Part shown: piece after piece, positions 1 through 64,000 of the stretch
Layout of the letters: the number at the start of each line of letters is the position of its first letter
Position numbering within the stretch: position 1 is the stretch's first letter
Source of the DNA: Dimorphilus gyrociliatus
Lineage: Eukaryota > Animalia > Annelida
Reading direction: 5' to 3'
Length of the DNA: 64,000 nt
Assembly: GCA_904063045.1 (NCBI GenBank)
Contig: CAJFCJ010000009.1
Coordinates: 228,942 to 292,941, forward strand
Position numbers and translations under genes: made by a program
The notes under the pieces: model-generated
Told to the model about the DNA's origin: nothing
The model's database searches: none
The model's input: the letters and a program-made list of their open reading frames with translations, nothing else

Positions 1-3000
1 TTAATTTGTAATAGACTTGCCATACAACATCCAAGGACATCTTAGAATCTAAGTAAATTGCTCCAGCAACGGATTCGAAAATATCACCCAGAGCTTTTGG
101 AATTTCAATATCTTGAGCTTCGTGACCTTCATCAGTTTCTAGACCCAGATTATCATCCAAGAGAACTTGGTCCGAATGTGATCTATGCCACGCAACAAAC
201 TTATTAATTACTTCGAAAAGTTGTGGAGAAATAGCTCGAAAAAATTTATGATAATTCCAAGCAACTGCAAGCCAAGCGAACATGTTATTATTAACTAGGG
301 CAGAGCGGAGATCAGTAAGAACACCGGGCGAGTGCTTCCGTCTATCTTCGAATAAGTGTCTCGTAATAACATAATCAAGAACTGCATCCCCCAGAAACTC
401 CAGTCTCTGGTAGCAATCAGTTACACTATTATAGTGATAACCTGCATGAGTAAATGCCTGGAGTAAATAAGCCCTGTCGTTGAACTGATAACCGATTATT
501 CTTTCGAACTCTTCAAAACCATCCAGAAGATTGTCTAAAATATTAGTTGCCCTTGGAACATGAGCTAAAAGTGGACTTGGCGGCGAGAATTTAGAATTTT
601 CCCTCTCTTCAATTACCTTCAAGCCTAACCAAGACATGAGACGAATAGCAGCTTTTTGACCGCAAGAATTCAAGTAACAACCTATCAGTGCCTCAACACA
701 GTCCGCAATACTTTTATCGGGTAAACTATGTTGTGTCTGAAGATAATAAGTAATAACAGTCCTCTCACTATGACTATTTTCGGGCCCAAAGTGGACATCA
801 AGCTCCTTGTAAGTGCCCATAACAAATCCAGGAGGAAGCCAATTTTCTCCTGGTTCAAATTTTGATGCTACCATACACTCTGGCAACTTGTGACGTTTTC
901 CCAGTTTATATAAATTATAATTGGATACTTGTTTACTTCGTAAATAGCTTAATTTGCCTTCGTGTATACCTGGATGTCTGCAATATAAGAAGACAGTAAC
1001 AGCAAACTTTAGGAAGGAATCCCCTATTGTTTCCAGTCGTTCCAAATTAAAAAAATCGTTAGCATTTGACATAGTTAAAGCTTGTAAAAGGTCTGTCGGA
1101 GACGGGCCCAACCACGTGTCAACATCAATTCGGTCTTTGAAAGAAACAATCTCTTGAGTCTCGCTCGACATGGAGGAATTTAAGCTTTCTTGAACTTCTG
1201 GTGAAAAGTTTGACTCGTCATCAGAGTTGATTGGTGGTGCTAATGAATAGTCAAATTCTAGAGCAGGATACTGATATTCTTCTGGAACATTAGCTACACC
1301 AATAGCTGCCTTTTTAGATATTCGATTTCGAAGTTCACTTGCTAACAATAAAGAATTCATTCTATAAAATATGGCTGGCAGGCAAACCATTTTCCTCCAT
1401 AAAGAAGCTTGCAACACATGAACATGACAAAGTTCTGGAATGAGAATCTGCTTCTGTCGAAGGGATTCTCGTCTGGCTCTTCTTGTCTCTAGACTGCTAG
1501 TTGGTAACGCCCTACCCTTTTGATTGACATATCGAGGTGTTAGTAGATTGAGTCTTACTGATGTATGATCGACATCCAAGAGCGGCTGCTTAAGATCGCT
1601 TATTCCCAAATTGTATTTCACTTCATAATACTCTTTAAAACTATCAAAGGAATCTGAGGGGAATGGACTTTTAGGTGATAAATCTGTACGAATTTCTGCT
1701 ACATAAAAATGCTGTGGCTGGTCCTTATTCCTGTAAGAAGGCATGACAACTGCATCTTCGAATACTTCCTTCTCAAATATGAAGTCTTTCTTTTCTATAA
1801 TATCAGCATTTGAATCGTAAAAGTCTATTACTTTTTGCGCGTACTCCCATTCAATTTCAGATTCTTTTCCGATTAAAGGGATGATTAAAGCGCAACTTGG
1901 TGATTCTTTTGGTTCAAATAACATAGGATCTTTTCCCAATCTAAGTGTTTTTCGAAAAATTGCATAATGAAAGCTAGTAACAATCTTTAGTTGATCACTA
2001 GTCACACGAATTCGATCGTTTATTAAATTACAAGATACAGTTACTTCGCCTGATCTTGTAAATACGGGAAAGCTGGGTAAGTTTGGCAAGCGATGCTTGA
2101 CTAGGAAACCGAAACATTTATCTGTGCTTTGAGGCATATAAATCTTTCGCCCTCTAACATTCTGGGCTTCATCTATGGGTCTTGTAAGAGTCATGTCAAT
2201 GCTATACAAACAGCAAATTTCAGTTCCGTTAGAAACTGGTGTTTGTAAACAAGAAGCGATTAATTTATCGTAATGTTGTTTTCGTTTACTTGAACCGGGA
2301 CGGGCGTGTGTATTAGACCATTCTAGCTCATCTTCATCGCTCTCGTATCGAACTAAATCTTTTCCAACCGGTACCAGAGAGGAATCAAGTTCACCTTGTT
2401 TATGTAATATTTCACAAGTCTTTAAGGCCGCGGACATTCTAGCAAGTTTTTTTGTTGGCATTTCTTCACCCTTTGAAAAGAAAAACATTTTTATTCTGTT
2501 TTAGTAAAATAGATACCTACTATATTGCATATTTAATTGTAGAGGAAATCTTACCCTTATTGGCAATTTGATGGGTGAGTTAATCGGTAATTGTAGTTGG
2601 CAAACAAATATAGGTTTAACATTATTGACTTGCTCTATAACAGCAGAAGCGGAGAGTTGAGTGAAGGCGTCACTTGGGAGTTTAGCGCAGTACCTACGGG
2701 TAATTTAAGCATGATAATTCAACAAATAGTGGTTTAAAAGTTGTTTTAAATTACTAATAATGAAAAAGGCTATTTTACTAACCTGTTTACCAAGGCAGTT
2801 GCGGAGGTCAGAGTCACACACGCCTTCTCAGTTCTATACGGTTTGACTATTTCTTCATAAATAAGAGGATCATATTCGTCATTTTCACATTCCTCCCCTA
2901 TACCTTCTCTATTGTTATCCTTTTCTCTTAATCTGCTAGTTAAAATCTCCTCTATTTCCTTAAAGTTTTCTAAAGTCTCTGGGAAATTATCGTGTAGGCG

Positions 3001-6000
3001 ATTATCAGTTAAAATATGATAAGCTGATTTATTTGCCTGAGCCTTGGTCTTACTTAGGACAAACATTTTAAAGTCTATTGGTGGATCGAATTGAACTACT
3101 AAATTGCATTTTGGAAGATCTGCTCCTGCTGGAAGGGAACTCGTCGCAAATAATAAATTCAGATTTTTTAAACGGAATTGTCTCATTACATCTTCGCCCT
3201 TATTACCACTAACATATGCACTGTGAATGAAATAAAGACTTGCATCCCAATTGCATAGTTCAGTAACCAATTTATTCAAAGCAAAGGCAGAGTGTCTTCG
3301 ATCAAGGAAAACAACACCGTAAAGGTTCTCTTCATCACGTTTTTCATCGGAATTGTAAAGCCGAGCTATATATTGTGGTTTATCTGAATCGATATTTTTT
3401 TCAACATATTTTTCAGCAGTCTCATCTTCGTAGTCCGAAAAGTCTAAGGACGACCCAAAAGAGTAACTACTTCCTTCTGAGTCCGAATCTTTATAATTTT
3501 CCTCTTCGTATTCTTCTTTTTTCTTTTCTTCATTAATTTCACTTTTACTTTGAATAACAAACTTTTGAGTTGGCTCATATTTACTTAAAATTTTGATGAG
3601 CGCAAGAGCTCTAGGTGAAATCATTTCTTCAAAATCTTCTTTACTATTTACCCGTTCTTCGAAGTGACGCCATCCAATTGAATAGAGCAAAGCTAAATTG
3701 GTTTGTGTGAGCAGCAAAAGTTGCTTATGTTTATCCTTCTTTTCCATTTTGGCTAATTTCCATACTTGTTTTAACATTGATTCTGCTACAATTGCAAGAC
3801 ACCAAGTACCAAGAGTTGTTAAAACGTTCAAACATTCCTTAAACACAGTTTTGGGAGTTGCTGTGGAGTCTTCTGCTGAGTCCTCTTCCGTTGGTTGTAT
3901 ATTTTGGACATATCCAAGGACGTTGTTGATAATAGACATCATCTCTTGGTAAAGTTCGTTTGAATCGGAAACTGGAGAACAATCGTGTAGCTGAACGGTT
4001 GGTCTTGCACCATAATAATCAGTATAAACTTCATCAGTGGCAGTTTCGCATCGACATTCTAATGCTGCTTCTAGATCGTCTAAGTTACACCGCAATTCCT
4101 TGGGTTCCGTAAACGAGCAAGCAAGAACTGATTTATCTAGTCCTAAAACTCTTGGCTTCTCATCATAATTCAACGATCTGTATTTGCGCATAATCTCGGC
4201 ATAAGGATGTTCGCTGGATAAAACTTGTCGAGCATCATATAAAACCAAAACATAAATATCAGTTAAAGATAAGAGGCCGTTTTGAATAAATTTGAGCAAA
4301 TCTTCAGGTTTACATATAAAAACTTGATATTCAAACAATAGATCGCTTTCATGTTCATTTTTACTAAGTTGATCATCACTAGGTAATTTACAAACCCGTA
4401 AGTTTGAGTGAATACCAATAACGTCCTCGAACTGGTTGACAATATTATCTGTAAAAATAAAAGGAAAGAGAGTTTTTGTTTAGAATTTGTTTTTCAAACA
4501 AAGATTAATAATATAAACAATATGTGTAAAATCAGTAAAATAGATATCTAAAAATAGATTATAATCAATATTTTAATGTATATAAAAAATATACTCATAA
4601 ATATAAATAAAAAGAGCTGATTCTTTATATACAGTATATGTCTTGATCTAAAATTAATCATAAATAGAAAATATATCATACTAGTCTACCATTAATGTAA
4701 CATTACCAAAAAAAATTCCCTATAGACTATATAGGCTTATATAAATTGAAATGATCATAGTCCCCGAAAATATATACTGATATAGTCTATTATGGTTACA
4801 TATATGAGTATATTTATCCATATAAAAGTATTTATGCTTAAAATAGTGTAAAAATAAATTTAATGCATGTTATTTTGAAAAAATTTATTCATTATAATCA
4901 AATTTGTGCGACTTCTAGTCAATTAACAAAGAATTCTATTATAAATAGGTCTATTCTATTATAAATAACATTACTACTATATTTCAACAGTTGCAAATGT
5001 GTTGTATGCTAAGGTATAATTAAACTCTATTGTTTAAATAGTAGGATACACTGTTTTCTTTAGTTTTTATAACTTTCATTTTAATAGAATAATTCATTTA
5101 CATCTTATGCTGAATAATAATATTAAAAAGATGAGATGCTGTCTTGGAATATTAAAATATCAGACTAAAATATGGTCAAGTTGTTATTTTACTAAATCAG
5201 TTTGATGAACAAATAATGATTTTTTGATTTAGTTGTTCGCATTACAGATAATAATAGCCAAAATATCAGCATATATCATTCTCCTATATACTGTATATAG
5301 TAGTTTAGTATTTAATAAAAGATTTTTTATGAGCAGATATTAGATTATTCAAATAATGCATACACTGTGTAGTATATAAACTACAAAATATATTATCATT
5401 CCGTTAGTAGTTAGTCAAAAACTATACATTTCCTTCAAATATAATATTGAAAAAAAATTCAAATGTCTTCGGGATGAAAACATTATCCATTGTTACTAAA
5501 AATTCGGTTTATATCTCCATGTATAAAACTGCAGAGATATATGAGATATCAAAAGTATATGGAAAGTATTAGATATATTCTGTGTGCTCTGACAAACATA
5601 AGTATTAATAAAGTCTGTTTTAAATAATCAATTGTAGTATTTATACCCTCGAAGCAATATTAACTTTAGGCAAAAAAATTGAATTTACACATCTCCAGAG
5701 GCGATTTGCTATTCGTTCTGGTAGATATTTCAAATTCTCTCTATATTTATTTTTTTCTATTTATTCTCTATATATTTTAACAAGTGAATGCTAAAATCTA
5801 TATTTCATTTAACAAAGCAAATCGGTCAGGTAACTATTTTAAATGAAAAGCATTCTCTTGAACAGTTGAATTAAAAACACAAAAATGGTGAGAATACTTA
5901 AAAACTTAACGGCAATATTTGTATAAATATGTTGCCAGTAAATTTTATCGTACCAATACTTACTACAATAATTAAATAAACTTACCATTTTCAACCAAAA

Positions 6001-7070
6001 GAACGCTAATTTTTCGACAATTTCGAACAAATCTGCCAAAATGTCTAAGCAATGTAACCGTTATAAAAATTCTACCAAGTGTATCTTCATTTTCTCCAGA
6101 GAAGATAAGTGTATTCCTCTGTATTGCTGCTTCAACAAGTTCAACCTAAAAAGAGCAAATATATACCCGTTATGAATACATTTGAATTAATAATTTCTAA
6201 ATGAAATATAGGCGTTATAAATTTACCCAAATCCGATCATATTTTGACAATTGCCTAAGGCTACTGTTTGCTCGGAACATGTCATTACGAGCCACCAAAC
6301 TAAAACTATGTTACACATGTTGAAAAAATTTGAAAAGATAGGTGAATGTTGATTGGTTGAACAGTCCCAGTGACTTAGAAAAGATTTCTTTTATGTACTT
6401 TTAACAGAGGCATAAGCGGAATGATTGGTAAATATATGATTTAAAAAACACCGCGTGAAAATATCAGTGTTATGTATTTGTTTATTTGTTTCAGAGGTTT
6501 CCAAAAATATAAAATTACATAGAAATGCTCTGAAATTTTCAGAATGTATATATGACCAGCTGTTTTGAATATTAAATTATTCATAAGGGTTTAACTGCTG
6601 AAAGCGTACTTATTATCTTCTTTGAGAAATTTGCAGTTACTATTGATTATTTAAATCTAATATGCTATTCAAGAAAAATTTGAATACTCGTGTTCAAATA
6701 TATATATATATATATTTAGGTATTGTATATGCTGTATACACAAGTATATACTATAAAAATATTGCTATTTTGTTCTTTCTAAATTTGAACACATAAGCAA
6801 AACATATCATAAACCTGACACTACGTTTTGACTGACTCTGTTTGAATTTTTACAAATAAATCTTTTCAAAACATATAAGGCAGTTTTTGTAAAAAAAAGT
6901 TTTATTCTATTTATAGAAAAAGATCGTTGGTTTCAAAACTCTTAACCGTTTCGAGTAAAAAGGTTGAATCAGTACTATACTTACATGAAAAGTCCTTGGA
7001 GTCAGAATATCAGTGTGAACGTAATCTTGCCGACCCTTTGAGCCGGGTTTCCGACCGTCACCACTCAATG
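1..7070 (-). CDS. DICER1: Dicer-1 endoribonuclease (3'-partial; terminal dsRBD lies off the window)
   Basis: Manually joined exons 7070-6985 (..VHTDILTPRTFH), 6145-5986 (VELVEAAIQRNT..), 4448-2783 (helicase), 2693-2555, 2470-1. Contains the Dicer dimerisation fold (NRYCAKLPSD..), platform (RPGSSKRKQHY), PAZ, RNase IIIa (ERLETIGDSFLK..ADCVEALIG) and RNase IIIb (QRLEFLGDAVLD..GDIFESVAGA). Possible ATG micro-exon at 7352-7343. Confidence 0.97.
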
Positions 7071-7564
7071 CTAAACGCTATATATAAAACCACATTAAAT
7101 TGATTAGTTAAAGGAACAAATAGTTCTACTCATATATCTATTTACAGTCATCTACAATGTAAAATTTTTGTCTTATTAACAGAATGTTACTTGGGAAATG
7201 AATTTATTAATGTTTCACTAGATTGTTGTTAGCAACAAACTAAATCATTTTATTTAAGAAATTTTAATTCTTTAAGTAAAATACTATATTCTACAGCAAA
7301 CGTAAAGAACATCAAAGTATATTTTAATTAAACCCTAGGTACCAAGAGCCATCAGCACAAAGAATATTTGAGCGACAATAGAGAAGCCTTTTTAATCTAT
7401 GATAATTACTTTACCGAAAAGTCTAAGTCTACAATCAATAATGACTACAAACCATTTCACTTCAATTTTTAATTCAATTTAACATTATCTCCATCATTTA
7501 AAGTCTTAAATCAATAATTTGAATAGCAAAACATGAGGAGAGAAAGCGAAATATTACATAGAGC

Positions 7565-8633
<1,069 letters not shown>

Positions 8634-8654
<21 letters not shown>

Positions 8655-9365
8655 AATTTTAGTCAATACATTTCTCATATCTTCTTCAAGTTTTTGTGTG
8701 TCTTTCTGATCTTTTAAAATTTTATGTTTTTCCGAAGCAAGAACTGAAGCGGCAATTTCATTCAATACAAAAGCTGTGCAAATTAATGTAAATGACCAAC
8801 TGAGATACCATTCAGTTGTCTTTTTCGCGTCAATATCAGACACAACTTTAAAACCGAATATTGCCAAACTGACTAGAAGTGAAAAACCAGAACAATGACC
8901 AATTGTTATCAAAACTGATATAGTTCTCTGAGTTCGAAGAGATACTCTGCATATATACATTGCCAAACCAAATACAGTAAGAAGCATTCCAGCGAAACCA
9001 ATGCAGGAGAAAACTTGCGTTGTAACATACCATCCCGGGAATTCAAACCAACCTGCTAATTTATATGAGCAGGTAAAAGTGTTTCTGCTATATTCGCCAT
9101 CACCTAATTCTTTTGGAGAGCATGACCACATTTTCCATAGTCCATAGCCTCCGTATGATCGAGTTTCTATTTTTTCCCAAGTTGCCCAATATGATGTGGA
9201 AAATCCTATTAGCATATCAATACTGGCTGTTAGGATTAAGCCAAAAGCACCCTTTATAAAAGGCGAAATTCGGCGTTGATTATAGTCTTTTTCAGTTGTT
9301 GGTAACATATCTAATGAGAATCTGAAAATCTTATCATCCGATAACTTTAAGATATCGTACGACAT
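8634..9365 (-). CDS. Claudin/PMP22/EMP-superfamily four-transmembrane protein (single coding exon, 243 aa)
   Basis: Four hydrophobic segments; first extracellular loop has the W..GLW..C..C signature (YW..YGLWKMWSC..TC); charged cytoplasmic tail. A splice acceptor (cactag) directly precedes the ATG. Confidence 0.8.
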
Positions 9366-9434
9366 CTAGTGTTTAATACAAAAGGCAGATGGCGTGTAAG
9401 TTGGTCAGCTAGAATTAGACGATGCCCGAGAAGA

Positions 9435-9641
9435 ATGTCGTCGAAAGCTCAAACGAAATCAGTTCGTCTTATGACAATATTAGCATATGTATTAGCTGTG
9501 TCTTTGGCTGCCATAGCTCTAGCTGTTTATTACACTTTCTTTTGGGATCCTGCAACGGCAATTCGTACTTCCGTTCAACCCACTCCAAACGTTGAAGTAA
9601 CGACACCGAATCTCTTAGAAGTAAATCACGCGGAAGACTGA
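9435..9641 (+). CDS. InaF-motif single-pass micropeptide (68 aa; putative TRP-channel regulator family)
   Basis: KSVRLMTILAYVLAVSLAAIALAVYYTFFWDP matches the InaF motif (VRLxTVxAYxxSVSxAAxxLxxYYxxxWxP) of Drosophila InaF and vertebrate INAFM1/2. Confidence 0.88.
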   Translation: MSSKAQTKSVRLMTILAYVLAVSLAAIALAVYYTFFWDPATAIRTSVQPTPNVEVTTPNLLEVNHAED

Positions 9642-10205
9642 GGTGCTATGAAGAAATTTTTATCGACTAATTTTCACGATTTCTATGTTTCAACGATATT
9701 CTACACCTTTAAAAATAAAACGTACTCACGGAACAAAGTTTGCAAAAGTCACGTGTTCGGGCGTTTCCTAAAAAAATTATCGTATAGAGAAATTATTTCT
9801 TTACCTGTTACTTATTTTGCTGTTTTACCTTGTTCGAATAAAAATTATTGTGTTTTAGGTTAAATTGTTAAATTTAAAAGATAAGAAACAATTTGAAATA
9901 TTCGCTTGAGTGCAACGAAGATGTAGAACTAGTTTCCCAATTCAGGTACTTTCTTTAGCTTCAAATTTTAAACAATTTACGCTAAAGTACTCTCACTAGA
10001 GTATAATCTTTGAAATACCAATCGGATAGCCTGTTATACTAAGAAATATATCATTTATCTTATAGTTTTTTTTACAAAAAAAATTGACTATGTCTCTTTT
10101 ATCCTCTATTTGATTAGCGTAAGTGTAACTATAGTTTGCTTAGTAAGCAGAAAACAAAATATAATAACTATATCTCTTATAAAAGTGTATTTTAAAGCTG
10201 TATAA

Positions 10206-11186
10206 TTAATTAGTTAACAGACTTAAGCAGTCAGCCGCATCAACTATTCTAGCAATTTCCTCTGCTTTTCGGTTTCGGGAATCTTCTAAGGCTGGATTAG
10301 CCCCCAATTCTAATAATGTTTTTACGATATTTTTCAAGTGTTCTTTGCAGGCTATATGCAGAGCCGTTGATAGTCCTACAGTTGTTTGAGCGTTGATATC
10401 AACATTGTGATGCTTTATCAAATGTTTTATGACATCAGCTTGGTTCGCTTGAGCTGCTATGTGGATGCAACTCTTCCCTAAATTATCAGTATCATTTATA
10501 TTTGCCCCATTTGTAACAAGAAGATCGATTATATCAACGGAACCTCCCTTTACAGCATCCATTAAGGGATTTAAACCACAACTGTCTTTGAGATGAACGC
10601 TTATTGCAGTTTTTCTTAGAAGATATTTGACCATTTCGCAATGCCCATGAATACAAGCTGTGTGTAAAATACTTCTTCCATTATTGCTGCGCGTTTCCCA
10701 TAGAGTACTATCGATAGTAAGAAAGTAAGAAACAATTTCAATACGTCCTGAACGTACGGCTATATGAATTGGTGTCCAACCATCTTTATTTCGAACATTC
10801 GTGGACGCGCCATAATCGATTAACACTTTTATTAAGTTCAAGGACGATTTCACAGCAGCCAACATTAGCGACGTCCAATCGGCCCTTTTCAAAGAATCGA
10901 CACATACTTTTCGCTCTAAGAGGTATTCAACACAATCCAAATGATCATTTTGAGAGGCTTCGTGTAACGGGCGTTTACCATCATTATTTGCTATTTCAGG
11001 GTTGGCATGGAATGACTCTATCAAAATTTGCACTAAATCTTTTCTACCCAATCTGCAAGTGATATGAAGGAGAGTATCGCCGTTCCGCTTGTGTTTTTGA
11101 TTGATATCAGAGGCATTTTCTAAAGCTTTCGTTAAATCCCCACTGCTATATTTCTGAATACGTTTATATACTTCATCTATTTCCAT
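10206..11186 (-). CDS. ANKRD16: Ankyrin repeat domain-containing protein 16
   Basis: 326-aa single-exon ORF with about 9 ankyrin repeats; GDTLLH..KRPLHEA..VDSLKRADWTSLMLA..NKDGW matches recalled ANKRD16. Confidence 0.85.
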   Translation of the reverse strand: MEIDEVYKRIQKYSSGDLTKALENASDINQKHKRNGDTLLHITCRLGRKDLVQILIESFHANPEIANNDGKRPLHEASQNDHLDCVEYLLERKVCVDSLKRADWTSLMLAAVKSSLNLIKVLIDYGASTNVRNKDGWTPIHIAVRSGRIEIVSYFLTIDSTLWETRSNNGRSILHTACIHGHCEMVKYLLRKTAISVHLKDSCGLNPLMDAVKGGSVDIIDLLVTNGANINDTDNLGKSCIHIAAQANQADVIKHLIKHHNVDINAQTTVGLSTALHIACKEHLKNIVKTLLELGANPALEDSRNRKAEEIARIVDAADCLSLLTN

Positions 11187-13178
11187 CTGAAAGTTACTTA
11201 AAGTTAGAATGGTATAAAATGAGTTTCGTCAGGTAAAGCATTTTTTTAAAGCAGCTTTAATGGAATCTATTATAATTTAATTACATAAGTATACTATTGC
11301 ACTATTTATAAATCTCATTAAAAAGAAGGAGGATCTTTTAAATACTACTTTTCAGTTCTATGAATATAAAAGAGATAATAGAGTATTAAAGAATAAATGT
11401 GTTTTAAAAGTTTGAAAAAAGCTTATATAAATCTTTGAAGTCACTGAATGTGACACTTCAATTTTGCACCGCCTCTTCATTCTAAATCCTAGTCTAAGAG
11501 ATCAATATCTTATCAAATTCCCTTATTTCTTACATATGAGAGTCTTTTTATTAGAAAAAAAAAAGATCAAACGAGTCTAAAAAGTTCGCAAAAAATGAGT
11601 ACTAACTAGGATCAAGTGAAGGTTAACTAATCCGCACCTTATAGGTAAGCACACGCGTTATATTTAATTACAATTTAATTATTAAAGTAATAGTTATTCA
11701 TACTGAATCGGCTATACTTAAGAGACGAAATACTATTTCGTAATACTACAATTTAGTATTGTTCTATTTAGATAAATACATTGTTGAATTACCCAAATTG
11801 TTCTCTATTAGATTGAACAAAATTTTGTTAATGAGCTATAATTTACCAGTACATCCTTCTTCATAAATTGATATTTTAATAGTTTTGTTGCATTGAGAAA
11901 AGATTGTTGGGTGGGGAATATCTCTCACCTCGTCTGACAAGAGACTAAGTTACACCTGGCGGTTGAATAAGTCTCTTTTTATTTAGTTGTACACTCTTAT
12001 AATCATAAGAGTCATTTGTTTTTGTAATAAAAATCTCATTTATACATTTTTACATGATACCAGATCGATTTGTCTCCTCCATATATCGTCTTTCAAATAT
12101 ATCAATGTATGCAATATCTATTATAACGTACCTAAGTACAAAGAGAATTTTAAGTATTTTAAATGTTTAATAAGTAAGAACCTAAGCATCTAATTACTAG
12201 ATAAAATGAAACGAAAAAGGTTGGCAAATGGCTTATTTGCTGTAAAGTCGACAGAGAATTGAAAATGAAAAACAGTAAAGAGATCGATTTTGGCGTTTAT
12301 CAATAGGACTAAATTTTTGACAATTTTCTATAGCGAATGGTATAAGTATCAAAATGTTTCTTTGATGACCAAAATAATTAGTCCTTATGACAAATATAAA
12401 AAAAAGTAGTCTTTGCTTTACTTCAAAATACGTTTCCAATGAATTTTTTTTTACTTCTGAAGAGTTGTTAGTTTATACTTTAAAAATAACAGATATAGAT
12501 AATATTTGGCTACCGAACAAAAAACTATTTATATACAATTTATACAAATTTACGGTCATTTGCTTAAATCTTGTATTCCAAATGAGCACACAAAAGGTTT
12601 TACCTCTCTATTAAGTTCATATTCATACGGATTCTTCGATTTCCGTTGAAACTATAGCAAAAAGAATAGATAAATTTAAACTAGCCAAAGAACAACAATA
12701 TAGCATTTTTTGATAATAATCATTAAATATTTTAGATTATTAAAGAGTTTTATGATAATATTTACGACAACAAATCTTGGATAAATAGATGATTATGTCA
12801 AAACAAATCACGATTTTGTCGTTGTAGAGGTCAACAACAAAATTAGAATTATGAATTGTCAATCACTGATTTAAATGAGAAATGGAGAAAAATATTTTTG
12901 ACATTTTTAAATATTCTTGTACTAGCGATAATAAGTATAGTTTGGATATATTCTAGTAATTTTTCAAGTTAAACATTTACTTTCCAGAATATATTAAATG
13001 GAATTATTTGGAATTTTTTTCATATTGATTTATTAGATTTTGGTCTTAAAAAGACTATTTAGTTGATAACTTACAGTCGATTAGAACATTCTTTACAATA
13101 CTGCTTTTATTATACGCCTAAACCGGATGTCCAAATCAGCACGTGTAGAAAATAGTATGGTAGTGTAACTGGAACACA

Positions 13179-16100
13179 ATGAAGTCAAAGAAAGATAAAA
13201 AAGGTACATTTAAATTTAATAAATGATGAATTATAAGTAAATCTTCAAATTATACTATTACATCAAGCCGAAATATGTCATACTTTTATGAAACCCTCGT
13301 AATTTGCTAAATATTTAAGATATCTGTAAAAAGAAAAGCGTCTGCTATTTTACAAAATCAAATAGTTTGATTTTTTCATTTTTAAAATTGTTAGAAATAA
13401 ACCAAACTGATGTTTATAGTCAGAAACCTACTACCAGGATTTTCACTAACTAAAATAATAAGGAAAAATATCTAAGCCGTTAGATCCATATTTAATACAA
13501 AATGTAATATGGGGCTAGAAATATCAGCATGCAGTATATAATAGGATTAATGATTAATTACTTTTTTTGTATTTAAAACAAAAGATATTAAACCCTGTAG
13601 TATAATTCAGAAAACAGAGAAGCTTTTGTCAATTGGATTTTGTATCTGAGACATTTACAAGAGGTTGTCTAACATTAAAATAAATTAAGGAAATTGACTT
13701 GATCTATACACTAAAATATAAATTCTTTTCATGCAATTATTTTCATATTAAATAGAAAATTTTTGTAATTAAAAACCTACAGAATAGAACAAACAAAAAT
13801 ATACTAATCTGCATATAATACGTCCTTAAATATAATAACATAATATTTTTGCTAATATTCTTCATTTAAATTTAATCATTCCAATTAAAGCTCAAGATCC
13901 AACTTTAGCCAAAAAACGACAGGAAAAACAAATAAAAACCTTGTTAAATCCCAAGAGTGCTAGATTGATTGTTAGAAACTTACCCTTTAAGGTAATTCAA
14001 TGAGTAATACTTGAACTGGAAAAAGAGCATAATTATTTTTGTTTTAGTGTGAAGAAGAAAGTCTGCAAAACGTCTTTTCACCATATGGAGAAATTACTGA
14101 CATCACATTACCCAAAAAAGAAGGTTGCTTTTGAATTTAAATAATACAATGCCTGTAAGAATATCTCTTATATATCTTTTATTGCTATTTAGATGGAAAA
14201 TCGAAAGGATTCGGTTTTGTTCAATTTTCTGACTTAAAAGAAGCTGCTGAAGCTATAAAAGCTTTGAACGGACAAGAACTAAACGGTAAAATTATCTCTT
14301 TTTTAATTATCAATAGGCTATTATTCTTACGATTCATTTATATTCCAGGCAGACCCATTGCTGTAGATTTCTCTCTATCTAAAAGTCGTTTCGAAAAATT
14401 AAATAAGAGACAACCAGTTGGTAATTTAACAGGTAATTTCAGAGAAAACAAGTGTTACAATTATCAAATAATTCAGAGAAGGTAAATTACTATTGATTCA
14501 ATGCTTTATAATAGATGAACCTGAGAAAGAGGAAGAGATTAGGGAGGAGGAAAATAAAGATGATAACGATGATTATATAAGCAAAGATGATGTTGATAAT
14601 GAAGATATAAGTGAAGAGGATGATGATGATGAAGATGCTGATGATTCCGAAAGTACGGATAAGGACGATGATGAAAGTGATGTTGATGAAGAGAGTGATA
14701 AAGAGGACGACGATTCAGATGGTTTGTGCTCTTGATTTCAATTGGTTTACATAAAATAACTCCAGTAAATATTTAACAGATAAAACCCATGCTAATATGT
14801 CGGATAAAAAAAATGATGACGCAAAAGATGGTAAAACAGTTTTTGTTCGGTGAGCATATCTGTAATTTCTGAATTTATTATCTTACATATTACATTTGCC
14901 ACATTATAGTAATATGTCACTGGACTCTGATGAAGCAGAATTGAAGGAACTCTTTACACATTTTGGTACAGTCGAATATTGTCGAATTGTAGTCGATAAA
15001 GCCACACAGCACAGCAGAGGTTTTTATCCAATTTAAGTAGAATTTTGCAAAATATCTAACATAGTTTTTGTCAATCATTCCAGGAATGGCATTCATTAAA
15101 TTTAAAGATAAATTATCAGCTGATGAGTGTGTTCGAATTGCGAATGATAAATCAGATCAAGGAGGTATATTCCTCGATGACAAAGAACTATCTGTAATCG
15201 TAGCACTTACAAGAAATGATACGGAGAAGCTTAAGTCGGACATGCAAAAAAAAAATGCAAAGGTTGATAAAAGAAATTTATGGCTTGCTAGAGAAGGTCT
15301 CATTAGAGCTGGTACGAAAGATGCTGAGGGTATTACACCAGCCGATTTACAGAAGAGAGCCAGAATAGAACAGATAAAAAGAGTAAAACTGAAAGATCCC
15401 AATGTATTCGTGTCAACAACTCGTTTATGTATCCATAATATACCTGTCCCCGTGACTGATAAGAAGCTTAAAACAATTGTTCTAAAAGCAATTGATGAGA
15501 AAAAAGCTCGAATTAATGAATGCCGTATAATGAGAGATCTTAATAAATTGAATAGTAAGGGAATTGGGCGCTCTCGTGGTTACGCTTTTGTAAATTTTAT
15601 AGAGCACGAGCATGCCTTATTAGCTTTGAGAACCCTAAATAACAATCCAGATATATTTGGTGATTCCAAGGTAAAATGTGAAAAATGCAAAAATGAATTG
15701 ATTTCTTTAAAACTATTTATCAAATACAGCGTCCGATCGTTGAATTCTCATTGGAAAATAAAGCAAAACTACAAGCCCGGGAAGAGAGACAGCAAAGAGC
15801 ACTGGCCAAACAGACTGAAAAGCAAACAAAAAAGAAAACGAAAAACTTTAAAACAGATACATCAAAGACGCCTGTTGAAAAGCAAAAAGTTAAGGGACTA
15901 GTGTTACCTAAACGTTCAGGAGCTAAAGTTAGGCATAAGCCCAGACAAACTGAGACCACTAAGGGAAAAAAGACTAAGAAAGAGAAAAGAAAAAGAGCTT
16001 TTGCTGAGGATGCTCAATTGGTAAGGCTTCTCACTCATTTAAAACAAATTATTGTCAAATTTAATAATCAAACAAACTGCTATTTTTCAGTTGGGGACCG

Positions 16101-16216
16101 TAAATAATGCGAAGAGGAAAAGGCAGTACTATGAGAGTGACAAATTTGATAAACTCGTAAATAATTATAAGCAAAGCATTAAAAGCAAAAGTTCTAAATG
16201 GTTTGATAAATCATAA
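13179..16216 (+). CDS. RBM28: RNA-binding protein 28 / Nop4 homolog (nucleolar)
   Basis: Multi-exon. RRM (SARLIVRNLPFK..KGFGFVQF), Asp/Glu tract, RRM (GKTVFVRN..GMAFIKF), KRNLWLAREGLIRAGT, RRM (STTRLCIHNIP..RGYAFVNF), basic tail ending SKWFDKS. The start codon is inferred from a phase-compatible micro-exon. Confidence 0.93.
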
Positions 16217-16874
16217 TGATTCTTTTTTTAAATAAACTATTTAAACCGTTTGATAATAGGCTAAAGATACTTTTTTATGAATTATAAATAATTTCCCATA
16301 CGCTTATAACTTTGGTTTAACGAAAGCGAAATAAAAATCAATATGCTGTATAAACTCTTTCACTTCTCCGCCCCTTCTCTAATTCGCTCTATATGTTGCC
16401 TAATGTTATTATACTAGATGTAAGCTATGCTATTTTTTTTCGTGATCGTTATTAAAACCGCTTAGTTTTTTAAAATAATATGCAATCTGATAGTTTGAGA
16501 TTGTTAGTTTGTACCTTATGCTAAATTGGCCTTTTTCTACTTTTACATATCATCTTTCATTGAAATTAATCAATTTGTACAGGCTGTGTGTGCTTTACGT
16601 ATGGTAACAATCGACCATTTGTAAAGATGAATAACTAACTCGAGAAAAATTTATTTGAATTAGTTTATTTGTTGACCTCGTCCTCCATAACCAAATATAA
16701 GACTCAAAAGTAAACGTACATATATCTTGAGCAATTTGATAGAAAGCAGAAAGGAATGTTTAGTTATCTTCAACTATGGCATAGAAGTAGGTGTCTTTTT
16801 GTAATCCGAGAAGAAATATGTACATAATACTTTTAAAAAAGATTTCAAAAAACATGCAGATCTTAACGGATGAT

Positions 16875-18019
16875 TTAGTCGCTTTCTTCATCTCCGTTTT
16901 GAGACACTTTCTCCGCATCAGACTCAGCAACATTAGATTCATCAACGCCAGACGCTTTCAGAGTGTCGTTAATAGAACCAATATCTGATAAATTTAGCTT
17001 AGGTAGATATGACATCTGCTCCGGGTTATGCCAAGGCTTAAAGTGAGGTTCATGTTCAGCCTTCCATTTAGGATATGCTAAAGCCGCCTTTGTCAGGCGT
17101 TTAACGATTTTTGGAGCAACGAATTTCGATAATTTATTCACTACCCAAGTCGGAAGTTTACCTAAAAATAAATAAGATGGCTTATCTAATATTTGAAGCA
17201 GCTTAATGACCAAATAAACAAATCGTATACCTTTAGGATCACTTTGAGTCACATAATTGAGTGTACAACCTTTTTCTTCCGGTTTGCCATCAGGAACAAT
17301 GTAATATCCAGTGATGAAAGACAAACCTCTCACAAAATTCTTTTTTGTAGGTACACTCGCATGATTCACACTATGATTGATAATAAAAATTTCCCTTCCT
17401 ATATCTAACCATGAACGAAGTAAAACAAAGTCTCGATTTTTCAGGGGCGAAGGAGTGCTGACTGTTTACAGGTGTAAAATATTAGTCATTAAAAAGAGTC
17501 ATTCTTAAAAACGGTCTTACTACTAACTTGAATAATAACTAATGTCATTATTTGGATTAAGGCAGCATATTTCATAACCCTCAATCATATTCCTATCCCA
17601 TAACTTGCGATATTTACTATCATGCAAAGTATCGTACAACATAGTAGCACTAATTTTATCCAAATGAGCTTTTAGCTGAAAACCACCCACAAACATAACA
17701 TTATTTAATTTAACGGATGTAAATTATTCATTATTTACAAAAGAAATAAAATAAAACAGCTAAAAATGACTCATATCAAAATATTACAGTTTTTGCTTAC
17801 TTTTATAACTTTAAAATCTGATACATCATTGTCTTTACTCCATACAGTGATATTGTTTTTGCAATACTCTTTTGTCCAGCTGTTGAGAAAATAAATATTA
17901 CTTTGTTGTTTCTTGATAATTTAAATTTTTTCATTCACTTACCCATCGTGACACGTGCACATTTGTCTAACTTTATTGAAATCTTCATCTTCAGCAATAC
18001 GAACTTCTCCAACTTCCAT
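16875..18019 (-). CDS. STARD10: START-domain lipid transfer protein (STARD10/PCTP-like)
   Basis: MEVGEVRIAEDEDF.., LYDTLHDSKYRKLWD, KNRDFVLLRSW, NHASVP..FVRGLSFITGY, YVTQSDPKGKLPTWVVNK, acidic C-terminus. Confidence 0.88.
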
Positions 18020-18336
18020 ATTGTACTATAGCAATTGCAGTATTAATCAAATTATCACGAATTGACAACGCGTTATGTTTGACGTTGACGTTCTATTTCC
18101 TGTTTATTAACAATCAATGCGATCTTTCGATGATAAGCTGATCGCCGTCTGCTACAACGCATGCGTATTTCGCTTATTTTATAGCCAATAAAAAGTCGGA
18201 AGCAGATCTACTAACAAACTAAACATGTTGATTGGTGGTTTATATATTAGCCTGGTAACCGGAAGTTAAGTATTATTATGGATTTCATTTTTAATCGAGT
18301 CTGTGGTAAATCGTTGTAAACATTCAAGAGTACTAT
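18020..18336. promoter_or_regulatory. Compact bidirectional promoter (STARD10 / PGM2)
   Basis: 317 bp between divergent ATGs; CCAAT at 18185, ATTGG at 18231, ETS-type CCGGAAGT at 18259-18266. Confidence 0.55.
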
Positions 18337-21300
18337 ATGGCGTTCATCAAGAAATTTGGTAACAAAGAGCTAGATGATAAAATAGAAGAATGGATCAGAT
18401 GGGATAAGGTGATAATCTGTCTTTAAAAAAAGCGATTTAAATGTGATGCAATACGATAAACGTAAAATGTTCCACGTAATAGCGGGATGACACGTGCGAT
18501 GAAATTAAGAAACTCGTCCAGAATGACAATGAAAATGAGCTAAATAATAGGTTATTAAAAAGAATGGCATTTGGTACTGCTGGTCTTAGAGCAAGAATGG
18601 GTGCAGGATATTCGATGATGAACGACTTGACAATAATCCAGACAACTCAAGGATTTGCAAAATACATGTTAACAGTAACACCTAATGTAAGAAAGAATGG
18701 AGTAGTAATTGGCTTTGATGGCCGACATAATAGTCATCGGTATTATTATTAGATTAATTATTCTAATGAAAAAAAATTAAAATTAATCATTTGTCATCTA
18801 AAGGTTCGCCCAAAGAGTTGCCAGAGTATTGACGTTACAAAATATCAAAGTCTATACAATGTCCCATACATGTCCAACACCTTTCGTCGTAAATATTCTT
18901 AGCAAATGCACTTTTATTTTAAAAGTAATAAAATCTCATTCCAGCCATATACTGTTCTTTCGAAAGGCTGCGATTGGGGAATAATGGTAACTGCATCACA
19001 CAATCCAAAGGATGATAACGGCTATAAAGTGTATTATTCTAATGGTGCTCAAGTAAAAGAAACTAATTTTACTTTTTGTTCGTGAGGAAACTTTAATCTA
19101 GTATTTGCCTTTTATAGATAATAGAACCTCATGATGAATATATCAGTAGGAGCATTCTTGAAAATTTGGAACCGTGGGAAAATGTTTGGCAGTTAGATGA
19201 AACAGACAATAATCTTTGTACCGACGTATATAAAGAAACTTTCACCAATTATATTAAGGATTTAGAGGGCTTGTGCCATTTTAAAGACGAAAATAGCAAA
19301 ACAGATGTTAAATTTACATACACAGCCATGCATGGTGTTGGATATCCAGCAATTCAGAAAGCCTTTGAGATTTTTAATTTGCCTAAACCAATCCCTGTGA
19401 TAGAACAAGTCGAAGTTGATCCCGAATTTACAACTGTCCAATTCCCAAATCCAGAAGAGGGAAAAAGCGCACTGGTAAGTTCATTATTGAGAAATGCAGA
19501 AAAAGAATTGATTAAATTTGGGAATTTTTTTTAAAAAATAGAATTTGGCGATGAAAACTGCTGATGAAAACGATTGTAAAGTGATTTTAGCGAATGATCC
19601 GGACGCGGATAGATTAGCCCTTGCGGAAAAGCAGGCAAAGTAAGCTCAGTTTCCTTTTTAGGCTTTCGAATGATTTCGAACGGCTGACGATCTTTGCTTT
19701 AACAAAAACGAAATGCTATAATGATTGTTACTTGCTTGTCAAATAATTTGCTTTGATACAGTGGCGAATGGAAGTGTTTTTCCGGAAATGAATTGGGTAG
19801 TTTATATTTGTGGTGGCTCTCGACTCGACTAGATATTACTAATACTAGCCGCGGTGAGAATAGATTCTTTGAAAAAAAAAAAAAGCAAAAAGCATGGTTA
19901 CCGCCGTTCAATTCATCGCCATTTAACATTTTATTAATAACCTATAATAAAGTTATATGGATCCAAGTTCTTATTTATATAGTAGCCATTTATGATAAAA
20001 TTTATCCATGCGTTGCAGCGGTTCGTGGCATGTGTTTTCCGGCAATGAAATTGGAGCTCTTCTAGGGCATTGGACTTGGAAAATGTATTCAAGGAAAAAT
20101 TCCAATACCAATTATGGTAAGGAAAACTTTTCAAAAAGCTATGAATATTTTTAAAAATACAAACATAAAATAAAAACAAATTAATTAACAAAATAGAATA
20201 AGAAGATTAACTTAGAGTAATAAATAAATAAATAAAATAGAATCTCATTGTCAAGAGAACACATGCCGTTAAAGCCTTGAGAAAAATATTAATAATAATA
20301 TTTACTCATTAGGCGATGTCTACGCAATTGCTAGTACAGTGTCTTCCCAAATTATTGGAAGTATTGCCCGAGTAGAAAATTTTAAATTTGAAGTAAGCTC
20401 ATTAATATATAAAATATCATTTTTTCATTATTTTCTCTTAAATGTAGGAGACACTTACTGGATTCAAGTGGATGGGTAATAAAGCTCACGAACTACGAAA
20501 AAAAGGAAAAACTGTATTATTCGCTTTTGAGGAAGCCATTGGTAAAGTTTTATTTATTGTATTAAATATGCTTATATTAAGCTTATTAATAAAAACTAAT
20601 CCCTTGAAAGTAAAAATATTTTTAAATTGTTTGGCATACAAACAGGATTTATGTGCAGTGATAAAGTACTTGATAAAGACGGTATTAGTGCTGCGGTTGT
20701 CCTGGCGGAGATGATTATTCACCTTGCAAAAGAGAATCTTAATTGTAAGCAACAATTAGAAAAGATATATGAGAAGTACGTGAATTGTTTCATTAATACA
20801 AAACTGTATCATTTATATAATAATTTAATAATTTTTCAGATACGGTCAACATATATCTAGAAATTCATACTTTATTTGTCATGATGAAGCTACTATTAAT
20901 AAATTATTTAACGATATAAGAAATTTTGACGGTAAAGGAAAATATCCTTCGCATTGTGGCCGTTTCGAAATCAAATACATTAGAGATTTGACAACTGGAT
21001 ATGATAATAGTCAACCTGATAATAAACCTGTAAGATTGAATACAATTGAATTATAATCATCAGCTTATCTTTTAAACTTTCGTAAACAGATCCTCCCTGT
21101 TTCTGCGTCAAGTCAAATGTTAACCTTCACCTTTAGTAATGGATGCATAGCAACACTGAGAACCAGCGGAACAGAACCCAAGATAAAATATTATACTGAA
21201 TATTGCGCCGAACCAGGGTAAATATATCTATAAATTTGTATCTTTGATATACGAACAAAAAGAAACCTTTATTTTTTTTATAAATAGGCGTAGTCGTGAA

Positions 21301-21393
21301 GAGGTTAGCAATGAACTGAACGAGATGATAGAAGCTATTATCGAACACTTTTATAGACCTAAAGAGAATCACTTGACACCTCGACCTAATTAG
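18337..21393 (+). CDS. PGM2: Phosphoglucomutase-2 / phosphopentomutase (PGM2/PGM2L1 family) with a duplicated internal exon
   Basis: [10 protein letters not shown], phosphoserine motif [15 protein letters not shown], metal loop [36 protein letters not shown]. Two homologous exons at 19762-19853 and 20019-20116. Confidence 0.96.
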
Positions 21394-21517
21394 TTGAATG
21401 ATCTTTTTTGTAAATCATTCTATATCTGCTAATGCGAATGACCTTTTTATGATTTTAAAAAATTTAATACAATATGATTATTTTGTGTATTAGATTAAAT
21501 ACAGCCATTAAGTCAGG

Positions 21518-22852
21518 TTATAGAGCAGTAAATTTGACGAAAAATATTCCAGAAGGATTAACTGTGGCGGTGAATTGGCTGTTTGATTTAAACATACCAA
21601 TTTGAGTATTATCAAATACTTCGGTTGCGTTGTAACCAGCAGAATGGGTAAGACCAATGTCCTTGAGTTGAATGGATATTTTTTCTGGAGTTGAAGTACT
21701 ACTACATTGAAAGGCAACAGCCATGCTATTTGTTGGAAGAATTGGTTTAGTCCAAATTCCAACGTCGCCTTTCACTAGCACTCTCTGCCCTTGAACACCA
21801 AGCATATCTTGATTTATTGCGATAACTCGCTTATTTTGTAAAAGAGCCTTTGATTGAGGTTTAATATTACGAAGATCGACAGACATAAATAACGGAGCTG
21901 CCATAATCGACCACATTGCCATTTGAGTTTTTTCTTGATCATAACTTAATCCGTAATCTCCCAGGATAAGCATATCTGGATCGTTGAAATTGCCTGGTCC
22001 AGCAACTTGAGCAAAGTTTTCCTTGTTACTACCATAGAAATTAATAATTGATGTAACTGAATCCCAAGAATCGGCAATATCTCCATAATTTCTCCAAAGA
22101 TTACAGTGTTTAGCAATATTGGCATAGTCAATGTGCTGATGACCTTGTTGATAGGCTGGCCAACTGCAAGAGTAAACCATGTGTCGCCCTGTTCTATTTA
22201 ACCATTGACCCATAATTGGATAGGCTGAAAGATAAACACTTTATATTTAATCCAGCTACTATTTACGCTGAATTACCGTCATCCATTTGATTGACATTGG
22301 AATAACATCCATCAAGCTTTAACATGTCAACACCCCACTCAGCGAAAGTTTCCGCATCCTTTTGTAAATAGTACTCTGATCCGGGATATCCCCCACATGT
22401 TTTTGTACCGAAATCCTCATAAATTCCTAATTTTAAACCTTTACCGTGAACGTAGTCGGCTAATGCTTTTATACCACTGGGGAATCTTTTAGGATCAGCC
22501 ACAAGAGATCCGGTCTTTTGGTCCCTTTCCATAGCCATCCAGCAATCGTCTATATTTACATATTGATAACCGACATCCTTGTAACCATCTGCGGCTAAAT
22601 GATCGGCCATCCTTTTGTATAAATTCTCACTGAATCAAAGAAAATATTAGATAAAATAATTACATTGTTGAAAAAGGGAAAAAGTAAGACAAACCTTATA
22701 CAATTGTCGGGATCGTTGACACAATCGATATTACACCTAAACCTTTCCCAAGATAACCAGCCCATTGGAGGTGTTCTAGCCAAACCATTATCCAAAGAAT
22801 AACATATATAAAAATTATATATGAATAGTAAAATTGCCGAAAAAAATTTCAT
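21518..22852 (-). CDS. NAGA: Alpha-N-acetylgalactosaminidase (glycoside hydrolase family 27)
   Basis: Signal peptide, [19 protein letters not shown], nucleophile KLDGC, WRNYGDI. The motif YSCSWPAY has the Ser/Ala pair of NAGA rather than the Glu/Leu pair of alpha-galactosidase A. Confidence 0.93.
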
Positions 22853-23540
22853 TCTCGTTAACTTGCGAATTAGCTTATTAAAATGAAATTTTTGAAAATT
22901 CAATAGCCTTTATAAATTACTAATAGTCACGAGATTTTCATTGAAAACAACACGCCCCTAGATAAAATATATCTATCTGTTCAGAGTAAAAATTAGTAAC
23001 ATTTGTGCAATTTCTTTAATACATACTTCATACTTCATTGATTTATGACACGTGGTTATATCCCGAGCAGAAGGTGTTTTTTTTTTGTTTTTTATTTAAA
23101 TTTGTACACTCAAATATTTGGGTTTGTTTATGATTTCATTTTAACCTCTATACAACTATATGTTTATATATGTTTATATTCATTTACCAACTAGTATATA
23201 CAGAAAGGCCTTTAATTGTACGTTGCATTTTTCTATTGTTTATTCCGTAATGATGTTGTTTTTTGTTTGTTTTTTTAAAGCATCTTTTACTCTATTCAAT
23301 CCGTGTTTTTTTCTCTCTCTCTCCCTCTTTCTCTTTCTCTTTCTTCTTTTCTATTTCATTCAACTCTACTTAATACATATTGTAATTGTAAAAGAGTTAG
23401 CTGAAACTAAGTAAAGCCTATTCTAACATTCTTTTATAAAGTTTGTTCAATAATTTATGATAGCTAAAATTTTCTTCTTTAGTTTTGCATATATATGAAA
23501 ATAACAACAAAAACAATACTGATATTATATTCAAGAACTT

Positions 23541-24568
23541 TCAAAGTGAAACTTTATGAGCGTTAGCACTGTTAAAGAATGTCCCTATTCTAGCCATACT
23601 CTTAATAGTTTCGGGCATTGGACTTTGGTAAGTTGGTTCGTAGGATCCTGCCCCGGGGGTTTTCTATTTAAAGATATTAAAATGTTATTAAATTCATACG
23701 TGCGTATAATAATTAAAGCGGATTTATTACCGTATGCGATGTCTTGAATCTAGGAGCGGTCGACTTAAAGGACGAGGAGATAGCGTGCGGTGGTGTTGGA
23801 GACCGATATTCGTAATAACCAGGAGCAGGACCGATTTTCTGTTTTTAAATTAATTAATAAACAAATCATTTCGCGATATTATTTATACAGTAAACTCTGT
23901 ATATAAATAGTACCGGTTTCATTTGATCGGAAGGTAAACGGGTACTTGTCGACTTAAAGACGGATAGCCTTTGGAGAATAGCAAGAATATATTATTGATT
24001 TTATAATTAATGAGAAAATAAGAAAATTCTTTGCATGCTAACTTTTTTGTTGCTTTATGTCCGTCTACTGCCAAGTAATTTTCAGTATTGTACATTCCTG
24101 GACAAACGTCTATGTACTGTACAAACAACAATCTTTTTTATAATCTATTTAATAAGTACTCGATAAATTGAAAAATGTTATTATTACCTTATCTTTTTTG
24201 TCTGATTGCATACCACTTTTAGCTAATCTTCCGCATCCTTTAAATGAATACGTTGATATATTTTCCTTGTCTAGCCTTTGAGTAAAAGATGGATGATTGT
24301 AGGCTCCGGGTAACAGTAACGCTCCATTCGCCGAATTAATTTCTGTAACTCTCTTACCAGCTTTGAATCTATAACTGTTTGGTCTCTTGCTAAGTTCGCA
24401 CCAAGGATCGAAAGGCTCGTAAGCTCCTGGATTTGGAGTTTCCTTTATGTGATTTCTCCACCAAGATTCTCTTCCAGATATAGGTTTTGTATATTTCTTT
24501 GAAGGTTTTTCCCTTAGTTGAATTGGAGCCAGCCGGACATTTTTTCGGTCTTTTTCCGCCTGTGACAT
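23541..24568 (-). CDS. STPG4: Sperm-tail PG-rich repeat protein (STPG4-like)
   Basis: Five exons with STPGR repeats: TPNPGAY, LLPGAY, VCPGMY, GPAPGYY, TPGAGSY; ISGRESWW..TP and TYSFK match recalled STPG4; stop at 23543-23541. Confidence 0.75.
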
Positions 24569-25171
24569 TTTTAAACTGCCGCCCCTCTACTGTGCTTAGT
24601 AACCGAGCCGATCGAACTGTTCACTTTTCAATAAGTAATCATAGGCTTCTTTTCCTATTTTATATCGAACAGTCGTTAATCCTGAATTGTAAAACACTAT
24701 TGTAATTCTGCATGACGATGAATTAATTATCGAACACAGTTACGTCATATTTTATATTCCATTAATATAAAAAAAAGTGTAAACTTTAAGAAATTTGTAT
24801 TAAAAACAAAGAGAAATTAAAGCTTCTATGACTCTAACTAAGTAAATATATACTTTCTATATTACGTATTGGAACGGTGGAATTGCTTCCGGGCTAAAAC
24901 TTACGTTCCATATTTAACGAATGTTTACAATGTAAACCAACAATTAAATAGACCTTTCTAAGGTTTTTGTTTCATTACAAACATTTAGTCTTTATAGATC
25001 TCTTAATAAAGACATTAAAATAGAACAAACTTTAACAAATAATTAATAAATATGAATATTCAATAATTATTTCAAATTGAAGTAAAACAGTTCAATTAAT
25101 TATTTATATTAAATAATTAATGACGTCATCAAATGAAAATATCTTTTTAATTTTATCTAAAAATTGAAATT

Positions 25172-25888
25172 ATGTTATTATTTATAAGAATAGTTTATTG
25201 GTTGGATATGATAAATACTATTTTGGCCATTATTACTCAATATCGATTTATATTACAAAATAGAACGTCATTTAGTGAAAGTAATGATTATGCATCCTCA
25301 ATTGAGTTTGATGATTACGTCGATAATATAGAGGAAATTAATCATCAACGTTTGAAAAAGCGAACATCCTCTTTGTCTGGTAGTAGTAATACTTTTGAGA
25401 AGGTAGGCCTAAATGACGATGGTTCCTATATTGATGATATAGATGGAGAAATAAATTCTAATTCGCATAGAGATAGCGTGAAAGCAAAATCAATTCATCA
25501 TTCGAATCAGAAGAGAACTTTTAGTAATCAAATTCGTTGTTTCGTCTGTCATAACGGAGAAGAGAGTTGCCAATTTTTAGAACATCCCCAAAGTAGATTT
25601 AATTTGCAAAGAGAGTTTAAAACTTGTCTTGGAGTTCAATGCTTCGTTAAACGTTTTATACCCTTAATAAATGAGGAAAAACCAATAATTGATCGAGGTT
25701 GCTACTCTGAAAGAAGATTTTCAACTCTAAAATGTCATAGTACTGATACAGTAAGACCATTTGATAAATCTGAATTATACACTTGCGTATGCGAAACGGA
25801 TTTTTGTAACAGTTCAACCCAGTTGAGAACTTCTACTGCCGTATCAATATTTTTATCATTACTAACAAAAGAATATCTAAGAGGCTAA
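25172..25888 (+). CDS. Ly6/uPAR (three-finger, Quiver/Sleepless-like) protein with long N-terminal extension
   Basis: IRCFVC..C..C....C..RGC..C..C.C.TDFCN cysteine pattern followed by a hydrophobic, GPI-signal-like tail. The true start may be on an upstream exon. Confidence 0.7.
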   Translation: MLLFIRIVYWLDMINTILAIITQYRFILQNRTSFSESNDYASSIEFDDYVDNIEEINHQRLKKRTSSLSGSSNTFEKVGLNDDGSYIDDIDGEINSNSHRDSVKAKSIHHSNQKRTFSNQIRCFVCHNGEESCQFLEHPQSRFNLQREFKTCLGVQCFVKRFIPLINEEKPIIDRGCYSERRFSTLKCHSTDTVRPFDKSELYTCVCETDFCNSSTQLRTSTAVSIFLSLLTKEYLRG

Positions 25889-26065
25889 TTGTCTGTTTAT
25901 CCCATCGTGAATAGAAAGTCAAAAATAGAATGCTTCACGTAAGCAAATTGCAATAAAAAGTACTTTTCTTTAAGATATTGGAATCGTAAATCTAAAAAAG
26001 GAGCGTAAGGTCACGTTCACTTAGATAAAAGGGCCGACACAACAGGAGAAACAAGTGATAATAAT

Positions 26066-26692
26066 ATGGAGCAACTCGTACGTGGCCACGATGATATGGA
26101 TATTTCTCAATCATTTAATATTGAGTTGAGATTCTCTGATGAAGACTCTAGCAAAAGGAAACATATCGTTCTCTCGAGATTGTGCCTTTTAATCTACAAC
26201 GACTCTTCTATGAGCATTCTAGAACGGAAATTATATTTGTACAATGTTCAATCGATTGAAAACTGCGGCTGTTTTGTAAGATTGACTTTTAATGATTGCC
26301 ACCTTCAGCTTCAATTGGAAAATTTCAAATTGAACGAAAACTTATGTAACGATATTCAAAGAGCTATGCTCGTCTGTAAAAAGGAATGGAAACTGCAACA
26401 GGAATTAAGATCTGCCCAATTTAAAATGAACGTTGAAAAAAATATTAAATCTAAATTAATGGCCAATCAAAAGGCGAATGAACCAAATATTCAAACATTC
26501 TTAAAGGCACCTGAAAAAGCTAAAGTTCAAACTTGGCCCTGGAACGCAAAAAAATATCGCCGAAAGGGATACGTTGGTTCCAGATTGCGTCAATTTGACG
26601 AATGTTTTCAAGAGATTAAAGATAAAGTTATTTGGAGTCCACTCGATTGCGGATTTATGGAAGAACACGAGTACGAATATATGTCCTCTTAG
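26066..26692 (+). CDS. Hypothetical protein (208 aa, possible PH-like N-terminal domain)
   Basis: Uninterrupted 627-bp ORF with normal coding composition in a 70% AT background; no family confidently recognised. Confidence 0.6.
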   Translation: MEQLVRGHDDMDISQSFNIELRFSDEDSSKRKHIVLSRLCLLIYNDSSMSILERKLYLYNVQSIENCGCFVRLTFNDCHLQLQLENFKLNENLCNDIQRAMLVCKKEWKLQQELRSAQFKMNVEKNIKSKLMANQKANEPNIQTFLKAPEKAKVQTWPWNAKKYRRKGYVGSRLRQFDECFQEIKDKVIWSPLDCGFMEEHEYEYMSS

Positions 26693-26990
26693 GAAAATAT
26701 CACCTATACTCGGTAACCACCAAATCCAATTATATTCATTCAGGATTAAGTTGATTAAAGCTTTCAAAGCACGCAAATATTAAAAGGAAAAAATCAATGA
26801 GTAGTTATCCAAGAGAACGATTTTGGAGGGCTCGAAAAAAAATTAAAGATTAATTGCAATTCTTTTTGGGATAACCATATAAACTACACCTAACTATAGT
26901 TTGCCTCATCATATTGACAAAAATAATTTGCACATATAGAAAAGAATTTTGTAATAAATTAAATATTGTTGAGGCATTAGAAAAGATAAT

Positions 26991-29131
26991 CTAACTATTC
27001 ACTGATAAATGTTCTTCTTCCGCCGCTGCCTCTGCTTCTCCTTGTTCTTTTTCTTTTACTTCTCCTTCTTCGCTTTCAATTTCTTTTTCTCCGACTGCAA
27101 CATCTGCAATTTCTAATTCTTTTTCAGATTCTACTTCTTCTAGACTGTCCTTAACTTTATCCATATTTTTTTCAGTATCCTCAAATTCTTCTTTTTCTGC
27201 TGTTTCATCTTTTTTCTCGTCAATATCTACTTTACTGTCTAATTCTGAACTTTTATCGCCCTCAAATTCGTTCGAATCGAATGTTTCATTCTCTTTTTTG
27301 TCAATGCCCGTATTAGGTAGTCTCTCCTTTAAAATTTCCAATATTTTACTCATGTTTAAACTGCCTAACATCTGGAATAAATTAATATCATGTTAATTTT
27401 ATGTAATAAATATAATTGACGGATTTATATCTTAATAAAACGTGTGTAAAATAACAAACCAGTCGATTGGCCTGAGTTGTACTTAAACCAAGAATGCTTG
27501 CAGTTGTAGATAGAGGAAAAATTTGTCCGAAACACTTATTAATATATGGAATTAGTTCATCTCTGAATGCCAGACATAATTTTTGGAATCTTTCAATCTC
27601 TAACTCATTCATTGACTGTTCTTCTGCTTTGTAATAGTCGTATATTTCCTTTGAGGCTCTTTCCAAAGAATTTTCCAATTTATCTCGAACTGACATGGCC
27701 AAATTTGTTATACAGCATGGAGCAATGACGTTCAAAGAGGTCAGTAGAGCATTTAAATAGACCGTCAAAGGTTGATAATAAAGAAAGTTCAGAGAGTCTG
27801 GATAGTTTGGATTATATTGTAATGATTGAATAGTAGCCGTTACAGAAGAGGGAGGAGGAAGAATTAAAGTTAGCTTCTGCATATCCATTGTAAATTGTTC
27901 ATCAGCCTTTTTAATAATTTCATTAAATTTATCCAACATCACATCACGAAAGATCTAGATTTAACGAATTATTAGTATATTATCTCCTTTCTTTTCTTAT
28001 TATTCTTTATATAAACTTACTTTAGCAACTAAAGGCCGAAAATCTGATCCGACGCGACTGAAGCTTAAACCAAAATACATACATTGCCCAAGTAATGAAT
28101 CAATTCGATTGAATGCCGAATCTTTAACAACATTAGCTTTCACAATATTTAGAAAGTTGTTTACTCTCAAAATTATCCACTCTTGAATGAGTACAGATTC
28201 ACTAGAATATTTTGATTCGTCGTCTGAAAAGATTGCTCGATACTGAGTGACAATATCGAAAAGATGAACCCTCGACAAATCAATAACTCTATTAAGATAT
28301 ATATAAGAATCATCGTTTGGAATCTGAGATATAACTGAAGAAAACCAACTATCCCTTGCATGAAGATATTTCATTCTTAATTGAATTTCAGTAAAAACAT
28401 CCATTCTTCTTAAGTAACCGATTATTTTCAGGCAACTGGGCAATTGAATATTTGATCTCAACTGCTCAATTAATTGAGTTAACATTAGTTGGGAGCAAAT
28501 TGCGACATCTTTAACTATACTTTCTATTATCGATATTGAGGAAAATTTTTTTTCTAGTCTCCTAACATGAGAAATTAATTCTAAAGCTTCGTCGTAGTAA
28601 CCATTTCGAACACAAGTGTCTAACAATTGAGGTATTTCCAACAACTCTAATAACTGTGTGTGCTTCTGCAATGCTACACTAGCCTTTTTCCTATTAGAAT
28701 TTATTTCCTTAGCATTTTTAGTAAATTCGGAACAAAGGTCGGCCAGTTTTGGAATTTTTTCCAAGACGTTATCAACACTTCGCTCAATTACCTAGTCGGG
28801 TAGGAGGGAAATTTTTATACATTTATCAGTCAACGGCGAAATGGAGTTAATTCATAATTTGATTATTCATTACCTGAAAGTCCTGAAAAATCTCTTTAGA
28901 GCACTCGGCAGTTTCAATGAAAGCACCATAATTCTTAAAGGCCAACTGTTGGGTGTCTGCTAATATTTGAGATTTTTCCTCAGCTAATCTTTCAGGTTCG
29001 CAATTCAATCTATCGATCCCAAAGGAGGAAAGTTCAGAGAGATATTCTTGGAAGTCGGGATTATCTCTCCATGATTCGGGAAAAGAGGTTTTGAAAAGAC
29101 TTGTTAATAGCGTTTCTTCTTCCACGTTCAT
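26991..29131 (-). CDS. COG8: Conserved oligomeric Golgi complex subunit 8
   Basis: [69 protein letters not shown]-like motif ([20 protein letters not shown]); Glu-rich tail. Confidence 0.95.
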
Positions 29132-29973
29132 ACTCGACGAAATATTCCAATAAAAACTGGTAGCGGTATCTTTTTGTAGGAATTTAAAACTCAAAAGAAA
29201 ACTTATCCAACTACTTAAAATTATAAAGATCACCTATATATATATAAGTATAAATGAATAAATAGATACATATACATATGTATTCGATGGTTAGATGTGT
29301 ACAACTTTACGTTATATTTATATATATATATATAAAGACGCCTACTAGTTATAATTAAGTTAGAGCTATTACGACGACAATACATGTATATTTATATATA
29401 ATTTATATATATAATTTAAGTTAATTTCTAATGAATGTATTTTATGTAATCACAAAAATAATGAATTTGGATAACCACAATTCATAGAAGATATGCTTGT
29501 TTTAAATAAATTTCTGGGGTAGGAAGATATGAAGACTGAAGATTATAATTGAATTAAAAGCATTTATGGCACAATCTTAAAAATATTGAAGATATTGCGT
29601 TAAACTAGTCTAATAGTCGGTTCCAAAAACGCTTAGAAGAAATAGAACGCGCTGGTTGCAATGAAAGGGTACTTCCAAATTCTGGACCATTTCTTGTCAT
29701 TTTCTGTTGATAAAAGACAAAAAAAAGTAATTAAATTGTTTAAAGCACATAAAATTTCTTTATTATTAGAAGTTAAAAGTTTTATACATTCTATAGAGAA
29801 ATTTCAGGCAGTCATTTATAAAAACTTTATTCCATATACAGAGTTGGCATTGGAACAAATTTTTTACACAGCACTAAATATAGACACAATTTTTAAAAGT
29901 ATCTGGATTCGCTATATTTCGATATGAGCAATTTTTAAAGATATGCAAATATCTGTCTCACAAACAGTCAAGA

Positions 29974-32900
29974 TCAAGAGGTCAAAACAGGCGAACTGCC
30001 AACTTCGTCTTCAAATACTTCAATAATATCTTCATCGAGAGTTTGGGCTGCCTATAATAGAATAAAGAACGGAATAGTAAAGTATATCGTAAGAAAATCT
30101 GGGGAATGACAACATCCATAGCACGGGAAAAAAAGAACGTTAGATCTAATGCTTATAATAGAAAATAGTAGTTAGAAATCTAACTTCTCGACAAAAAAAA
30201 ATTCAATAAAAAACAACAAGAAAAAAAAAAACCACAAAAATAAAACTACTAAAATTTCTCTCTAATCTCTCTAAGTAGTCTAACAAAACTCTTGACTATC
30301 TAACAAACTCACAGAGAAATAGGGATGCCTACGGGATAGGGAATTAGAACTCTCCTCCAAAACGGAATCAAAACTTTCCTACGAATTTATTCACTCTCAT
30401 AAAAAAGTTATTAAAAGAAAAAAAATAAGTGAAACGTACAGCTAAATCTAGCATACTAGCGCTGCTAGTTCCAGTCCTCATAGGTCTGTCTAACGTCGGT
30501 GTCATTTTTCCTGTAAAAGAGAGAAATAAGAATAAGATTGATTAACAAGAAAATATATATAATTAAAAACGAAATTAATGTAATATATACCGTTAAGAGT
30601 ATCAGTTTTCATTCTCGGGGACATTACATGGCTGACAGAAGCTACAGCTCTTTGTAATTTTCTAGGTGTTCTAGAGAATGAAAAAGCTCTGCTAACTCGT
30701 TTACTTAAGCTCCTATTTAAAGAAATAATAAAGATTTAGACAAATATATATATATATGTATTGTAGTTCAACAACCTAGCGGCTCTGCTCAATGTCCTAT
30801 TATGGGAATCGGGAGTATCTAAATGAAGAAGTGATGCATCAACACCATGAGCCAAGATATTTTCCTAGAAAAGAGAGAGAAAAAAAAGAATAAATGATAA
30901 AATTAATATAAAAATCAATCCTATTAATAGAAGAACAATTACAATTGTTAACTTTTTTGTAAAACTATTTAAAACTATTAGATGAATAGAAAAAAAAAGA
31001 AAAAACAAATTCTAATGTTTTTTTCTTGTTTAATTTAACGATAGATTTTCTTTTTATGTATAGTTGATGAAGTTATTTTTCCAACTAAATACAAAACAAA
31101 AAAAAAGAACATTGACATATAATATTAAATAATATAATAATTAACTTAATATAATTATAATTTTGTCTTACGAATATTTCGGAATTTAACTACTTTTAAT
31201 GATCCACTATCAGTTTTAAATTGTTTAAAATGTCTACCATCTTTTGTGATCATATGACTTAACTGAATAATTTTTTACTTATTAAATGAATTCATTTTTT
31301 GGATTGGGCTATAAAATTATATGTAATACTTACGTAATCTGTAGTACACTGAGTCCTAGAAACTTGCTTGCATAAAACAACTAAAAAGTCCTTCTTTGAT
31401 ATGAGTTCATCATCACCCAAAATAAACGCTATTAAACGCTCTTTTTCACTAGAATCGGTAACTATTAAACCAAACGCGCCACGCATATCAGCATCCTTGA
31501 TATCAACAACTCTTTTTATACCACCTAAATGCAATTCCTTTAGAAACTTATGAGTTTTTCTTTGAGGTGTTGCACCAACTGTAGTTTTTCTTCGTTTAGC
31601 CAATATTAGGATATCATCGAAAAGGAAAAGTGTTAAATTTTGTCCACTTCCGGTAGTTTCGGTCAATTCGCAGACGTTAATTTGCTTTAAGAAATGTCTA
31701 TTCGAGCTCAAACAGGTTGGTGGTAAACCATCGATCTTTTCGTTTAATTCGAATAACTTAAAACGATCATCTATAGTCTTTTTACCTTCATTGACTTTTG
31801 ATGTAACCTGATGAAGCTTTTTGAGAGCATCTTTTAAACATTCATGATCGTCATGAGTTTCTGGCGTATTTGCTAGAAGATTCTCTAGCAACAGCTTCAT
31901 ACTAGGTAACCTTTGAACAGGTCTTATAATTAATTCAGTTATACTCTCTCTTATACCGTCTGATCTAGATTGTAATCGTTTTTGGAACGCGTGAAAGCGT
32001 CCATTCTCCATATCACATTCAGCTATTCTTTTTGCAGTTCTATCTTGATAATTTATAAATGGTGGATAGGCTTTTTCAATGGAAGAAACATTTTGAACAA
32101 TAACTTGACCAATTTTACAATCTTCTTTCCAATTATTAATTAGTTGATTAAACTTTTTCAACATTTCAAAATGAACGTCGTATATAAGTTGTAAGGAGCC
32201 AAAAATATCACGGACATCGTGTTGAGCTAAAATCGCACCGCCTGGTTGGTCTGTGTTTTCTAATTCGTCTTTGACCTGAATTGTTTAAAGAGATATAGAG
32301 CAATTAGTAATATTATGTAATTAAATAAAAACAAAGGTGTCAATTAAATAAAATTTTTGTACAAACCGTTATCATAAAGGCTAAGATATGTACGTAATTC
32401 CTTTCAGTCTCTAACAATTCTATTGCAATTTTTTGACGTTTACTCATATCCTTAGCTATTAAAGGTACTTTAATAACTGGGGTCTTAGACGGTGTATCTG
32501 TCAAACAATGTAGTATTACATAAGATTTTAAAACAATTGCTTCAACTGTTAAGTACAACAATAAAAAGGGATAACAATAAAAGTCTTAGCAGCCTATCAA
32601 TTACTAATCCCTGGGTATAACTGGTTGTTTTTAAATGACTCCAATCTTTCCATTATACTATCAATACACCTTTTTTTCTCTGAAATTGCTCTATAACTAG
32701 TAATGCTTGAAATGCTCATAATTGACATACGATCATAATTCGACCTAACCGATTTCGTCCTTTTTACATTTTTTAAAGGATTAATGTTATCGTTATCCAG
32801 AGTTTTAAAACTCTCCTCCAAAATTGATGGTCTAGGATCTGATTGTAATTCATTACTGGTTGTTGATATAGTACAATCAAATATGTTTGTCTGTTCAAAT

Positions 32901-34761
32901 AGTTCATCGGCAATAGCTTCATTTGTTAATTCGACAAATGACTCTTCTCTTTTTTCATTATCCATAAGAATCGGTATTGTTCTATGGTAACTTTCAATAT
33001 CAAATTTACGTAATATTGTCGTATTCGATTTAACTAAATATATTAATAACTTTTTTTGTCATTAAGTTTGTTGGAATTTCAAAAAAGTAATAACGAATAA
33101 GAGTATTATTAAGAGTACTTACGGACTGGAGATAATTCGTTATCGATAGAGGCATCAAAAATAAGAGAAGAAGAGAAAGATGCTTGATCACCGTTCGATT
33201 TTCTTTTTGGAAGTGGTACGATCTATTCGTAAATCATTTATATTATATAAAAATATTTTATATCGTTCGAAATAACTTACATGTAACGAGCTATCCCGCC
33301 CTCCAGCCGCTAAATGAGCTAAATTCTCTTTTAAAGCTCTCTTTCTTTTCCTAGTTTTTGTTCCAGGAGTAGCTGGACTAGCGCTGGATGTTGACTTCGT
33401 TGCTTCGTACTTATAAAGGTTCTCATCGGCGGTGGCTTCCATTTGTAAACACCCCCAGAACCACTAAACGTAGCATTTAATTTTTAAATTAACGTGTTGT
33501 CATTGTAAGAATTTGAAAATATAAATTATCTTCTATAAACTATCAAAATATAATTACCTCCGCTCTCACTACATGAAGTTGAGGATGCAATTCAAATGGA
33601 AGATCTCTTGTCTCTGGTCCAACGACAAGATGAGTACAAAGAGGAGTTTCCGGATCATCTACAACTCGACCATCTATTGGGAAATAGTATTTTTATTTTT
33701 CCAATAGAAACTAAAGTATATTATTTAACAAATATCTTTACCATTTTGATCAGCTAATTGTTCCATTTCTATTCTTTCTTGACTTGAAATTCCAAAAAAG
33801 CATAAAACGCAAAAAGTAAAAGGTCTAATCTTGTGTGTCATCTAATATTTAAAAATAACACAAATATATATATACATATATATGTAAATAAATATAAAAG
33901 CTTTATAGTAAAATAATTAACGAACCAAAACTGAATCATCAGCAGTTCGAACAATGTCGTTAGCAACGTTCCAACATTCTGAAACCCATCTGGCTGCCAT
34001 TATATTTTTTCCAAAGCATACTGCATGTCTATATTTTTCTCCTCCAGCACTAAATAAATGAAAAGTAATATAGATCGTTAGTTTTAATACATCGAATGTA
34101 ATACTCTTCTTACCAATTAGCAACTAAATGAGTTACTTTCGGGGTGTAATCTCTTCTGATACTACCACCCATATGATGCACTAAATCTGCCAGTCGAGAC
34201 TGATGGGATGTAATCACAGATAAACAAATGATCACTGATATTGTAAAATAAACACGTTACCAATTGTTCTCGATTTTGCTTAAAACCTGTAAAACACAGG
34301 ACAACATTTCGCATAGTACAACAGTACTGTGGCCGGGACGATTCTGGTAAACTCTAAAGTATAAAAATATTTAAAATATACGAAACAGAATAGAAAAATT
34401 TGTACGGTTACCTCATTATACCTGGCACACCTTTTTAAAACAGGCGGTCCATATATTCTAGCTTTAAGTTCTCTTAATTTTGTAAAAATATCGCCGTCAA
34501 AGTTATCCAGCACAAATATAACATTTCTTTTGATATGCTCAAAACCGGTGTCGCTATATACATATTTTATATTTAATATTCTTATACACTCAACCAATTC
34601 TTTATCTTGACGAAGCTTTGTGCCTACTATGACGGCGGTTCGATCGTCGCCTAGATTCAATCAAATGAACAATAGTTAATATATACCATAAATCAGAAAT
34701 GAAATTTGATTAATAATAACTTTAAAAAGTAATAATTTAAAAACGCACCTGAATCTGTCAT
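29974..34761 (-). CDS. ECT2: ECT2/Pebble RhoGEF (BRCT0-1-2, DH, PH)
   Basis: IFVLDNFDGDIF..IYGPP (BRCT0), VTHLI..GGEKYRHA (BRCT1), PFTFCVLCFFG (BRCT2), RQKIAIELLETERNYV, LIIRPVQRLPSMKLLL (DH), LTLFLFDDILILAK (PH), SKRVSRAFSFSRTP. An alternative terminal exon may end at 29605. Confidence 0.95.
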
Positions 34762-35533
34762 ATCGGTGAGCGATAAACGATCGTTTCGTTTGAATTTATA
34801 TAAAGAGCGCTCATTGGTCAACTAAGTTTTTCTTTGAAATAGCTCTATTGACGGTTGGCGCCATCTAGAAAAATGAGTTAAATAGCGTATTAAGAGAATT
34901 GCATAAACTTTAAGAACGAAACTCTGCACTTATACACCTAAAGGAAACTTTAGAAGCAACATTTATTAGTTATAATTAATATTGAGTGCCAGATCACTTT
35001 TTGGCTAGTACTAAAAGTCAAAGGTCAATAACATATTGTAACTCTTTAAATTAATGGCAGCACAAATGCTAAATATACAATACTAAAATACTATAAAAAA
35101 TTGAAAAAAAAAACAGAGTAGGCAAGTTATTTATGGGATTTTTCAGACACTTAATAAGTTAATATGTATATTACATAAAATATACCCATACTATTTTTAA
35201 GTGTTTAGGTACCTCAAATATTTTATTGACAGTATATATCCATAGAAAATTTAAAAGAGCTCTCGGTTGAACTTTCCAAGTTAAAAAAAACTTTGTTTAA
35301 CTGTTTATCAGTTTATAGAATCTTTTACGTCGCCTGGCTCATAGTTCAGGTCAGATAATTTCCAAACAGTTTGTTTGACTAACACGTAACCAAGCGGACA
35401 CGGAAATAGACATCTGCTGGCAGAGTTGGTTGAATACTGTATTATTGTTTTCGGTAGCATTTTCAGTGAGTTTTTATGATATATTTATCATTAAATTGAG
35501 AGGAAAGTGGTAGAAAAAGCACCCTTTATAGTT

Positions 35534-38500
35534 ATGCCACAATCGGAGGATGTGACAACCCTCTTTGAGGGAAAACCTATTCAAGATATCATAGCTATAG
35601 AACAGAGTACTCGTGCGGAAATCGAAAAAAAGAAAGAAAACCTCAGGCAAATGGTTGGAGAAAGATATCGTGATATTATAGATGCAGCAGATACAATTCG
35701 TGATATGAAGAGTAATGCAGAAAAGGTATTTTTGACGATATTGCATGAGATTTCTCAGCTTAACAATGTATAATACTTCTTTCTATTTAGATGGAACTTC
35801 AAATTTCCAAAGTCGATTCTGGTAGCGCTCCATTCCTAGATTCGATAATGGCTTGCTCCTCAATAGAAAATGATTTTGAAATGTGTAAGCAAGTAAAAAT
35901 GTATATGTCAATGTCAGAACACGTAAGAACATTTAAATATTATCAAAGATTAAATTAAGAAAATATTTACTAATGTTTATAGATCTGGGAAGCTCTGAGC
36001 GCAAAAAAATTCTTATTGGCTACACAACTGTATCTTATAACAAAAAATATTCAATCAAATATTCAAAGGAAGTTTCCACATATATTGCAGAATGCTCCAG
36101 TTATTCATTTACAATGGGTTTCATTAATCCATTTCAAAACAACAATTTTAAATGTAACATTTCTTAAAATTGAGTTTAAAGTCTTTAATGTAAATCTTCA
36201 AAATTCTATAGATGTGCAGAAACGTTCTTCAAATGATTGATGTAGATGATGATATAGTTGCCGAAAGCTTGAGTGCTATATTATTTCTTGAAAATTTCAC
36301 TTGTCGTCAAGTACTAAGGGATTTTCTCGTTGGCCGAACGGTAAGGTTGAAAATTACATTATAACCTTATTAATTTTCACATTTTAAATTTAGAACGCAT
36401 TACAAAAAGCTTGTCGAACCGAAACTCAATCCGTAACAATAAAGAGTAAAATATGTAAATTAGTCACTCTAATGTTTAATTCCCTCTATCAAATATATGT
36501 TATATTTGCGAAGGAGAATTATGGTAAGAGTTTTATTTATATTTATAATAATTTTCAATATTATATAATATGATTATTTTCAGAATCTTTCATTTTGCAT
36601 AAGTTGCGTAATAATACACAAAAGGAATATGTCGAAAGGCTATTAGATCAATTTTCATGTAAAGAATATACATATCTTGTCATAAATGGTTTGTTGAAAT
36701 TTTTATTAAAAGTTAATTTATTAGTTTATTAAATAAATAACTAATTGTTCCAGATACATCTTCTAAAGTTGATGATCTTTGCGTTGTTTCGGAGAATGAT
36801 TTAAGGAGTTTATGCGAAGAATGGTTCATAGCGTGAGTACAATTGATAACATGTTTAACATCAAGCCATTAATTAACTAACTCTTATATAAACAGGAGCT
36901 CTAAGCTCATTAAGGAAAATGTTAGCGATTTTCTTATGTATTTAGACTCTATAAAAAGCATGTCTAATATATTGGAAAGTATTTGGGAATTGTTAAAGGA
37001 AGATTCTAGATTTAGTCTTTGGCATACTATATGTAGATCTATTTTGGGTTATGAAATGTGTGTTTGGAAAGATATACTATCGCCTATGTTTCAAAAACGA
37101 ATTGAACAATTAGTTACTAAATCATTTGATGAAATGCTTGAAAAAAACAATGCCTTTTTAGACGATATGCTTCGAAATGTTACAGATATTCAAAGAGACA
37201 TAAATATTCATTCATATGTTTGGCAAGAGCAAGCAGAAGATTTAACATCTGATTGTGCTTGGATGTCATCTTCGGCAAAATCTTTGACAAGTGGTGGTGG
37301 TTTAGTTATGAAAACGAAAGGATATTCACCATCCGTTCAAAGATTTTGTAAATATGTTAATGCTTCAATTAAGTCATTATTAGAGGATATGGAATATTTC
37401 CTGAAAAGAACTTATAATGGTTATAGTGTTGAACTGGAGGATGAGGAAAAGCTGGTGTTTGATAAATATTCCCTAAACGAAAAATTAACAAATTCTCTAT
37501 TAGATTTAACGGAATCTTACCTTAAAAAGTTAATACATATCTCTTTTGTTTTCTAAATACTAAATTAATTTGTTGTTATCTATTTAACAGGTTAATTGAA
37601 GAATTAAGAACTAGAATAAAACGAGAGGACAATAATGAAATTTTAGCTAGAGTGGGTGTTCTGTTAGGAAGAATAGCAGACTCTTTATTGAAATTATGCC
37701 CTTCAATTACACAATGTATATTGAATAGTTCTTATGAAGAGAGTGTAAAATTTCTAAAAAATATAACTAAAATTAAGTCGGAGAAGAATAGTAAATGGTT
37801 TCATTGCGAAAACTTGTTATCACAGTTCTTTGAAGAAACTTTAAGGTATGAATTTTTTATTATTTTTTAGGATAAACTATAGTTGAATGTTTTTAGTCTA
37901 TGGACCGATTATGCAATAATTGATTTAGTTGGTAAGTTTGAGGTACACTTTTCTGGAATTTCACTTTCGTCTTTCATTTATGAATCAACTGTAAGTTAAT
38001 CAACAGATTCCTTTTGATACATAATAAACATGAAATTTGTCTATGATTATTTTTAGAAATGGGATGAGATATTAATAGAAGAGAAGGAAGATGATAATGA
38101 TAAAGCAGTTAGCACCCAAATTAGGATACCAATGACAGCTTCGTGGTACGTTCATGATCTATTGTTTAACGCTCGCTTACTCTTACATACAATCGGAGGA
38201 CATTCAATTCCAAGGTCAGTAAAGCAAAAACCAAAAGATTCCGATTGTAACGAAATTGTGCATTTTTACAGAACTATTATTCAGAAATTTACCAGCACAC
38301 TCTGGAGGAAAGTTTTAGAGAACTATCAACATTATTTAACATCTAGTAAGAGCAGTGAAAGAGTTAATCAATCAGATGGAGCAATTAGACAAGTTATAGC
38401 TTTACAAATGCTTTTCGATGTACAATTTCTTCATTCGTTCTTATGTGCTGATAAAATTTTGGTAAACTAATTTAATTCAATTCAATCAATTTTATATAGT

Positions 38501-38874
38501 ATTAATTACACATTCAGAACGAAGAATACCAAAGTGTATTGCAAGATTTTGAGAAGAGAGTAGATCCATTCGATTTTGCAGTATTTTCTCCCCCAATGTC
38601 TCAACATCTGCAAAGACAATGTCAGAAAAATAAACTCTTTTTTGGTATCTTCACTGGAAAGGATAGTAACCCGACTGATATGAGAAAAACAATGAGTGGA
38701 AACCCCGATCAACACAATCTACTTGCAATAACATCTACAACAACCCGCTTTTCCTTATTTCCAGTAACCTCTAACCGCAGCGTTTCAGAAAGGTTGGAAA
38801 AATCTCAAACAGCTCCTGTACAAGCCCAAGGAGAATCATTTCTTGACAATATTCCATGGTTTAGAAACAACTAG
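35534..38874 (+). CDS. COG1: Conserved oligomeric Golgi complex subunit 1
   Basis: EIEKKKENLRQMVGERYRDIIDAADTI N-terminal motif; QVIALQMLFDVQFL; RVDPFDFAVFSP; multi-exon. Confidence 0.92.
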
Positions 38875-39173
38875 TTAATATTTCTCTGTATAAATGTAAC
38901 AATGGTAAGAGGATATCCTAATAAAATGGTTTTTTTTTTAAAAGCACTTATATTCTCATACTATCCAAACTTTTCAATTTTTAACATTCTACTAAGTTGT
39001 GTTTAGTAGAATAACTATAGTAGCTAAAATATTCAAAAGATTTTATTTCCAAGGTTAATTATATATATAGAAAAATATAGGCTTTTTAAACAACAAAATA
39101 ACGATTTTTTATCTGTAGTTGATAAGTTCGCTTTATAGCATTAAGCGATATTAAATTTTATTTGACCTCCCGC

Positions 39174-39830
39174 TCAATCATCCTCCTTTAAAAATTTATG
39201 ATATTCGTCTTCATTCATAAGTTCTTCAACTTCTTTCGTGTTTGTCATTTCCAACTTAAATAGCCAACCTATTTATAAAGAGAAAAGACTTTAAATTATT
39301 GATAATACGTTGAAGTTAATGATGTTATCATACCATCATCGTAGGGAGATTGATTTATTTTTGTTGGATCGTCTTCAACAGCTGAATTCTTGGCAAAAAC
39401 TTTTCCAGACAAGGGACAGATAATATCTGAAGCAGCTTTAACGCTTTCTAATGCTCCGCATTCTTCTCCCAGCGAAAATTCTGAACTAACATCTGGTAAT
39501 TGAACAAAAACAATTTCTCCCAAATTTGTCTGAGCATGATCACTGATGCCAACAGTGGCTTCTCCTCCATCAACAGTCACCCATTCGTGATCTTTCGTAA
39601 AATATCTATCTGAAGAGATATTAAAGAGTTTTTAATTTAATAAAACTGTAAGATCAAGGACAACTTGGAAAACGGTATTTTAAGAACTTACCATTTGCTA
39701 ATTTTGTTGCACTTAAAGTGTATGAGCGCAATAAGACTTTGCTCTGGGGTATCAATGGTCTGCACTTAGCATAGCTAACTAATTTTGGAGCAAAAACTCT
39801 GGTCAACTTCGCTACCGCGGTCGTCGCCAT
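39174..39830 (-). CDS. GCSH: Glycine cleavage system H protein, mitochondrial
   Basis: Transit peptide plus RYFTKDHEWV, TVGISDHAQ, lipoyl-Lys motif ESVKAASD, INQSPYDDGWLFKL; 3 exons. Confidence 0.96.
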
Positions 39831-40273
39831 AACACCGGATGTGGAAATAACGATATAAGGGCGGAACGGAGAAAAGGACTGGTTATATTTTGACAAATAC
39901 TGGTTTTTACCCGTCAATAATTTACAATTTTAAAAGTTTACTACAATTTCTATCGGATTATTCATTTATTAAAAATTTTGAAGCGGCCCTTTGATAAATA
40001 CGATCACCTGTTTACTATTCCGGAAATGATAAAAGCGGGAAAACATTTGACTATTAAACCCTATAATTCTAGTTTCAAATTATGGCAAGGCTTAATCACT
40101 AGATATGATAAAAGATAAAACGTAAATGAAAAATATAAGCAATAAAAAAATAAATATTAAACAGTTTGATACTTATAAACTTCTTAACTAAACAAGGTAA
40201 GCTCCATCTATGAAAGGTATGGTAAAACTAAGAGAAAAGAACTCTCTCACAGGCACAGATTAATCATCAAGAA

Positions 40274-40996
40274 ATGCTTCCAACGGAGACATCTACTGCG
40301 ATTTCAACTGCTCGCGATGTTATCAGTAATATTAAATTTCATCAAATTTTACTTTTAGGATTAGATGATAACGACAAAATGAACATTTTAAAGAAAATTA
40401 AGCAAGATGATAATCTTCTTCCGGTAACTTCTATTGGCTTCATTGTTGAAACAATTCAAATTACAGATAATTTAAGTTTTAATATATTCTGTATTGGAGA
40501 AAAGTTTCACATCAATGTACTCTGGCCACACTATTTGCAAAGTTGTAAAGGTTTGCTCAGTAATAATTATCAATTTCTTTTTCCTATTTGAAATTACTCA
40601 AAGGATTGCTGTTTGTAATTGATTGCCACCGGACTAATTTATTACAAACTGCCTTAGGAAAATTCTCTGAACTGATGGAAATTGAATTTTCAAGGAATAT
40701 TCCTATAGTTATTATGGCAAATAATCCTGATTTACCAGGTTAATAATCAATTTTTTATGCTTTTCTAAATAATAGGCATGACTATACTGTATATTTTTTT
40801 TTTAGACGCAATATCCTGTGATAATCTTTTGCAAAGACTCGATTTATCTCATTTCTCAAGTAAATTTCATATACAACCAGTATGCATATCTTCAGGAGAG
40901 GGATTAATCGAAAGTTTTAAAAAATTGGGCGAAATGATCAACAACGAAAAAGTAAAACTAATGAATGATGGAAAAAGTAAAAGTTTTTTTTTATAA
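40274..40996 (+). CDS. Divergent ARF-like protein with degenerate GTP-binding motifs (pseudo-GTPase candidate)
   Basis: Three exons with the same intron positions as the neighbouring ARF-like genes. ILLLGLDDNDKM (G1), IGFIVETI, FCIGEK (G3), MANNPD (G4), HIQPVCISSGEGL. Confidence 0.8.
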
Positions 40997-41613
40997 AAAA
41001 AAAACCTATATAAAGTTATTCTTTATGTTCTATACATTTATAGTGAAAATGCTAATTGTTTTAGTTTTTTATAAACAAGTTTTTTCTGAGTCATGTTATT
41101 GAAGAAAGCCACCTAGATTCAATTTGTAAATAATCATTTCAATATTTCATGTCATAGCAAATTAATCATCAAAACAGAAAAAATATGAAAAATTATAGTT
41201 TTTTAAACTTCTAACATATTTCTTTTGCAAATAAATTTAGTTTTATATGATAATATAATAATTCGATAACTAATGAGTTCCGTCTTTTCGAAGAAATAAT
41301 ATAAAACTACGAAATTGAACGTTAAAGTGTAAATATTTTAACAAATTTATTCGCAACAGTTCGAAAACTTTTTTATTTATCTTAAAAATAATTATTACAT
41401 TGATTAGAGTAGTAAAATAGTGAATATGAAAAAAAAAAAGAAAAATATACCATGGATCCAGTCTAATTTGTTGTGCAATTGGAATTGCCTGTTCTAATTC
41501 CTCCAGCGTGGCGGAGTTTTGATTGGCGTTGTGCAACCTTTCTCTGAAAGAATATAAAAGGAGATTTGGTTCATTTTTCAAATGTTAGCAGTGAATCTGG
41601 ATAGTTGGATAAA

Positions 41614-42304
41614 ATGGGTATACTTTTGTCAAAGATCGCTGATACTTTATATACTGCTTACAGCTTTGTAAATGAATCAAAACCATGTCGAATTTTACTT
41701 TTGGGATTGGATAATGCTGGAAAAACTTCAATTCTTTATAAAGTTAAATTAAAAGAGAATGTTTGCACTATTCCAACCATTGGATTCAATGTAGAAACTG
41801 TTCAACCTGCCAAAGGTCTAAACTTTACGGTTTGGGATGTTGGCGGTCAAAAGAGACTTCGGGCCTTGTGGCATCATTACTATAACGATGCAAGCGGTTT
41901 GTACAAACTATTCTCTTCTTTTAAACTTTGTAAATAAATTGCCATTTAAACAGGCTTAGTCTTCGTCGTTGATTCAAACGATGTTGAAAGAATGGATGAA
42001 GCCAGAGAAGAACTCCATTCCATAATGCAAGATGATAATATGAGACATGTCCCTGTCGTTGTTATGGCCAACAAACAAGATTTGCCTAGTGAGTGGTCAT
42101 TTATGAACATATTTGAATTGTATTTATTTAAATAACATTCATTTTTCAGATGCATTAAGTCCTGAAACTATACTTGACAAACTTCAATTGAGTAGAATCT
42201 CTAAACAGTGGTACATTCAAGCCTGTTGCGCAAACACAGGAGAAGGAATTTGCGAGAGTTTCCTGCAGATGGCAGATCTCATAAAGAGGAATAAACGCTA
42301 TTGA
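41614..42304 (+). CDS. ARF-like small GTPase (ARL11/ARL14-like), copy B
   Basis: MGxxxSK myristoylation start, [35 protein letters not shown]; exons 41614-41896, 41954-42089, 42151-42304 (approx.). Confidence 0.93.
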
Positions 42305-43108
42305 ACAGAAAATACGCGATTTTAAAAGCACACAGATTAACAATAAATACATTGATTTAAGGAATGATATTTCTTGATTGAATGAAATATCATATACGTT
42401 TATTTTGTGTTTTTGTACAAATTGTATCTTTATTTTATGTTCATTCATGTTCCCAGAATTGAATAATTAGTAAACATTATATAAATATATGAACTATTGG
42501 TCAATTTACCAATTTTGCATGTCTATTCTTATTTTTAGTATAATAAAAGGCTTATACTCTTATTATATGTTCTTTAATATCATTTTCCAGTCGGGTAAAA
42601 CAAATATAAGCAAAATTATTGCCAGCGTGTATAATTCAAGCGTGGCAAGGTGCAACCTTTACTAAAACATTCAACTCAACATTCCTTCATAAAGATATTA
42701 AAATTAATAAATGAATCTAATCATTTTCAAATAATATTATAAATGTTGAGAAAGTTGAATTACAGCGAAAAAGTTGAAGTAAAATCAGTTAGTTTTGAAT
42801 ACTCGTATTATATTTGGGTTTAGGCAATCTCTGGCTAAAGAGAAACAATTGACTCTACCATTCGAAAACTAAGGATCAACGAATGTTTTATTTAAAAAAA
42901 GCTTAATGGCCGCAGTTTATGATTAATTTACATATTTTGCTTCCTGAAACTGCCTAAAGCTGTTTGATGACGTGGAGGGTTTTTTATCATACAGTATGTT
43001 ATTAGAATAAACAACATAAATATTTGTGCAACCTTTCTCTGAAAGAATATAAAAGGAGATTTGGTTCATTTTTCAAATGTTTGTAGAGAATCTGGATAGT
43101 TGGATAAA

Positions 43109-43799
43109 ATGGGTATACTTTTGTCAAAGATCGCTGATACTTTATATACTGCTTACAGCTTTGTAAATGAATCAAAACCATGTCGAATTTTACTTTTGGG
43201 ATTGGATAATGCTGGAAAAACTTCAATTCTTTATAAAGTTAAATTAAAAGAGAATGTTTGCACTATTCCAACCGTGGGATTCAATGTAGAAACTGTTCAA
43301 CCTACCAGAGGTTTAAACTTTACGGTTTGGGATGTTGGCGGTGGATGTAAAATGCGAGCATTGTTTTATCATTACTATCACGATGCAAGCGGTTTGTACA
43401 AACTATTCTCTTCTTTTAAACTTTGTAAATAAATTGCCATTTAAACAGGCTTAGTCTTCGTCGTTGACTCAAGCGATGTTGAAAGAATGGATGAAGCCAG
43501 AGAATTTTTGCATTCCATAGTGCAAGATGATAATATGAGGCATGTCCCTGTCGTTGTTATGGCCAACAAACAAGATTTGCCTAGTGAGTGGTCATTTATG
43601 AACATATTTGAATTGTATTTATTTAAATAACATTCATTTTTCAGATGCATTAAGTCCTGAAACTATACGTGACAAACTTCAATTGAGTGAAATTTCTAAA
43701 CAGTGGTACATTCAAGCCTGTAGCGTAAAGACAGGAGAAGGAATTAGCGAGAGTTTCCTGCAGATGGCAGATCTCATAAAGAGGAATGAATGCAACTGA
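43109..43799 (+). CDS. ARF-like small GTPase, copy C (switch-II Gln to Gly)
   Basis: Paralog of copy B; G3 reads WDVGGGC; intact splice sites and frame. Confidence 0.92.
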
Positions 43800-45433
43800 A
43801 CAGTAAATAGACGATTTTAATAGTTTACAAATTTACTATAAATACATTGATTTAAGGAATGATATTTCTTGATTGAATGAAATATCATATACGTTTATTT
43901 TGTGTTTTTGTACAAATTGTATCTTTATTTTATGTTCATTCATGTTCACAGAATTGAAAAAAAAATTTCTTACCCAATGACTCAGAGAGTTTACGGGTTT
44001 TTTTCTCTATCAGAATATACTGAAAAGGTTGTCGACGGTACTCCTTTCAACGTGGCAAATTATATAATACTGATTAATTGTCCCAGTAAAAATACCCTGC
44101 ATAGGTATGTTATTTCGGAAAAGAGAAAGAATACTAAGGTTTATGTATAATAGTCCTAATTTTAGAAAATATTGCTAAAGCGTTTTCTTTAAATTGTGGT
44201 CCTATGAATGATTGTGAACCTAGTGAAAAATGAACCCTATCAATGGCAATTAAGAGAATATCTTAGCAATTCTTTAGATAACTTTATATAGATTTCATTT
44301 TCGTTGCTGATTCGATCGACGTTGAAAGAAACATAAATTTCTGCAGAAGATGATAGAGAGATTAAAATTTTAGATTAATTAAAGATTTTTTTTTGTATTT
44401 TTGTTTAGATTATTAAAAATTGTCTTGAAAATAATTTAGACTGTCTATCTTGAAAAAAAAACAACCTTTATTGTTTAAAAATAAATGTACTACGAATCCA
44501 GTCTAATCCGTTAAGGAAATTGAATTGGCGCGAAAATAATAGTTTATGCAATATCTTCCAACGTGGTTCAATATTATATGTCGGTGTAGAAACGTGCAAG
44601 TCTAATGTTGTCCTTTTAACAAAAAAGTATAAGCTAATTGAAGAGTTCACTGTTTTATGAATCAGAAATTGAGTTCGACAGCTATATCATTATCATCTGA
44701 TTTTATCATCAATTTAATAGTGATAACTTGAAAAACACGTACATTTTGAAGCAAAATGCAATGATAGACTGTATTTCGCATTTTAATAATCTTTTCTCTG
44801 TTAAAGGAAAAGTTGTGCACTCTTCAAATTACATATTGAAGATGGTGCAAAGACGTTTAACATACACGTTTATTATTAATATTAACAAATTGTCAAATCA
44901 ATTTACACTACATATTATCATCCATCTATTAATCATCCGCAATTGAAATAAATAGAAGAAATGAACAGAATGGTATGTATTACATAGATTTAACATCAAA
45001 TTGTAAATTCTACATCGTATTTAGTCATTTATATTAAACTTGAAAACAAGTATACTAACTTTAATTTAAGTTTAAAGCATTAAAAAAAAATGACTGTAAA
45101 TTTATATCACAGTACTGTCCTACTTCTACAAAATTGAATGATTAGAAGGAATGTTAGATTCTTTTGTTGACTAGACTTTTTTTAACTGCTCTGCGGAGAG
45201 GAGGCAACTAATTTGAATAATATCTAGCCTAGAAATGATGATAATCATCAAATTTCTAATGAGAGAAGGCGGAAAAAGGAAAATGATACATTAACAAAAT
45301 GACCAGATTTATATCTTGCTTAAATCTAGAATTTAATCTTAAACTAATATATTATGTAGAAGATTTGACTTTTTTTTGAGACAAAATAGATTGGATTAAG
45401 TTATTTCACTCGGAATGAAAATAAGAAGATAAT

Positions 45434-47150
45434 TTATCTTAAGTCGGCGTCTCCTTCGATTCCTTTCTTAATCTTCAACAAAATTGCAGTATACCATTGA
45501 TCCAGACGAGAAATACTATCGTATTCCTTAACAGCATCCGCAAAATTATCGGGATTGCTATCTTCAATAGCTTCAATCAGTTTCTATTTGAAAAGATTTA
45601 TTAGTATAAATGTATACTTTAACATTTCTCAGTGAAAGTCCACTGATTTGTTTTTTAGCAATAGGGCGAAAATTAAAGATAAGCATAGATTATTAAGCAA
45701 ACCTTCAAAAGTTTAGCTTCCCTTTTGTCAGCGAATGATGGCATCATCTTTTCGTACTTTTCAAGAGCAGTATTTGCATCGGTAACATCTTTATCCATGG
45801 CTAATCTACATAGAGCTGCTTTGAATAAATGATCTGCTGCGCTGTATTTTAGAAGCTGATTTCCTAACACAGCTTGAGCAATCTAAAGAGGACGGCAATA
45901 GGAAAAAGAGAAATAGAGAAAGAAAATATTATAAAAGCCAAAATTATTAAATCTTTGTTAAAGGAAATATCGCAATTAGGATTTAAAGAAGCGCCAATTA
46001 TAGTTTGCGAAAGCTTTTACTATCTACCTTTATAAATTTAAACTCTTTTGTACTGGAAAGTATCAGATAGATCTTCTGATACTTTTCCATAGCTATTTCA
46101 GTATCAATATGATCTTGTATTAGCCTAATCAGTAACGCTCGAAAGAAATATTCTGGTGCTCCGTATGACGTTAATTTTGTGTTTAGACTTTTCTTTCCTA
46201 TCTTTTTATCACAAAATGTAGATAGGGAGAATTGTTTTCTTACATTAGAAATTATGAAAAAACTTACTGTTTCGTAAATGTCAATTGCCTTTTCGTATTG
46301 TTCCATTTGAGCGGCATATTGCGCAACCTTTAATAAGCATTTGTTGGCCGAACTGTTTGATTCTTCTCCTTTGTAATAGTCTGCAGCTTGTTCATAATGA
46401 GTAATTGCTTTTTCAATATCAATCATATCATTTTCAAAGATTTCAGCGATGGTTATGTGATGTTTAGCCGCGATAGTAAATTTACCCATATCAGTGTATA
46501 TTTCAATGGCTTTCGTTATACAAGAAACTGCCTCTATTGATGGAGAAGAATAGTAGGTAAAAGCTAAATATCGCTAAGTGTTACATTAAAACAATTAACT
46601 AACCATTAACGTCACACTTTTTGTAAGCGTTTCCAGCATCGACGTAGTGGGATGCTGCTTCGTGTTTACTATTCAATTTTAAGTAAATCTGAGCCGATTG
46701 AGAGAAGGCTTTTCCCGCTCCTAATGGAGTAAACGTTTAAAAAAATCTCTTCCAAAGTGTTAATATTTAATATTAAATTATTATTTACCATTCCAGTTTT
46801 TAGCCATTTTAAACGAGTTTGCAGCTCTATCATATAATTCAGCAGCTTCTTCGGACTTGGAAGAACCCCTTTGATTTATCGAAATAATTAACTTTTACTT
46901 TATTAAATAGAATAAAGTTATTGAATATCATATTTAGATTTATTTTACTGTAACTTTAAATTTATCTATATAAGTTTATTATAGTTAAAATAATTTTTTT
47001 TCATTTCATACTATATTCTAATCAATACACTAAGGATATTATAAATATCAAATGAGATATTTACCCAAACATCCCGAAAATACCTCCAGATTTCGTCTTC
47101 TTTTCGGCTTGCGCCATTAAATCTTGCGCCTTTTTCTCGTGATCACCCAT
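45434..47150 (-). CDS. NAPA: Alpha-soluble NSF attachment protein (alpha-SNAP) with a duplicated internal exon
   Basis: [62 protein letters not shown]-terminal DLR. Homologous exons at 46201-46028 and 45882-45703. Confidence 0.97.
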
Positions 47151-47895
47151 TTTCTTTCGCTGACTTTCCTCTTTCAATTCTTAAATGCAACAAATTTGGT
47201 ATATTGAGAAATATAATAACAATATTGCATACGCATGCGCGTCAAGTCATCCCTTTCCGCTTCCGAAGGAATATTTAAAATTCTATTGAAATTATTTAAG
47301 AATTAGAAATATATATGCCTAAAAAATTGACAACAAGAACTAAATAATAAATGCTTTATTCATATTTCTTTTCATTAATTAGAATAACGATTCTGTATCT
47401 GGAACAAATTTTATCTTGACTAAATAAGAGGGGAATTCATAACCCCTTTTCTAGTCTTTCAAAGCAAAAGCAAGAGAATATTCGAAAATGGCCGTCAATA
47501 ATAATTTTCTCACAGCTCCATTTGTTTACTAACTTTATTTAAATAGTAAGCAAATGCATTTTATTCAGTACTTTTCAAATAAAATAACATAAGCCTAAAT
47601 CAAGCTAAGTAGTAGATATAAAGATATTATAATGACTAATTGACACGCTGCACCCTAAAAACATCAACATAGGTGGAAAAATCGAATTTAACTTGAATGA
47701 AAATTGATATTTACCGTTTGTTTTCATTGAAAAATATCGTGTATAAAAGGTTTCTCCGTAAATTTCTATTGAGGTAATAAAAGCATTTGTTGTCAATTCG
47801 ATTCGTTTTTTCATTCAACAATCATCAATAGAGGAGAAATTTGTTTGACTTTTCTTTTAAAAGAAATTATTAAAAAATTTATTCAAGTTACACGA

Positions 47896-48366
47896 ATGTT
47901 CTTTTTTAAACGAAAATCAGAAAAGAAGTTGATTAATGAAGAAAATCCAGGAACAATTATTAATTCTGAATGTTTAATAGTAGAATTAAAACGATCTATT
48001 AAAGATTTGAATAAGAAAGATATGGGAGAAAGAAAAATGAATGGTATTGGATTTAGCAAAGATAATGCTCTATTAGCGACAGGATTATCTATAGAATATG
48101 AAATACCCCCTAAAGAGAGGATGGAATTAGAAGAATACACCGCAGAGACAAGCCCAAAAGAGCATTTAAGAATATTATCTTTATTTAGACAATTATTGGT
48201 GTTTGAAGAAAACCCGGCGAAACTTCCTCAACTATTAAAATCATGCATTCTTCGAGTGATTGAAGAAAGATCGAAAAAGGAGAAATTTAGCTATCGATTA
48301 AATAAAACAGTTGCAAATTTAAAGAAAATATCGCCATCTTGTAAAATAACACCTTTAAATTATTAA
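47896..48366 (+). CDS. Hypothetical protein (about 156 aa)
   Basis: Single 471-bp ORF with charged, helical composition; no recognised family. Confidence 0.55.
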   Translation: MFFFKRKSEKKLINEENPGTIINSECLIVELKRSIKDLNKKDMGERKMNGIGFSKDNALLATGLSIEYEIPPKERMELEEYTAETSPKEHLRILSLFRQLLVFEENPAKLPQLLKSCILRVIEERSKKEKFSYRLNKTVANLKKISPSCKITPLNY

Positions 48367-48644
48367 TGAGTATTATTAAAATTATTATAAATACAAGAAA
48401 AGTAAACGATCTGTTTAGTAAACAGTACAATAAGGTTTATCTACTTCTGTTCAAACTTTATAAACTTTATGCGAGGGCAAAATATAAAGCACACAATAGG
48501 CATATTTTCAGAGAACTTTCTAGGTTTTTGTTCTTTTTCCATTCTTTTTTTCTTTCTTTCTTTCTTTAACGTTTGTTCATCATACTATTTACACGTTATT
48601 GTCTTGATTTACATAGTAATATTTAATATAAGATTAGATAACAT

Positions 48645-48911
48645 TTAATAAAGATATATCTTGGTTCTATGAACATCTTTATCAGAACATTCTCTGGTTT
48701 TGTTAAAATAATAAAAAAAACCGTCTCTTCTCTTAAGCTTCTTTATCCAGCCATTATGTTCCCACCTATCAGGATTTTCTTCCAATCCGTTGATTTGTAG
48801 ATAATCTCTTTCGTCTCTGTAACCAGCCAGTTGAAACCTATATGCTTCTTCTACGGTTTCGTCCCAAGATTTTGGTCGTCGCATAGATTTAGGATTGGCT
48901 GTGGCAGACAT
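48645..48911 (-). CDS. MEIG1: Meiosis expressed gene 1 protein
   Basis: [15 protein letters not shown].., [30 protein letters not shown] matches recalled MEIG1 across its 88 aa. Confidence 0.95.
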
Positions 48912-49000
48912 TCTTTCAATTTAATGTGGAAGAGGCTTGAATAGCTATTATATTGTCAATAACCGATTTGCCAGCCGATTGGAGTTGACTAGTTTGTTTC

Positions 49001-49014
49001 GTTGCTAAGACAAC
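49001..49014. promoter_or_regulatory. RFX X-box upstream of MEIG1
   Basis: GTTGCTAAGACAAC, a near-palindromic X-box 90 bp upstream of the MEIG1 ATG. Adjacent E-box GTCACGTGAC (49025-49034) and YY1-like AAGATGGCG. Confidence 0.6.
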
Positions 49015-49667
49015 ATAAAAATGTTGTCACGTGACAGGAAGTCATCAGTGACGGCGAATATTTAAGATGGCGATGTTTAGCAGCTGATAAATAATACTAG
49101 TTTTTGATACATAAAAAGCATATGAATTAAATTAAATCCTATAAAGGTATTTATAATTTTATCTAAGCATTCCTCTGCCATTTTTATTGATTTTTTCCTA
49201 TAATCAAAAGAATTATTAAATTTCTCTACTTAATATTCTTACTTTCAATTTACGCCCTCCTCATAAAATATTAGCTTTTAAACTCTTTTAGAAATACTAA
49301 TATATTACTATAGTTATCTGGTATGTATATTGAGCCTTATTAACAAACAATTTGAGAATGATTCGTGGAATAAAAAAATATAGAGCATTGTATTGTTTAT
49401 GTTTATTCTATTTTCATCATACAATTTCGCTTATAAAAAAAAAACTGCTGATGAATCAGTTTTATAGTTCGGGATATTTAAATTTTTATATTGAAAGCTA
49501 GTGAGTGTGATCCAGCTATATAAAATCTCATCTATCTAAGATCTACATTTCATGAGTGAACATTTCTGTTTGGACCTTGAAAGTGCTAATGATCTGTGCT
49601 GCTTATTTAAAACCTTCAGAAATTGTCTTGTTAACCCATGTAATTTGTTGTGACATGGAAATTTCAG

Positions 49668-50633
49668 ATGACAACCGACCATAACCCCGAATTCGTTCCA
49701 GGTGCACCTGAAAAAAGACGAGCACAAGACGAAAAAGGAAGCGATAAAAAAAAAATGGTTCTGCTGAATAGAGCACAAAGCTTGATTGTTTGGTCCCTTG
49801 AAAATAGGAGGAATTATACACCTTCTCTACGCCAGCCCCACGATGTCAGTTAGTATTCGAAATTTTATCATTTCGTTTCAAAGAAGTTCTGACAAATTAC
49901 CTTGACCTTAGCTTTTACGGAGAAAGGAGAATTATTGGTAACCGATGGCCTCTGGCCTCATTCATCAATTAAGCTCTTTAATCCATCATCTGTAAGACCG
50001 AAATGTTTCTTCAGTGGCAAAATTCTTCCCTTTGGTATAGAACCTCTAGATGCGAATACAGTTTTGGCATCCGATCATCATTCTCGATCTATTTTTAAGT
50101 GTGACCTTGAAATGTCACATTTGAAACAGTGGTCGGATTACAATTTCTCATGGCCTCTGGGTGTATCAAAGTGTGCCGACAGAATATATGTCGCTGATTC
50201 AGAGCAGAATGCTATAATTGTTTTAGATGATGGTGGCAATTTCGTATCGTCATTCTCCACAAAATCAATGCAAAGACCTGAATATTTGGCAGTCTCAAAC
50301 GATGTAATTTTTGTGACTGATTCTATGACGAAATGTATCCAAACATTCGATACGGGTACCGGAACTTATCTTGGTTCTATTGGGAAAAGCCAATTTAAAG
50401 TTCCAAAAGGTATTGCATTTAGAAATAAGAAGCAACTGGTTGTTGCAGATTGGCTTGGAGATAAAATTTATTTGTTATCTTTAACTGGAAACAAATTGTT
50501 GGAAAGTATGATTTGTTTGGAAGATGAAATCTCATATCCGCGAGGCCTGTCTGTCAGAAATGATATTATAGGAGTCAGTCAGCAGAAACTAAAAGCACCT
50601 CCAGCTCTGAAACTAATAGAGATTAGAATTTGA
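49668..50633 (+). CDS. NHL-repeat beta-propeller protein (TRIM/NHL-like propeller only)
   Basis: Joining 49668-49848 to 49912-50633 restores the first repeat LRQPHDVTFTEKGELLVTD. Further repeats: PFGI, WPLGV..IYVAD, RPEYLAV..IFVTD, VPKGIAF..LVVAD, YPRGLSV. The start is uncertain. Confidence 0.8.
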
Positions 50634-51132
50634 AAGGCAGCCATTTTTTATGGCATGGTTAGTAGTTCGATGGATCACAGTTCGAAACGGGTTTACAAAT
50701 CCTTACGGAGCGTGAATGTTTGGGTTTAATGTTAGACTATTATTTATATAAGAGTTACATACACGTACGGTACTTATTACTGTACAATAAATTCTATTAG
50801 TTTTTTTCTCCACATACTGCATATTTTCAGATTTTGTGCAGATAAAACTCTGTTTTTGTGATTTAATTTTGACTGTTTTGTCGTTAAAAATAAACGAAGA
50901 CGTATATATATTATATATATATACTATATTATATAGTTTAGAACACCAATAGATGGCACCACAAATAGGTGATTGCAACCGTAAATTGCGGGTGAATAGG
51001 CCGGCTTTAAAGAATAATCTCTGATTGGATAAAAATTTTCAAGCCACTACCAGTTTTGTTCATACACAGAGGATCGGTCGAATGAGAGGGTGGTTACCTA
51101 GCTACGGATATAGCAAAGTATAACCCAAAAGA

Positions 51133-52901
51133 ATGGTTGAAGATTCGAACATGTATACGTGGGAGGAAGTAGAACAACGAGTGAAGAGCGGTGAGAAGTG
51201 GATCGTAGTAGAAAATAAAATTTACAATGTAAAAAATTGGCAAAGGAAACATCCTGGCGGAGCTAAAATAATCGCCCATTTCCATGGCCAAGACGCCACA
51301 GTAAGCTATTAATAATTTTCTATATATTCTATTGAATAACTACCATTAATAAACGTGTTCATATTTTAATCAGGAAGCTTGGCGTAGTATGCATAACGAT
51401 CTCAAGCTTATACAAAAGTATATGAATCCTCTGTTAGTTGGTCGAATCAAAAATGCAAAAACAGTAAGTTTTTTTTAACTAAAGAACACTATTAAGAAAA
51501 ATGCTGAATTAGGAAAATCTCTATTATCACACTCCTTGAAAAAAGAATTCATTCATCAAACTTTCTTATCACTTCCACTGAATAGATAATGAATAGGAGA
51601 ATATTCTATTCTTAATATTAAACAATCAAAGTAAACGAGTTTATACGTGTATTTTATTGAACTTATAGCCCTAGTATAAACTGCGGATATCAGATTTATA
51701 TACCGTCTAATATGTAATAAACTGTACTTTTAACAGGATATTTTTTAATCTATTTTTAGAATCAACTTACAGAAGATTTTGGGCAGTTAAGAGAAAAGTT
51801 TAAAAATATGGAGTTGTTTAAAGTTCAACCAATATTCTACTTATTACATTTTCTTCACATAATTGGTATAGAATGTGTAGCTTGGTATCTCCTTTGGCAA
51901 TTCGGAGATTGTTGGCCCGTATGGTTGGTTTCAGCAGGACTTTTAGCGACTGCACAAGCTCAAGCTGGATGGACTCAACACGATTATGGACATTTAAGTG
52001 TCTTTAATAATTTCAAATTAAATCATCTCTTTCATCAAATTACAATTGGTCATTTGAAAGGAGCTTCATCTCATTGGTGGAATTTTAGGCACTTTCAACA
52101 TCACGTTAAACCAAATATCCATAAAAAAGATCCGGATATAACTCTACCGCAAGTATTCCTTCTAGGTGATCATCTACCAAGAGAATGGGGTAGTCAGAAA
52201 AGAGGCAAAGCCCCATATAATCATCAACATAATTACTTCTGGATTCTCGGTCCATGGTTTCTTTTACCGGGCTACTTTCATCTAGAAAATATATATTTTG
52301 TTTTAATGAGAAGAGATTGGTACGACGTTCTATGGATGTCTACCTTCTTCCTTAAATTCTTTTATCTAGGGAACAGTATATTAGCAGGAGGTTGGGCAAC
52401 TTTTAAATTCTATATGTTTGTCAGGTGAGTAACTATAGTTGAATGATATTTATGTTTATCAAAACACCAACCAACTTTTTAAAAAAATAACAGATGGTTA
52501 GAATCTCACTGGTTTGTCTTTGTTACTCAAATGAATCATCTTCCTATGGAAATTGGTAAAGATCATAATAATGATTGGGTAACTTCCCAGTTGATTTCAA
52601 CATGTAATGTAGAACCTGGATTATTTAATAATTGGTTCAGTGGTCATTTAAACTTCCAAATTGAGCACCACCTCTTCCCAACAATGCCACGACATAATTA
52701 TCCAAAGGTAAGGAGAAATCAGGGTTGCTACCCCTAATAATCAAATTATTGTCTTAGGTGGCACCGTATGTTAAAGATCTTTGTAAGAAGCACAACGTGA
52801 CATACGTCGAGAAAAAATTGGGAACAGCATTTGCCGACATAATTCGTAGTTTAAGAAAATCTGGCAAATTATGGTTTAATGCTTATTATCACATTGATTG
52901 A
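51133..52901 (+). CDS. FADS2: Front-end (delta-5/delta-6 type) fatty acyl desaturase
   Basis: Cytochrome b5 domain with HPGG; His boxes HDYGH, HFQHH, QIEHH; C-terminal LRKSGKLW. Co-orthologous to vertebrate FADS1/2; regiospecificity cannot be assigned. Confidence 0.92.
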
Positions 52902-53156
52902 TGCACAAATTTTAACGATACTCCTTTATGCAATTCTTGATACCTTTATTATCTTTCCACTTTGAAATGGTTTGTTATTAATAAATATTTTAAATCTCTT
53001 ATCGGCCTATCTTATATTGAAATAATGAGTATTAGTGTTAGTTCATTATTTTTATTGTAGATAAAACGATAAGATTAATGAGCAACAAACATAGAATTTG
53101 TTTAGAAAAATGTTTACTGTAATTAAATGTGTCAAAATATTGAAAATGAGTGAATT

Positions 53157-55351
53157 TCAACAGAAGCTTAAACAATCTTGAATTATAGTGTCCAACTTTG
53201 AAACAGCTGTATCGATATCATCAGTTGATAGCAAATTTGACACAGCAATTCTGATACTGAAAATATGAATTTTTTAATGAGAAATATTACTAAAAATGCC
53301 ATAAAAGACTTACCTTGGCGGGGGTAGCGTCTTTTCTTGTTCGTCTAAATATGCTGATTTGGTTACAGCAACGCCTTGTTCTCTACACCTTTTAGCAATT
53401 TCTCCCAGTGCTATGTCTTTCTCCTGTCTAGTCAATTCACAGCTTATTTGCAGATGCTGCACAGCCGAGAATGGTTCGCCTACTAATTTTATCTTTTTAA
53501 TCCTAAATTTAAAAGAAAATGATTAATAAGATGAATTGAATTGTGAAAGATTTGCTTACTTCTTGAGAGTACTATGCATATACTTGCAATTCTTTTGCAA
53601 ATTGGAGATAAGTTCTAATATAAGAGAAACGATTCCAGGTCAATTACAGAAAACAAAAACAGTAAATTTGAATATCTTACGGTTATCTGTCTCAATAATG
53701 TTTAAAGCTTTAATAGCAGCTTGAGCCATAAAAGGTGGTTGGGAAGCCGAGAAACAATAACCTTGACCCGATAGCCTCTAAAAATGGGACATTTTTAAGA
53801 TAGTTTGACTAATATAACCTATGCACGTATACCTGATGATCAACAACGTAGCTCCGTCCACAAGCAAATCCTCCAATAGAACCAAGCGAGTTTTCTAATG
53901 AAGCGCAAAGTAGATCGACTTCACTTATCTAGTTCAATAGCAAAAAGATAAATCAGTCATCATACTTTTTGTGAAATATTTAAATTTATTGCATAATACT
54001 AACAGGTACTCCATAATGTTCAGTAACACCACGGCCAGTCTTACCCAAAGTTCCAAATGAGACGCTTTCATCCATAAAAATTCGAAATTTATATTTATGC
54101 TTTAATTCGACCATTTTGGGAAGAGGACAAATATCACCAAAATTCAAATATACTCCTTCGCATACCAGAAATCGTCTCGTAACTTTAGCCTTTTTTGGTT
54201 CCTATTTATTAGAAAAAAATATATATTTAAAAGTAAATTCCCAATTATTTACTCATGAAAACAAACTTTTATATCAACTGCTGCTTGCAATTCCAAAAGG
54301 GTTTTTAGATGTTCTAAGTCGTTATGTTTGAACCAATAGACTTTACTTCTACTGGCTTGAATACCTTTTTGGAGAGAAAAGCTAACGCCATCGTCACTTT
54401 AGAAAGAAATTAAAAGATGTTAGACATATTTCAAATATTAGTATTCGAAACCAACGCAAAGATAACATCTCCTCTTTTGGAATATGCTGGAATAGCACTG
54501 GCAATAGTTGAAAAGCCATAAGAATATAAAATAGCTTCTTCGACTCCCATAAATCTTTGCAGTTCTTCTTCAAGATTTAAGTGAACATCTAAAAGAAAAA
54601 TTACAATAAACTCTTGCATATTTACATCATTCTTAATTACTAACCAACTGTTCCATAAAACCCTCTAGGTCCACAAGAGCCGACACCATATTTCGATATT
54701 GTATTAATTGCCTCTTGCTATGGTAAAAATAAGGTCAGATTCAGAATGCTTTTTGAAATTTTTTCAATAATACCTCTATATCTTTTCTGCCTACAATTCC
54801 GAGGAAATTAAAGGAGGCAAGGTTTATGCATTCTATTCCATTTACGGTAACTAATTTTCCTATTTTGCTGTTTGATAGAGATTAATCAACATAAGACAAT
54901 GAGTTCTTATACAATTTCGAACAAACCTCTGAACAACACAATTTTCAAAACCGTTTATTATCGGATCGTCTTCTGGATAACTAGGTACAAGAGGCTCAGG
55001 TTCCCACTCTTTTATTAGATCTTCTTTTTCCTGATAAAAAATGACTCATCCCTTTACAATCCAGTCTAACAACAATGTACCACTTACTGTTTCTGTTAAG
55101 TGCCTCTTAGGCTTATAACTTTTAGTAAAGAATAAAAGTTTTAGGATCCAAAATATTAGTAGAGCTTCGAAGTATATATGGTAGCTGGGAGCCTGACCGA
55201 TAATTAACAGTACTCATTGAAAGTAAAATTTTCTTTATAAAAGAAAAGGAAAAATAATATTCTCTAATACCTGCAAAGTAGCTTGTATGGTAGCATACAG
55301 ATCGAAGGATAGAAGATTAAAGTAGCTGTCCTCTGTTTCTAAGGTAGACAT
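53157..55351 (-). CDS. SPTLC1: Serine palmitoyltransferase subunit 1 (LCB1)
   Basis: [56 protein letters not shown] (lacks the PLP Lys, as normal for SPTLC1), [10 protein letters not shown]. Confidence 0.96.
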
Positions 55352-55973
55352 CAGTCAAGATAGTAATAATGGGCTGAGTTACTTCGAGACTGAATGTTTT
55401 TCAAAACTAAACCGGTCCTAAGTTGATTCTGTTACTTAGCGATGACCGTTTTTAGAATTTTAGTAAGTCCCCAAAAAAATCTGCCATAGTTTTTGAAAGA
55501 TGTGGATTAGTCCAAAATGACTTGGTCATATAGAGATTTATCATACAGTACATAGAAATAGAAAGTACGAATTTTATATATACATATACTCTATTCTCTT
55601 TTTAATAAAAATATCCGTAATCCTCTGCCTATGAATATTCTGCCCATTTTTACACTAAACTTTCGTTTCGTTTAATATGCTTCCTTTTTGTTATAACTGT
55701 ATAATTTATTTGATATCAATAGTTTGACGATAGACTTTTATTAAAAATTAACATTTATTAATTTTCATCATTAAGATAAAGCAAAAGCAAGTACAAAAGT
55801 TTTCTTAAATATACACAATTCAATAATACTTTTTACGATACTTTTACGATTTAAATGTATCAAATAAAATGTAATATTTGAACATTTTTTCAGTGAACTC
55901 GTTTAATTAGATAGCTTATGAGGCAGGATAGTCAGTTATTAAACTTCAATTATAAAGAATCAACCAAAACTCC

Positions 55974-57049
55974 ATGGTTGGTTACGATCCGAAAGATTCC
56001 AAGCCAATTCGTCAGTCTCAGAAGGCGGCTGCTGGTGCTATTAGTGGAGTCGTTTGTAGGGCAGTACTACAACCACTAGATGTTCTTAAAATACGTATGC
56101 AGGTAAAGAGATAGAGCTAAGCTCAATGAATAAGCCGTAAACAAATATTTGTCAACAGGTTCAAGTTGAGGAAATAAGCAAGTCAGCTCAGACATCGAAA
56201 TATCGTGGATTGTTTCATACGTCGAGGACTATATTTAAAGAAGAAGGGATATTTGCACTTTGGAATGGTCATAATCCTGCTCAAATTCTATCAGTAATAT
56301 ACGGAATTGGTCAGTTTGGATCTTTTGAACTATATACTAAATCCTTGGCAACTATTATACCAAAGTCATCTGAAGAATGGCGATCTTCTACCCATTTCTT
56401 TTGCGGAGCACTATCAGGATGTACAGCAACTATATGCTCATATCCGTTTGATTTACTAAGAACTAGATTCATTGCTCAAAAAAGTAAATCTGTAAGAAGT
56501 TTATTATTCTTTTTAAAATTACAATAATCAAATATTCCTTTTTTCTACAAATAGGCTTATACTAATATGTTAACAGCTACGAAAACAATCCTAGAAGTGG
56601 AAGGCTGGAGATCTTTATATAAAGGTTTATCACCAACTCTATTACAAATTGCACCATATTCTGGATTGCAATTTTTCTCCTATACAAAATTTTCTCAAAT
56701 TGCTAAAAAGGCTCTATCTCCTAACGCAAAACAACTTGATTCGAAATTTCTTCCATTGGTTGGCTTATTATCTGGACTTACAGCGAAAACACTAACATAT
56801 CCATCAGATGTTGTAAAGAAGCGTCTTCAAGTTGTTGGTTTTGGTAAAGCAAGGATTGGTTTAGGAATTACCAAAAATCACGTCAATATGAGAAAATGTA
56901 TAATTGATATAGCAAAGTCAGAAGGCTATAGAGGATTCTATAAAGGCTTCACACCAAGTGTAATAAAAGCAATGTTAACATCATCCTTAATGTTTTTTGT
57001 TTATGAGCAGACTTGTAAATATATGTCAACGTTCAATAATAGAGAATAA
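55974..57049 (+). CDS. SLC25A19: Mitochondrial thiamine pyrophosphate carrier
   Basis: MVGYDPK start, three PX[DE]XX[KR] carrier motifs (PLDVLKIR, PFDLLRTR, PSDVVKKR), WNGHNPAQILS. Confidence 0.93.
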
Positions 57050-57282
57050 TTATTTAATAAATTAAACAACATGTGTTTATAAAGTATAAAGTCGTATCAC
57101 AATCTAATAGGCCTGTTTTTTTAAAAAAATTATGGGTAGTCCTTATAGAATTGTATATAAAAAGTATTTTTAAGACTGGTTTCATGGTCTACGCCATTAA
57201 AAATATCAACAGCTTGATATAGAAGGTTAAATTCCCCTACAACCTTTCAAATATACCTTCTACTATTCTCCACCAGCTTAAC

Positions 57283-58058
57283 ATGATTAGATCAATATTC
57301 AAACGTCAGGTGATAGAATTGATATATAACTATTTCCTATATTCGTTCTATAATAAGATAAACGATAAGTTTTTGTATCTTTTTTATAGATATTTAATAG
57401 ACTAAGTGTAGTTTCGCCTAGGCTCTTTTCTCGATATCCGATTCCCCAGCGTTCGACGTTAGATGATGACATTCAACAGCAAATGAACGAAGTAGAACAA
57501 AAAGTGATCCATCAGATTGTTAATGTCCACAATAAAACCGCTAATTGATAAATTTTATAGACAGGATTTTTGCCGAATGTTTTTAAAGCGTTTTCTCATC
57601 GTCCTAAGGAGTATAGAGCGTTCTTTGCCTATTACGATGCTGTTATGAACGATCCAAATTCAAAACTTACTAATGATGAAAAAGAGTTAATTATTGTTGC
57701 TACCAGCTCATTAAATCATTGCTTATATTGTATAGTTGCCCATGGAGCTGTACACAGAATATATTCCAAACGACCTTTTGTAGCTGATCAAGTGGCTATA
57801 AATTACAAAAGTGCAGATATAACTGAAAGGGAAAAGATAATACTAGACTTTGCTATGGCTGTTGCGTCCGGTAAGCCTCTTGAACACAATCAATTTGAGG
57901 AATTGGAGAAGATAGGATTCGATAAAGAAGATGCATGGGATATTGGTTCAATAGCATCATTTTTTGCATTGTCAAATAGAATGGCTCATTTATTAGATAT
58001 GAAACCGAATGATGAATTTTTTACAATGGGAAGAATTCCAAAAAATAAATCTACTTGA
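57283..58058 (+). CDS. AhpD/carboxymuconolactone-decarboxylase-family peroxidase-related protein with a mitochondrial-type presequence
   Basis: Exons 57283-57309, 57390-57503, 57561-58058. SRYPIP..TGFLPNVF..HRPKEYRAFFAYYDA, ELIIVATS..HCLYCIVAHG, FFALSNRMA, PNDEFFTMGR. Confidence 0.9.
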
Positions 58059-58416
58059 AAAAATAAAAAAGCAAACATTCCTATTATAAACAATACTGTA
58101 TTACTTAATGTTCAGTAGTATTGCTAAGTCATTGGTAAACTGAAGTCTTAAGGGTTTTTATTCAAATTACAAACAGATGATGATAATATTCATTATATGA
58201 TCTTATGCTTTTTCACATTCAATTGCACAGGTTTCTGTTTTAGGGCTGATAAAAAGTAACAATATTATAAATAATTGCAAAAAAATATATAATAATAATA
58301 AAACTACGTTTATTTTATAGACATAGGAACACGAATGCTGGTGATACTGTACAAATAGAAAATCGAATTATCTAATTTTGAAAATAAGTATATACGACAT
58401 TATTAATAGCTAATAT

Positions 58417-60829
58417 CTATTGATTTGAAGATCGTATTCCTAGAGCTTGTTCCAATTCAGCTCTTTTTTGTTGTATCTATTAAAATGAAAATTAGTTAAA
58501 TATTCAATTATTTAAACAGTAATATAATGTTACCTTATTATAAAAATAGCGACAAACGGCTTCTTGTGACCATGGTTGATAATAAAATTCAGCTCTTCTC
58601 TCTTCTTCCGGATTTCCAACCGTATCGGTTATTACTTTCAAATCTTTCGTTTGACTTATTAGCCAATTATTTATGGATTCTTGCGGATCTTTACTAAATC
58701 CAAGAAGGAACTCCCGACTGGTCTATAAGAATAAAAGGAAATCGATATTAAATCAAATATACTCATGCATATTGTCTTTATTATATTTCTTTTATCTTTA
58801 CCTTTAATTGATTAATAGTTTCAACAGTTTCATGTATTTTATTATCCAATTGAGCTAAATCATTTTGGCTCGTCGTTGATAAAAGAAAGTTGTTCATTTG
58901 AGATTTAATTGAGTCATCCTGCGGGAAAGGAACAATAGGAATAAATTACTAAATCAAAATTTAAAATATATAAACGGATGATATATTCTACCAACCACTT
59001 CAACTTCTATGTCATAACATGAAGTTTTCTTAGTTTCTTGTCCTTCAACAGTTATCAAATGGGATATAACAATCGGATCAGGTGGGGAAAGCAACGAATG
59101 GAGCCTTTGGGGTACTTCGGCAAATTTCATCCTACTAACTTCAAAGCAATGTTTCAATGAATCATCTAAATTGATATATTCCCTTTCGTGCTCGTCTTGA
59201 AGTCTATGAGTTTTTATATATTGCCACAGATGTTCTATAATGACTGGGCGGCTATTTGTGTGAACACCCAAAACCCTTGCCAGACGAGAGTCAAGTTTAA
59301 ATTGAGGAGGTTGATAATCAAGCATCAACAAAACCATACACTTTACATTCTGATCACCTGGTCTCTTAACTTGGAATCCATCGGTTTCCTGAGTAGTTGG
59401 CGTACGATGCCACTCAACAAGATGATTATCGGGTCCATACAATTCTTTATCTAGTTCTATTACAAGAGATTTGAAAAATGAAGAAAACTTTCTCTTCGGT
59501 GCCTTAGCTGCCTCCGCACTCGGCTCATCAATAAGTTTTCCTTCAACTCGTAATTCCCAGGATGCTGGCGCATCTTGTCCGTTATTAAGCTCAGCAGGCT
59601 TGGCGGGCGTGAATGTGTTTGATATATAAATTCTTAGTTTCCTTTTTACTTTGTGAGGCCGTTTCAAAGCTTCTTGAATATCTAAACGTTTACGCATAAT
59701 CGTCGCGTCTAACTTTCTTTCAAAAGCCAATAGCTCCATATAAGCGTTCGATTCAGGAACAAGTTCTCTAATTTTCTCTGGAATAACTTTATCAGCAATT
59801 TTCCTCTTTTTCTTTCTATTAAACAAAATATTCAAAGAAATATAGTTCAATTATCTTTTGAAACAAATTATAAAACAAACTGTTTAATCCTAGAATCTTG
59901 AGACGGAGCTGAGGTTCCTCTCCGTAAGCTGTGTTGCTGTTGCTGTTGCATTGCGCTCGGGGTTGCGGTTGGTGGACGACTGAGAGCTGTACAAAAAAAA
60001 ACAAGGTTATTTTCGCACAATATACGTCAATAATCGATGTAACTAATCAAAATAGGCCTATTGTTCTCAGCGGATACAGTTCCTCAATCCAGAGGCTAAT
60101 ACCTTGTAATCCTTCTGATTCACGCAACCAGCTTCCTGACAAATAAAATTGACGCCCTAATCCATGATTAATCGCACTATGCTGATTTCACTTTGCTCTT
60201 TTTTATACATTATATACGGTATGTTTTAAAAATCTTAAATAACTTTTTAAACTTATAGAAAAATAAAAATTACGAATCGAAAAAGATAACAGACTTTTAT
60301 CTTTACCTGCACCATAGTTCATAGACATTGATCTGCCAGGCATAACTTGTCCAGGTCCAGACATAAAATTACCAGACATAGGCCTCTGTTGCATTCCATA
60401 ATTTCCAGTCTGTAATTAGAATTTAAATACAATTCATTATTATATGTTCCTTATAAATTGTAAAAAAAAAGTTAAAATAGCAATTATAAGCGAGAATAGT
60501 AATAGAATGAATTTTTCATTTCGTAGCGGTATTTCGAAAATAATAGGATAATTATTAGAAACAAAAAAAAATTAATAGAAAGATTAATGATAAATTTGTC
60601 GCATAATTGATCAAATTAAAGATAGAAGTTAGCATTAAATGACTTTTTTGGTAGCTTAATGGATAACGAATACCAATATATTAGATTTCTATTGGATTAG
60701 AATTTTTGGTTATTATATATAGCTTTCGAAATATTAGATTCTATTGGAAAAAAAAAACAAATATCTTACTTGATATCCAGGCTGAGGGTATGGTCGTAAT
60801 TGATTTTGAGGGAAATTATTCGCCGCCAT
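58417..60829 (-). CDS. SMARCD1: SWI/SNF (BAF) complex 60-kDa subunit
   Basis: [34 protein letters not shown] domain, [29 protein letters not shown]; co-ortholog of SMARCD1/2/3. Confidence 0.96.
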
Positions 60830-62410
60830 TGAATTCTTTAAAACTGTGAAAAAAAAACTATCATTTTCTATCAAGAATCAATTTCTTTGAATATTCTTTG
60901 TGAAGTTAGTAAAAATGTAACAATTAGTTTCAACTTGAATTTAATAAGTAAACTGGAGTGAATGTAGTAAGCTCAAGGGAAAATATTAATAGGAGTGATT
61001 ATCGTTTCTTCATTTTATGCTATGTATAAATTTTTCTAAATAAGGAAGCCGTCTCTAAATTATAAAATACCAAGATTAAATTGCATTAGTAAAAATTTTT
61101 AGATACAAGAAAATATTTGATAGACATGTTACGTACGCTTTTTAGTACTCATGAATAAATTCCAAAGAAAGTCTGTTTTACAGCTATAATTCCAAATAAA
61201 AGCTCAAGATGTTTATTATCTGATCGTCGTGAGCCACTACACAACTTTTAAAAAAGCTAAAGTTGTCAAGGACAACTACATCAACTACGACTGGCTGGAT
61301 TTTAGTTCTTTATCGTTCACTCAATATATATTTAGCAGATTAATCTTAAAAATCAATGCATTTTTTAAAAAAAAAGCACAATTATAGATTAAAATTTAAA
61401 AATAATAATATACATTTTCAGGAATGATCTTGTATGCGTATTAACTCTATAAATATCTTACTTTGTTTCATCTACACCGAAATATTGGCGATGGCGGCCA
61501 AGAAAAAACACCAGTTTATTGTCTAGACTGGTTGTGTAAGCGGAAAAATATCATATCAGCTTTGATCAGGAAAGCTTTTTCTGTCCAAAGAATATATCAT
61601 TCTACAATTTATAAAAAGTTTTGAACAGATTTGAATAATAAACATTTAATTTATCATTATGGAAAAAAATTAGTCCTTTTTAAACAACCGCTGTATACCT
61701 CTAGTAATCCAATTCGCTTTCTTATCATACATGTGATAACTTATATCTATATTATAAAACATATATCTATTAAATGTACATGTGTTAAATATATTAAATT
61801 AATCACAGTCTATTCTTATTTTAAAATTCCCATTTAGACCTATATTTCTTAACATATAAATTAGAAATATCTTGAAAGATAATGAACTAATATTCTTGAA
61901 TAATTATTTGTGATATAATATATTTAAAAAATATAACCTCTAAATAATTGTAACAGAAAGATCAAAGCAGCTTTTAAAAGCCGGTCAGGGCAATTTACAT
62001 TTTACGTAAACTAACCATCATTATACCAAACTTATTGTACTATAAAAAATGCTTCCGCAAATCTACTCACAAAATAGGCCAAATATAGTAAATCTCTCAC
62101 TCAAAAATAGCTTTTTTTAGATGCGATCTCTTGAAAAACCAACTAAAATTTTTAATTTGTTGGACGCTTTCGTAAGTTCTTCAAATATCGTTCGCTGTCG
62201 AATCGATTCCAGTATGGACACTGTAAGATTATGCGTTAGTTGCAATTTATTTGAAATGAACTTTTCTCTCTTCGAAGTTTTTTATTTTCACACAAAGAAA
62301 TCATACTTTTGGAATAAGTAAAGGATAAAAAGATTTTTACATATACTATTATATTGTTTGTGGCTGTAAAATTATGATTTTATAATAAGAAAGTAGTTAA
62401 AAGATGTAAT

Positions 62411-62490
62411 CGCCATTTTGAAAGTATTACTTTCGTATTTTTTCTGCTCTCATAGCATTTGAGCTTCCGGGCACCACTGGGCTCTTCCGA
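62411..62490 (+). promoter_or_regulatory. Putative housekeeping/TCT-type promoter of the snoRNA host gene
   Basis: YY1-like CGCCATTTT (62411), ETS-like CTTCCGG (62464), pyrimidine initiator-like CTCTTCC (62482). Confidence 0.4.
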
Positions 62491-62737
62491 TATTCGTTCT
62501 CATGTCAGAACTTTTATCTGCTTATATCTCTGTCAAAATTAAAGAAGGAAAAGCAATTTCAACATTGTTAAAATGAAGAAACAGAAAAGTTTGTGGTTTC
62601 TGAATTTAGACTACTTTCGAAGATAGTTAGAACCACGTGGCTGAAACTCGCGAAAAAAATTTCTTGTTATAGAAATATTCAACGACTGGGAAAAGTAAGA
62701 AAAGCAAAATTTCTTTTTTAAAGTATTGTAATATTTT

Positions 62738-62795
62738 ATGATGAATTTACCTTCACTCGCCGTGATGATTTTAATGAAATCAATGTAGGTACTGA
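62738..62795 (+). ncRNA. Box C/D snoRNA, copy 1
   Basis: C box ATGATGA at 62738; guide CTTCACTCGCCGT; D'-like ATGA; C'-like ATGAAA; D box CTGA at 62792, 72 nt before the 3' splice site. Confidence 0.85.
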
Positions 62796-62952
62796 ACTTC
62801 TTCAGTTTCTAAGATTGTTAGTTCAAAATAAAATGACAAGAGTTATCAAATGTACATTTCTTTACAGATTAAAGATGATGGGTTGAAGAGGCAATGGAAA
62901 CTCAGTTTGGTTAGGTAGGTGTTCGCTTGCATTTAAATTTGTTAAAAATACC

Positions 62953-63010
62953 ATGATGAATTTACCTTCACTCGCCGTGATGATTTTAATGAAATCACTG
63001 TTGGTACTGA
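62953..63010 (+). ncRNA. Box C/D snoRNA, copy 2
   Basis: Same boxes and guide; D box 67 nt upstream of the acceptor at 63077. Confidence 0.85.
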
Positions 63011-63167
63011 TTAATCTCCAACTTAGTTTAATATGAATTGAAATAGTCATCCCTCTAAAATTTCTTAATTTTTACAGAACAAAGACGACTTCTTCAAAAA
63101 AAAGAATTATATCTTCTGAAACTCTCAAAGTAAGTGCTTGTTGCCTTAATCTTTCGTTTTCATTTTT

Positions 63168-63225
63168 ATGATGAATTTACCTTCACTCGCCGTGATGATT
63201 TTAATGAAATCAATGTAGGTACTGA
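63168..63225 (+). ncRNA. Box C/D snoRNA, copy 3
   Basis: Identical to copy 1; D box 72 nt upstream of the acceptor at 63297. Confidence 0.85.
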
Positions 63226-63371
63226 ACTTCTTCAGTTTCTAAGATTTCTAGTTAAAGATAAAATTGCAAGAGTTATCAAATGTACATTTCTTTACAGATT
63301 AAAGATGTTGGCTTGAACACTCAGCTTCGTTAGGTAGGTGTTCGCTTGCATTTAAATTTGTAAAAATTACT

Positions 63372-63429
63372 ATGATGAATTTACCTTCACTCGCCGTGAT
63401 GATTTTAATGAAATCACTGTTGGTACTGA
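63372..63429 (+). ncRNA. Box C/D snoRNA, copy 4
   Basis: Identical to copy 2; D box 69 nt upstream of the acceptor at 63498. Confidence 0.85.
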
Positions 63430-63585
63430 TAAATCTCCAACCTAATTTAATAAGCAATGAAGTAGACTTCCTTCTTAAATTCTTAAAATTTTTTACAGAA
63501 TAAGGACGACTATTTAAAAAAAAAAATTTCATCTACTCTTATCCTCGATGTAAGTGCTTGTGTCTTTCTTTTTATTTTTATTTTT

Positions 63586-63643
63586 ATGATGAATTTACCT
63601 TCACTCGCCGTGATGATTCTCATGAAATCACTGTTGGTACTGA
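63586..63643 (+). ncRNA. Box C/D snoRNA, copy 5
   Basis: Like copy 2 with 2 substitutions in the D'-C' spacer; D box 64 nt upstream of the acceptor at 63707. Confidence 0.85.
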
Positions 63644-63865
63644 TTTACTTATTATTAGGCAGTAATTTATTTTAAAACGAACAAACAATAATATATCTTT
63701 AATACAGATCGGCATGGACGGCAGAATGATTCTGAATAACTCGAATTTGAATCATAAAGAATTAAATTCGATTGGATTTAAAAGCTACTGAAAAAAATAT
63801 AGAAAAAACGAAAACAAATTAAAGAGTTTATACAATCATTAAAATTAATAAAATTCTTCAACAAG

Positions 63866-64000
63866 TTAACTTAAGTTTTCTGTCATGAAAGTTTTCTCGT
63901 TAAAATTTACTATTTTTTCGTCGGTCTTTTCCTCTTTTTCTTCTTCGCCCTCGCTACTGTTATTACTTTCACTATCACTACCGCTAGTGTCTTCGTCACT
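63866..64000 (-). CDS. 3' end of an unidentified protein with a Ser/Asp/Glu-rich C-terminus (partial)
   Basis: Open frame from the window edge: SDEDTSGSDSESNNSSEGEEEKEEKTDEKIVNFNEKTFMTENLS*. Confidence 0.6.
   Translation of the reverse strand, partial: SDEDTSGSDSESNNSSEGEEEKEEKTDEKIVNFNEKTFMTENLS

Follow-up and report, generated by a model that had tools for sequence, protein, structure and literature searches.

The window, that is the whole stretch of Dimorphilus gyrociliatus DNA analysed here, is 64,000 nucleotides long, and its + strand carries a gene with short introns that runs from a start ATG at 18337 to a stop TAG at 21391-21393 (18337..21393). This gene, of the PGM2 type (phosphoglucomutase-2 / phosphopentomutase), was delineated from open exon pieces, joints seen in RNA, Pfam matches and named homologues. 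The exons flanking the region of interest match the Pfam families PGM_PMM_I, PGM_PMM_II and PGM_PMM_IV, the first two above the cut-off and the last, which falls in a single exon, just below it. Full-length relatives carry the names phosphoglucomutase-2 or phosphopentomutase, and animal PGM2 proteins are 50-58% identical. Four active-site motifs, defined as in PMC5570346, are present in the gene: the TASHNP phosphoserine loop, the DPDADR metal loop, the FAFEE sugar loop and the SGTEP phosphate loop. Judged by these sequence features, the gene is a member of the PGM2 / phosphopentomutase subgroup of the alpha-D-phosphohexomutases. The products of PGM2-type enzymes are pentose and hexose phosphates and also glucose-1,6-bisphosphate, a cofactor.

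The metal-binding loop DPDADR lies in a constitutive exon (19541..19639, + strand), supported by its translation and by the RNA joints 19473 to 19541, 19639 to 19762 and 19639 to 20019. It ends at 19639 (..GCAAA|GTAAGC) with 2 nt of an unfinished codon, and there lies the donor common to two exons that follow it. The first of these, exon A (19762..19853, + strand), is the minor and atypical copy. It has 92 nt, the borders ACAG|TGGC ... CGCG|GTGAGA and a peptide of 30 letters, and is recognised by its splice sites, its frame, an acceptor joint in RNA run X8, its conservation and its residue profile. The second, exon B (20019..20116, + strand), is the default and canonical copy, with 98 nt, the borders GCAG|CGGT ... 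TATG|GTAAGG and a peptide of 32 letters; it is supported by RNA joints on both sides and by the presence of a B-like segment in about 200 animal PGM2 proteins. Both exons have AG..GT sites, are entered with 2 carried bases and are left with 1. Next comes a constitutive exon (20313..20392, + strand), delimited by the RNA joints 20116 to 20313 and 20392 to 20448, the protein of which starts with a (G) and 11 further letters. The segment encoded by A or B starts 10 residues past the metal-binding loop.

Since the lengths of both exons are 2 mod 3, in-frame messages contain exactly one of them. Together A and B add 190 nt (92 + 98), which is 1 mod 3, and the reading of A followed by B meets a TAG at 20063-20065; omission of both also shifts the frame. 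The coordinates, AG/GT sites and phase proposed in an earlier note on this DNA, as well as the frame break with both exons or neither, proved exact. Exclusivity rests on the reading frame and not on an intron too short to be spliced, because the A-B intron has 165 nt and this genome splices introns of 55 nt. An open frame of 102 codons does extend from exon A across the A-B intron; the related species described below, where this intron has 176 nt, lacks it, and it was treated as chance.

Over their first residues, the A and B peptides are identical at 10/18 positions. A tblastn search against the whole window recovered their homology with E = 2e-4, and 0/5000 shuffles equalled the alignment score. 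The proposal that the two exons are tandem duplicates within PGM2 was thereby confirmed at the level of sequence, their similarity lying beyond chance. No third copy of the exon was found within the 64,000-nt window.

Conservation, age and residue profile of the exon pair

A related species was reached by a word search with the 119-residue exon at 19118-19474, which gave four identical genomic contigs (loci L001-L004, from Logan SRR23372216, SRR23372228, SRR23372229 and SRR23372232). Over the PGM2 locus its DNA is about 72% identical to that of the window. Exons A and B are both present there with AG/GT sites and an open frame, so that the search for the exon pair in a sister species, suggested at the outset, found it intact.

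Nucleotide identity between the two species is unevenly distributed along the gene. The six constitutive exons are 77-83% identical (80% pooled), and of the four other introns three are 51-57% identical and the fourth 69%. Exon A reaches 94.6% (87/92; binomial p = 7e-5 against the constitutive exons), exon B 87.8%, and the three introns around them 69-74%. The acceptor region of exon A (19732..19761, + strand) is near-identical, with 28/30 nt kept. The same holds for synonymous change, counted over the codons whose amino acid is unchanged between the two species: 99/243 such codons changed in the constitutive exons, against 2/27 in exon A (p = 5e-4) and 0/24 in exon B (p = 9e-6), and A and B combined differ from the constitutive exons with a Fisher p of 3e-8. 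Amino-acid changes do occur, mostly at the exon ends: there are 3 non-synonymous changes in A (beside 2 synonymous ones) and 8 in B (beside 0). Because synonymous change is near absent while amino acids do change, the constraint on A and B acts, in this comparison, at the RNA level, as is commonly seen with alternative exons under regulation. The island under such constraint covers about 600 nt. Taken alone, this conservation of A is no proof that its peptide is under selection.

These values bear on the view that A is a decaying pseudo-exon, the use of its acceptor being splicing noise. The earlier note had associated such decay with an exon lacking both reads and conservation; what was found is an exon with an acceptor joint in RNA and 94.6% identity. 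An A donor joint seen in no contig and an atypical second half of A are in line with decay. It would hardly leave 87/92 nt identical, when the constitutive exons are at 80% and most other introns at about 51-57% (p = 7e-5), nor splice sites and frame intact in both species. Decay of A appears close to refuted on these grounds, and we consider it extremely improbable.

About 200 animal PGM2 proteins were gathered by a profile-free search with the 119-residue exon and by a word search with a full-length relative. All of them are B-like, and no A-like segment was found among them. Owenia fusiformis (locus L011) has this segment as an exon of its own, in single copy and bounded by introns at the same positions. 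Loci L010 and L007, from other animals, also have one copy each, as do loci L005 and L006, where the contig ends 140 nt past the exon and may miss a second copy beyond. The N-terminus is the only part in which the Lineus isoforms X1 and X2 are unlike; their A/B segment does not differ. Because Owenia has a single copy between the same introns, the duplication is to be placed within annelids, earlier than the divergence of the worm and its relative, and is lineage-specific.

The earlier note had called A divergent but open. Open it is; its first 18 residues, however, match the animal consensus as well as those of B do, and only its second half is unusual. Over these 18 positions every near-invariant residue is kept (G1, W3, F6, G8, N9, E10, G12, L14, W17 and W18), and at four positions where B differs, A has the majority residue (E2, K4, L11 and W17). 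This residue profile speaks for A having been maintained as coding sequence. The peculiar residues are Tyr15-Leu16, where 183 relatives have Leu or Phe followed by a small residue, Ser20, at a position that is otherwise hydrophobic, and Leu23 and Asp24, where aromatic and basic residues prevail; in addition, the loop of A is two residues shorter. The residues of A at positions 15, 16 and 20 were unseen among the 183 relatives. The odd residues of A are the same in the related species. A word search gave no called protein with the reading frame of A among proteins of 56-178 aa, the range that it covered; a full-length A isoform lies outside this range.

Transcript evidence for exons A and B

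The RNA data consist of Logan contigs rather than reads; they show the presence of a form and not its amount, and rare forms are dropped. In run X8, the A acceptor at 19762 is linked to 19639 by one contig, and the B acceptor at 20019 by another. The joint 19639 to 20019 was also found in run X2, and the joint of B to the next exon, 20116 to 20313, in three runs (X8, X2 and X3). The acceptor of A is thus used in RNA, and B is the default form, found in every run. The depths of the contigs around the exon A node are unbalanced, 205.6 and 184.7 merging into 209.2, and the isoforms were not ranked by depth.

No contig of any run joins the A donor at 19853 to 20313 or to 20019. Since contigs drop rare forms, the missing joint is weak negative evidence. 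Among the junctions that the earlier note had singled out, those from 19639 to both acceptors and from 20116 to 20313 were therefore recovered, and that from 19853 to 20313 was absent from the contigs. Its picture of two mutually exclusive isoforms stood on the acceptor side of A, and on the donor side found no matching contig.

Two contigs of run X8 are unspliced. One covers 19610-19791; the other, 19762-20048, runs unbroken from the first base of A via the A-B intron into B, and is the sole continuation of A that was observed. Otherwise this run shows clean splicing over the whole gene, 19640-20018 being the only intronic part under contigs.

Such contigs can be read in two ways. A may be a regulatory element that is non-productive, of the poison exon or detained intron kind. 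Use of the A acceptor would then lead to an A-B intron that is kept or to the addition of B, the reading would stop at 20063, and the message would be degraded or retained in the nucleus, which would set the level of PGM2 and give no second enzyme. We take this account seriously, while judging it rather unlikely. The unspliced contig that alone continues A, the confinement of intronic contigs to 19640-20018 and the lack of any contig with an A donor joint are all in line with it, and so are the premature stops predicted both for A followed by B and for a retained A-B intron. A is conserved as a nucleotide sequence, its changes being 3 non-synonymous and 2 synonymous; this pattern is typical of highly conserved poison exons, and the residues of A at three positions occur in no relative. 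What this account leaves unexplained is why A should have a good donor (G|GTGAGA), conserved in the relative, and exactly such a length that its substitution for B leaves the frame intact. It also sits poorly with the first 18 codons of A, where all near-invariant residues are present and four are closer to consensus than those of B, which is unexpected in an exon that has never contributed to a functional protein. Moreover, the relative, with an A-B intron of 176 nt, does not conserve the frame that is open across this intron in the window.

The other reading, which we prefer and consider reasonably probable, is that of a productive and regulated pair of exclusive exons with B as default. A productive A isoform is likely, if unproven. 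According to this scheme, one exon of PGM2 was duplicated in tandem in the lineage of the worm, and the copies now form a regulated module in which B is the default and A the minor form, the A acceptor competing for the same upstream donor. Messages with A alone would be made in some cells or stages. Those with A and B run into the TAG at 20063 and would undergo nonsense-mediated decay, and those retaining the A-B intron would likewise be degraded.

Predicted helices around exons A and B

Four elements that may pair were delineated in this region, all on the + strand. E1 (19661..19700) is a conserved intron element and the 5' arm of a candidate helix, S1, that would bracket exon A; it was defined by its predicted duplex with the E4 region. 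E4 (19883..19918), recognised by conservation and pairing, is an intron block of 36 nt, 100% identical in the relative, and the 3' arm of candidate S1. The 5' arm of a second helix, S2, lies inside exon B (20026..20048), in the WHVFSGNE codons, and was found in both minimum-energy and centroid folds. Its 3' arm is E6 (20242..20268, of which 20245-20268 pair), an intron block of 27 nt, also identified by conservation and pairing. In the relative E6 is identical save for one inserted base, which falls in an internal loop.

Folding of the region 19630-20330 gave a helix of 13 + 8 bp in which the first part of exon B pairs with E6, located 200 nt further downstream, and a shorter fold (z = -4.0) likewise had S2 in its centroid. 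By duplex prediction, S2 comprises 22 pairs between 20026-20048 and 20245-20268, with an energy of -31.9 kcal/mol (z = -5.8; 0/300 shuffles as good). In the relative 22/22 pairs are unchanged and the duplex is again at -31.9 kcal/mol (z = -6.8). The predicted helix encloses the B donor. S2 is the strongest element of the module, a predicted helix between exon B and intron that is conserved.

The candidate S1 is weaker. It would pair 19661-19700 with 19889-19920 in the E4 region, and in the window its duplex has an energy of -26.0 kcal/mol (z = -3.0; 4/300 shuffles as good). In the relative 25/28 pairs are kept, and the duplex is no better than shuffles (z = -1.0). A helix bracketing exon A is possible. 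With two species only, neither S1 nor S2 could yield covariation. Pairing of exon A with E4 appeared in the minimum-energy fold, yet was no better than shuffles in the window or in the relative, and was rejected. The best partner of E4 is the upstream intron; its pairing with A or B was not significant. Duplex prediction in both species disclosed no common docking site of the Dscam type, E6 pairing only with exon B.

Two GCAUG motifs are conserved, one at 19892 in E4, 39 nt past the A donor, and one at 20028 in exon B, inside S2. Such conserved motifs give a lead to a regulator of the Rbfox type, no more.

Conserved intron blocks of this kind could also mean that the island serves another role, as an antisense gene or as the source of an intron-borne small RNA, exon A being conserved as a by-product. 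The 100% conservation of E4 and of E6 (in the latter, beside the inserted base) could be understood in this way, and in the relative's contig a gene caller reported a minus-strand product of 190 aa over the region. With the standard code, however, the minus-strand frames are interrupted, with 76 and 85 aa in the window and 83 and 94 aa in the relative, and an antisense gene was rejected because of these interruptions in both species. In addition, the conserved island had no Rfam match at E <= 1, and the complementarity of E6 to exon B itself points to a role in cis. Another role of the island is accordingly highly improbable in our estimation.

Under the regulated, exclusive pair that we favour, these helices would have opposite effects. 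Formation of S2 would mask B and bring the A donor near the next acceptor, favouring A, and the weaker helix S1 across A would do the reverse.

Comparison with known exon pairs and with vertebrate PGM2 enzymes

Mutually exclusive homologous exons that arose by tandem duplication are known, for example exons 9 and 10 of the pyruvate kinase gene PKM. The PGM2 pair resembles pairs of the PKM type in having adjacent homologous exons of near-equal length and same phase, in a gene for a metabolic enzyme, with one exon as default, and also in that the exons and their flanking introns are more conserved than the constitutive exons. It differs from them in that a finished A message is not among the contigs, in that the segment is no known regulatory or ligand site, and in that exclusivity is set by the frame.

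Closer in enzyme family is PGM1. Each of its alternative first exons has its own promoter. The duplication that gave rise to such a first exon has been described (PMC4494069), and as in PGM2 homologous exons serve as alternatives within the same enzyme superfamily. Unlike these first exons, which encode the N-terminus, the PGM2 pair encodes a stretch past the metal-binding loop, and belongs to a different gene.

Control of exclusive exons by RNA pairing is known from Dscam exon 6, 14-3-3 xi and MRP1, where docking and selector sites are involved. The locus shares with these the conserved intron blocks and the long-range complementarity round variable exons, and its helix could loop out one exon. 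Differences are the lack of a single docking site that pairs in turn, the position of one arm of the strong PGM2 helix inside exon B, and the lack of covariation with two species.

In the literature, no report was found of exclusive exons or of an alternative-exon switch within the catalytic body of PGM2, in agreement with the earlier note, whose author knew of no description. Exon duplication itself is of a known kind, of which PGM2 is a further example. The module is compact, some 700 nt in an annelid whose introns are very short, and combines exclusivity enforced by the frame with a strong, conserved helix predicted between exon and intron. Whatever the answer for the enzyme, the locus is a tractable model for control of splicing by RNA structure outside arthropods and vertebrates.

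As for the enzyme, the A isoform would keep the FSGNE core and have an altered stretch after it, with Tyr-Leu in place of Leu/Phe and a small residue. The segment encoded by A or B is none of the four active-site loops. No closely related solved structure was found, the only ones being the distant 1TUO and 2F7L. The matching residue of Pseudomonas PMM/PGM, Arg262, may touch the hinge to domain 4. The stretch specific to A probably alters packing or domain movement, and not the catalytic loops. If the A isoform is real, nature provides in A and B two enzymes that are alike except for about 30 residues past the metal-binding loop, and the pair could serve as a probe of how this part affects domain movement and substrate choice.

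A more elaborate scheme would join the two levels. The RNA structure would act as a two-state switch, in which S2 hides B and leaves the next acceptor free for A, a protein bound to the conserved GCAUG 39 nt past A perhaps taking part. The product of A would be an active enzyme whose domains move differently and in which the mutase, pentomutase and bisphosphate-synthase activities stand in another proportion. We regard this full combination as improbable. Were it true, splicing of one invertebrate gene would achieve what in vertebrates takes two genes, PGM2 and PGM2L1.

The earlier note had suggested that the two isoforms tune mutase against glucose-1,6-bisphosphate synthase activity, in parallel with these vertebrate enzymes. 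There is a likeness, in that in the worm, as in vertebrates, one ancestral PGM2 would be the source of two products with different sequences. The vertebrate pair, however, unlike that of the worm, arose by duplication of a whole gene, and the motifs reported to separate its members (PMC5570346) lie outside the alternative segment of the worm. PGM2 and PGM2L1 are reported to differ in the sugar-binding loop, where FAFEE is or is not followed by Ser, and in the phosphate-binding loop (PMC5570346). In the worm gene both loops are in constitutive exons, and both isoforms read FAFEEAIG. Because the motifs separating PGM2 from PGM2L1 are thus in constitutive exons, the suggested switch between mutase and synthase finds no support. 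The segment at which the worm isoforms differ is of the canonical, B-like type in vertebrate PGM2 and PGM2L1 alike.

GCAUG motifs and the reading frame between exons A and B

Two conserved GCAUG motifs, of the Rbfox type, lie within the module formed by the tandem exons A (19762-19853) and B (20019-20116) of the PGM2 gene; the chance expectation for this stretch is about 0.3. The first (19892-19896) is located 39 nt 3' of the exon A donor, and the second (20028-20032) falls within exon B, in the arm that this exon contributes to helix S2, the 22-pair helix formed with a downstream intron block.

The frame of exon A is open over 102 codons (19757-20062), a stretch that spans the entire 165-nt intron separating A from B and is closed by a TAG at 20063. 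Such openness is unusual for AT-rich intron DNA. In the related species, the same intron measures 176 nt, so that the exon A frame is not kept through it, and its openness in the window is probably due to chance.

The A/B segment in PGM2 genes of other animals

The positions of the introns surrounding the segment encoded by A or B vary among animals. The segment is a separate exon in Owenia, as in D. gyrociliatus; in two PGM2 loci of other animals it is fused either to the upstream exon (L007, 8895-9065) or to the downstream one (L010, 5157-5330).

Two proteins matched by the 119-residue PGM2 exon (19118-19474) look like gene-model problems at the PGM2 locus of other species. One, P0140, is a 407-aa PGM2 model devoid of any A/B segment (AEK is followed by VSTVSS), and in the other, P0040 (1214 aa), the query exon was matched in two separate stretches.

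Predicted products and RNA contigs at the locus

On the minus strand of the relative's contig L001 (819-1391), the gene caller gives a 190-aa product covering exons A and B. Its frame is broken under code 11, leaving 83 and 94 aa, and this product looks like an artefact of the genetic code used by the caller.

In the RNA run X8, contig parts fit the window only from 20045 and from 20170 onward, each being preceded by 255 unrelated letters. Chimeric contigs, or matches to an AT-rich repeat, may account for these parts.

Outside PGM2, an open frame for a putative long Lys-rich protein is found upstream on the plus strand (15065-16100), and two long open stretches, of 245 and 227 codons, are present downstream on the same strand (25151-26689).

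Follow-up and report, generated by a model that had tools for sequence, protein, structure and literature searches.

Tandem ARF-like GTPase genes of Dimorphilus gyrociliatus with identical introns and islands of coding divergence, probably old paralogues homogenised by gene conversion

The window, a stretch of 64,000 nt from the genome of the annelid Dimorphilus gyrociliatus (contig CAJFCJ010000009.1), contains three ARF-like genes on the forward strand, which we refer to as copies A, B and C (Table 1). Copies B and C are near-identical twins, the introns of which have GT..AG ends, and each is equipped with an ATG and a stop codon of its own as well as with a TATA region and a poly(A)-type hexamer. 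Copy A has the same kind of three-exon layout, its P-loop and DxxG motifs are degenerate, and it stands outside the homogenisation of B and C that is discussed below. The block shared by B and C occurs just twice in the whole 78-Mb assembly, and a whole-genome search for a third copy, or for a donor of the switch II patch in copy C, found neither. The spacer between B and C is 560 nt long, unique and free of Ns. The edges of the blocks are abrupt and lie within non-homologous flanks; in the spacers between A and B, between B and C and after C, and in the flanks, no real homology was found, only AT-rich noise. The motif CARCGTGGC was observed upstream of B and again after C, with two matches compared to 0.13 expected.

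Table 1. Positions of the ARF-like genes and of the main islands of difference, numbered from the first nucleotide of the window.
Feature	Position	Strand	Description
Copy A	40274..40951	+	Third ARF-like gene, ~35% identical, very divergent
Copy B block	41529..42463	+	935 nt; promoter-proximal 85 nt, three exons, two introns, ~160 nt past the stop codon
TATA box of copy B	41553-41561	+	Inside the promoter-proximal 85 nt
5' leader island	41587..41592	+	3 differences in 6 nt; no coding difference adjoining
B exon 1	41614..41896	+	94 codons + 1 nt; MG start, P-loop GLDNAGKT, switch I, interswitch, DVGGQ switch II
Switch II island	41848..41884	+	Largest coding island; 14 differences in 37 nt; C counterpart 43343-43379
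B intron 1	41897..41953	+	57 nt, phase 1; no difference from C intron 1 (43392-43448)
B exon 2	41954..42088	+	135 nt; GLVFVVD to NKQDLP
B intron 2	42089..42149	+	61 nt, phase 1; no difference from C intron 2 (43584-43644)
B exon 3, coding part	42150..42304	+	TGA stop; G5 motif C-A-N
C-terminal and proximal 3' UTR island	42293..42342	+	14 differences in 50 nt
Copy C block	43024..43958	+	935 nt; gapless alignment to B, offset 1495, 54 differences, 94% identity
C exon 1	43109..43391	+	DVGGG for DVGGQ; I56V, A66T, K67R, K80C, R81K, L82M, W86F, H87Y, N91H
C exon 2	43449..43583	+	N103S, E114F, M119V
C exon 3	43645..43799	+	L148R, R155E, C166S, A167V, N168K (G5 motif), C174S, K188E, R189C, Y190N

Both proteins belong to the ARF small GTPases, with a match to the Arf domain in each exon, an MG start, a P-loop, the interswitch and NKQD. 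In searches of the Pfam Arf model (PF00025) carried out exon by exon with a cut-off of 22.3 bits, exon 1 scored 102 bits in B (E=3e-29) and 88 bits in C, and exon 2 scored 55 and 51 bits, respectively, while exon 3 alone, which is a short piece, gave borderline scores of 20.2 bits in B and 22.5 bits in C. The GxxxxGK[ST], DxxG and NKxD motifs are present in both copies, the letters of the P-loop and of NKQD are the same in the two, and switch I is nearly so. Both copies begin with MGILLSK, and a myristoylation site at Gly2 followed by an amphipathic helix is predicted at the N-terminus of both, giving a putative N-myristoylation-type helix (MG...S6) in common. The closest solved chains are those of Arf1 and Arf6 (3lrp, 1r8q, 2a5d), and a public protein that is a chimera of B and C matches Arf1 at E ~1e-55. 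B and C are not orthologues of Arf1, for which there are separate loci in the D. gyrociliatus genome. The foreign proteins closest to B and C are P0002, P0003 and P0005, all from assemblies of sequencing runs, and these three share with B and C an N-terminal helix that is longer than that of Arf1 and distinctive.

Copy B has the family-typical residue at every site at which the two copies differ, and no private rare state. Copy C has eight states with frequencies below 2% among 145 relatives, including Q79G, W86F, E114F and A167V. Switch II's catalytic glutamine, Q79 in B, is found in all of the 145 aligned relatives and is replaced by G79 in C, while the tryptophan at position 86 (144 of 145 relatives) and the glutamate at position 114 (135 of 138) are both replaced by phenylalanine. 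The G5 motif reads C-A-N in B and S-V-K in C, where the relatives mostly have cysteine (118/132) and alanine (128/132) at the first two positions. Copy C differs from the ARF family in having neither the glutamine of switch II nor the alanine of G5.

The first-pass annotation of this locus described twin ARF-like genes with identical introns and about 22 differences in amino acids, and this description is borne out by the alignment, with 0/118 differences in introns 1 and 2, 40 differing sites among the 573 of the coding sequence, and exactly 22 differing residues. The segments that it listed as identical were found to measure 58 nt at the start of the block, with the TATA box included, 165 nt at the start of the coding sequence (ca. 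160 nt had been given) and 110 nt in the distal 3' region at 42343-42452, which is letter-identical in both copies (about 105 nt had been given). The residue differences fall exactly where it had placed them, at PAKG/PTRG, in the switch II run, at EEL/EFL and CCAN/CSVK, and at the C-terminus.

The differences are clustered, as had also been noted, and they fall into 13-17 islands with sizes of 1-50 nt. The longest run without a difference between B and C is 186 nt (permutation P=0.0003) and there are 12 pairs of adjacent differences compared to 3.2 expected (permutation, P=5e-5). Likewise, the median distance between the 11 synonymous differences and the replacement closest to each is 4 nt, compared to a permutation mean of 33 nt (P=0.0005). 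The divergence is bimodal, with 0% between the islands, against differences at 28-38% of the sites in islands and a divergence of roughly 30-50% within the larger ones. In the switch II island, two of the 14 differences are synonymous (CGG/CGA and GCC/GCA), and the last base of the island that covers the C-terminus is the leading A of AATAAA in B, a hexamer that reads TATAAA in C. Coding sequence is touched by 11 of the 13 islands, the two non-coding ones being located in the 5' leader and in the proximal 3' UTR. Furthermore, many codons differ at two or three bases (CAA/GGA, AAG/TGT, GAA/TTT and TGG/TTT in B/C). Such multi-base codon swaps with synonymous neighbours, in combination with 118 unchanged intron sites, are incompatible with young point mutations.

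It had been argued that the pattern is the reverse of what neutral divergence would produce. If the differences are treated as independent, Fisher's test gives P=0.0008 for introns versus coding sequence and P=0.003 for introns versus synonymous sites. The argument is weaker than stated once the clumping is considered: when 13-17 islands were placed randomly as units, their absence from the introns was obtained at P 0.08-0.15, and the excess in coding sequence per island was not significant (P 0.12-0.36). The contrast between exons and introns is significant only if the differences are counted as independent. The conservation at the sites that differ is neither above nor below that of the rest of the protein. 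The alternative of strong diversifying selection, also raised in the first pass, does not agree with the Nei-Gojobori estimates obtained exon by exon (dN 0.071, dS 0.083, ratio 0.86), nor with the multi-base codon swaps and their synonymous neighbours. Nothing links B or C to immunity, and we rejected the suggested signature of a host-pathogen arms race on the basis of dN/dS and the nature of the changes.

The protein P0005 is not encoded in the D. gyrociliatus genome, where its best match is copy C. The two have G79, Y87 and H91 in common, residue 114 is aromatic in P0005, and the overlap of rare sites between them (P=0.037) includes identical residues at three of the four overlapping sites. 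Among the 150 proteins retrieved, P0005 is the only other one without Gln79; in one further protein, a Leu results from reading across an intron. In a maximum-likelihood tree inferred at the protein level from exon-wise column blocks of exons 1 and 2, the terminal branch was 0 for B and 0.11 for C, a clade of C and P0005 was not rejected (p-AU 0.31), and a clade of B with P0002 and P0003 was rejected only at 0.019. The site counts likewise used exon-wise column blocks. The four-taxon site patterns include 11 that put B and C together against P0003 and P0005, and one that groups the proteins by type. The tree cannot decide between an old duplication with conversion and a recent duplication, and an estimate of the age of the duplication would rest on one protein, P0005, compared at the protein level. 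The G, Y and H states of C and P0005 could also be shared by convergence. A word search with exon 3 of C alone gave no match, and a metagenome scan with P0005 recovered generic ARFs only, with identities of at most 61%.

On balance, we lean toward the hypothesis that the pair consists of an old Q-type and an old G-type paralogue that have been homogenised by gene conversion, with islands of the old sequence surviving, probably through selection. The two genes would then be old paralogues in tandem, of an ARF-like small GTPase specific to dinophilids, B representing the conventional Q-type switch and C the G-type, which lacks the catalytic glutamine and in which switch II and helix 3 are remodelled and G5 is altered. 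Repeated gene conversion between B and C may have removed every difference from the promoter, the introns, the distal 3' region and most of the exon sequence, and the approximately 13 short islands would be the surviving old and strongly diverged sequence. Conversion tracts that overwrite the coding islands would destroy the function of the G-type (or the Q-type) and be removed by selection, and a synonymous difference would persist only if it lay a few bases at most from a protected residue.

The reading as gene conversion is best supported because of the sharp edges, the bimodal divergence, the hitch-hiking synonymous differences and the rare states shared with P0005. The first pass had proposed that conversion homogenises the copies except at selected sites; conversion with retained patches is the part of this proposal that the data support best, and we infer that selection holds most of the coding islands in place. 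The islands cover the catalytic glutamine, the switch II helix, E114 and G5, their placement at the island level having P 0.08-0.36 and two of them being non-coding. The equal conservation at the differing sites also fits relaxed constraint on C, and for 13 tiny islands to be kept, either the tracts would have to be effectively very short or the rate of conversion very high. By analogy with the rest of the family, B is expected to hydrolyse GTP with a GAP, whereas C may bind nucleotide, hydrolyse it poorly and have a changed effector pocket (I56V, W86F).

The catalytic glutamine is also naturally missing from ARL13B, the Rnd proteins and RhoH. Two further small GTPases that naturally lack it are IFT27 and IFT22 (PMC10505919), in which, as in C, the P-loop and the nucleotide-binding motifs are retained and the hydrolytic glutamine is replaced. 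With the glutamine replaced and the nucleotide-binding motifs kept, slow or GAP-independent cycling is to be expected. The kinship of all these GTPases with C is at the superfamily level only, and unlike these proteins, C adjoins a near-identical twin that has the glutamine and with which it has apparently been homogenised. The two proteins offer a ready-made pair for biochemical comparison, one being a natural ARF-type GTPase that lacks the catalytic glutamine and the other a near-identical normal twin encoded next to it.

The gene conversion process itself is textbook, of the kind known from the opsin and RHD/RHCE genes, and represents no new kind of biology. In primate opsins and other genes, divergence is low in the introns and has its peaks where exon sites are under selection (PMC3924837), and the primate LW/MW opsins, and also RHD/RHCE, undergo ongoing gene conversion with peaks of divergence maintained by selection (Teshima and Innan, 2008; reviewed in PMC3924837). 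Like B and C, the red/green opsins and RHD/RHCE are tandem genes with homogenised introns and differences at a few functionally decisive exon sites, and B and C form a sharply bounded tract of high identity, introns included. However, the unit is here smaller than 1 kb and the islands are both many and tiny. In the opsin and RHD/RHCE kind of system, coding sites may follow orthology and neutral sites the species, whereas for B and C the comparison of species against type can be made weakly and at the protein level only. Furthermore, the trait that distinguishes B from C is the loss of a catalytic residue rather than spectral tuning as in the opsins. The two genes provide a compact case for studying selection versus gene conversion at the scale of single codons, in a unit small enough for resequencing in populations and sister species.

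A more far-reaching hypothesis, which we present as tentative, is that B and C constitute a dinophilid two-component ARF module in which a hydrolysis-competent switch is paired with an almost identical, naturally GTP-locked twin that shares its membrane anchor but differs from it in the effector face, with about 10 islands being held apart against very frequent conversion. If true, this would be among the finest-grained cases of selection opposing homogenisation, and C would be a natural Q-to-G ARF with a conserved function of its own, for example as a constitutive scaffold, or as a GAP decoy or an effector decoy for its twin.

We also considered the possibility that the pattern is a neutral patchwork of old paralogues that have been partly overwritten, where the islands are segments that are not yet converted or are protected mechanically, strand exchange being blocked by dense mismatches, and where C is under relaxed constraint and drifting toward a pseudo-GTPase, a course that copy A would already have taken. 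The dN/dS ratio, the average conservation of the differing sites, the presence of non-coding islands and the non-significant tests at the island level all agree with such a scenario, as does copy A, which shows that the local family tolerates the loss of GTPase motifs. We nevertheless find it rather improbable. The frame, the splice sites, the P-loop, DVGG and NKQD are all intact in C, and four of its odd states recur in P0005, which suggests that they are kept. According to a simple coverage estimate, 13 gaps with ~13% of the block uncovered would need ~100 random tracts of ~20 nt, whereas one or two gaps would be expected from long tracts; moreover, islands of a single base cannot block strand exchange.

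Alternatively, C could be a recent copy of B, or a gene recently overwritten by it in full, that has acquired its 22 differences by positive selection, partly through multi-nucleotide mutations, the likeness to P0005 being convergent. The tree, which puts all of the change on the branch to C, the many sites that group by species and the contact of 11/13 islands with coding sequence are in line with this idea. On the other hand, ~40 coding substitutions would be needed, against a single change at ~290 non-coding sites, and these would include the 11 synonymous ones packed beside replacements and several codon changes of 2-3 bases, so that most of the events would have to be multi-nucleotide. 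Such events are a small minority of the mutations in the animals studied so far. With a dN/dS ratio below 1 and no donor for templated patches in the genome, we regard this scenario as unlikely.

It is very doubtful that the copies, or their identical and divergent tracts, are products of assembly (PBcR, Quiver, Pilon, HaploMerger2) or of haplotypes. The assembly was indeed polished with 101-nt reads and then merged to a haploid reference (PMC7854359), and tracts that are identical beyond the read length invite mis-mapping. However, the copies are arranged in tandem around a unique spacer without Ns and not on separate haplotigs, and polishing may erase sparse differences but can neither create codon-coherent divergent patches nor leave both frames and all splice sites intact. 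Exons of both the B type and the C type are also represented in the public protein, although this stems from the same assembly.

The public gene model, DgyrCDS7192, consists of exactly exons 1 and 2 of B joined to exon 3 of C, in an annotation that weighted PASA transcript alignments ten times other evidence, as if B and C were one transcription unit in which read-through splices exon 2 of B to exon 3 of C and the introns of alternative cassettes are kept identical for splicing, but this seems scarcely credible given the signals that each copy has for itself, from the TATA region and ATG to the stop codon and the poly(A)-type hexamer. Between the copies there is no difference over the final 43 nt of exon 2 or over the initial 24 nt of exon 3, so short reads and Trinity contigs are ambiguous at this junction, and a chimeric model is an expected artefact. 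In the public proteome of this model annelid, the chimeric protein is present and the true B and C proteins are both missing.

The plus strand of the window carries three ARF-like genes in tandem, copies A, B and C, the last two being twins. Searches with B and C were run exon by exon, and site and tree analyses were performed on exon-wise column blocks. Searched singly, every exon of both twins matched the Pfam Arf domain, and the best database match of exon 1 was the public gene model DgyrCDS7192 of D. gyrociliatus (100% identity), for which the nearest solved structures were those of Arf1 and Arf6 (E ~1e-55). Copy A has both intron positions in common with B yet is only ~35% identical to it, which indicates that the local family is old. 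The three exons of A are intact, but with LDDNDK for a P-loop and CIGE for a DxxG motif the gene looks like a pseudo-GTPase; it lies outside the homogenisation of B and C.

Features of the ARF-like locus, with differences between copies B and C per aligned nucleotides
Feature	Position	Strand	B/C differences	Remark
Copy A	~40274-40951	+		very divergent ARF-like gene
Copy B, 5' flank and leader		+	3/85	
Copy B, exon 1	41614-41896	+	19/283	
Copy B, intron 1		+	0/57	
Copy B, exon 2	41954-42088	+	9/135	
Copy B, intron 2		+	0/61	
Copy B, exon 3 (coding)	42150-42304	+	12/155	
Copy B, proximal 3'UTR		+	10/41	
Copy B, distal 3' region		+	1/118	
Copy C	exactly 1495 nt downstream of B	+		structure as B

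A gapless alignment of the twins (41529-42463 against 43024-43958) contains 54 differences in 935 nt, and the proteins differ at exactly 22 residues, at the places named in the first-pass annotation, which had described the twins accurately. The differences are clumped much more than a random distribution would give, with an identical stretch of up to 186 nt (P=0.0003) and 12 pairs of adjacent differences versus 3.2 expected (P=5e-5). The annotation had also contrasted identical introns with divergent exons. The introns are indeed unchanged over 118 nt, and with differences taken as independent, Fisher tests gave P=0.0008 against coding sequence and P=0.003 against synonymous sites. However, the differences are not independent, as they form 13 islands when merged at <=12 nt (17 or 10 under other limits). 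In random placements of whole islands, the probability that the introns stayed untouched was 0.08-0.15, and coding sequence showed no significant excess; the exon/intron contrast alone is thus not robust. The robust anomaly is the bimodal divergence, which jumps from 0% to some 30-50% within the larger islands. The final difference of the 3' island (42342 in B, 43837 in C) falls on the opening base of a poly(A)-type hexamer, so that B has AATAAA where C has TATAAA. The span from 41587 in the leader to this hexamer at 42342 encloses all differences except one base at 42453, and may correspond to the extent of the mature mRNA.

The edges of the identity block are abrupt, and comparison of the A-B spacer, the B-C spacer (560 nt, without Ns) and the region after C revealed no real homology. 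No third copy of the B/C type was found in the 77.9-Mb assembly, where B and C stand alone, nor does the genome contain a second template for the switch II patch of C. Together with the age of the local family, these observations support the earlier suggestion that gene conversion homogenises the twins; the locus anatomy is that expected from conversion between old neighbours.

The explanation towards which we lean, as a somewhat probable one, is that B and C started as old paralogues of a Q-type (DVGGQ, in B) and a G-type (DVGGG, in C), that gene conversion has been homogenising them, and that islands of the old sequence have been retained, mostly by selection. The pair would then be a new example of a known process, conversion with retained peaks of divergence, and its pattern resembles that described for the primate opsins and RHD/RHCE (PMC3924837). 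In favour of selection, catalytic and effector residues lie within the islands. Against a role for selection in holding them, two islands are non-coding and conservation at the differing sites is neither higher nor lower than elsewhere in the protein. Furthermore, copy C could be on its way to becoming a pseudo-GTPase, as A appears to have become already. All three points would suit a neutral patchwork, but by our simple coverage estimate, long tracts placed at random would be expected to leave one or two gaps rather than thirteen, and we regard this alternative as unlikely.

We also considered a recent duplication followed by an adaptive burst, in line with the immunity-style diversifying selection proposed at first. 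Nei-Gojobori counts, made exon by exon (both split codons are identical in B and C), gave dN 0.071 and dS 0.083, a ratio of 0.86. For the 11 synonymous differences, the median distance to the closest replacement is 4 nt (permutation mean 33 nt, P=0.0005). Two or three bases are changed in several codons, and ~290 non-coding sites hold a single change. Point mutation under positive selection in a young duplicate cannot produce such closely spaced synonymous changes, together with codons replaced at all three bases, against so few non-coding changes; an adaptive burst seems quite improbable to us. Diversifying selection is not supported by the ratio or by the packing of synonymous differences beside replacements, and the islands look like old sequence. 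An artefact of assembly or polishing is scarcely credible, as is a shared transcription unit for B and C.

When residues were compared with 145 aligned relatives, B had no private rare states, whereas C had eight (T66, G79, C80, M82, F86, Y87, H91 and F114). In its exon 3, C also carries S166 and V167 at positions conserved at 89% and 97%. Position 79, the site of the switch II catalytic glutamine, is Q in 145/145 relatives, position 86 is W in 144/145 and position 114 is E in 135/138. The terminal branch lengths in the tree are 0 for B and 0.11 for C. As judged from the family, C is predicted to retain nucleotide binding, its P-loop, DVGG and NKQD motifs being intact, and to be a poor GTP hydrolyser whose hydrophobic effector pocket is altered; in our own alignment, positions 56 and 86 presumably correspond to I49 and W78 of Arf1. 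Most relatives have R/K at position 87 and E at 114; the two G-type proteins have Y at 87 and F or W at 114, and we suspect that these positions are a coupled pair linking the switch II helix to helix 3.

The closest foreign proteins, P0002, P0003 and P0005 from public sequencing-run assemblies, have the long distinctive N-terminal helix of B and C. They are not encoded in the D. gyrociliatus genome, where their best matches are B and C. P0002 and P0003 contain DVGGQ and P0005 contains DVGGG; besides C, P0005 is the only one of 150 retrieved proteins without Gln at position 79, the Leu of P0130 being read through an intron. Of the two copies, B gives the higher score with P0003, and C a marginally higher one with P0005. 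G79, Y87 and H91 are common to P0005 and C, while position 114 is W in the former and F in the latter; the overlap of rare sites has P=0.037, with identical residues at 3/4 overlapping sites. These shared states point to an old G-type lineage. By contrast, four-taxon patterns group 11 sites by species and 1 by type, and P0005 sits on a long branch with no settled position in the tree. Such patterns are expected from concerted evolution acting in each lineage, and also from two independent duplications combined with convergence. All three foreign proteins continue straight across the intron 1 position and turn into non-ARF sequence right after QDLP, the intron 2 position in B and C, so that intron 1 may be absent in their source, or the transcripts partly spliced.

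The sole public protein from the locus, DgyrCDS7192 (CAD5118495.1, 190 aa), was found by a residue-by-residue check to join exons 1-2 of B (41614-42088) to exon 3 of C (43645-43799). The true B and C proteins are absent from the searched collection, in which no protein contains B exon 3 or C exons 1-2. The public annotation gave transcript alignments tenfold weight. The surroundings of the exon 2/3 junction are identical in both copies, and a chimeric model is therefore an expected artefact; real splicing from exon 2 of B to exon 3 of C is possible.

Downstream of C, a weak exon-2-like relic, IFVADSIDVER, lies at 44297-44329 (tblastn E ~0.15-0.2), and ~240 nt upstream of it the motif CAACGTGGC (44048-44056) resembles CAGCGTGGC upstream of B; together they may represent a decayed fourth copy. 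A 51-nt direct repeat, 75% identical, occurs upstream of B (41437-41487) and ~520 nt downstream of C (44477-44527). The two units are spaced 3040 nt apart, about double the 1495-nt period, and may be a remnant of an older array.

What the first reader, a model, noticed from the sequence alone, without database searches (positions are those of the whole stretch)
45703..46201. Alpha-SNAP carries a duplicated, highly divergent alternative exon
Seen: exon X 46201-46028 (174 nt; [58 protein letters not shown]) and exon Y 45882-45703 (180 nt; [60 protein letters not shown]) both align to the same segment (human ..LLKYSAKDYFFKAALC..KYEELFPAFSDSRECKLMK). Both are phase 0-0 and open. X has a weaker AAG acceptor, and its upstream 66-nt intron is itself stop-free. 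Established: alpha-SNAP is usually a highly conserved single-copy SNARE/NSF adaptor, diversified in vertebrates by gene duplication (beta-SNAP). Inference: isoform diversification by mutually exclusive splicing, giving a more basic, fast-evolving SNAP variant (for example germline or neural). Exclusivity is not frame-enforced.
Basis: partly seen in the sequence, partly recalled or inferred. Interest (0 to 1): 0.8.

Follow-up and report, generated by a model that had tools for sequence, protein, structure and literature searches.

The report
Second, divergent alpha-SNAP exon, expressed
The single alpha-SNAP gene seen here in the tiny marine worm Dimorphilus gyrociliatus holds two copies of one 58-codon exon; the odd copy is kept by selection and appears in RNA, so the gene probably makes a second form of this membrane-fusion recycling protein, though I could not see whether the two exons are used one at a time.

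Summary
On the minus strand, exon X (46201-46028) and exon Y (45882-45703) are both open and phase 0-0. Both align to alpha-SNAP residues 188-245, and they are 33% identical to each other.

X is not a dead copy.
- Only its coding frame is open (0.5% of shuffles are).
- It keeps the family's hydrophobic/polar pattern at 43 of 46 columns.
- Against the closest relative's exon, its non-synonymous difference (0.29) is far below the saturated synonymous difference (0.75).

In one spliced RNA assembly, a 175-nt contig (depth 83) lies exactly on X with no intron sequence. The main contig (depth 314) joins exon 4 directly to Y. X is therefore a real minority exon, but its splice partners were not seen, so mutual exclusivity is unproven. 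Nothing in the reading frame or intron length enforces it.

X breaks 8 of 17 near-invariant family columns, including the P-x-F-x-D turn; Y breaks 1. Capitella has a single copy of this exon. No X-type sequence turned up in 1.8 billion representative proteins or in the JGI metagenomes. No paper in the searchable library describes an alpha-SNAP exon duplication.

The scan has many notes on other tandem alternative exons in this genome, but none on this one. This is a new member of a known kind, of moderate interest.

The parts
47065..47150 (-). alpha-SNAP exon 1, from the ATG at 47150
   Evidence: Sequence. Joint 47064|46868 region, 196 nt skipped with GT..AG, in two RNA runs.
46789..46868 (-). 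exon 2. Its acceptor is caaag|G, an AAG acceptor like X's.
46604..46720 (-). exon 3
46268..46533 (-). exon 4, constant. It is 80-85% identical to animal alpha/beta-SNAPs. Donor ACA|gtaagt.
46202..46267 (-). 66-nt intron before X. It is stop-free and in frame (22 codons). It holds CTATCTAC (46225-46218), which can pair with X's donor.
   Evidence: No RNA contig lies on it.
46028..46201 (-). exon X: 174 nt, 58 codons, phase 0-0. The divergent alternative copy.
   Evidence: A 175-nt RNA contig at depth 82.8 lies exactly on 46028-46201.
45883..46027 (-). 145-nt intron between X and Y. It starts gtagat.
   Evidence: No RNA contig lies on it.
45703..45882 (-). exon Y: 180 nt, 60 codons, phase 0-0. 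The canonical copy, used in the main transcript.
   Evidence: The joint 45882|46268 appears in both RNA runs.
45434..45583 (-). last coding exon, including the stop codon

Best explanation
A tandem duplication of the 58-codon exon produced two copies. This exon encodes the end of helix 9, helices 10 and 11, the P-x-F-x-D turn and the start of helix 12 of alpha-SNAP.

Y stayed canonical and is spliced into the main mRNA. X is a functional, selected exon spliced into a minority of mRNAs, roughly a fifth to a quarter in whole-animal RNA.

The most likely outcome is that X replaces Y in at least part of these mRNAs. That gives a 290-residue alpha-SNAP whose N-terminal SNARE-binding sheet and C-terminal NSF-activating tail are unchanged, while the first half of the C-terminal helical bundle is swapped.

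The swapped piece carries three contact residues known from the 20S complex:
- D217 (NSF N-domain contact) is kept in both exons.
- R239 (SNARE contact) is K in X and R in Y.
- K203 (SNARE contact) is lost in both: P in X, A in Y.

X also replaces the near-invariant P-x-F-x-D-S-R turn with L-I-L-S-S-T-K. The X form should therefore fold like alpha-SNAP but present a different surface where the SNAP, the NSF N-domain and the membrane-distal end of the SNARE bundle meet. This is diversification by splicing of the kind vertebrates reached by gene duplication.

Shown: homology, intactness, selection, presence in RNA with exact exon ends, and minority use. Inferred: the X-only (exclusive) mRNA, the fold and the functional consequence.
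For: Homology of X and Y to the same alpha-SNAP segment.

X is intact and selected:
- Open frame against 0.5% of shuffles.
- 43 of 46 hydrophobic/polar columns kept, against a shuffle mean of 23 +/- 3.4.
- Against the closest relative's exon (P0072, transcript L003), pN is 0.29 and pS 0.75 (saturated), the same pN as Y.

X is in RNA:
- The contig lies exactly on 46028-46201 at depth 82.8. Depth is zero on both flanking introns, and the contig's one extra 3' letter did not align to the intron's first base (g in gene sense).
- The main spliced contig (depth 314.3) joins exon 4 to Y.
- Only the minus-strand orientation gives AG/GT at the contig's ends.

Structure and contacts:
- Helix map from an AlphaFold2 model of P0072, pLDDT 91.
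- With a family alignment, X is modelled as the same helices at pLDDT 65-88.
- Contact residues K203, D217 and R239 come from the review PMC11532144, which cites Zhao et al. 2015, mapped through the alignments.
Against: - No read or contig showing the X-to-last-exon joint, or any X joint, was seen. Only assembled contigs of two runs were available.
- Exclusivity is not enforced. All four combinations stay in frame, and the 145-nt X-Y intron is not too short to splice.
- X breaks 8 of 17 near-invariant columns, so the X form could be impaired rather than specialised.
- No X-type exon was found in any other organism, so there is no comparative proof of function beyond the pairwise pN/pS.
- The structure is driven by the family alignment. 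It is a fragment that reads through the intron.
Confidence: 0.6

Rival explanations
1. X is a cassette exon that is added in front of Y rather than swapped for it. The product would be about 350 residues, with helices 10-11 and the turn repeated in tandem.
For: - Inclusion of both exons stays in frame.
- The X contig is 175 nt: X plus one letter that is not the intron's g. Y and the last exon both begin with A and differ at the second letter. A 31-mer graph would break exactly there if both X-Y and X-last-exon joints exist, so part of the X mRNAs may carry Y.
- The genome's own alpha-SNAP protein did not appear among proteins of 92-294 residues. That would fit an annotated model longer than 292 residues.
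Against: - No X-Y joint was seen.
- A tandem repeat of half of the C-terminal bundle is hard to fit into the compact alpha-SNAP fold (inference).
- The same one-letter argument also calls for an X-to-last-exon joint.
- The absence of the genome's own protein from the database has other possible causes.
Confidence: 0.25
2. X is a decaying pseudo-exon that the spliceosome still picks up as noise. X-containing mRNAs would have no function.
For: - X breaks 8 of 17 near-invariant family columns and has a very long branch (1.41) in the exon tree.
- Its GC content (0.31) lies between that of introns and the other exons.
- No orthologue was found elsewhere.
Against: - With synonymous sites saturated, a neutral copy should have pN close to pS, plus stops and indels. 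X has pN 0.29 against pS 0.75, no stop, no indel and the ancestral length of 58 codons, as in Capitella and mammals.
- It keeps the helix core pattern.
- A depth of 83 against 314 is high for splicing noise.
Confidence: 0.08
3. X is used mainly together with the retained, in-frame 66-nt intron. This extends exon 4 by 22 + 58 codons, i.e. an alternative 5' splice-site choice rather than a separate exon.
For: - The intron is stop-free and a multiple of three.
- The X contig starts exactly at X's first base. In a 31-mer graph this implies at least two different upstream contexts (inference).
- In the fragment model the 22 residues are drawn as a continuation of helix 9.
Against: - No contig lies on the intron in either run: depth is zero between 46202 and 46267.
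- About one in five to six AT-rich introns of this length would be open in frame by chance (my estimate from the stop frequency behind).
Confidence: 0.07

Closest known systems
Tandem-duplicated, mutually exclusive alternative exons in animal genes
   Same: There are two adjacent homologous exons of nearly equal length and the same phase. One is canonical and one divergent, both are intact, and the region swapped is a discrete structural unit.
   Different: Exclusive use is not demonstrated here, and neither frame nor intron length enforces it. The two copies are unusually far apart (33% protein identity, nucleotide identity at saturation). The gene concerned, alpha-SNAP, has no such exon pair described in the papers I could search.
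Alpha/beta-SNAP (NAPA/NAPB) paralogues of vertebrates
   Same: Both give more than one SNAP adaptor for NSF from an alpha-SNAP ancestor.
   Different: The vertebrate forms are whole-gene duplicates that keep all family-invariant residues of this segment; all SNAP segments compared break at most 2 of 17. Here only 58 residues differ, and X breaks 8 of 17.
Alpha-SNAP of the closest relative found (P0072, transcript L003 from run SRR31837527, organism not known to me)
   Same: It is 74-82% identical to the constant exons here. Its single exon shares derived residues with both copies: I1 and R26 with both, and RLIQD, YGA, EIA and KYQ-I with X.
   Different: Its transcript shows one canonical exon that breaks none of the invariants. 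Whether its genome holds a second copy is unknown.

Membership tests
alpha-SNAP / SNAP family (Pfam PF14938) | The gene as a whole is an alpha-SNAP orthologue | tested here: met
   Exon 4 is 80-85% identical to named alpha/beta-SNAPs carrying PF14938. The other exons are 46-84% identical. The CDS without X is 292 codons with no internal stop.
alpha-SNAP / SNAP family (Pfam PF14938) | The exon aligns to alpha-SNAP residues 188-245 | tested here: met
   X: E 1.2e-5, ungapped over 1-58. Y: E 6.5e-12.
alpha-SNAP / SNAP family (Pfam PF14938) | Near-invariant residues of this segment (17 columns at 90% or more in 29 non-redundant animal SNAPs) | tested here: not met
   X breaks 8 (L11T, K16P, C25I, P46L, F48L, D50S, R52K, L56F). 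Y breaks 1 (K16A). All the others break at most 2. This is not met for X and met for Y.
alpha-SNAP / SNAP family (Pfam PF14938) | Helical core pattern of the segment | tested here: met
   X keeps 21 of 23 hydrophobic and 22 of 23 polar columns; no shuffle out of 20000 reached this.
Mutually exclusive tandem exons | Adjacent exons homologous to each other, with the same phase and similar length | tested here: met
   174 and 180 nt, both phase 0-0, 145 nt apart.
Mutually exclusive tandem exons | Each exon is spliced into mature RNA | tested here: met
   Y: the joints 46268|45882 and 45703|45583. X: a contig exactly on the exon with no intron on either side. The evidence for X is indirect because no joint was seen.
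Mutually exclusive tandem exons | Transcripts carry exactly one of the two exons | tested here: inconclusive
   Y-only mRNA is shown. X-only and X+Y mRNAs are neither shown nor excluded.
Mutually exclusive tandem exons | A mechanism that enforces exclusivity (frame/NMD, intron too short, competing RNA pairings) | tested here: inconclusive
   Frame: not enforcing. Intron of 145 nt: not limiting. An 8-bp stem joins the intron before X to X's donor and appears in both the MFE and the centroid fold, but the z-score is only -1.83 and there is no comparative support.
Pseudo-exon (dead duplicate) | Stops, frameshifts, neutral substitution pattern, no expression | tested here: not met
   None of these was found.

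The most novel reading that the evidence does not exclude
Dimorphilus makes, from one gene, a second alpha-SNAP in which the first half of the C-terminal bundle is exchanged for a version lacking the otherwise near-invariant P-x-F-x-D-S-R turn. This X form would be a functionally distinct NSF adaptor: altered coupling to NSF or to particular SNARE complexes, or a regulatory competitor of the canonical form. It would be an invertebrate, splicing-based counterpart of SNAP paralogue diversification.
Probability: 0.4. Interest if true: 0.55.

Novelty: new member of a known kind. Interest (0 to 1): 0.4.

Why it matters
Alpha-SNAP is one of the most conserved parts of the membrane-fusion machinery, and its known diversification is by gene duplication. 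A natural isoform that swaps only helices 10-12 would be a ready-made variant for asking what this part of the C-terminal bundle contributes to 20S assembly and SNARE disassembly. That region contains one NSF-contact and two SNARE-contact residues plus an invariant turn.

The finding also adds to the picture that this compact genome, which has lost many genes, keeps many tandem alternative exons. The scan holds many notes of that kind on this genome.

Tried and rejected
- **Word searches with X.** Neither X alone (candidates of 32-101 aa) nor X within the stop-free read-through of exon 4 + intron + X (92-294 aa) found anything.
- **phmmer of X against 1.84 billion representatives.** It gave 15 hits at E <= 0.001. 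All are canonical SNAPs at 34-45% identity, apart from one spurious repeat protein (P0001). None is X-type.
- **JGI metagenome scans.** The scan with X found nothing. The scan with an exon alignment gave 74 canonical loci. None is X-type and none has a tandem copy. The three loci with two hits (L073, L075, L076) are one exon split by an intron.
- **Capitella genomic locus.** One copy only.
- **Tree of the 58 columns.** X groups with P0072 (94/86), but the AU test does not reject X+Y as sisters (p 0.20). The age of the duplication stays open.
- **Literature.** Three searches for an alpha-SNAP/NAPA exon duplication or mutually exclusive exons found nothing relevant. The one candidate paper concerns other genes. 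The run accession of the relative is in no paper.
- **Frameshift idea, rejected.** I considered that X's odd C-terminal 14 residues come from a frameshift. The other frames are full of stops, and the last 9 residues are conservative replacements of the canonical ones.
- **Joined isoforms.** In one search the exons were concatenated inside a script only to count length and stops. Nothing was saved or sent.

Full report
**What is there.** The minus strand between 47150 and 45434 carries an alpha-SNAP gene. Its exons are exon 1 (47150-47065), exon 2 (46868-46789), exon 3 (46720-46604), exon 4 (46533-46268), X (46201-46028), Y (45882-45703) and the last exon (45583-45434, stop included).
- Without X the coding sequence is 292 codons with no internal stop.
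- Exon 4 is 80-85% identical to named alpha- and beta-SNAPs.
I did not test this myself.
- The genome paper reports a median intron of 66 bp (PMC7854359). That matches the 66-70-nt introns here.

**The observation.**
- Both match the same stretch of solved alpha-SNAP structures. X matches ungapped over all 58 residues (E 1.2e-5). Y matches with a two-residue insertion (E 6.5e-12).
- They are 33% identical to each other (E 3e-11) and 49% identical as DNA, which is at saturation.
- Both are phase 0-0.
- The intron before X is stop-free and in frame.
- X's AAG acceptor is not unusual in this gene, because constitutive intron 1 also ends in AAG.

**Is X alive?** Four independent lines say yes.
- X is open only in its coding frame. 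The other two frames hold 9 and 4 stops, and only 0.5% of shuffles of its letters are open.
- It has the ancestral length of 58 codons, the same as the single exon of Capitella teleta (L001 10640-10813) and of mammals.
- At 46 columns where 29 non-redundant animal SNAPs are consistently hydrophobic or consistently polar, X agrees at 43. Shuffles average 23 +/- 3.4, and none of 20000 reached 43.
- Against the exon of the closest relative found (P0072, transcript L003), X differs at 29% of non-synonymous sites and 75% of synonymous sites, which is saturated. Y gives 29% and 63%, and constant exon 4 gives 10% and 80%. A neutral copy of that age would not keep pN so far below pS.

**Is X in RNA?** Two runs hold the locus, and both were available only as assembled contigs.
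- In run X2 a 3941-nt spliced contig (depth 314.3) carries all constant exons and joins exon 4 directly to Y (joint 45882|46268).
- The coral metatranscriptome X1 shows the same joint at low depth.
- In X2 a separate 175-nt contig (depth 82.8) lies on 46028-46201, that is, exactly on X. Depth is zero on both flanking introns. The contig's one extra letter lies beyond X's 3' end and did not align to the intron's first base.
- Only the minus-strand orientation puts AG and GT at the contig's ends.
- DNA contamination or unspliced RNA would have run into the introns. X is therefore spliced at the predicted sites, at roughly a quarter of the main contig's depth. Contig depths are only rough guides.

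**What X is joined to.** This was not seen. The following is inference from how 31-mer assembly graphs break, which I know from my own knowledge and did not test.
- A contig that stops exactly at an exon end implies at least two different continuations there.
- Y and the last exon both start with A and differ at the second letter. That would give exactly X plus one letter, as observed.
- This fits a mixture of X-Y and X-last-exon joints.
- The start of the contig at X's first base likewise implies two upstream contexts, for example exon 4 and something else.
- Mutual exclusivity therefore remains open. Nothing enforces it: every combination is in frame, and the 145-nt intron is long enough to splice.
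- An 8-bp stem can form between CUAUCUAC in the intron before X (46225-46218) and X's donor GUAGAUAG (46027-46020). It appears in both the MFE and centroid folds and would loop X out. Its z-score is only -1.83 and there is no comparative support. It is a lead only.

**How odd is X?** Among 17 columns conserved at 90% or more, X breaks 8, Y breaks 1 and all other SNAPs break at most 2.
- Five of X's breaks lie in the last 14 residues. There the near-invariant P-x-F-x-D-S-R-E turn reads L-I-L-S-S-T-K-E.
- The final residues are conservative replacements (T/S, K/R, F/Y, F/L, I/L).
- X is slightly more basic than Y (+4 against +2), which is within the family range.

**Where it sits in the protein.** An AlphaFold2 model of P0072 (pLDDT 91.4) places the exon at residues 185-242. 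This covers the end of helix 175-190, a loop, helices 196-213 and 215-228, the short P-S-F-A-D helix 230-234 and the start of helix 236-249.
- A review citing Zhao et al. 2015 lists D217 among the residues that contact the NSF N-domain, and K203 and R239 among those that contact the SNARE bundle (PMC11532144).
- Mapped through the alignments, all three lie in this exon:
  - D217 is kept in X and Y.
  - R239 is K in X and R in Y.
  - K203 is P in X and A in Y, but K in P0072 and Capitella.
- A fragment model of exon 4 + retained intron + X, made with a family alignment, draws X as the same helices at pLDDT 65-88. The alignment drives this result, so it shows compatibility only.

**Age and spread.**
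- Capitella has one copy.
- None of 74 eukaryotic loci from metagenomes has a tandem copy or an X-type exon.
- The word searches, the scan of 1.84 billion representatives and a metagenome scan with X found no X-type sequence. One caveat applies: isoforms can hide inside 50% clusters, and unannotated exons are not proteins.
- P0072 is the closest relative in every constant exon (74-82% identical). Its single exon is 50% identical to X and 58% to Y. It shares I1 and R26 with both copies, and RLIQD, YGA, EIA and KYQ-I with X only.
- In a tree of the 58 columns X groups with P0072 (94/86), but an AU test does not reject X+Y as sisters (p 0.20). The duplication arose within the Dimorphilus lineage or somewhat earlier, and I cannot say which.

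**Comparison with what is known.** Tandem exon duplication with alternative use is a well-known kind, and this scan holds many notes of such pairs in this genome. I found no paper describing one in alpha-SNAP. This is a new member of a known kind.

Noticed in passing
window 45581-45603 with 45945-45967, and 45610-45624 with 45956-45970: Imperfect complementary stretches (23 nt at 74% and 15 nt at 80%) lie in the intron before Y and at the acceptor of the last exon, so they could loop Y out. Together with the stem around X this would make two competing loops. The sequence is AT-rich, so chance is a likely explanation.
   Followed up: no
window 45300-47300 and beyond (run X2, record 6): The spliced 3941-nt RNA contig runs about 0.9 kb past the 3' end and about 1.9 kb past the 5' end of the alpha-SNAP gene. 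It may merge with transcripts of the neighbouring genes, including a plus-strand gene that seems to start near 47897.
   Followed up: no
(protein database): No protein 100% identical to exon 4 appeared among candidates of 92-294 residues, although the Y isoform is 292 residues. The deposited gene model may be longer, for example with both X and Y, or it may be missing.
   Followed up: no
L073 913-1252; L076 4001-4792: In these metagenome contigs of unknown eukaryotes the homologous exon is split by an extra intron near residue 35. Its first half begins IGKNSLENTLLKYGAKDYFF, so the IGK and YGA features of X also occur in other lineages.
   Followed up: partly
window 45703-45882 (Y) and 46028-46201 (X): Both copies have lost the lysine equivalent to K203 of mammalian alpha-SNAP, a reported SNARE contact. 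The closest relative and Capitella keep it.
   Followed up: partly

What the first reader, a model, noticed from the sequence alone, without database searches (positions are those of the whole stretch)
62482..63855. Hidden non-coding host gene releasing five tandem box C/D snoRNAs
Seen: a 58-nt unit ATGATGA-ATTTAC-CTTCACTCGCCGT-G-ATGA-TTTTA-ATGAAA-TCA(C/A)TGT(T/A)GGTA-CTGA occurs five times (62738, 62953, 63168, 63372, 63586; spacing 215/215/204/214). Each copy lies in its own GT-AG intron with the D box 64-72 nt from the 3' splice site. The units are almost invariant while flanking intron and exon sequence diverges with indels (exons of 47 vs 36 nt and 52 vs 51 nt). A YY1/ETS/pyrimidine-initiator-like region lies upstream and AATAAA downstream. 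The longest spliced frame I found stops at 63331-63333, upstream of two further junctions (NMD-like). Established: this is the architecture of GAS5/UHG-type hosts, including the about 70-nt D-box-to-acceptor spacing. Inference: an unannotated snoRNA host that expanded by duplicating a two-intron, about 420-bp module. The ORF track shows only shadow ORFs here.
Basis: partly seen in the sequence, partly recalled or inferred. Interest (0 to 1): 0.9.

Follow-up and report, generated by a model that had tools for sequence, protein, structure and literature searches.

The report
Five-copy snoRNA host gene in an annelid
A short, spliced, apparently non-coding gene of the miniature annelid Dimorphilus gyrociliatus carries the same 58-nt box C/D snoRNA-like unit in each of its five introns; this layout is well known from flies and mammals, but the unit's predicted target in 28S rRNA matches no catalogued snoRNA family.

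Summary
Five 58-nt units sit at 62738, 62953, 63168, 63372 and 63586 (+). Each has a perfect C box (AUGAUGA), a perfect D box (CUGA) and weaker internal D'/C' boxes.

The D box lies 64-72 nt from the acceptor. Internal exons are 47, 52, 36 and 51 nt.

Units are 54-58/58 identical. Flanks of non-sister introns are only 36-50% identical. The spliced RNA has no ATG ORF longer than 25 aa downstream of the proposed start site.

The window comes from Dimorphilus gyrociliatus, where the median intron is 66 bp; these introns are 158-173 nt.

An invariant 13-nt guide is perfectly antisense to ACGGCGAGUGAAG near the 5' end of 28S/25S rRNA. No Rfam family reaches its threshold; the best match is SNORD18-like at 22 bits.

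Not shown: a stable small RNA, the methylation, the start site, or the worm's own 28S sequence.

Verdict: a real UHG/GAS5-type snoRNA host gene, a new member of a known kind. The scan noted this same stretch three more times, and not on other DNA.

The parts
62411..62489 (+).
   Evidence: Motifs read directly. Function and start site were not tested. The X1 contig extends further upstream, to 62071.
62482..62694 (+). Host exon 1. The 5' end is uncertain and lies somewhere between 62071 and 62482.
   Evidence: The X1 contig is continuous over 62071-62694, with donor GT at 62695. The part 62071-62154 is also a minus-strand 5' exon of the SMARCD1-like gene.
62695..62867 (+). Intron 1 (173 nt, GT..AG).
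   Evidence: Joint 62694|62868 in X1.
62738..62795 (+). snoRNA-like unit, copy 1 (variant A, guide 2 = UCAAUGUAGGUA).
   Evidence: weak SNORD18-like hit of 22 bits.
62868..62914 (+). Host exon 2 (47 nt).
   Evidence: joint listed with cut +2.
62915..63077 (+). Intron 2 (163 nt).
   Evidence: Joint 62912|63076, cut +2, GT..AG.
62953..63010 (+). snoRNA-like unit, copy 2 (variant B, guide 2 = UCACUGUUGGUA).
63078..63129 (+). Host exon 3 (52 nt).
63130..63297 (+). Intron 3 (168 nt).
   Evidence: Joint 63129|63298, GT..AG.
63168..63225 (+). snoRNA-like unit, copy 3 (variant A, identical to copy 1).
63298..63333 (+). Host exon 4 (36 nt).
63334..63498 (+). Intron 4 (165 nt).
   Evidence: Joint 63331|63497, cut +2, GT..AG.
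63372..63429 (+). snoRNA-like unit, copy 4 (variant B, identical to copy 2).
63499..63549 (+). Host exon 5 (51 nt).
   Evidence: Deduced from contig coordinates 1221-1273 of X1 record 6.
63550..63707 (+). Intron 5 (158 nt, GTAAGT..ACAG).
   Evidence: Implied by the record coordinates, which leave no room for unlisted letters. Splice sites read.
63586..63643 (+). snoRNA-like unit, copy 5 (variant B, with two changes in the D'-C' linker).
63708..63865 (+). Last host exon, with AATAAA at 63847-63852. The 3' end is approximate. It overlaps the 3' end of a convergent minus-strand gene whose stop codon is at 63866-63868.

Best explanation
This is a dedicated snoRNA host gene of the UHG/GAS5 type in the annelid Dimorphilus gyrociliatus. 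RNA polymerase II transcribes a short + strand gene that lies head-to-head with the SMARCD1/BAF60-like gene. Its six small exons carry no conserved reading frame.

Each of its five introns holds one copy of a minimal, 58-nt box C/D snoRNA. The boxes are C = AUGAUGA, D' = AUGA or GUGA, C' about AUGAAA, and D = CUGA.

Inferred mechanism: the snoRNP proteins (Snu13, Nop58, Nop56, fibrillarin) assemble on the unit during splicing, which is why the D box is kept 64-72 nt upstream of the acceptor. After debranching, exonucleases trim the lariat down to the protected snoRNA. The spliced host RNA is a by-product.

The invariant 13-nt guide upstream of D' pairs with ACGGCGAGUGAAG in domain I of 28S rRNA, roughly 90-100 nt from its 5' end. 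By the fifth-nucleotide rule it would direct 2'-O-methylation of the second G of ACGG if D' is AUGA. It would direct methylation of the A of GCGAG if D' is GUGA.

The gene grew by tandem duplication of a two-intron module of about 420 bp, which multiplies the dose of one snoRNA.

Shown: the repeats, the splicing, the spacing, the lack of coding capacity, the selective conservation of the unit, and the complementarity to the conserved LSU motif. Inferred: release of a stable small RNA, snoRNP assembly, the methylation and its exact site, and the start site.
For: Splicing: all five GT..AG introns on + are used in a transcriptome contig of depth 173, and no contigs lie inside the introns.

Placement: one unit per intron, with D-box-to-acceptor distance 64-72 nt. 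The introns are 158-173 nt in a genome whose median intron is 66 bp (PMC7854359).

Conservation: the unit has 54 invariant columns out of 58 across five copies, while flanks drop to 36-50% identity. Within the duplicated module, both unit pairs (116 nt) are unchanged against about 76% identity for the rest.

Boxes: perfect C and D boxes, with all five copies weakly SNORD18-like in Rfam.

No coding capacity.

Guide: the 13-mer is present in 28S/26S genes of limpets, yeasts and an oomycete, and its antisense is the standard nematode 28S-anchored ITS primer. The guide-target duplex is -25.1 kcal/mol, against -9.7 +/- 2.7 for 5000 shuffled guides, none of which reaches it.
Against: No small-RNA data were available, so a stable RNA of about 60 nt has not been seen.

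No canonical terminal stem flanks the C and D boxes in any copy; possible external stems are weak and not shared between copies.

The internal D' and C' boxes are degenerate, and D' can be read in two registers.

No Rfam family reaches its threshold. No homologue from another species was found, so there is no cross-species conservation.

Identity of the two sister pairs of units could owe something to recent duplication or gene conversion.
Confidence: 0.8

Rival explanations
1. The RNA is a real box C/D snoRNP but works mainly as a folding chaperone or clamp on the 5' part of 28S rRNA rather than as a methylation guide. Vertebrate U8 and yeast snR190 work this way. It might use both guides on neighbouring sites.
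For: The guide targets a universally conserved stretch that, to my knowledge, is not methylated in yeast or human. D' is non-canonical, so methylation competence is uncertain. Five copies suggest that a high dose is needed. On a generic LSU sequence, guide 2 (variant B) can pair imperfectly with AACUAACAAGGAUU, which lies 9 nt upstream of the guide-1 site.
Against: Guide-2 pairing on a generic LSU sequence is no better than shuffled controls (fraction of shuffles at or below the observed energy 0.11-0.31). Guide 2 exists in two versions that differ at two positions, including the fifth nucleotide from the D box, so at most one version fits any one site. The 13-bp guide-1 duplex placed next to a NUGA box is exactly the geometry of a methylation guide.
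Confidence: 0.12
2. The units are orphan or decaying snoRNA copies, or they target another RNA. On this view the 28S match is incidental and the uniformity of the copies reflects recent duplication and gene conversion rather than function.
For: There is no cross-species conservation and no small-RNA evidence. Sister introns are 70-81% identical, so the duplications are not ancient. There is no terminal stem.
Against: Non-sister introns have essentially unalignable flanks (36-50% identity) but units 54-56/58 identical. The host is well expressed and cleanly spliced. A perfect 13-mer match to rRNA placed directly beside a D'-like box is unlikely by chance.
Confidence: 0.06
3. The conserved unit is not an RNA product. 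It would be an intronic cis-element, such as a splicing or transcriptional element, of a lncRNA or short-peptide gene.
For: Only the host transcript has been observed. Short ATG ORFs of 24-25 aa exist.
Against: The unit carries the full C / D' / C' / D box order at snoRNA-like spacing and the canonical distance from the acceptor. The short ORFs have no family match, and the duplicated exons are not frame-conserved.
Confidence: 0.02

Closest known systems
Non-coding snoRNA host genes: mammalian UHG (SNHG1) and GAS5, and Drosophila Uhg1-Uhg8
   Same: A spliced, poorly conserved non-coding RNA with one box C/D snoRNA per intron and small exons, here with a possible pyrimidine-rich start. In Drosophila, 42% of intronic C/D snoRNAs lie in lncRNA hosts named Uhg (PMC11014333). 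The D box sits about 70 nt from the acceptor, as in vertebrate intronic C/D snoRNAs (established knowledge, Hirose and Steitz 2001).
   Different: Those hosts mostly carry different snoRNAs in successive introns; this one carries five copies of a single snoRNA. No sequence similarity to them is expected or seen. TOP-type initiation and NMD sensitivity were not tested here.
Tandem single-family snoRNA arrays in non-coding hosts: SNORD115/SNORD116 in SNHG14, and SNORD113/SNORD114 in MEG8
   Same: Repeated exon-intron modules, each intron holding a copy of the same C/D snoRNA. The snoRNA is conserved far better than the exons.
   Different: The mammalian arrays have tens of copies, are imprinted and brain-specific, and are orphans without rRNA targets. 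This locus has five copies and a clear rRNA complementarity.
SNORD18 / U18 (Rfam RF00093)
   Same: Best Rfam match for all five copies. It has similar length and box order, and shares short strings (CUUCA, CCGUG) in the D' guide region.
   Different: Scores are 18-22 bits against a gathering score of 41, with E-values 0.36-4. The U18 guide targets a different 28S site (GAAACACGGACCA, A1313 in human 28S by my recollection). Not a member.
U8 snoRNA and yeast snR190: C/D snoRNAs that bind LSU rRNA as chaperones
   Same: A C/D snoRNA with complementarity to the 5' part (domain I) of LSU rRNA at a place not known to be methylated.
   Different: No sequence or size similarity; U8 is about 135 nt and the Rfam U8 match here scores 16 bits. 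Here the guide sits in the standard methylation register.

Membership tests
Box C/D snoRNA | C box RUGAUGA near the 5' end and D box CUGA near the 3' end | tested here: met
   AUGAUGA and CUGA are invariant in all five copies.
Box C/D snoRNA | Internal D' and C' boxes in the order C - guide - D' - C' - guide - D | tested here: inconclusive
   D' reads AUGA (or GUGA three nt upstream), and C' reads about AUGAAA, matching 4 of 7 consensus positions. The order and spacing (20 / 5 / 12 nt) fit, but the boxes are degenerate.
Box C/D snoRNA | Short terminal stem that brings the C and D boxes together | tested here: not met
   No complementary bases flank the boxes in any copy. Best flank duplexes are -1.9 to -7.1 kcal/mol and are not shared between copies. 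Many intronic animal snoRNAs also lack such a stem, so this is not disqualifying.
Box C/D snoRNA | Guide of at least 10 nt, complementary to rRNA or snRNA, ending 1-2 nt before D or D' | tested here: met
   A perfect 13-nt complement to ACGGCGAGUGAAG of LSU rRNA from other eukaryotes, ending 1 nt before AUGA. The worm's own 28S was not available.
Box C/D snoRNA | Accumulates as a stable 60-300 nt RNA bound by fibrillarin, Nop56, Nop58 and Snu13 | not testable with these tools
   Only assembled contigs of what appears to be a long-RNA library were available, and they contain no small RNAs.
Box C/D snoRNA | Match to a curated Rfam family | tested here: not met
   No hit at gathering thresholds in the whole window. 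The best hit is SNORD18 at 22 bits against a threshold of 41.
Non-coding snoRNA host gene (UHG/GAS5 type) | Spliced Pol II transcript with the snoRNAs in its introns, one per intron | tested here: met
   Five GT..AG introns are used in the X1 contig, one unit in each.
Non-coding snoRNA host gene (UHG/GAS5 type) | No conserved or long open reading frame in the spliced RNA | tested here: met
   The longest ATG ORF is 25 aa downstream of 62482. A 66-aa ORF in the uncertain upstream part has no significant Pfam match. Duplicated exons differ by frame-shifting indels.
Non-coding snoRNA host gene (UHG/GAS5 type) | 5' terminal oligopyrimidine start site | tested here: inconclusive
   CTCTTCC is present at 62482, but the contig extends to 62071 and merges with an antisense exon, so the start site is unknown.
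Non-coding snoRNA host gene (UHG/GAS5 type) | Host RNA unstable (NMD target) relative to its snoRNAs | not testable with these tools
   This needs NMD inhibition or RNA half-life data.

The most novel reading that the evidence does not exclude
A minimal, archaeal-sized (58 nt) animal C/D snoRNA, amplified to five copies, that acts on a universally conserved stretch of 28S domain I where yeast and human carry no 2'-O-methyl group. It would either install a lineage-specific Nm there or act as a two-site clamp or chaperone on the nascent 5' end of 28S. That would make it a new functional snoRNA family rather than a diverged copy of a known one.
Probability: 0.15. Interest if true: 0.6.

Novelty: new member of a known kind. 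Interest (0 to 1): 0.35.

Why it matters
I found no paper in the searchable library that describes snoRNAs of this annelid, and the genome paper's main text never uses the term non-coding. This locus therefore adds a well-supported non-coding gene to a genome used as a model of compaction.

It shows that introns 2.5 times the median length are kept where they carry a snoRNA at the canonical distance from the acceptor.

It predicts a testable rRNA modification, or binding site, in a universally conserved part of 28S domain I that no Rfam family targets.

It does not change the understanding of how snoRNA host genes work.

Tried and rejected
1. I first guessed the organism was a placozoan, from its GC content, a coral metatranscriptome hit and small assembly sizes, and I read the Trichoplax ncRNA paper. 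The guess was wrong. The neighbouring SMARCD1-like exon is 100% identical to DgyrCDS7199 of Dimorphilus gyrociliatus.

2. Rfam: nothing at gathering thresholds. With permissive E-values there are only weak SNORD18, sR11 and Z165 hits.

3. A pattern scan of JGI metagenome contigs for C box + guide + D' gave one hit, inside a 57% GC bacterial coding region. It is a chance match.

4. Synteny search: look-ups of the Owenia and Dimorphilus SMARCD1 proteins found no record. The next-best homologues are only about 75% identical, so no related locus could be fetched.

5. Literature search for the guide as RNA or DNA found only 28S-anchored PCR primers and no snoRNA.

6. Test of the 'double-guide clamp' idea: on a generic LSU 5' stretch, guide 2 pairs no better than shuffled controls. 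Searches for exact complements of guide 2 returned only papers with no evident link to rRNA, judged from titles and abstracts.

7. Terminal or external stems: none are shared between the copies.

8. Tandem Repeats Finder found nothing, although the repeats are real.

Full report
**Observation.** The sequence and the repeat finder confirm five copies of a 58-nt unit on the + strand. They start at 62738, 62953, 63168, 63372 and 63586, with spacing 215/215/204/214.
- The unit reads C box AUGAUGA, a 20-nt spacer that contains the invariant CUUCACUCGCCGU, then AUGA, a 5-nt linker, AUGAAA, a 12-nt spacer and D box CUGA.
- The 13-mer occurs exactly five times in the 64-kb window, all here. At up to 2 mismatches 0.28 matches are expected by chance, and no shuffle reaches the observed number.
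- Copies 1 and 3 are identical to each other, as are copies 2 and 4. The two versions differ at two positions of the second spacer. Copy 5 has the second version plus two changes in the linker.
- Tandem Repeats Finder reported nothing, presumably because the sequence between the units is too diverged.

**Splicing is shown by independent data.** Laying public runs on 61001-64000 gave, in run X1, one 2030-nt contig at depth 172.7. X1 dates from 2017 and its contigs look like a transcriptome.
- The contig covers 62071-62694, 62868-62914, 63078-63129, 63298-63333, 63499-63549 and 63708-64000.
- Four joints are listed with GT..AG ends on the + strand. The fifth intron (63550-63707, GTAAGT..ACAG) follows from the contig's own coordinates, which leave no unassigned letters.
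- The binned depths in the intron regions are fully accounted for by the exon bases. X1 therefore holds no unspliced or genomic contigs here.
- Every intron contains exactly one unit. The C box begins 36-43 nt after the donor, and the D box ends 64-72 nt before the acceptor.

**Organism.** My first guess, a placozoan, was wrong. The large exon of the neighbouring minus-strand gene is 100% identical to DgyrCDS7199 of Dimorphilus gyrociliatus, a SMARCD1/BAF60 homologue. The next-best hits are about 75% identical. The genome paper gives a median intron of 66 bp for this 73.8-Mb genome, and its main text never uses the term non-coding (PMC7854359). The five host introns, at 158-173 nt, are about 2.5 times the median. 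That fits a payload plus a spacing requirement.

**Selective conservation.** In an alignment of the five introns, 54 of the 58 unit columns are invariant. Outside the unit only the splice sites and scattered bases are invariant.
- For non-sister introns, unit identity is 54-56/58 against 36-50% in the flanks (Fisher p 1e-9 to 1e-16).
- For the sister pairs it is 58/58 against 70% and 81%.
- The two-intron modules 62695-63129 and 63130-63549 are 82.6% identical with 29 gap columns, yet both unit pairs are unchanged.
- The duplicated exons differ by an 11-nt and a 1-nt indel, so no reading frame is preserved.

**Coding capacity.** From the proposed start at 62482, the longest ATG ORFs are 24 and 25 aa. 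A 66-aa ORF lies in the uncertain upstream part, at 62121-62321. None of the three ORFs tested has a significant Pfam match.

**What the unit is.** The box order, spacing, size and intronic position are those of a box C/D snoRNA. Rfam finds nothing at its thresholds. With permissive settings all five copies align end to end with SNORD18 at 18-22 bits, where the threshold is 41. The U18 guide is different, so this is not a U18 member. No canonical terminal stem exists, and the possible external stems are weak and not shared between copies. This is common among intronic animal snoRNAs that rely on splicing-coupled assembly, but it remains a weakness.

**Target.** The reverse complement of the invariant 13-mer is ACGGCGAGUGAAG.
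- This string is printed as 28S/26S sequence for keyhole limpets (TCCCTCAGTAACGGCGAGTGAAGCG, PMC5288781) and yeasts (PMC4076316).
- It also appears in an oomycete LSU stretch...GGAAAAGAAACTAACAAGGATTCCCCTAGTAACGGCGAGTGAAGCGGGA... (PMC10623814).
- Its antisense is part of a widely used 28S-anchored ITS primer for nematodes and flatworms.
- It is therefore a near-universal motif, about 90-100 nt from the LSU 5' end.
- The guide-target duplex is -25.1 kcal/mol, against -9.7 +/- 2.7 for 5000 shuffled guides, none as good.
- With D' = AUGA, the fifth-nucleotide rule points to the second G of ACGG. With D' = GUGA, it points to the A of GCGAG.
- From my own knowledge, neither residue is a known Nm site in yeast or human. 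I could not check other taxa, and I could not obtain the annelid's own 28S.

**Second guide.** The 12 nt before the D box come in two versions. On the generic LSU stretch they can pair imperfectly with AACUAACAAGGAUU, which lies 9 nt upstream of the first site. The energies are within the range of shuffled controls: the fraction of shuffles at or below the observed energy is 0.11 for variant B and 0.31 for variant A. The 'double-guide clamp' idea from another note on this stretch is therefore not supported, but it is not excluded until the worm's own rRNA is used.

**Ends of the gene.** Upstream motifs (GCCATTTT, CTTCCGG, CTCTTCCG at 62482) and AATAAA at 63847 are present.
- The X1 contig runs upstream to 62071. 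That point is the donor of a minus-strand 5' exon of the SMARCD1-like gene: several CT..AC joints and loose ends lead to the exon at about 60814-60843 that holds its ATG. The two genes are head-to-head and their transcripts overlap or abut, so the + strand start site is unresolved.
- At the 3' end, the contig continues 927 nt beyond the window. A convergent minus-strand gene has its stop codon at 63866-63868, so the two 3' ends overlap and the assembler merged them.

**Comparison with what is known.** The architecture is that of non-coding snoRNA hosts (UHG, GAS5, Drosophila Uhg genes; PMC11014333). In its repetition of one snoRNA it resembles the SNORD115/116 and SNORD113/114 arrays. It is a new member of that kind in a phylum where I found no snoRNA catalogue, with a guide that no Rfam family shares.

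**What led nowhere.** The metagenome pattern scan gave one chance hit in a bacterial gene. The synteny look-ups found no record.

**Verdict.** The unshown steps are release of the small RNA, the modification itself and the start site. The same stretch was noted three more times by the scan, and not on other DNA.

Noticed in passing
window 60814-62154, minus strand: The SMARCD1/BAF60-like gene (DgyrCDS7199) uses several alternative non-coding 5' exons. CT..AC joints lie at 61344|61414, 61344|61462, 61601|61699, 61601|61938 and 61746|62071. Loose ends at 61137, 61462 and 62071 all lead to the ATG-bearing exon at about 60814-60843. The most distal exon (62071-62154 or beyond) abuts or overlaps the 5' end of the snoRNA host, making a head-to-head pair.
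   Followed up: partly
window 63708-64000: A convergent minus-strand gene with an acidic Ser/Glu-rich C-terminus ends at stop codon 63866-63868. The X1 contig joins it to the host's last exon and runs 927 nt past the window end, so the two 3' ends overlap.
   Followed up: partly
window 57570-58058 (+): A single-exon ORF encodes a CMD/AhpD-like 'peroxidase-related enzyme'. Its nearest ESM Atlas clusters are all bacterial. It could be an old eukaryotic CMD gene or a transfer.
   Followed up: no
window 63454-63508 in run X7: The 2024 DNA run X7 shows only G>A differences (8 of 8 listed) on its contigs. That is the signature of a bisulfite or enzymatic-conversion library, not of sequence variation.
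   Followed up: no
window 62071-62154 in run X6: A coral metatranscriptome holds a contig at 99% or higher identity for the SMARCD1-like 5' exon joined to its coding exon. This worm, or a near-identical strain, therefore lives in that coral sample.
   Followed up: no
window 63550-63643: Intron 5 has the 5' flank of the A-type introns (like intron 3) but a unit with the B-type second guide. This points to gene conversion between copies, or to the B type being ancestral.
   Followed up: no
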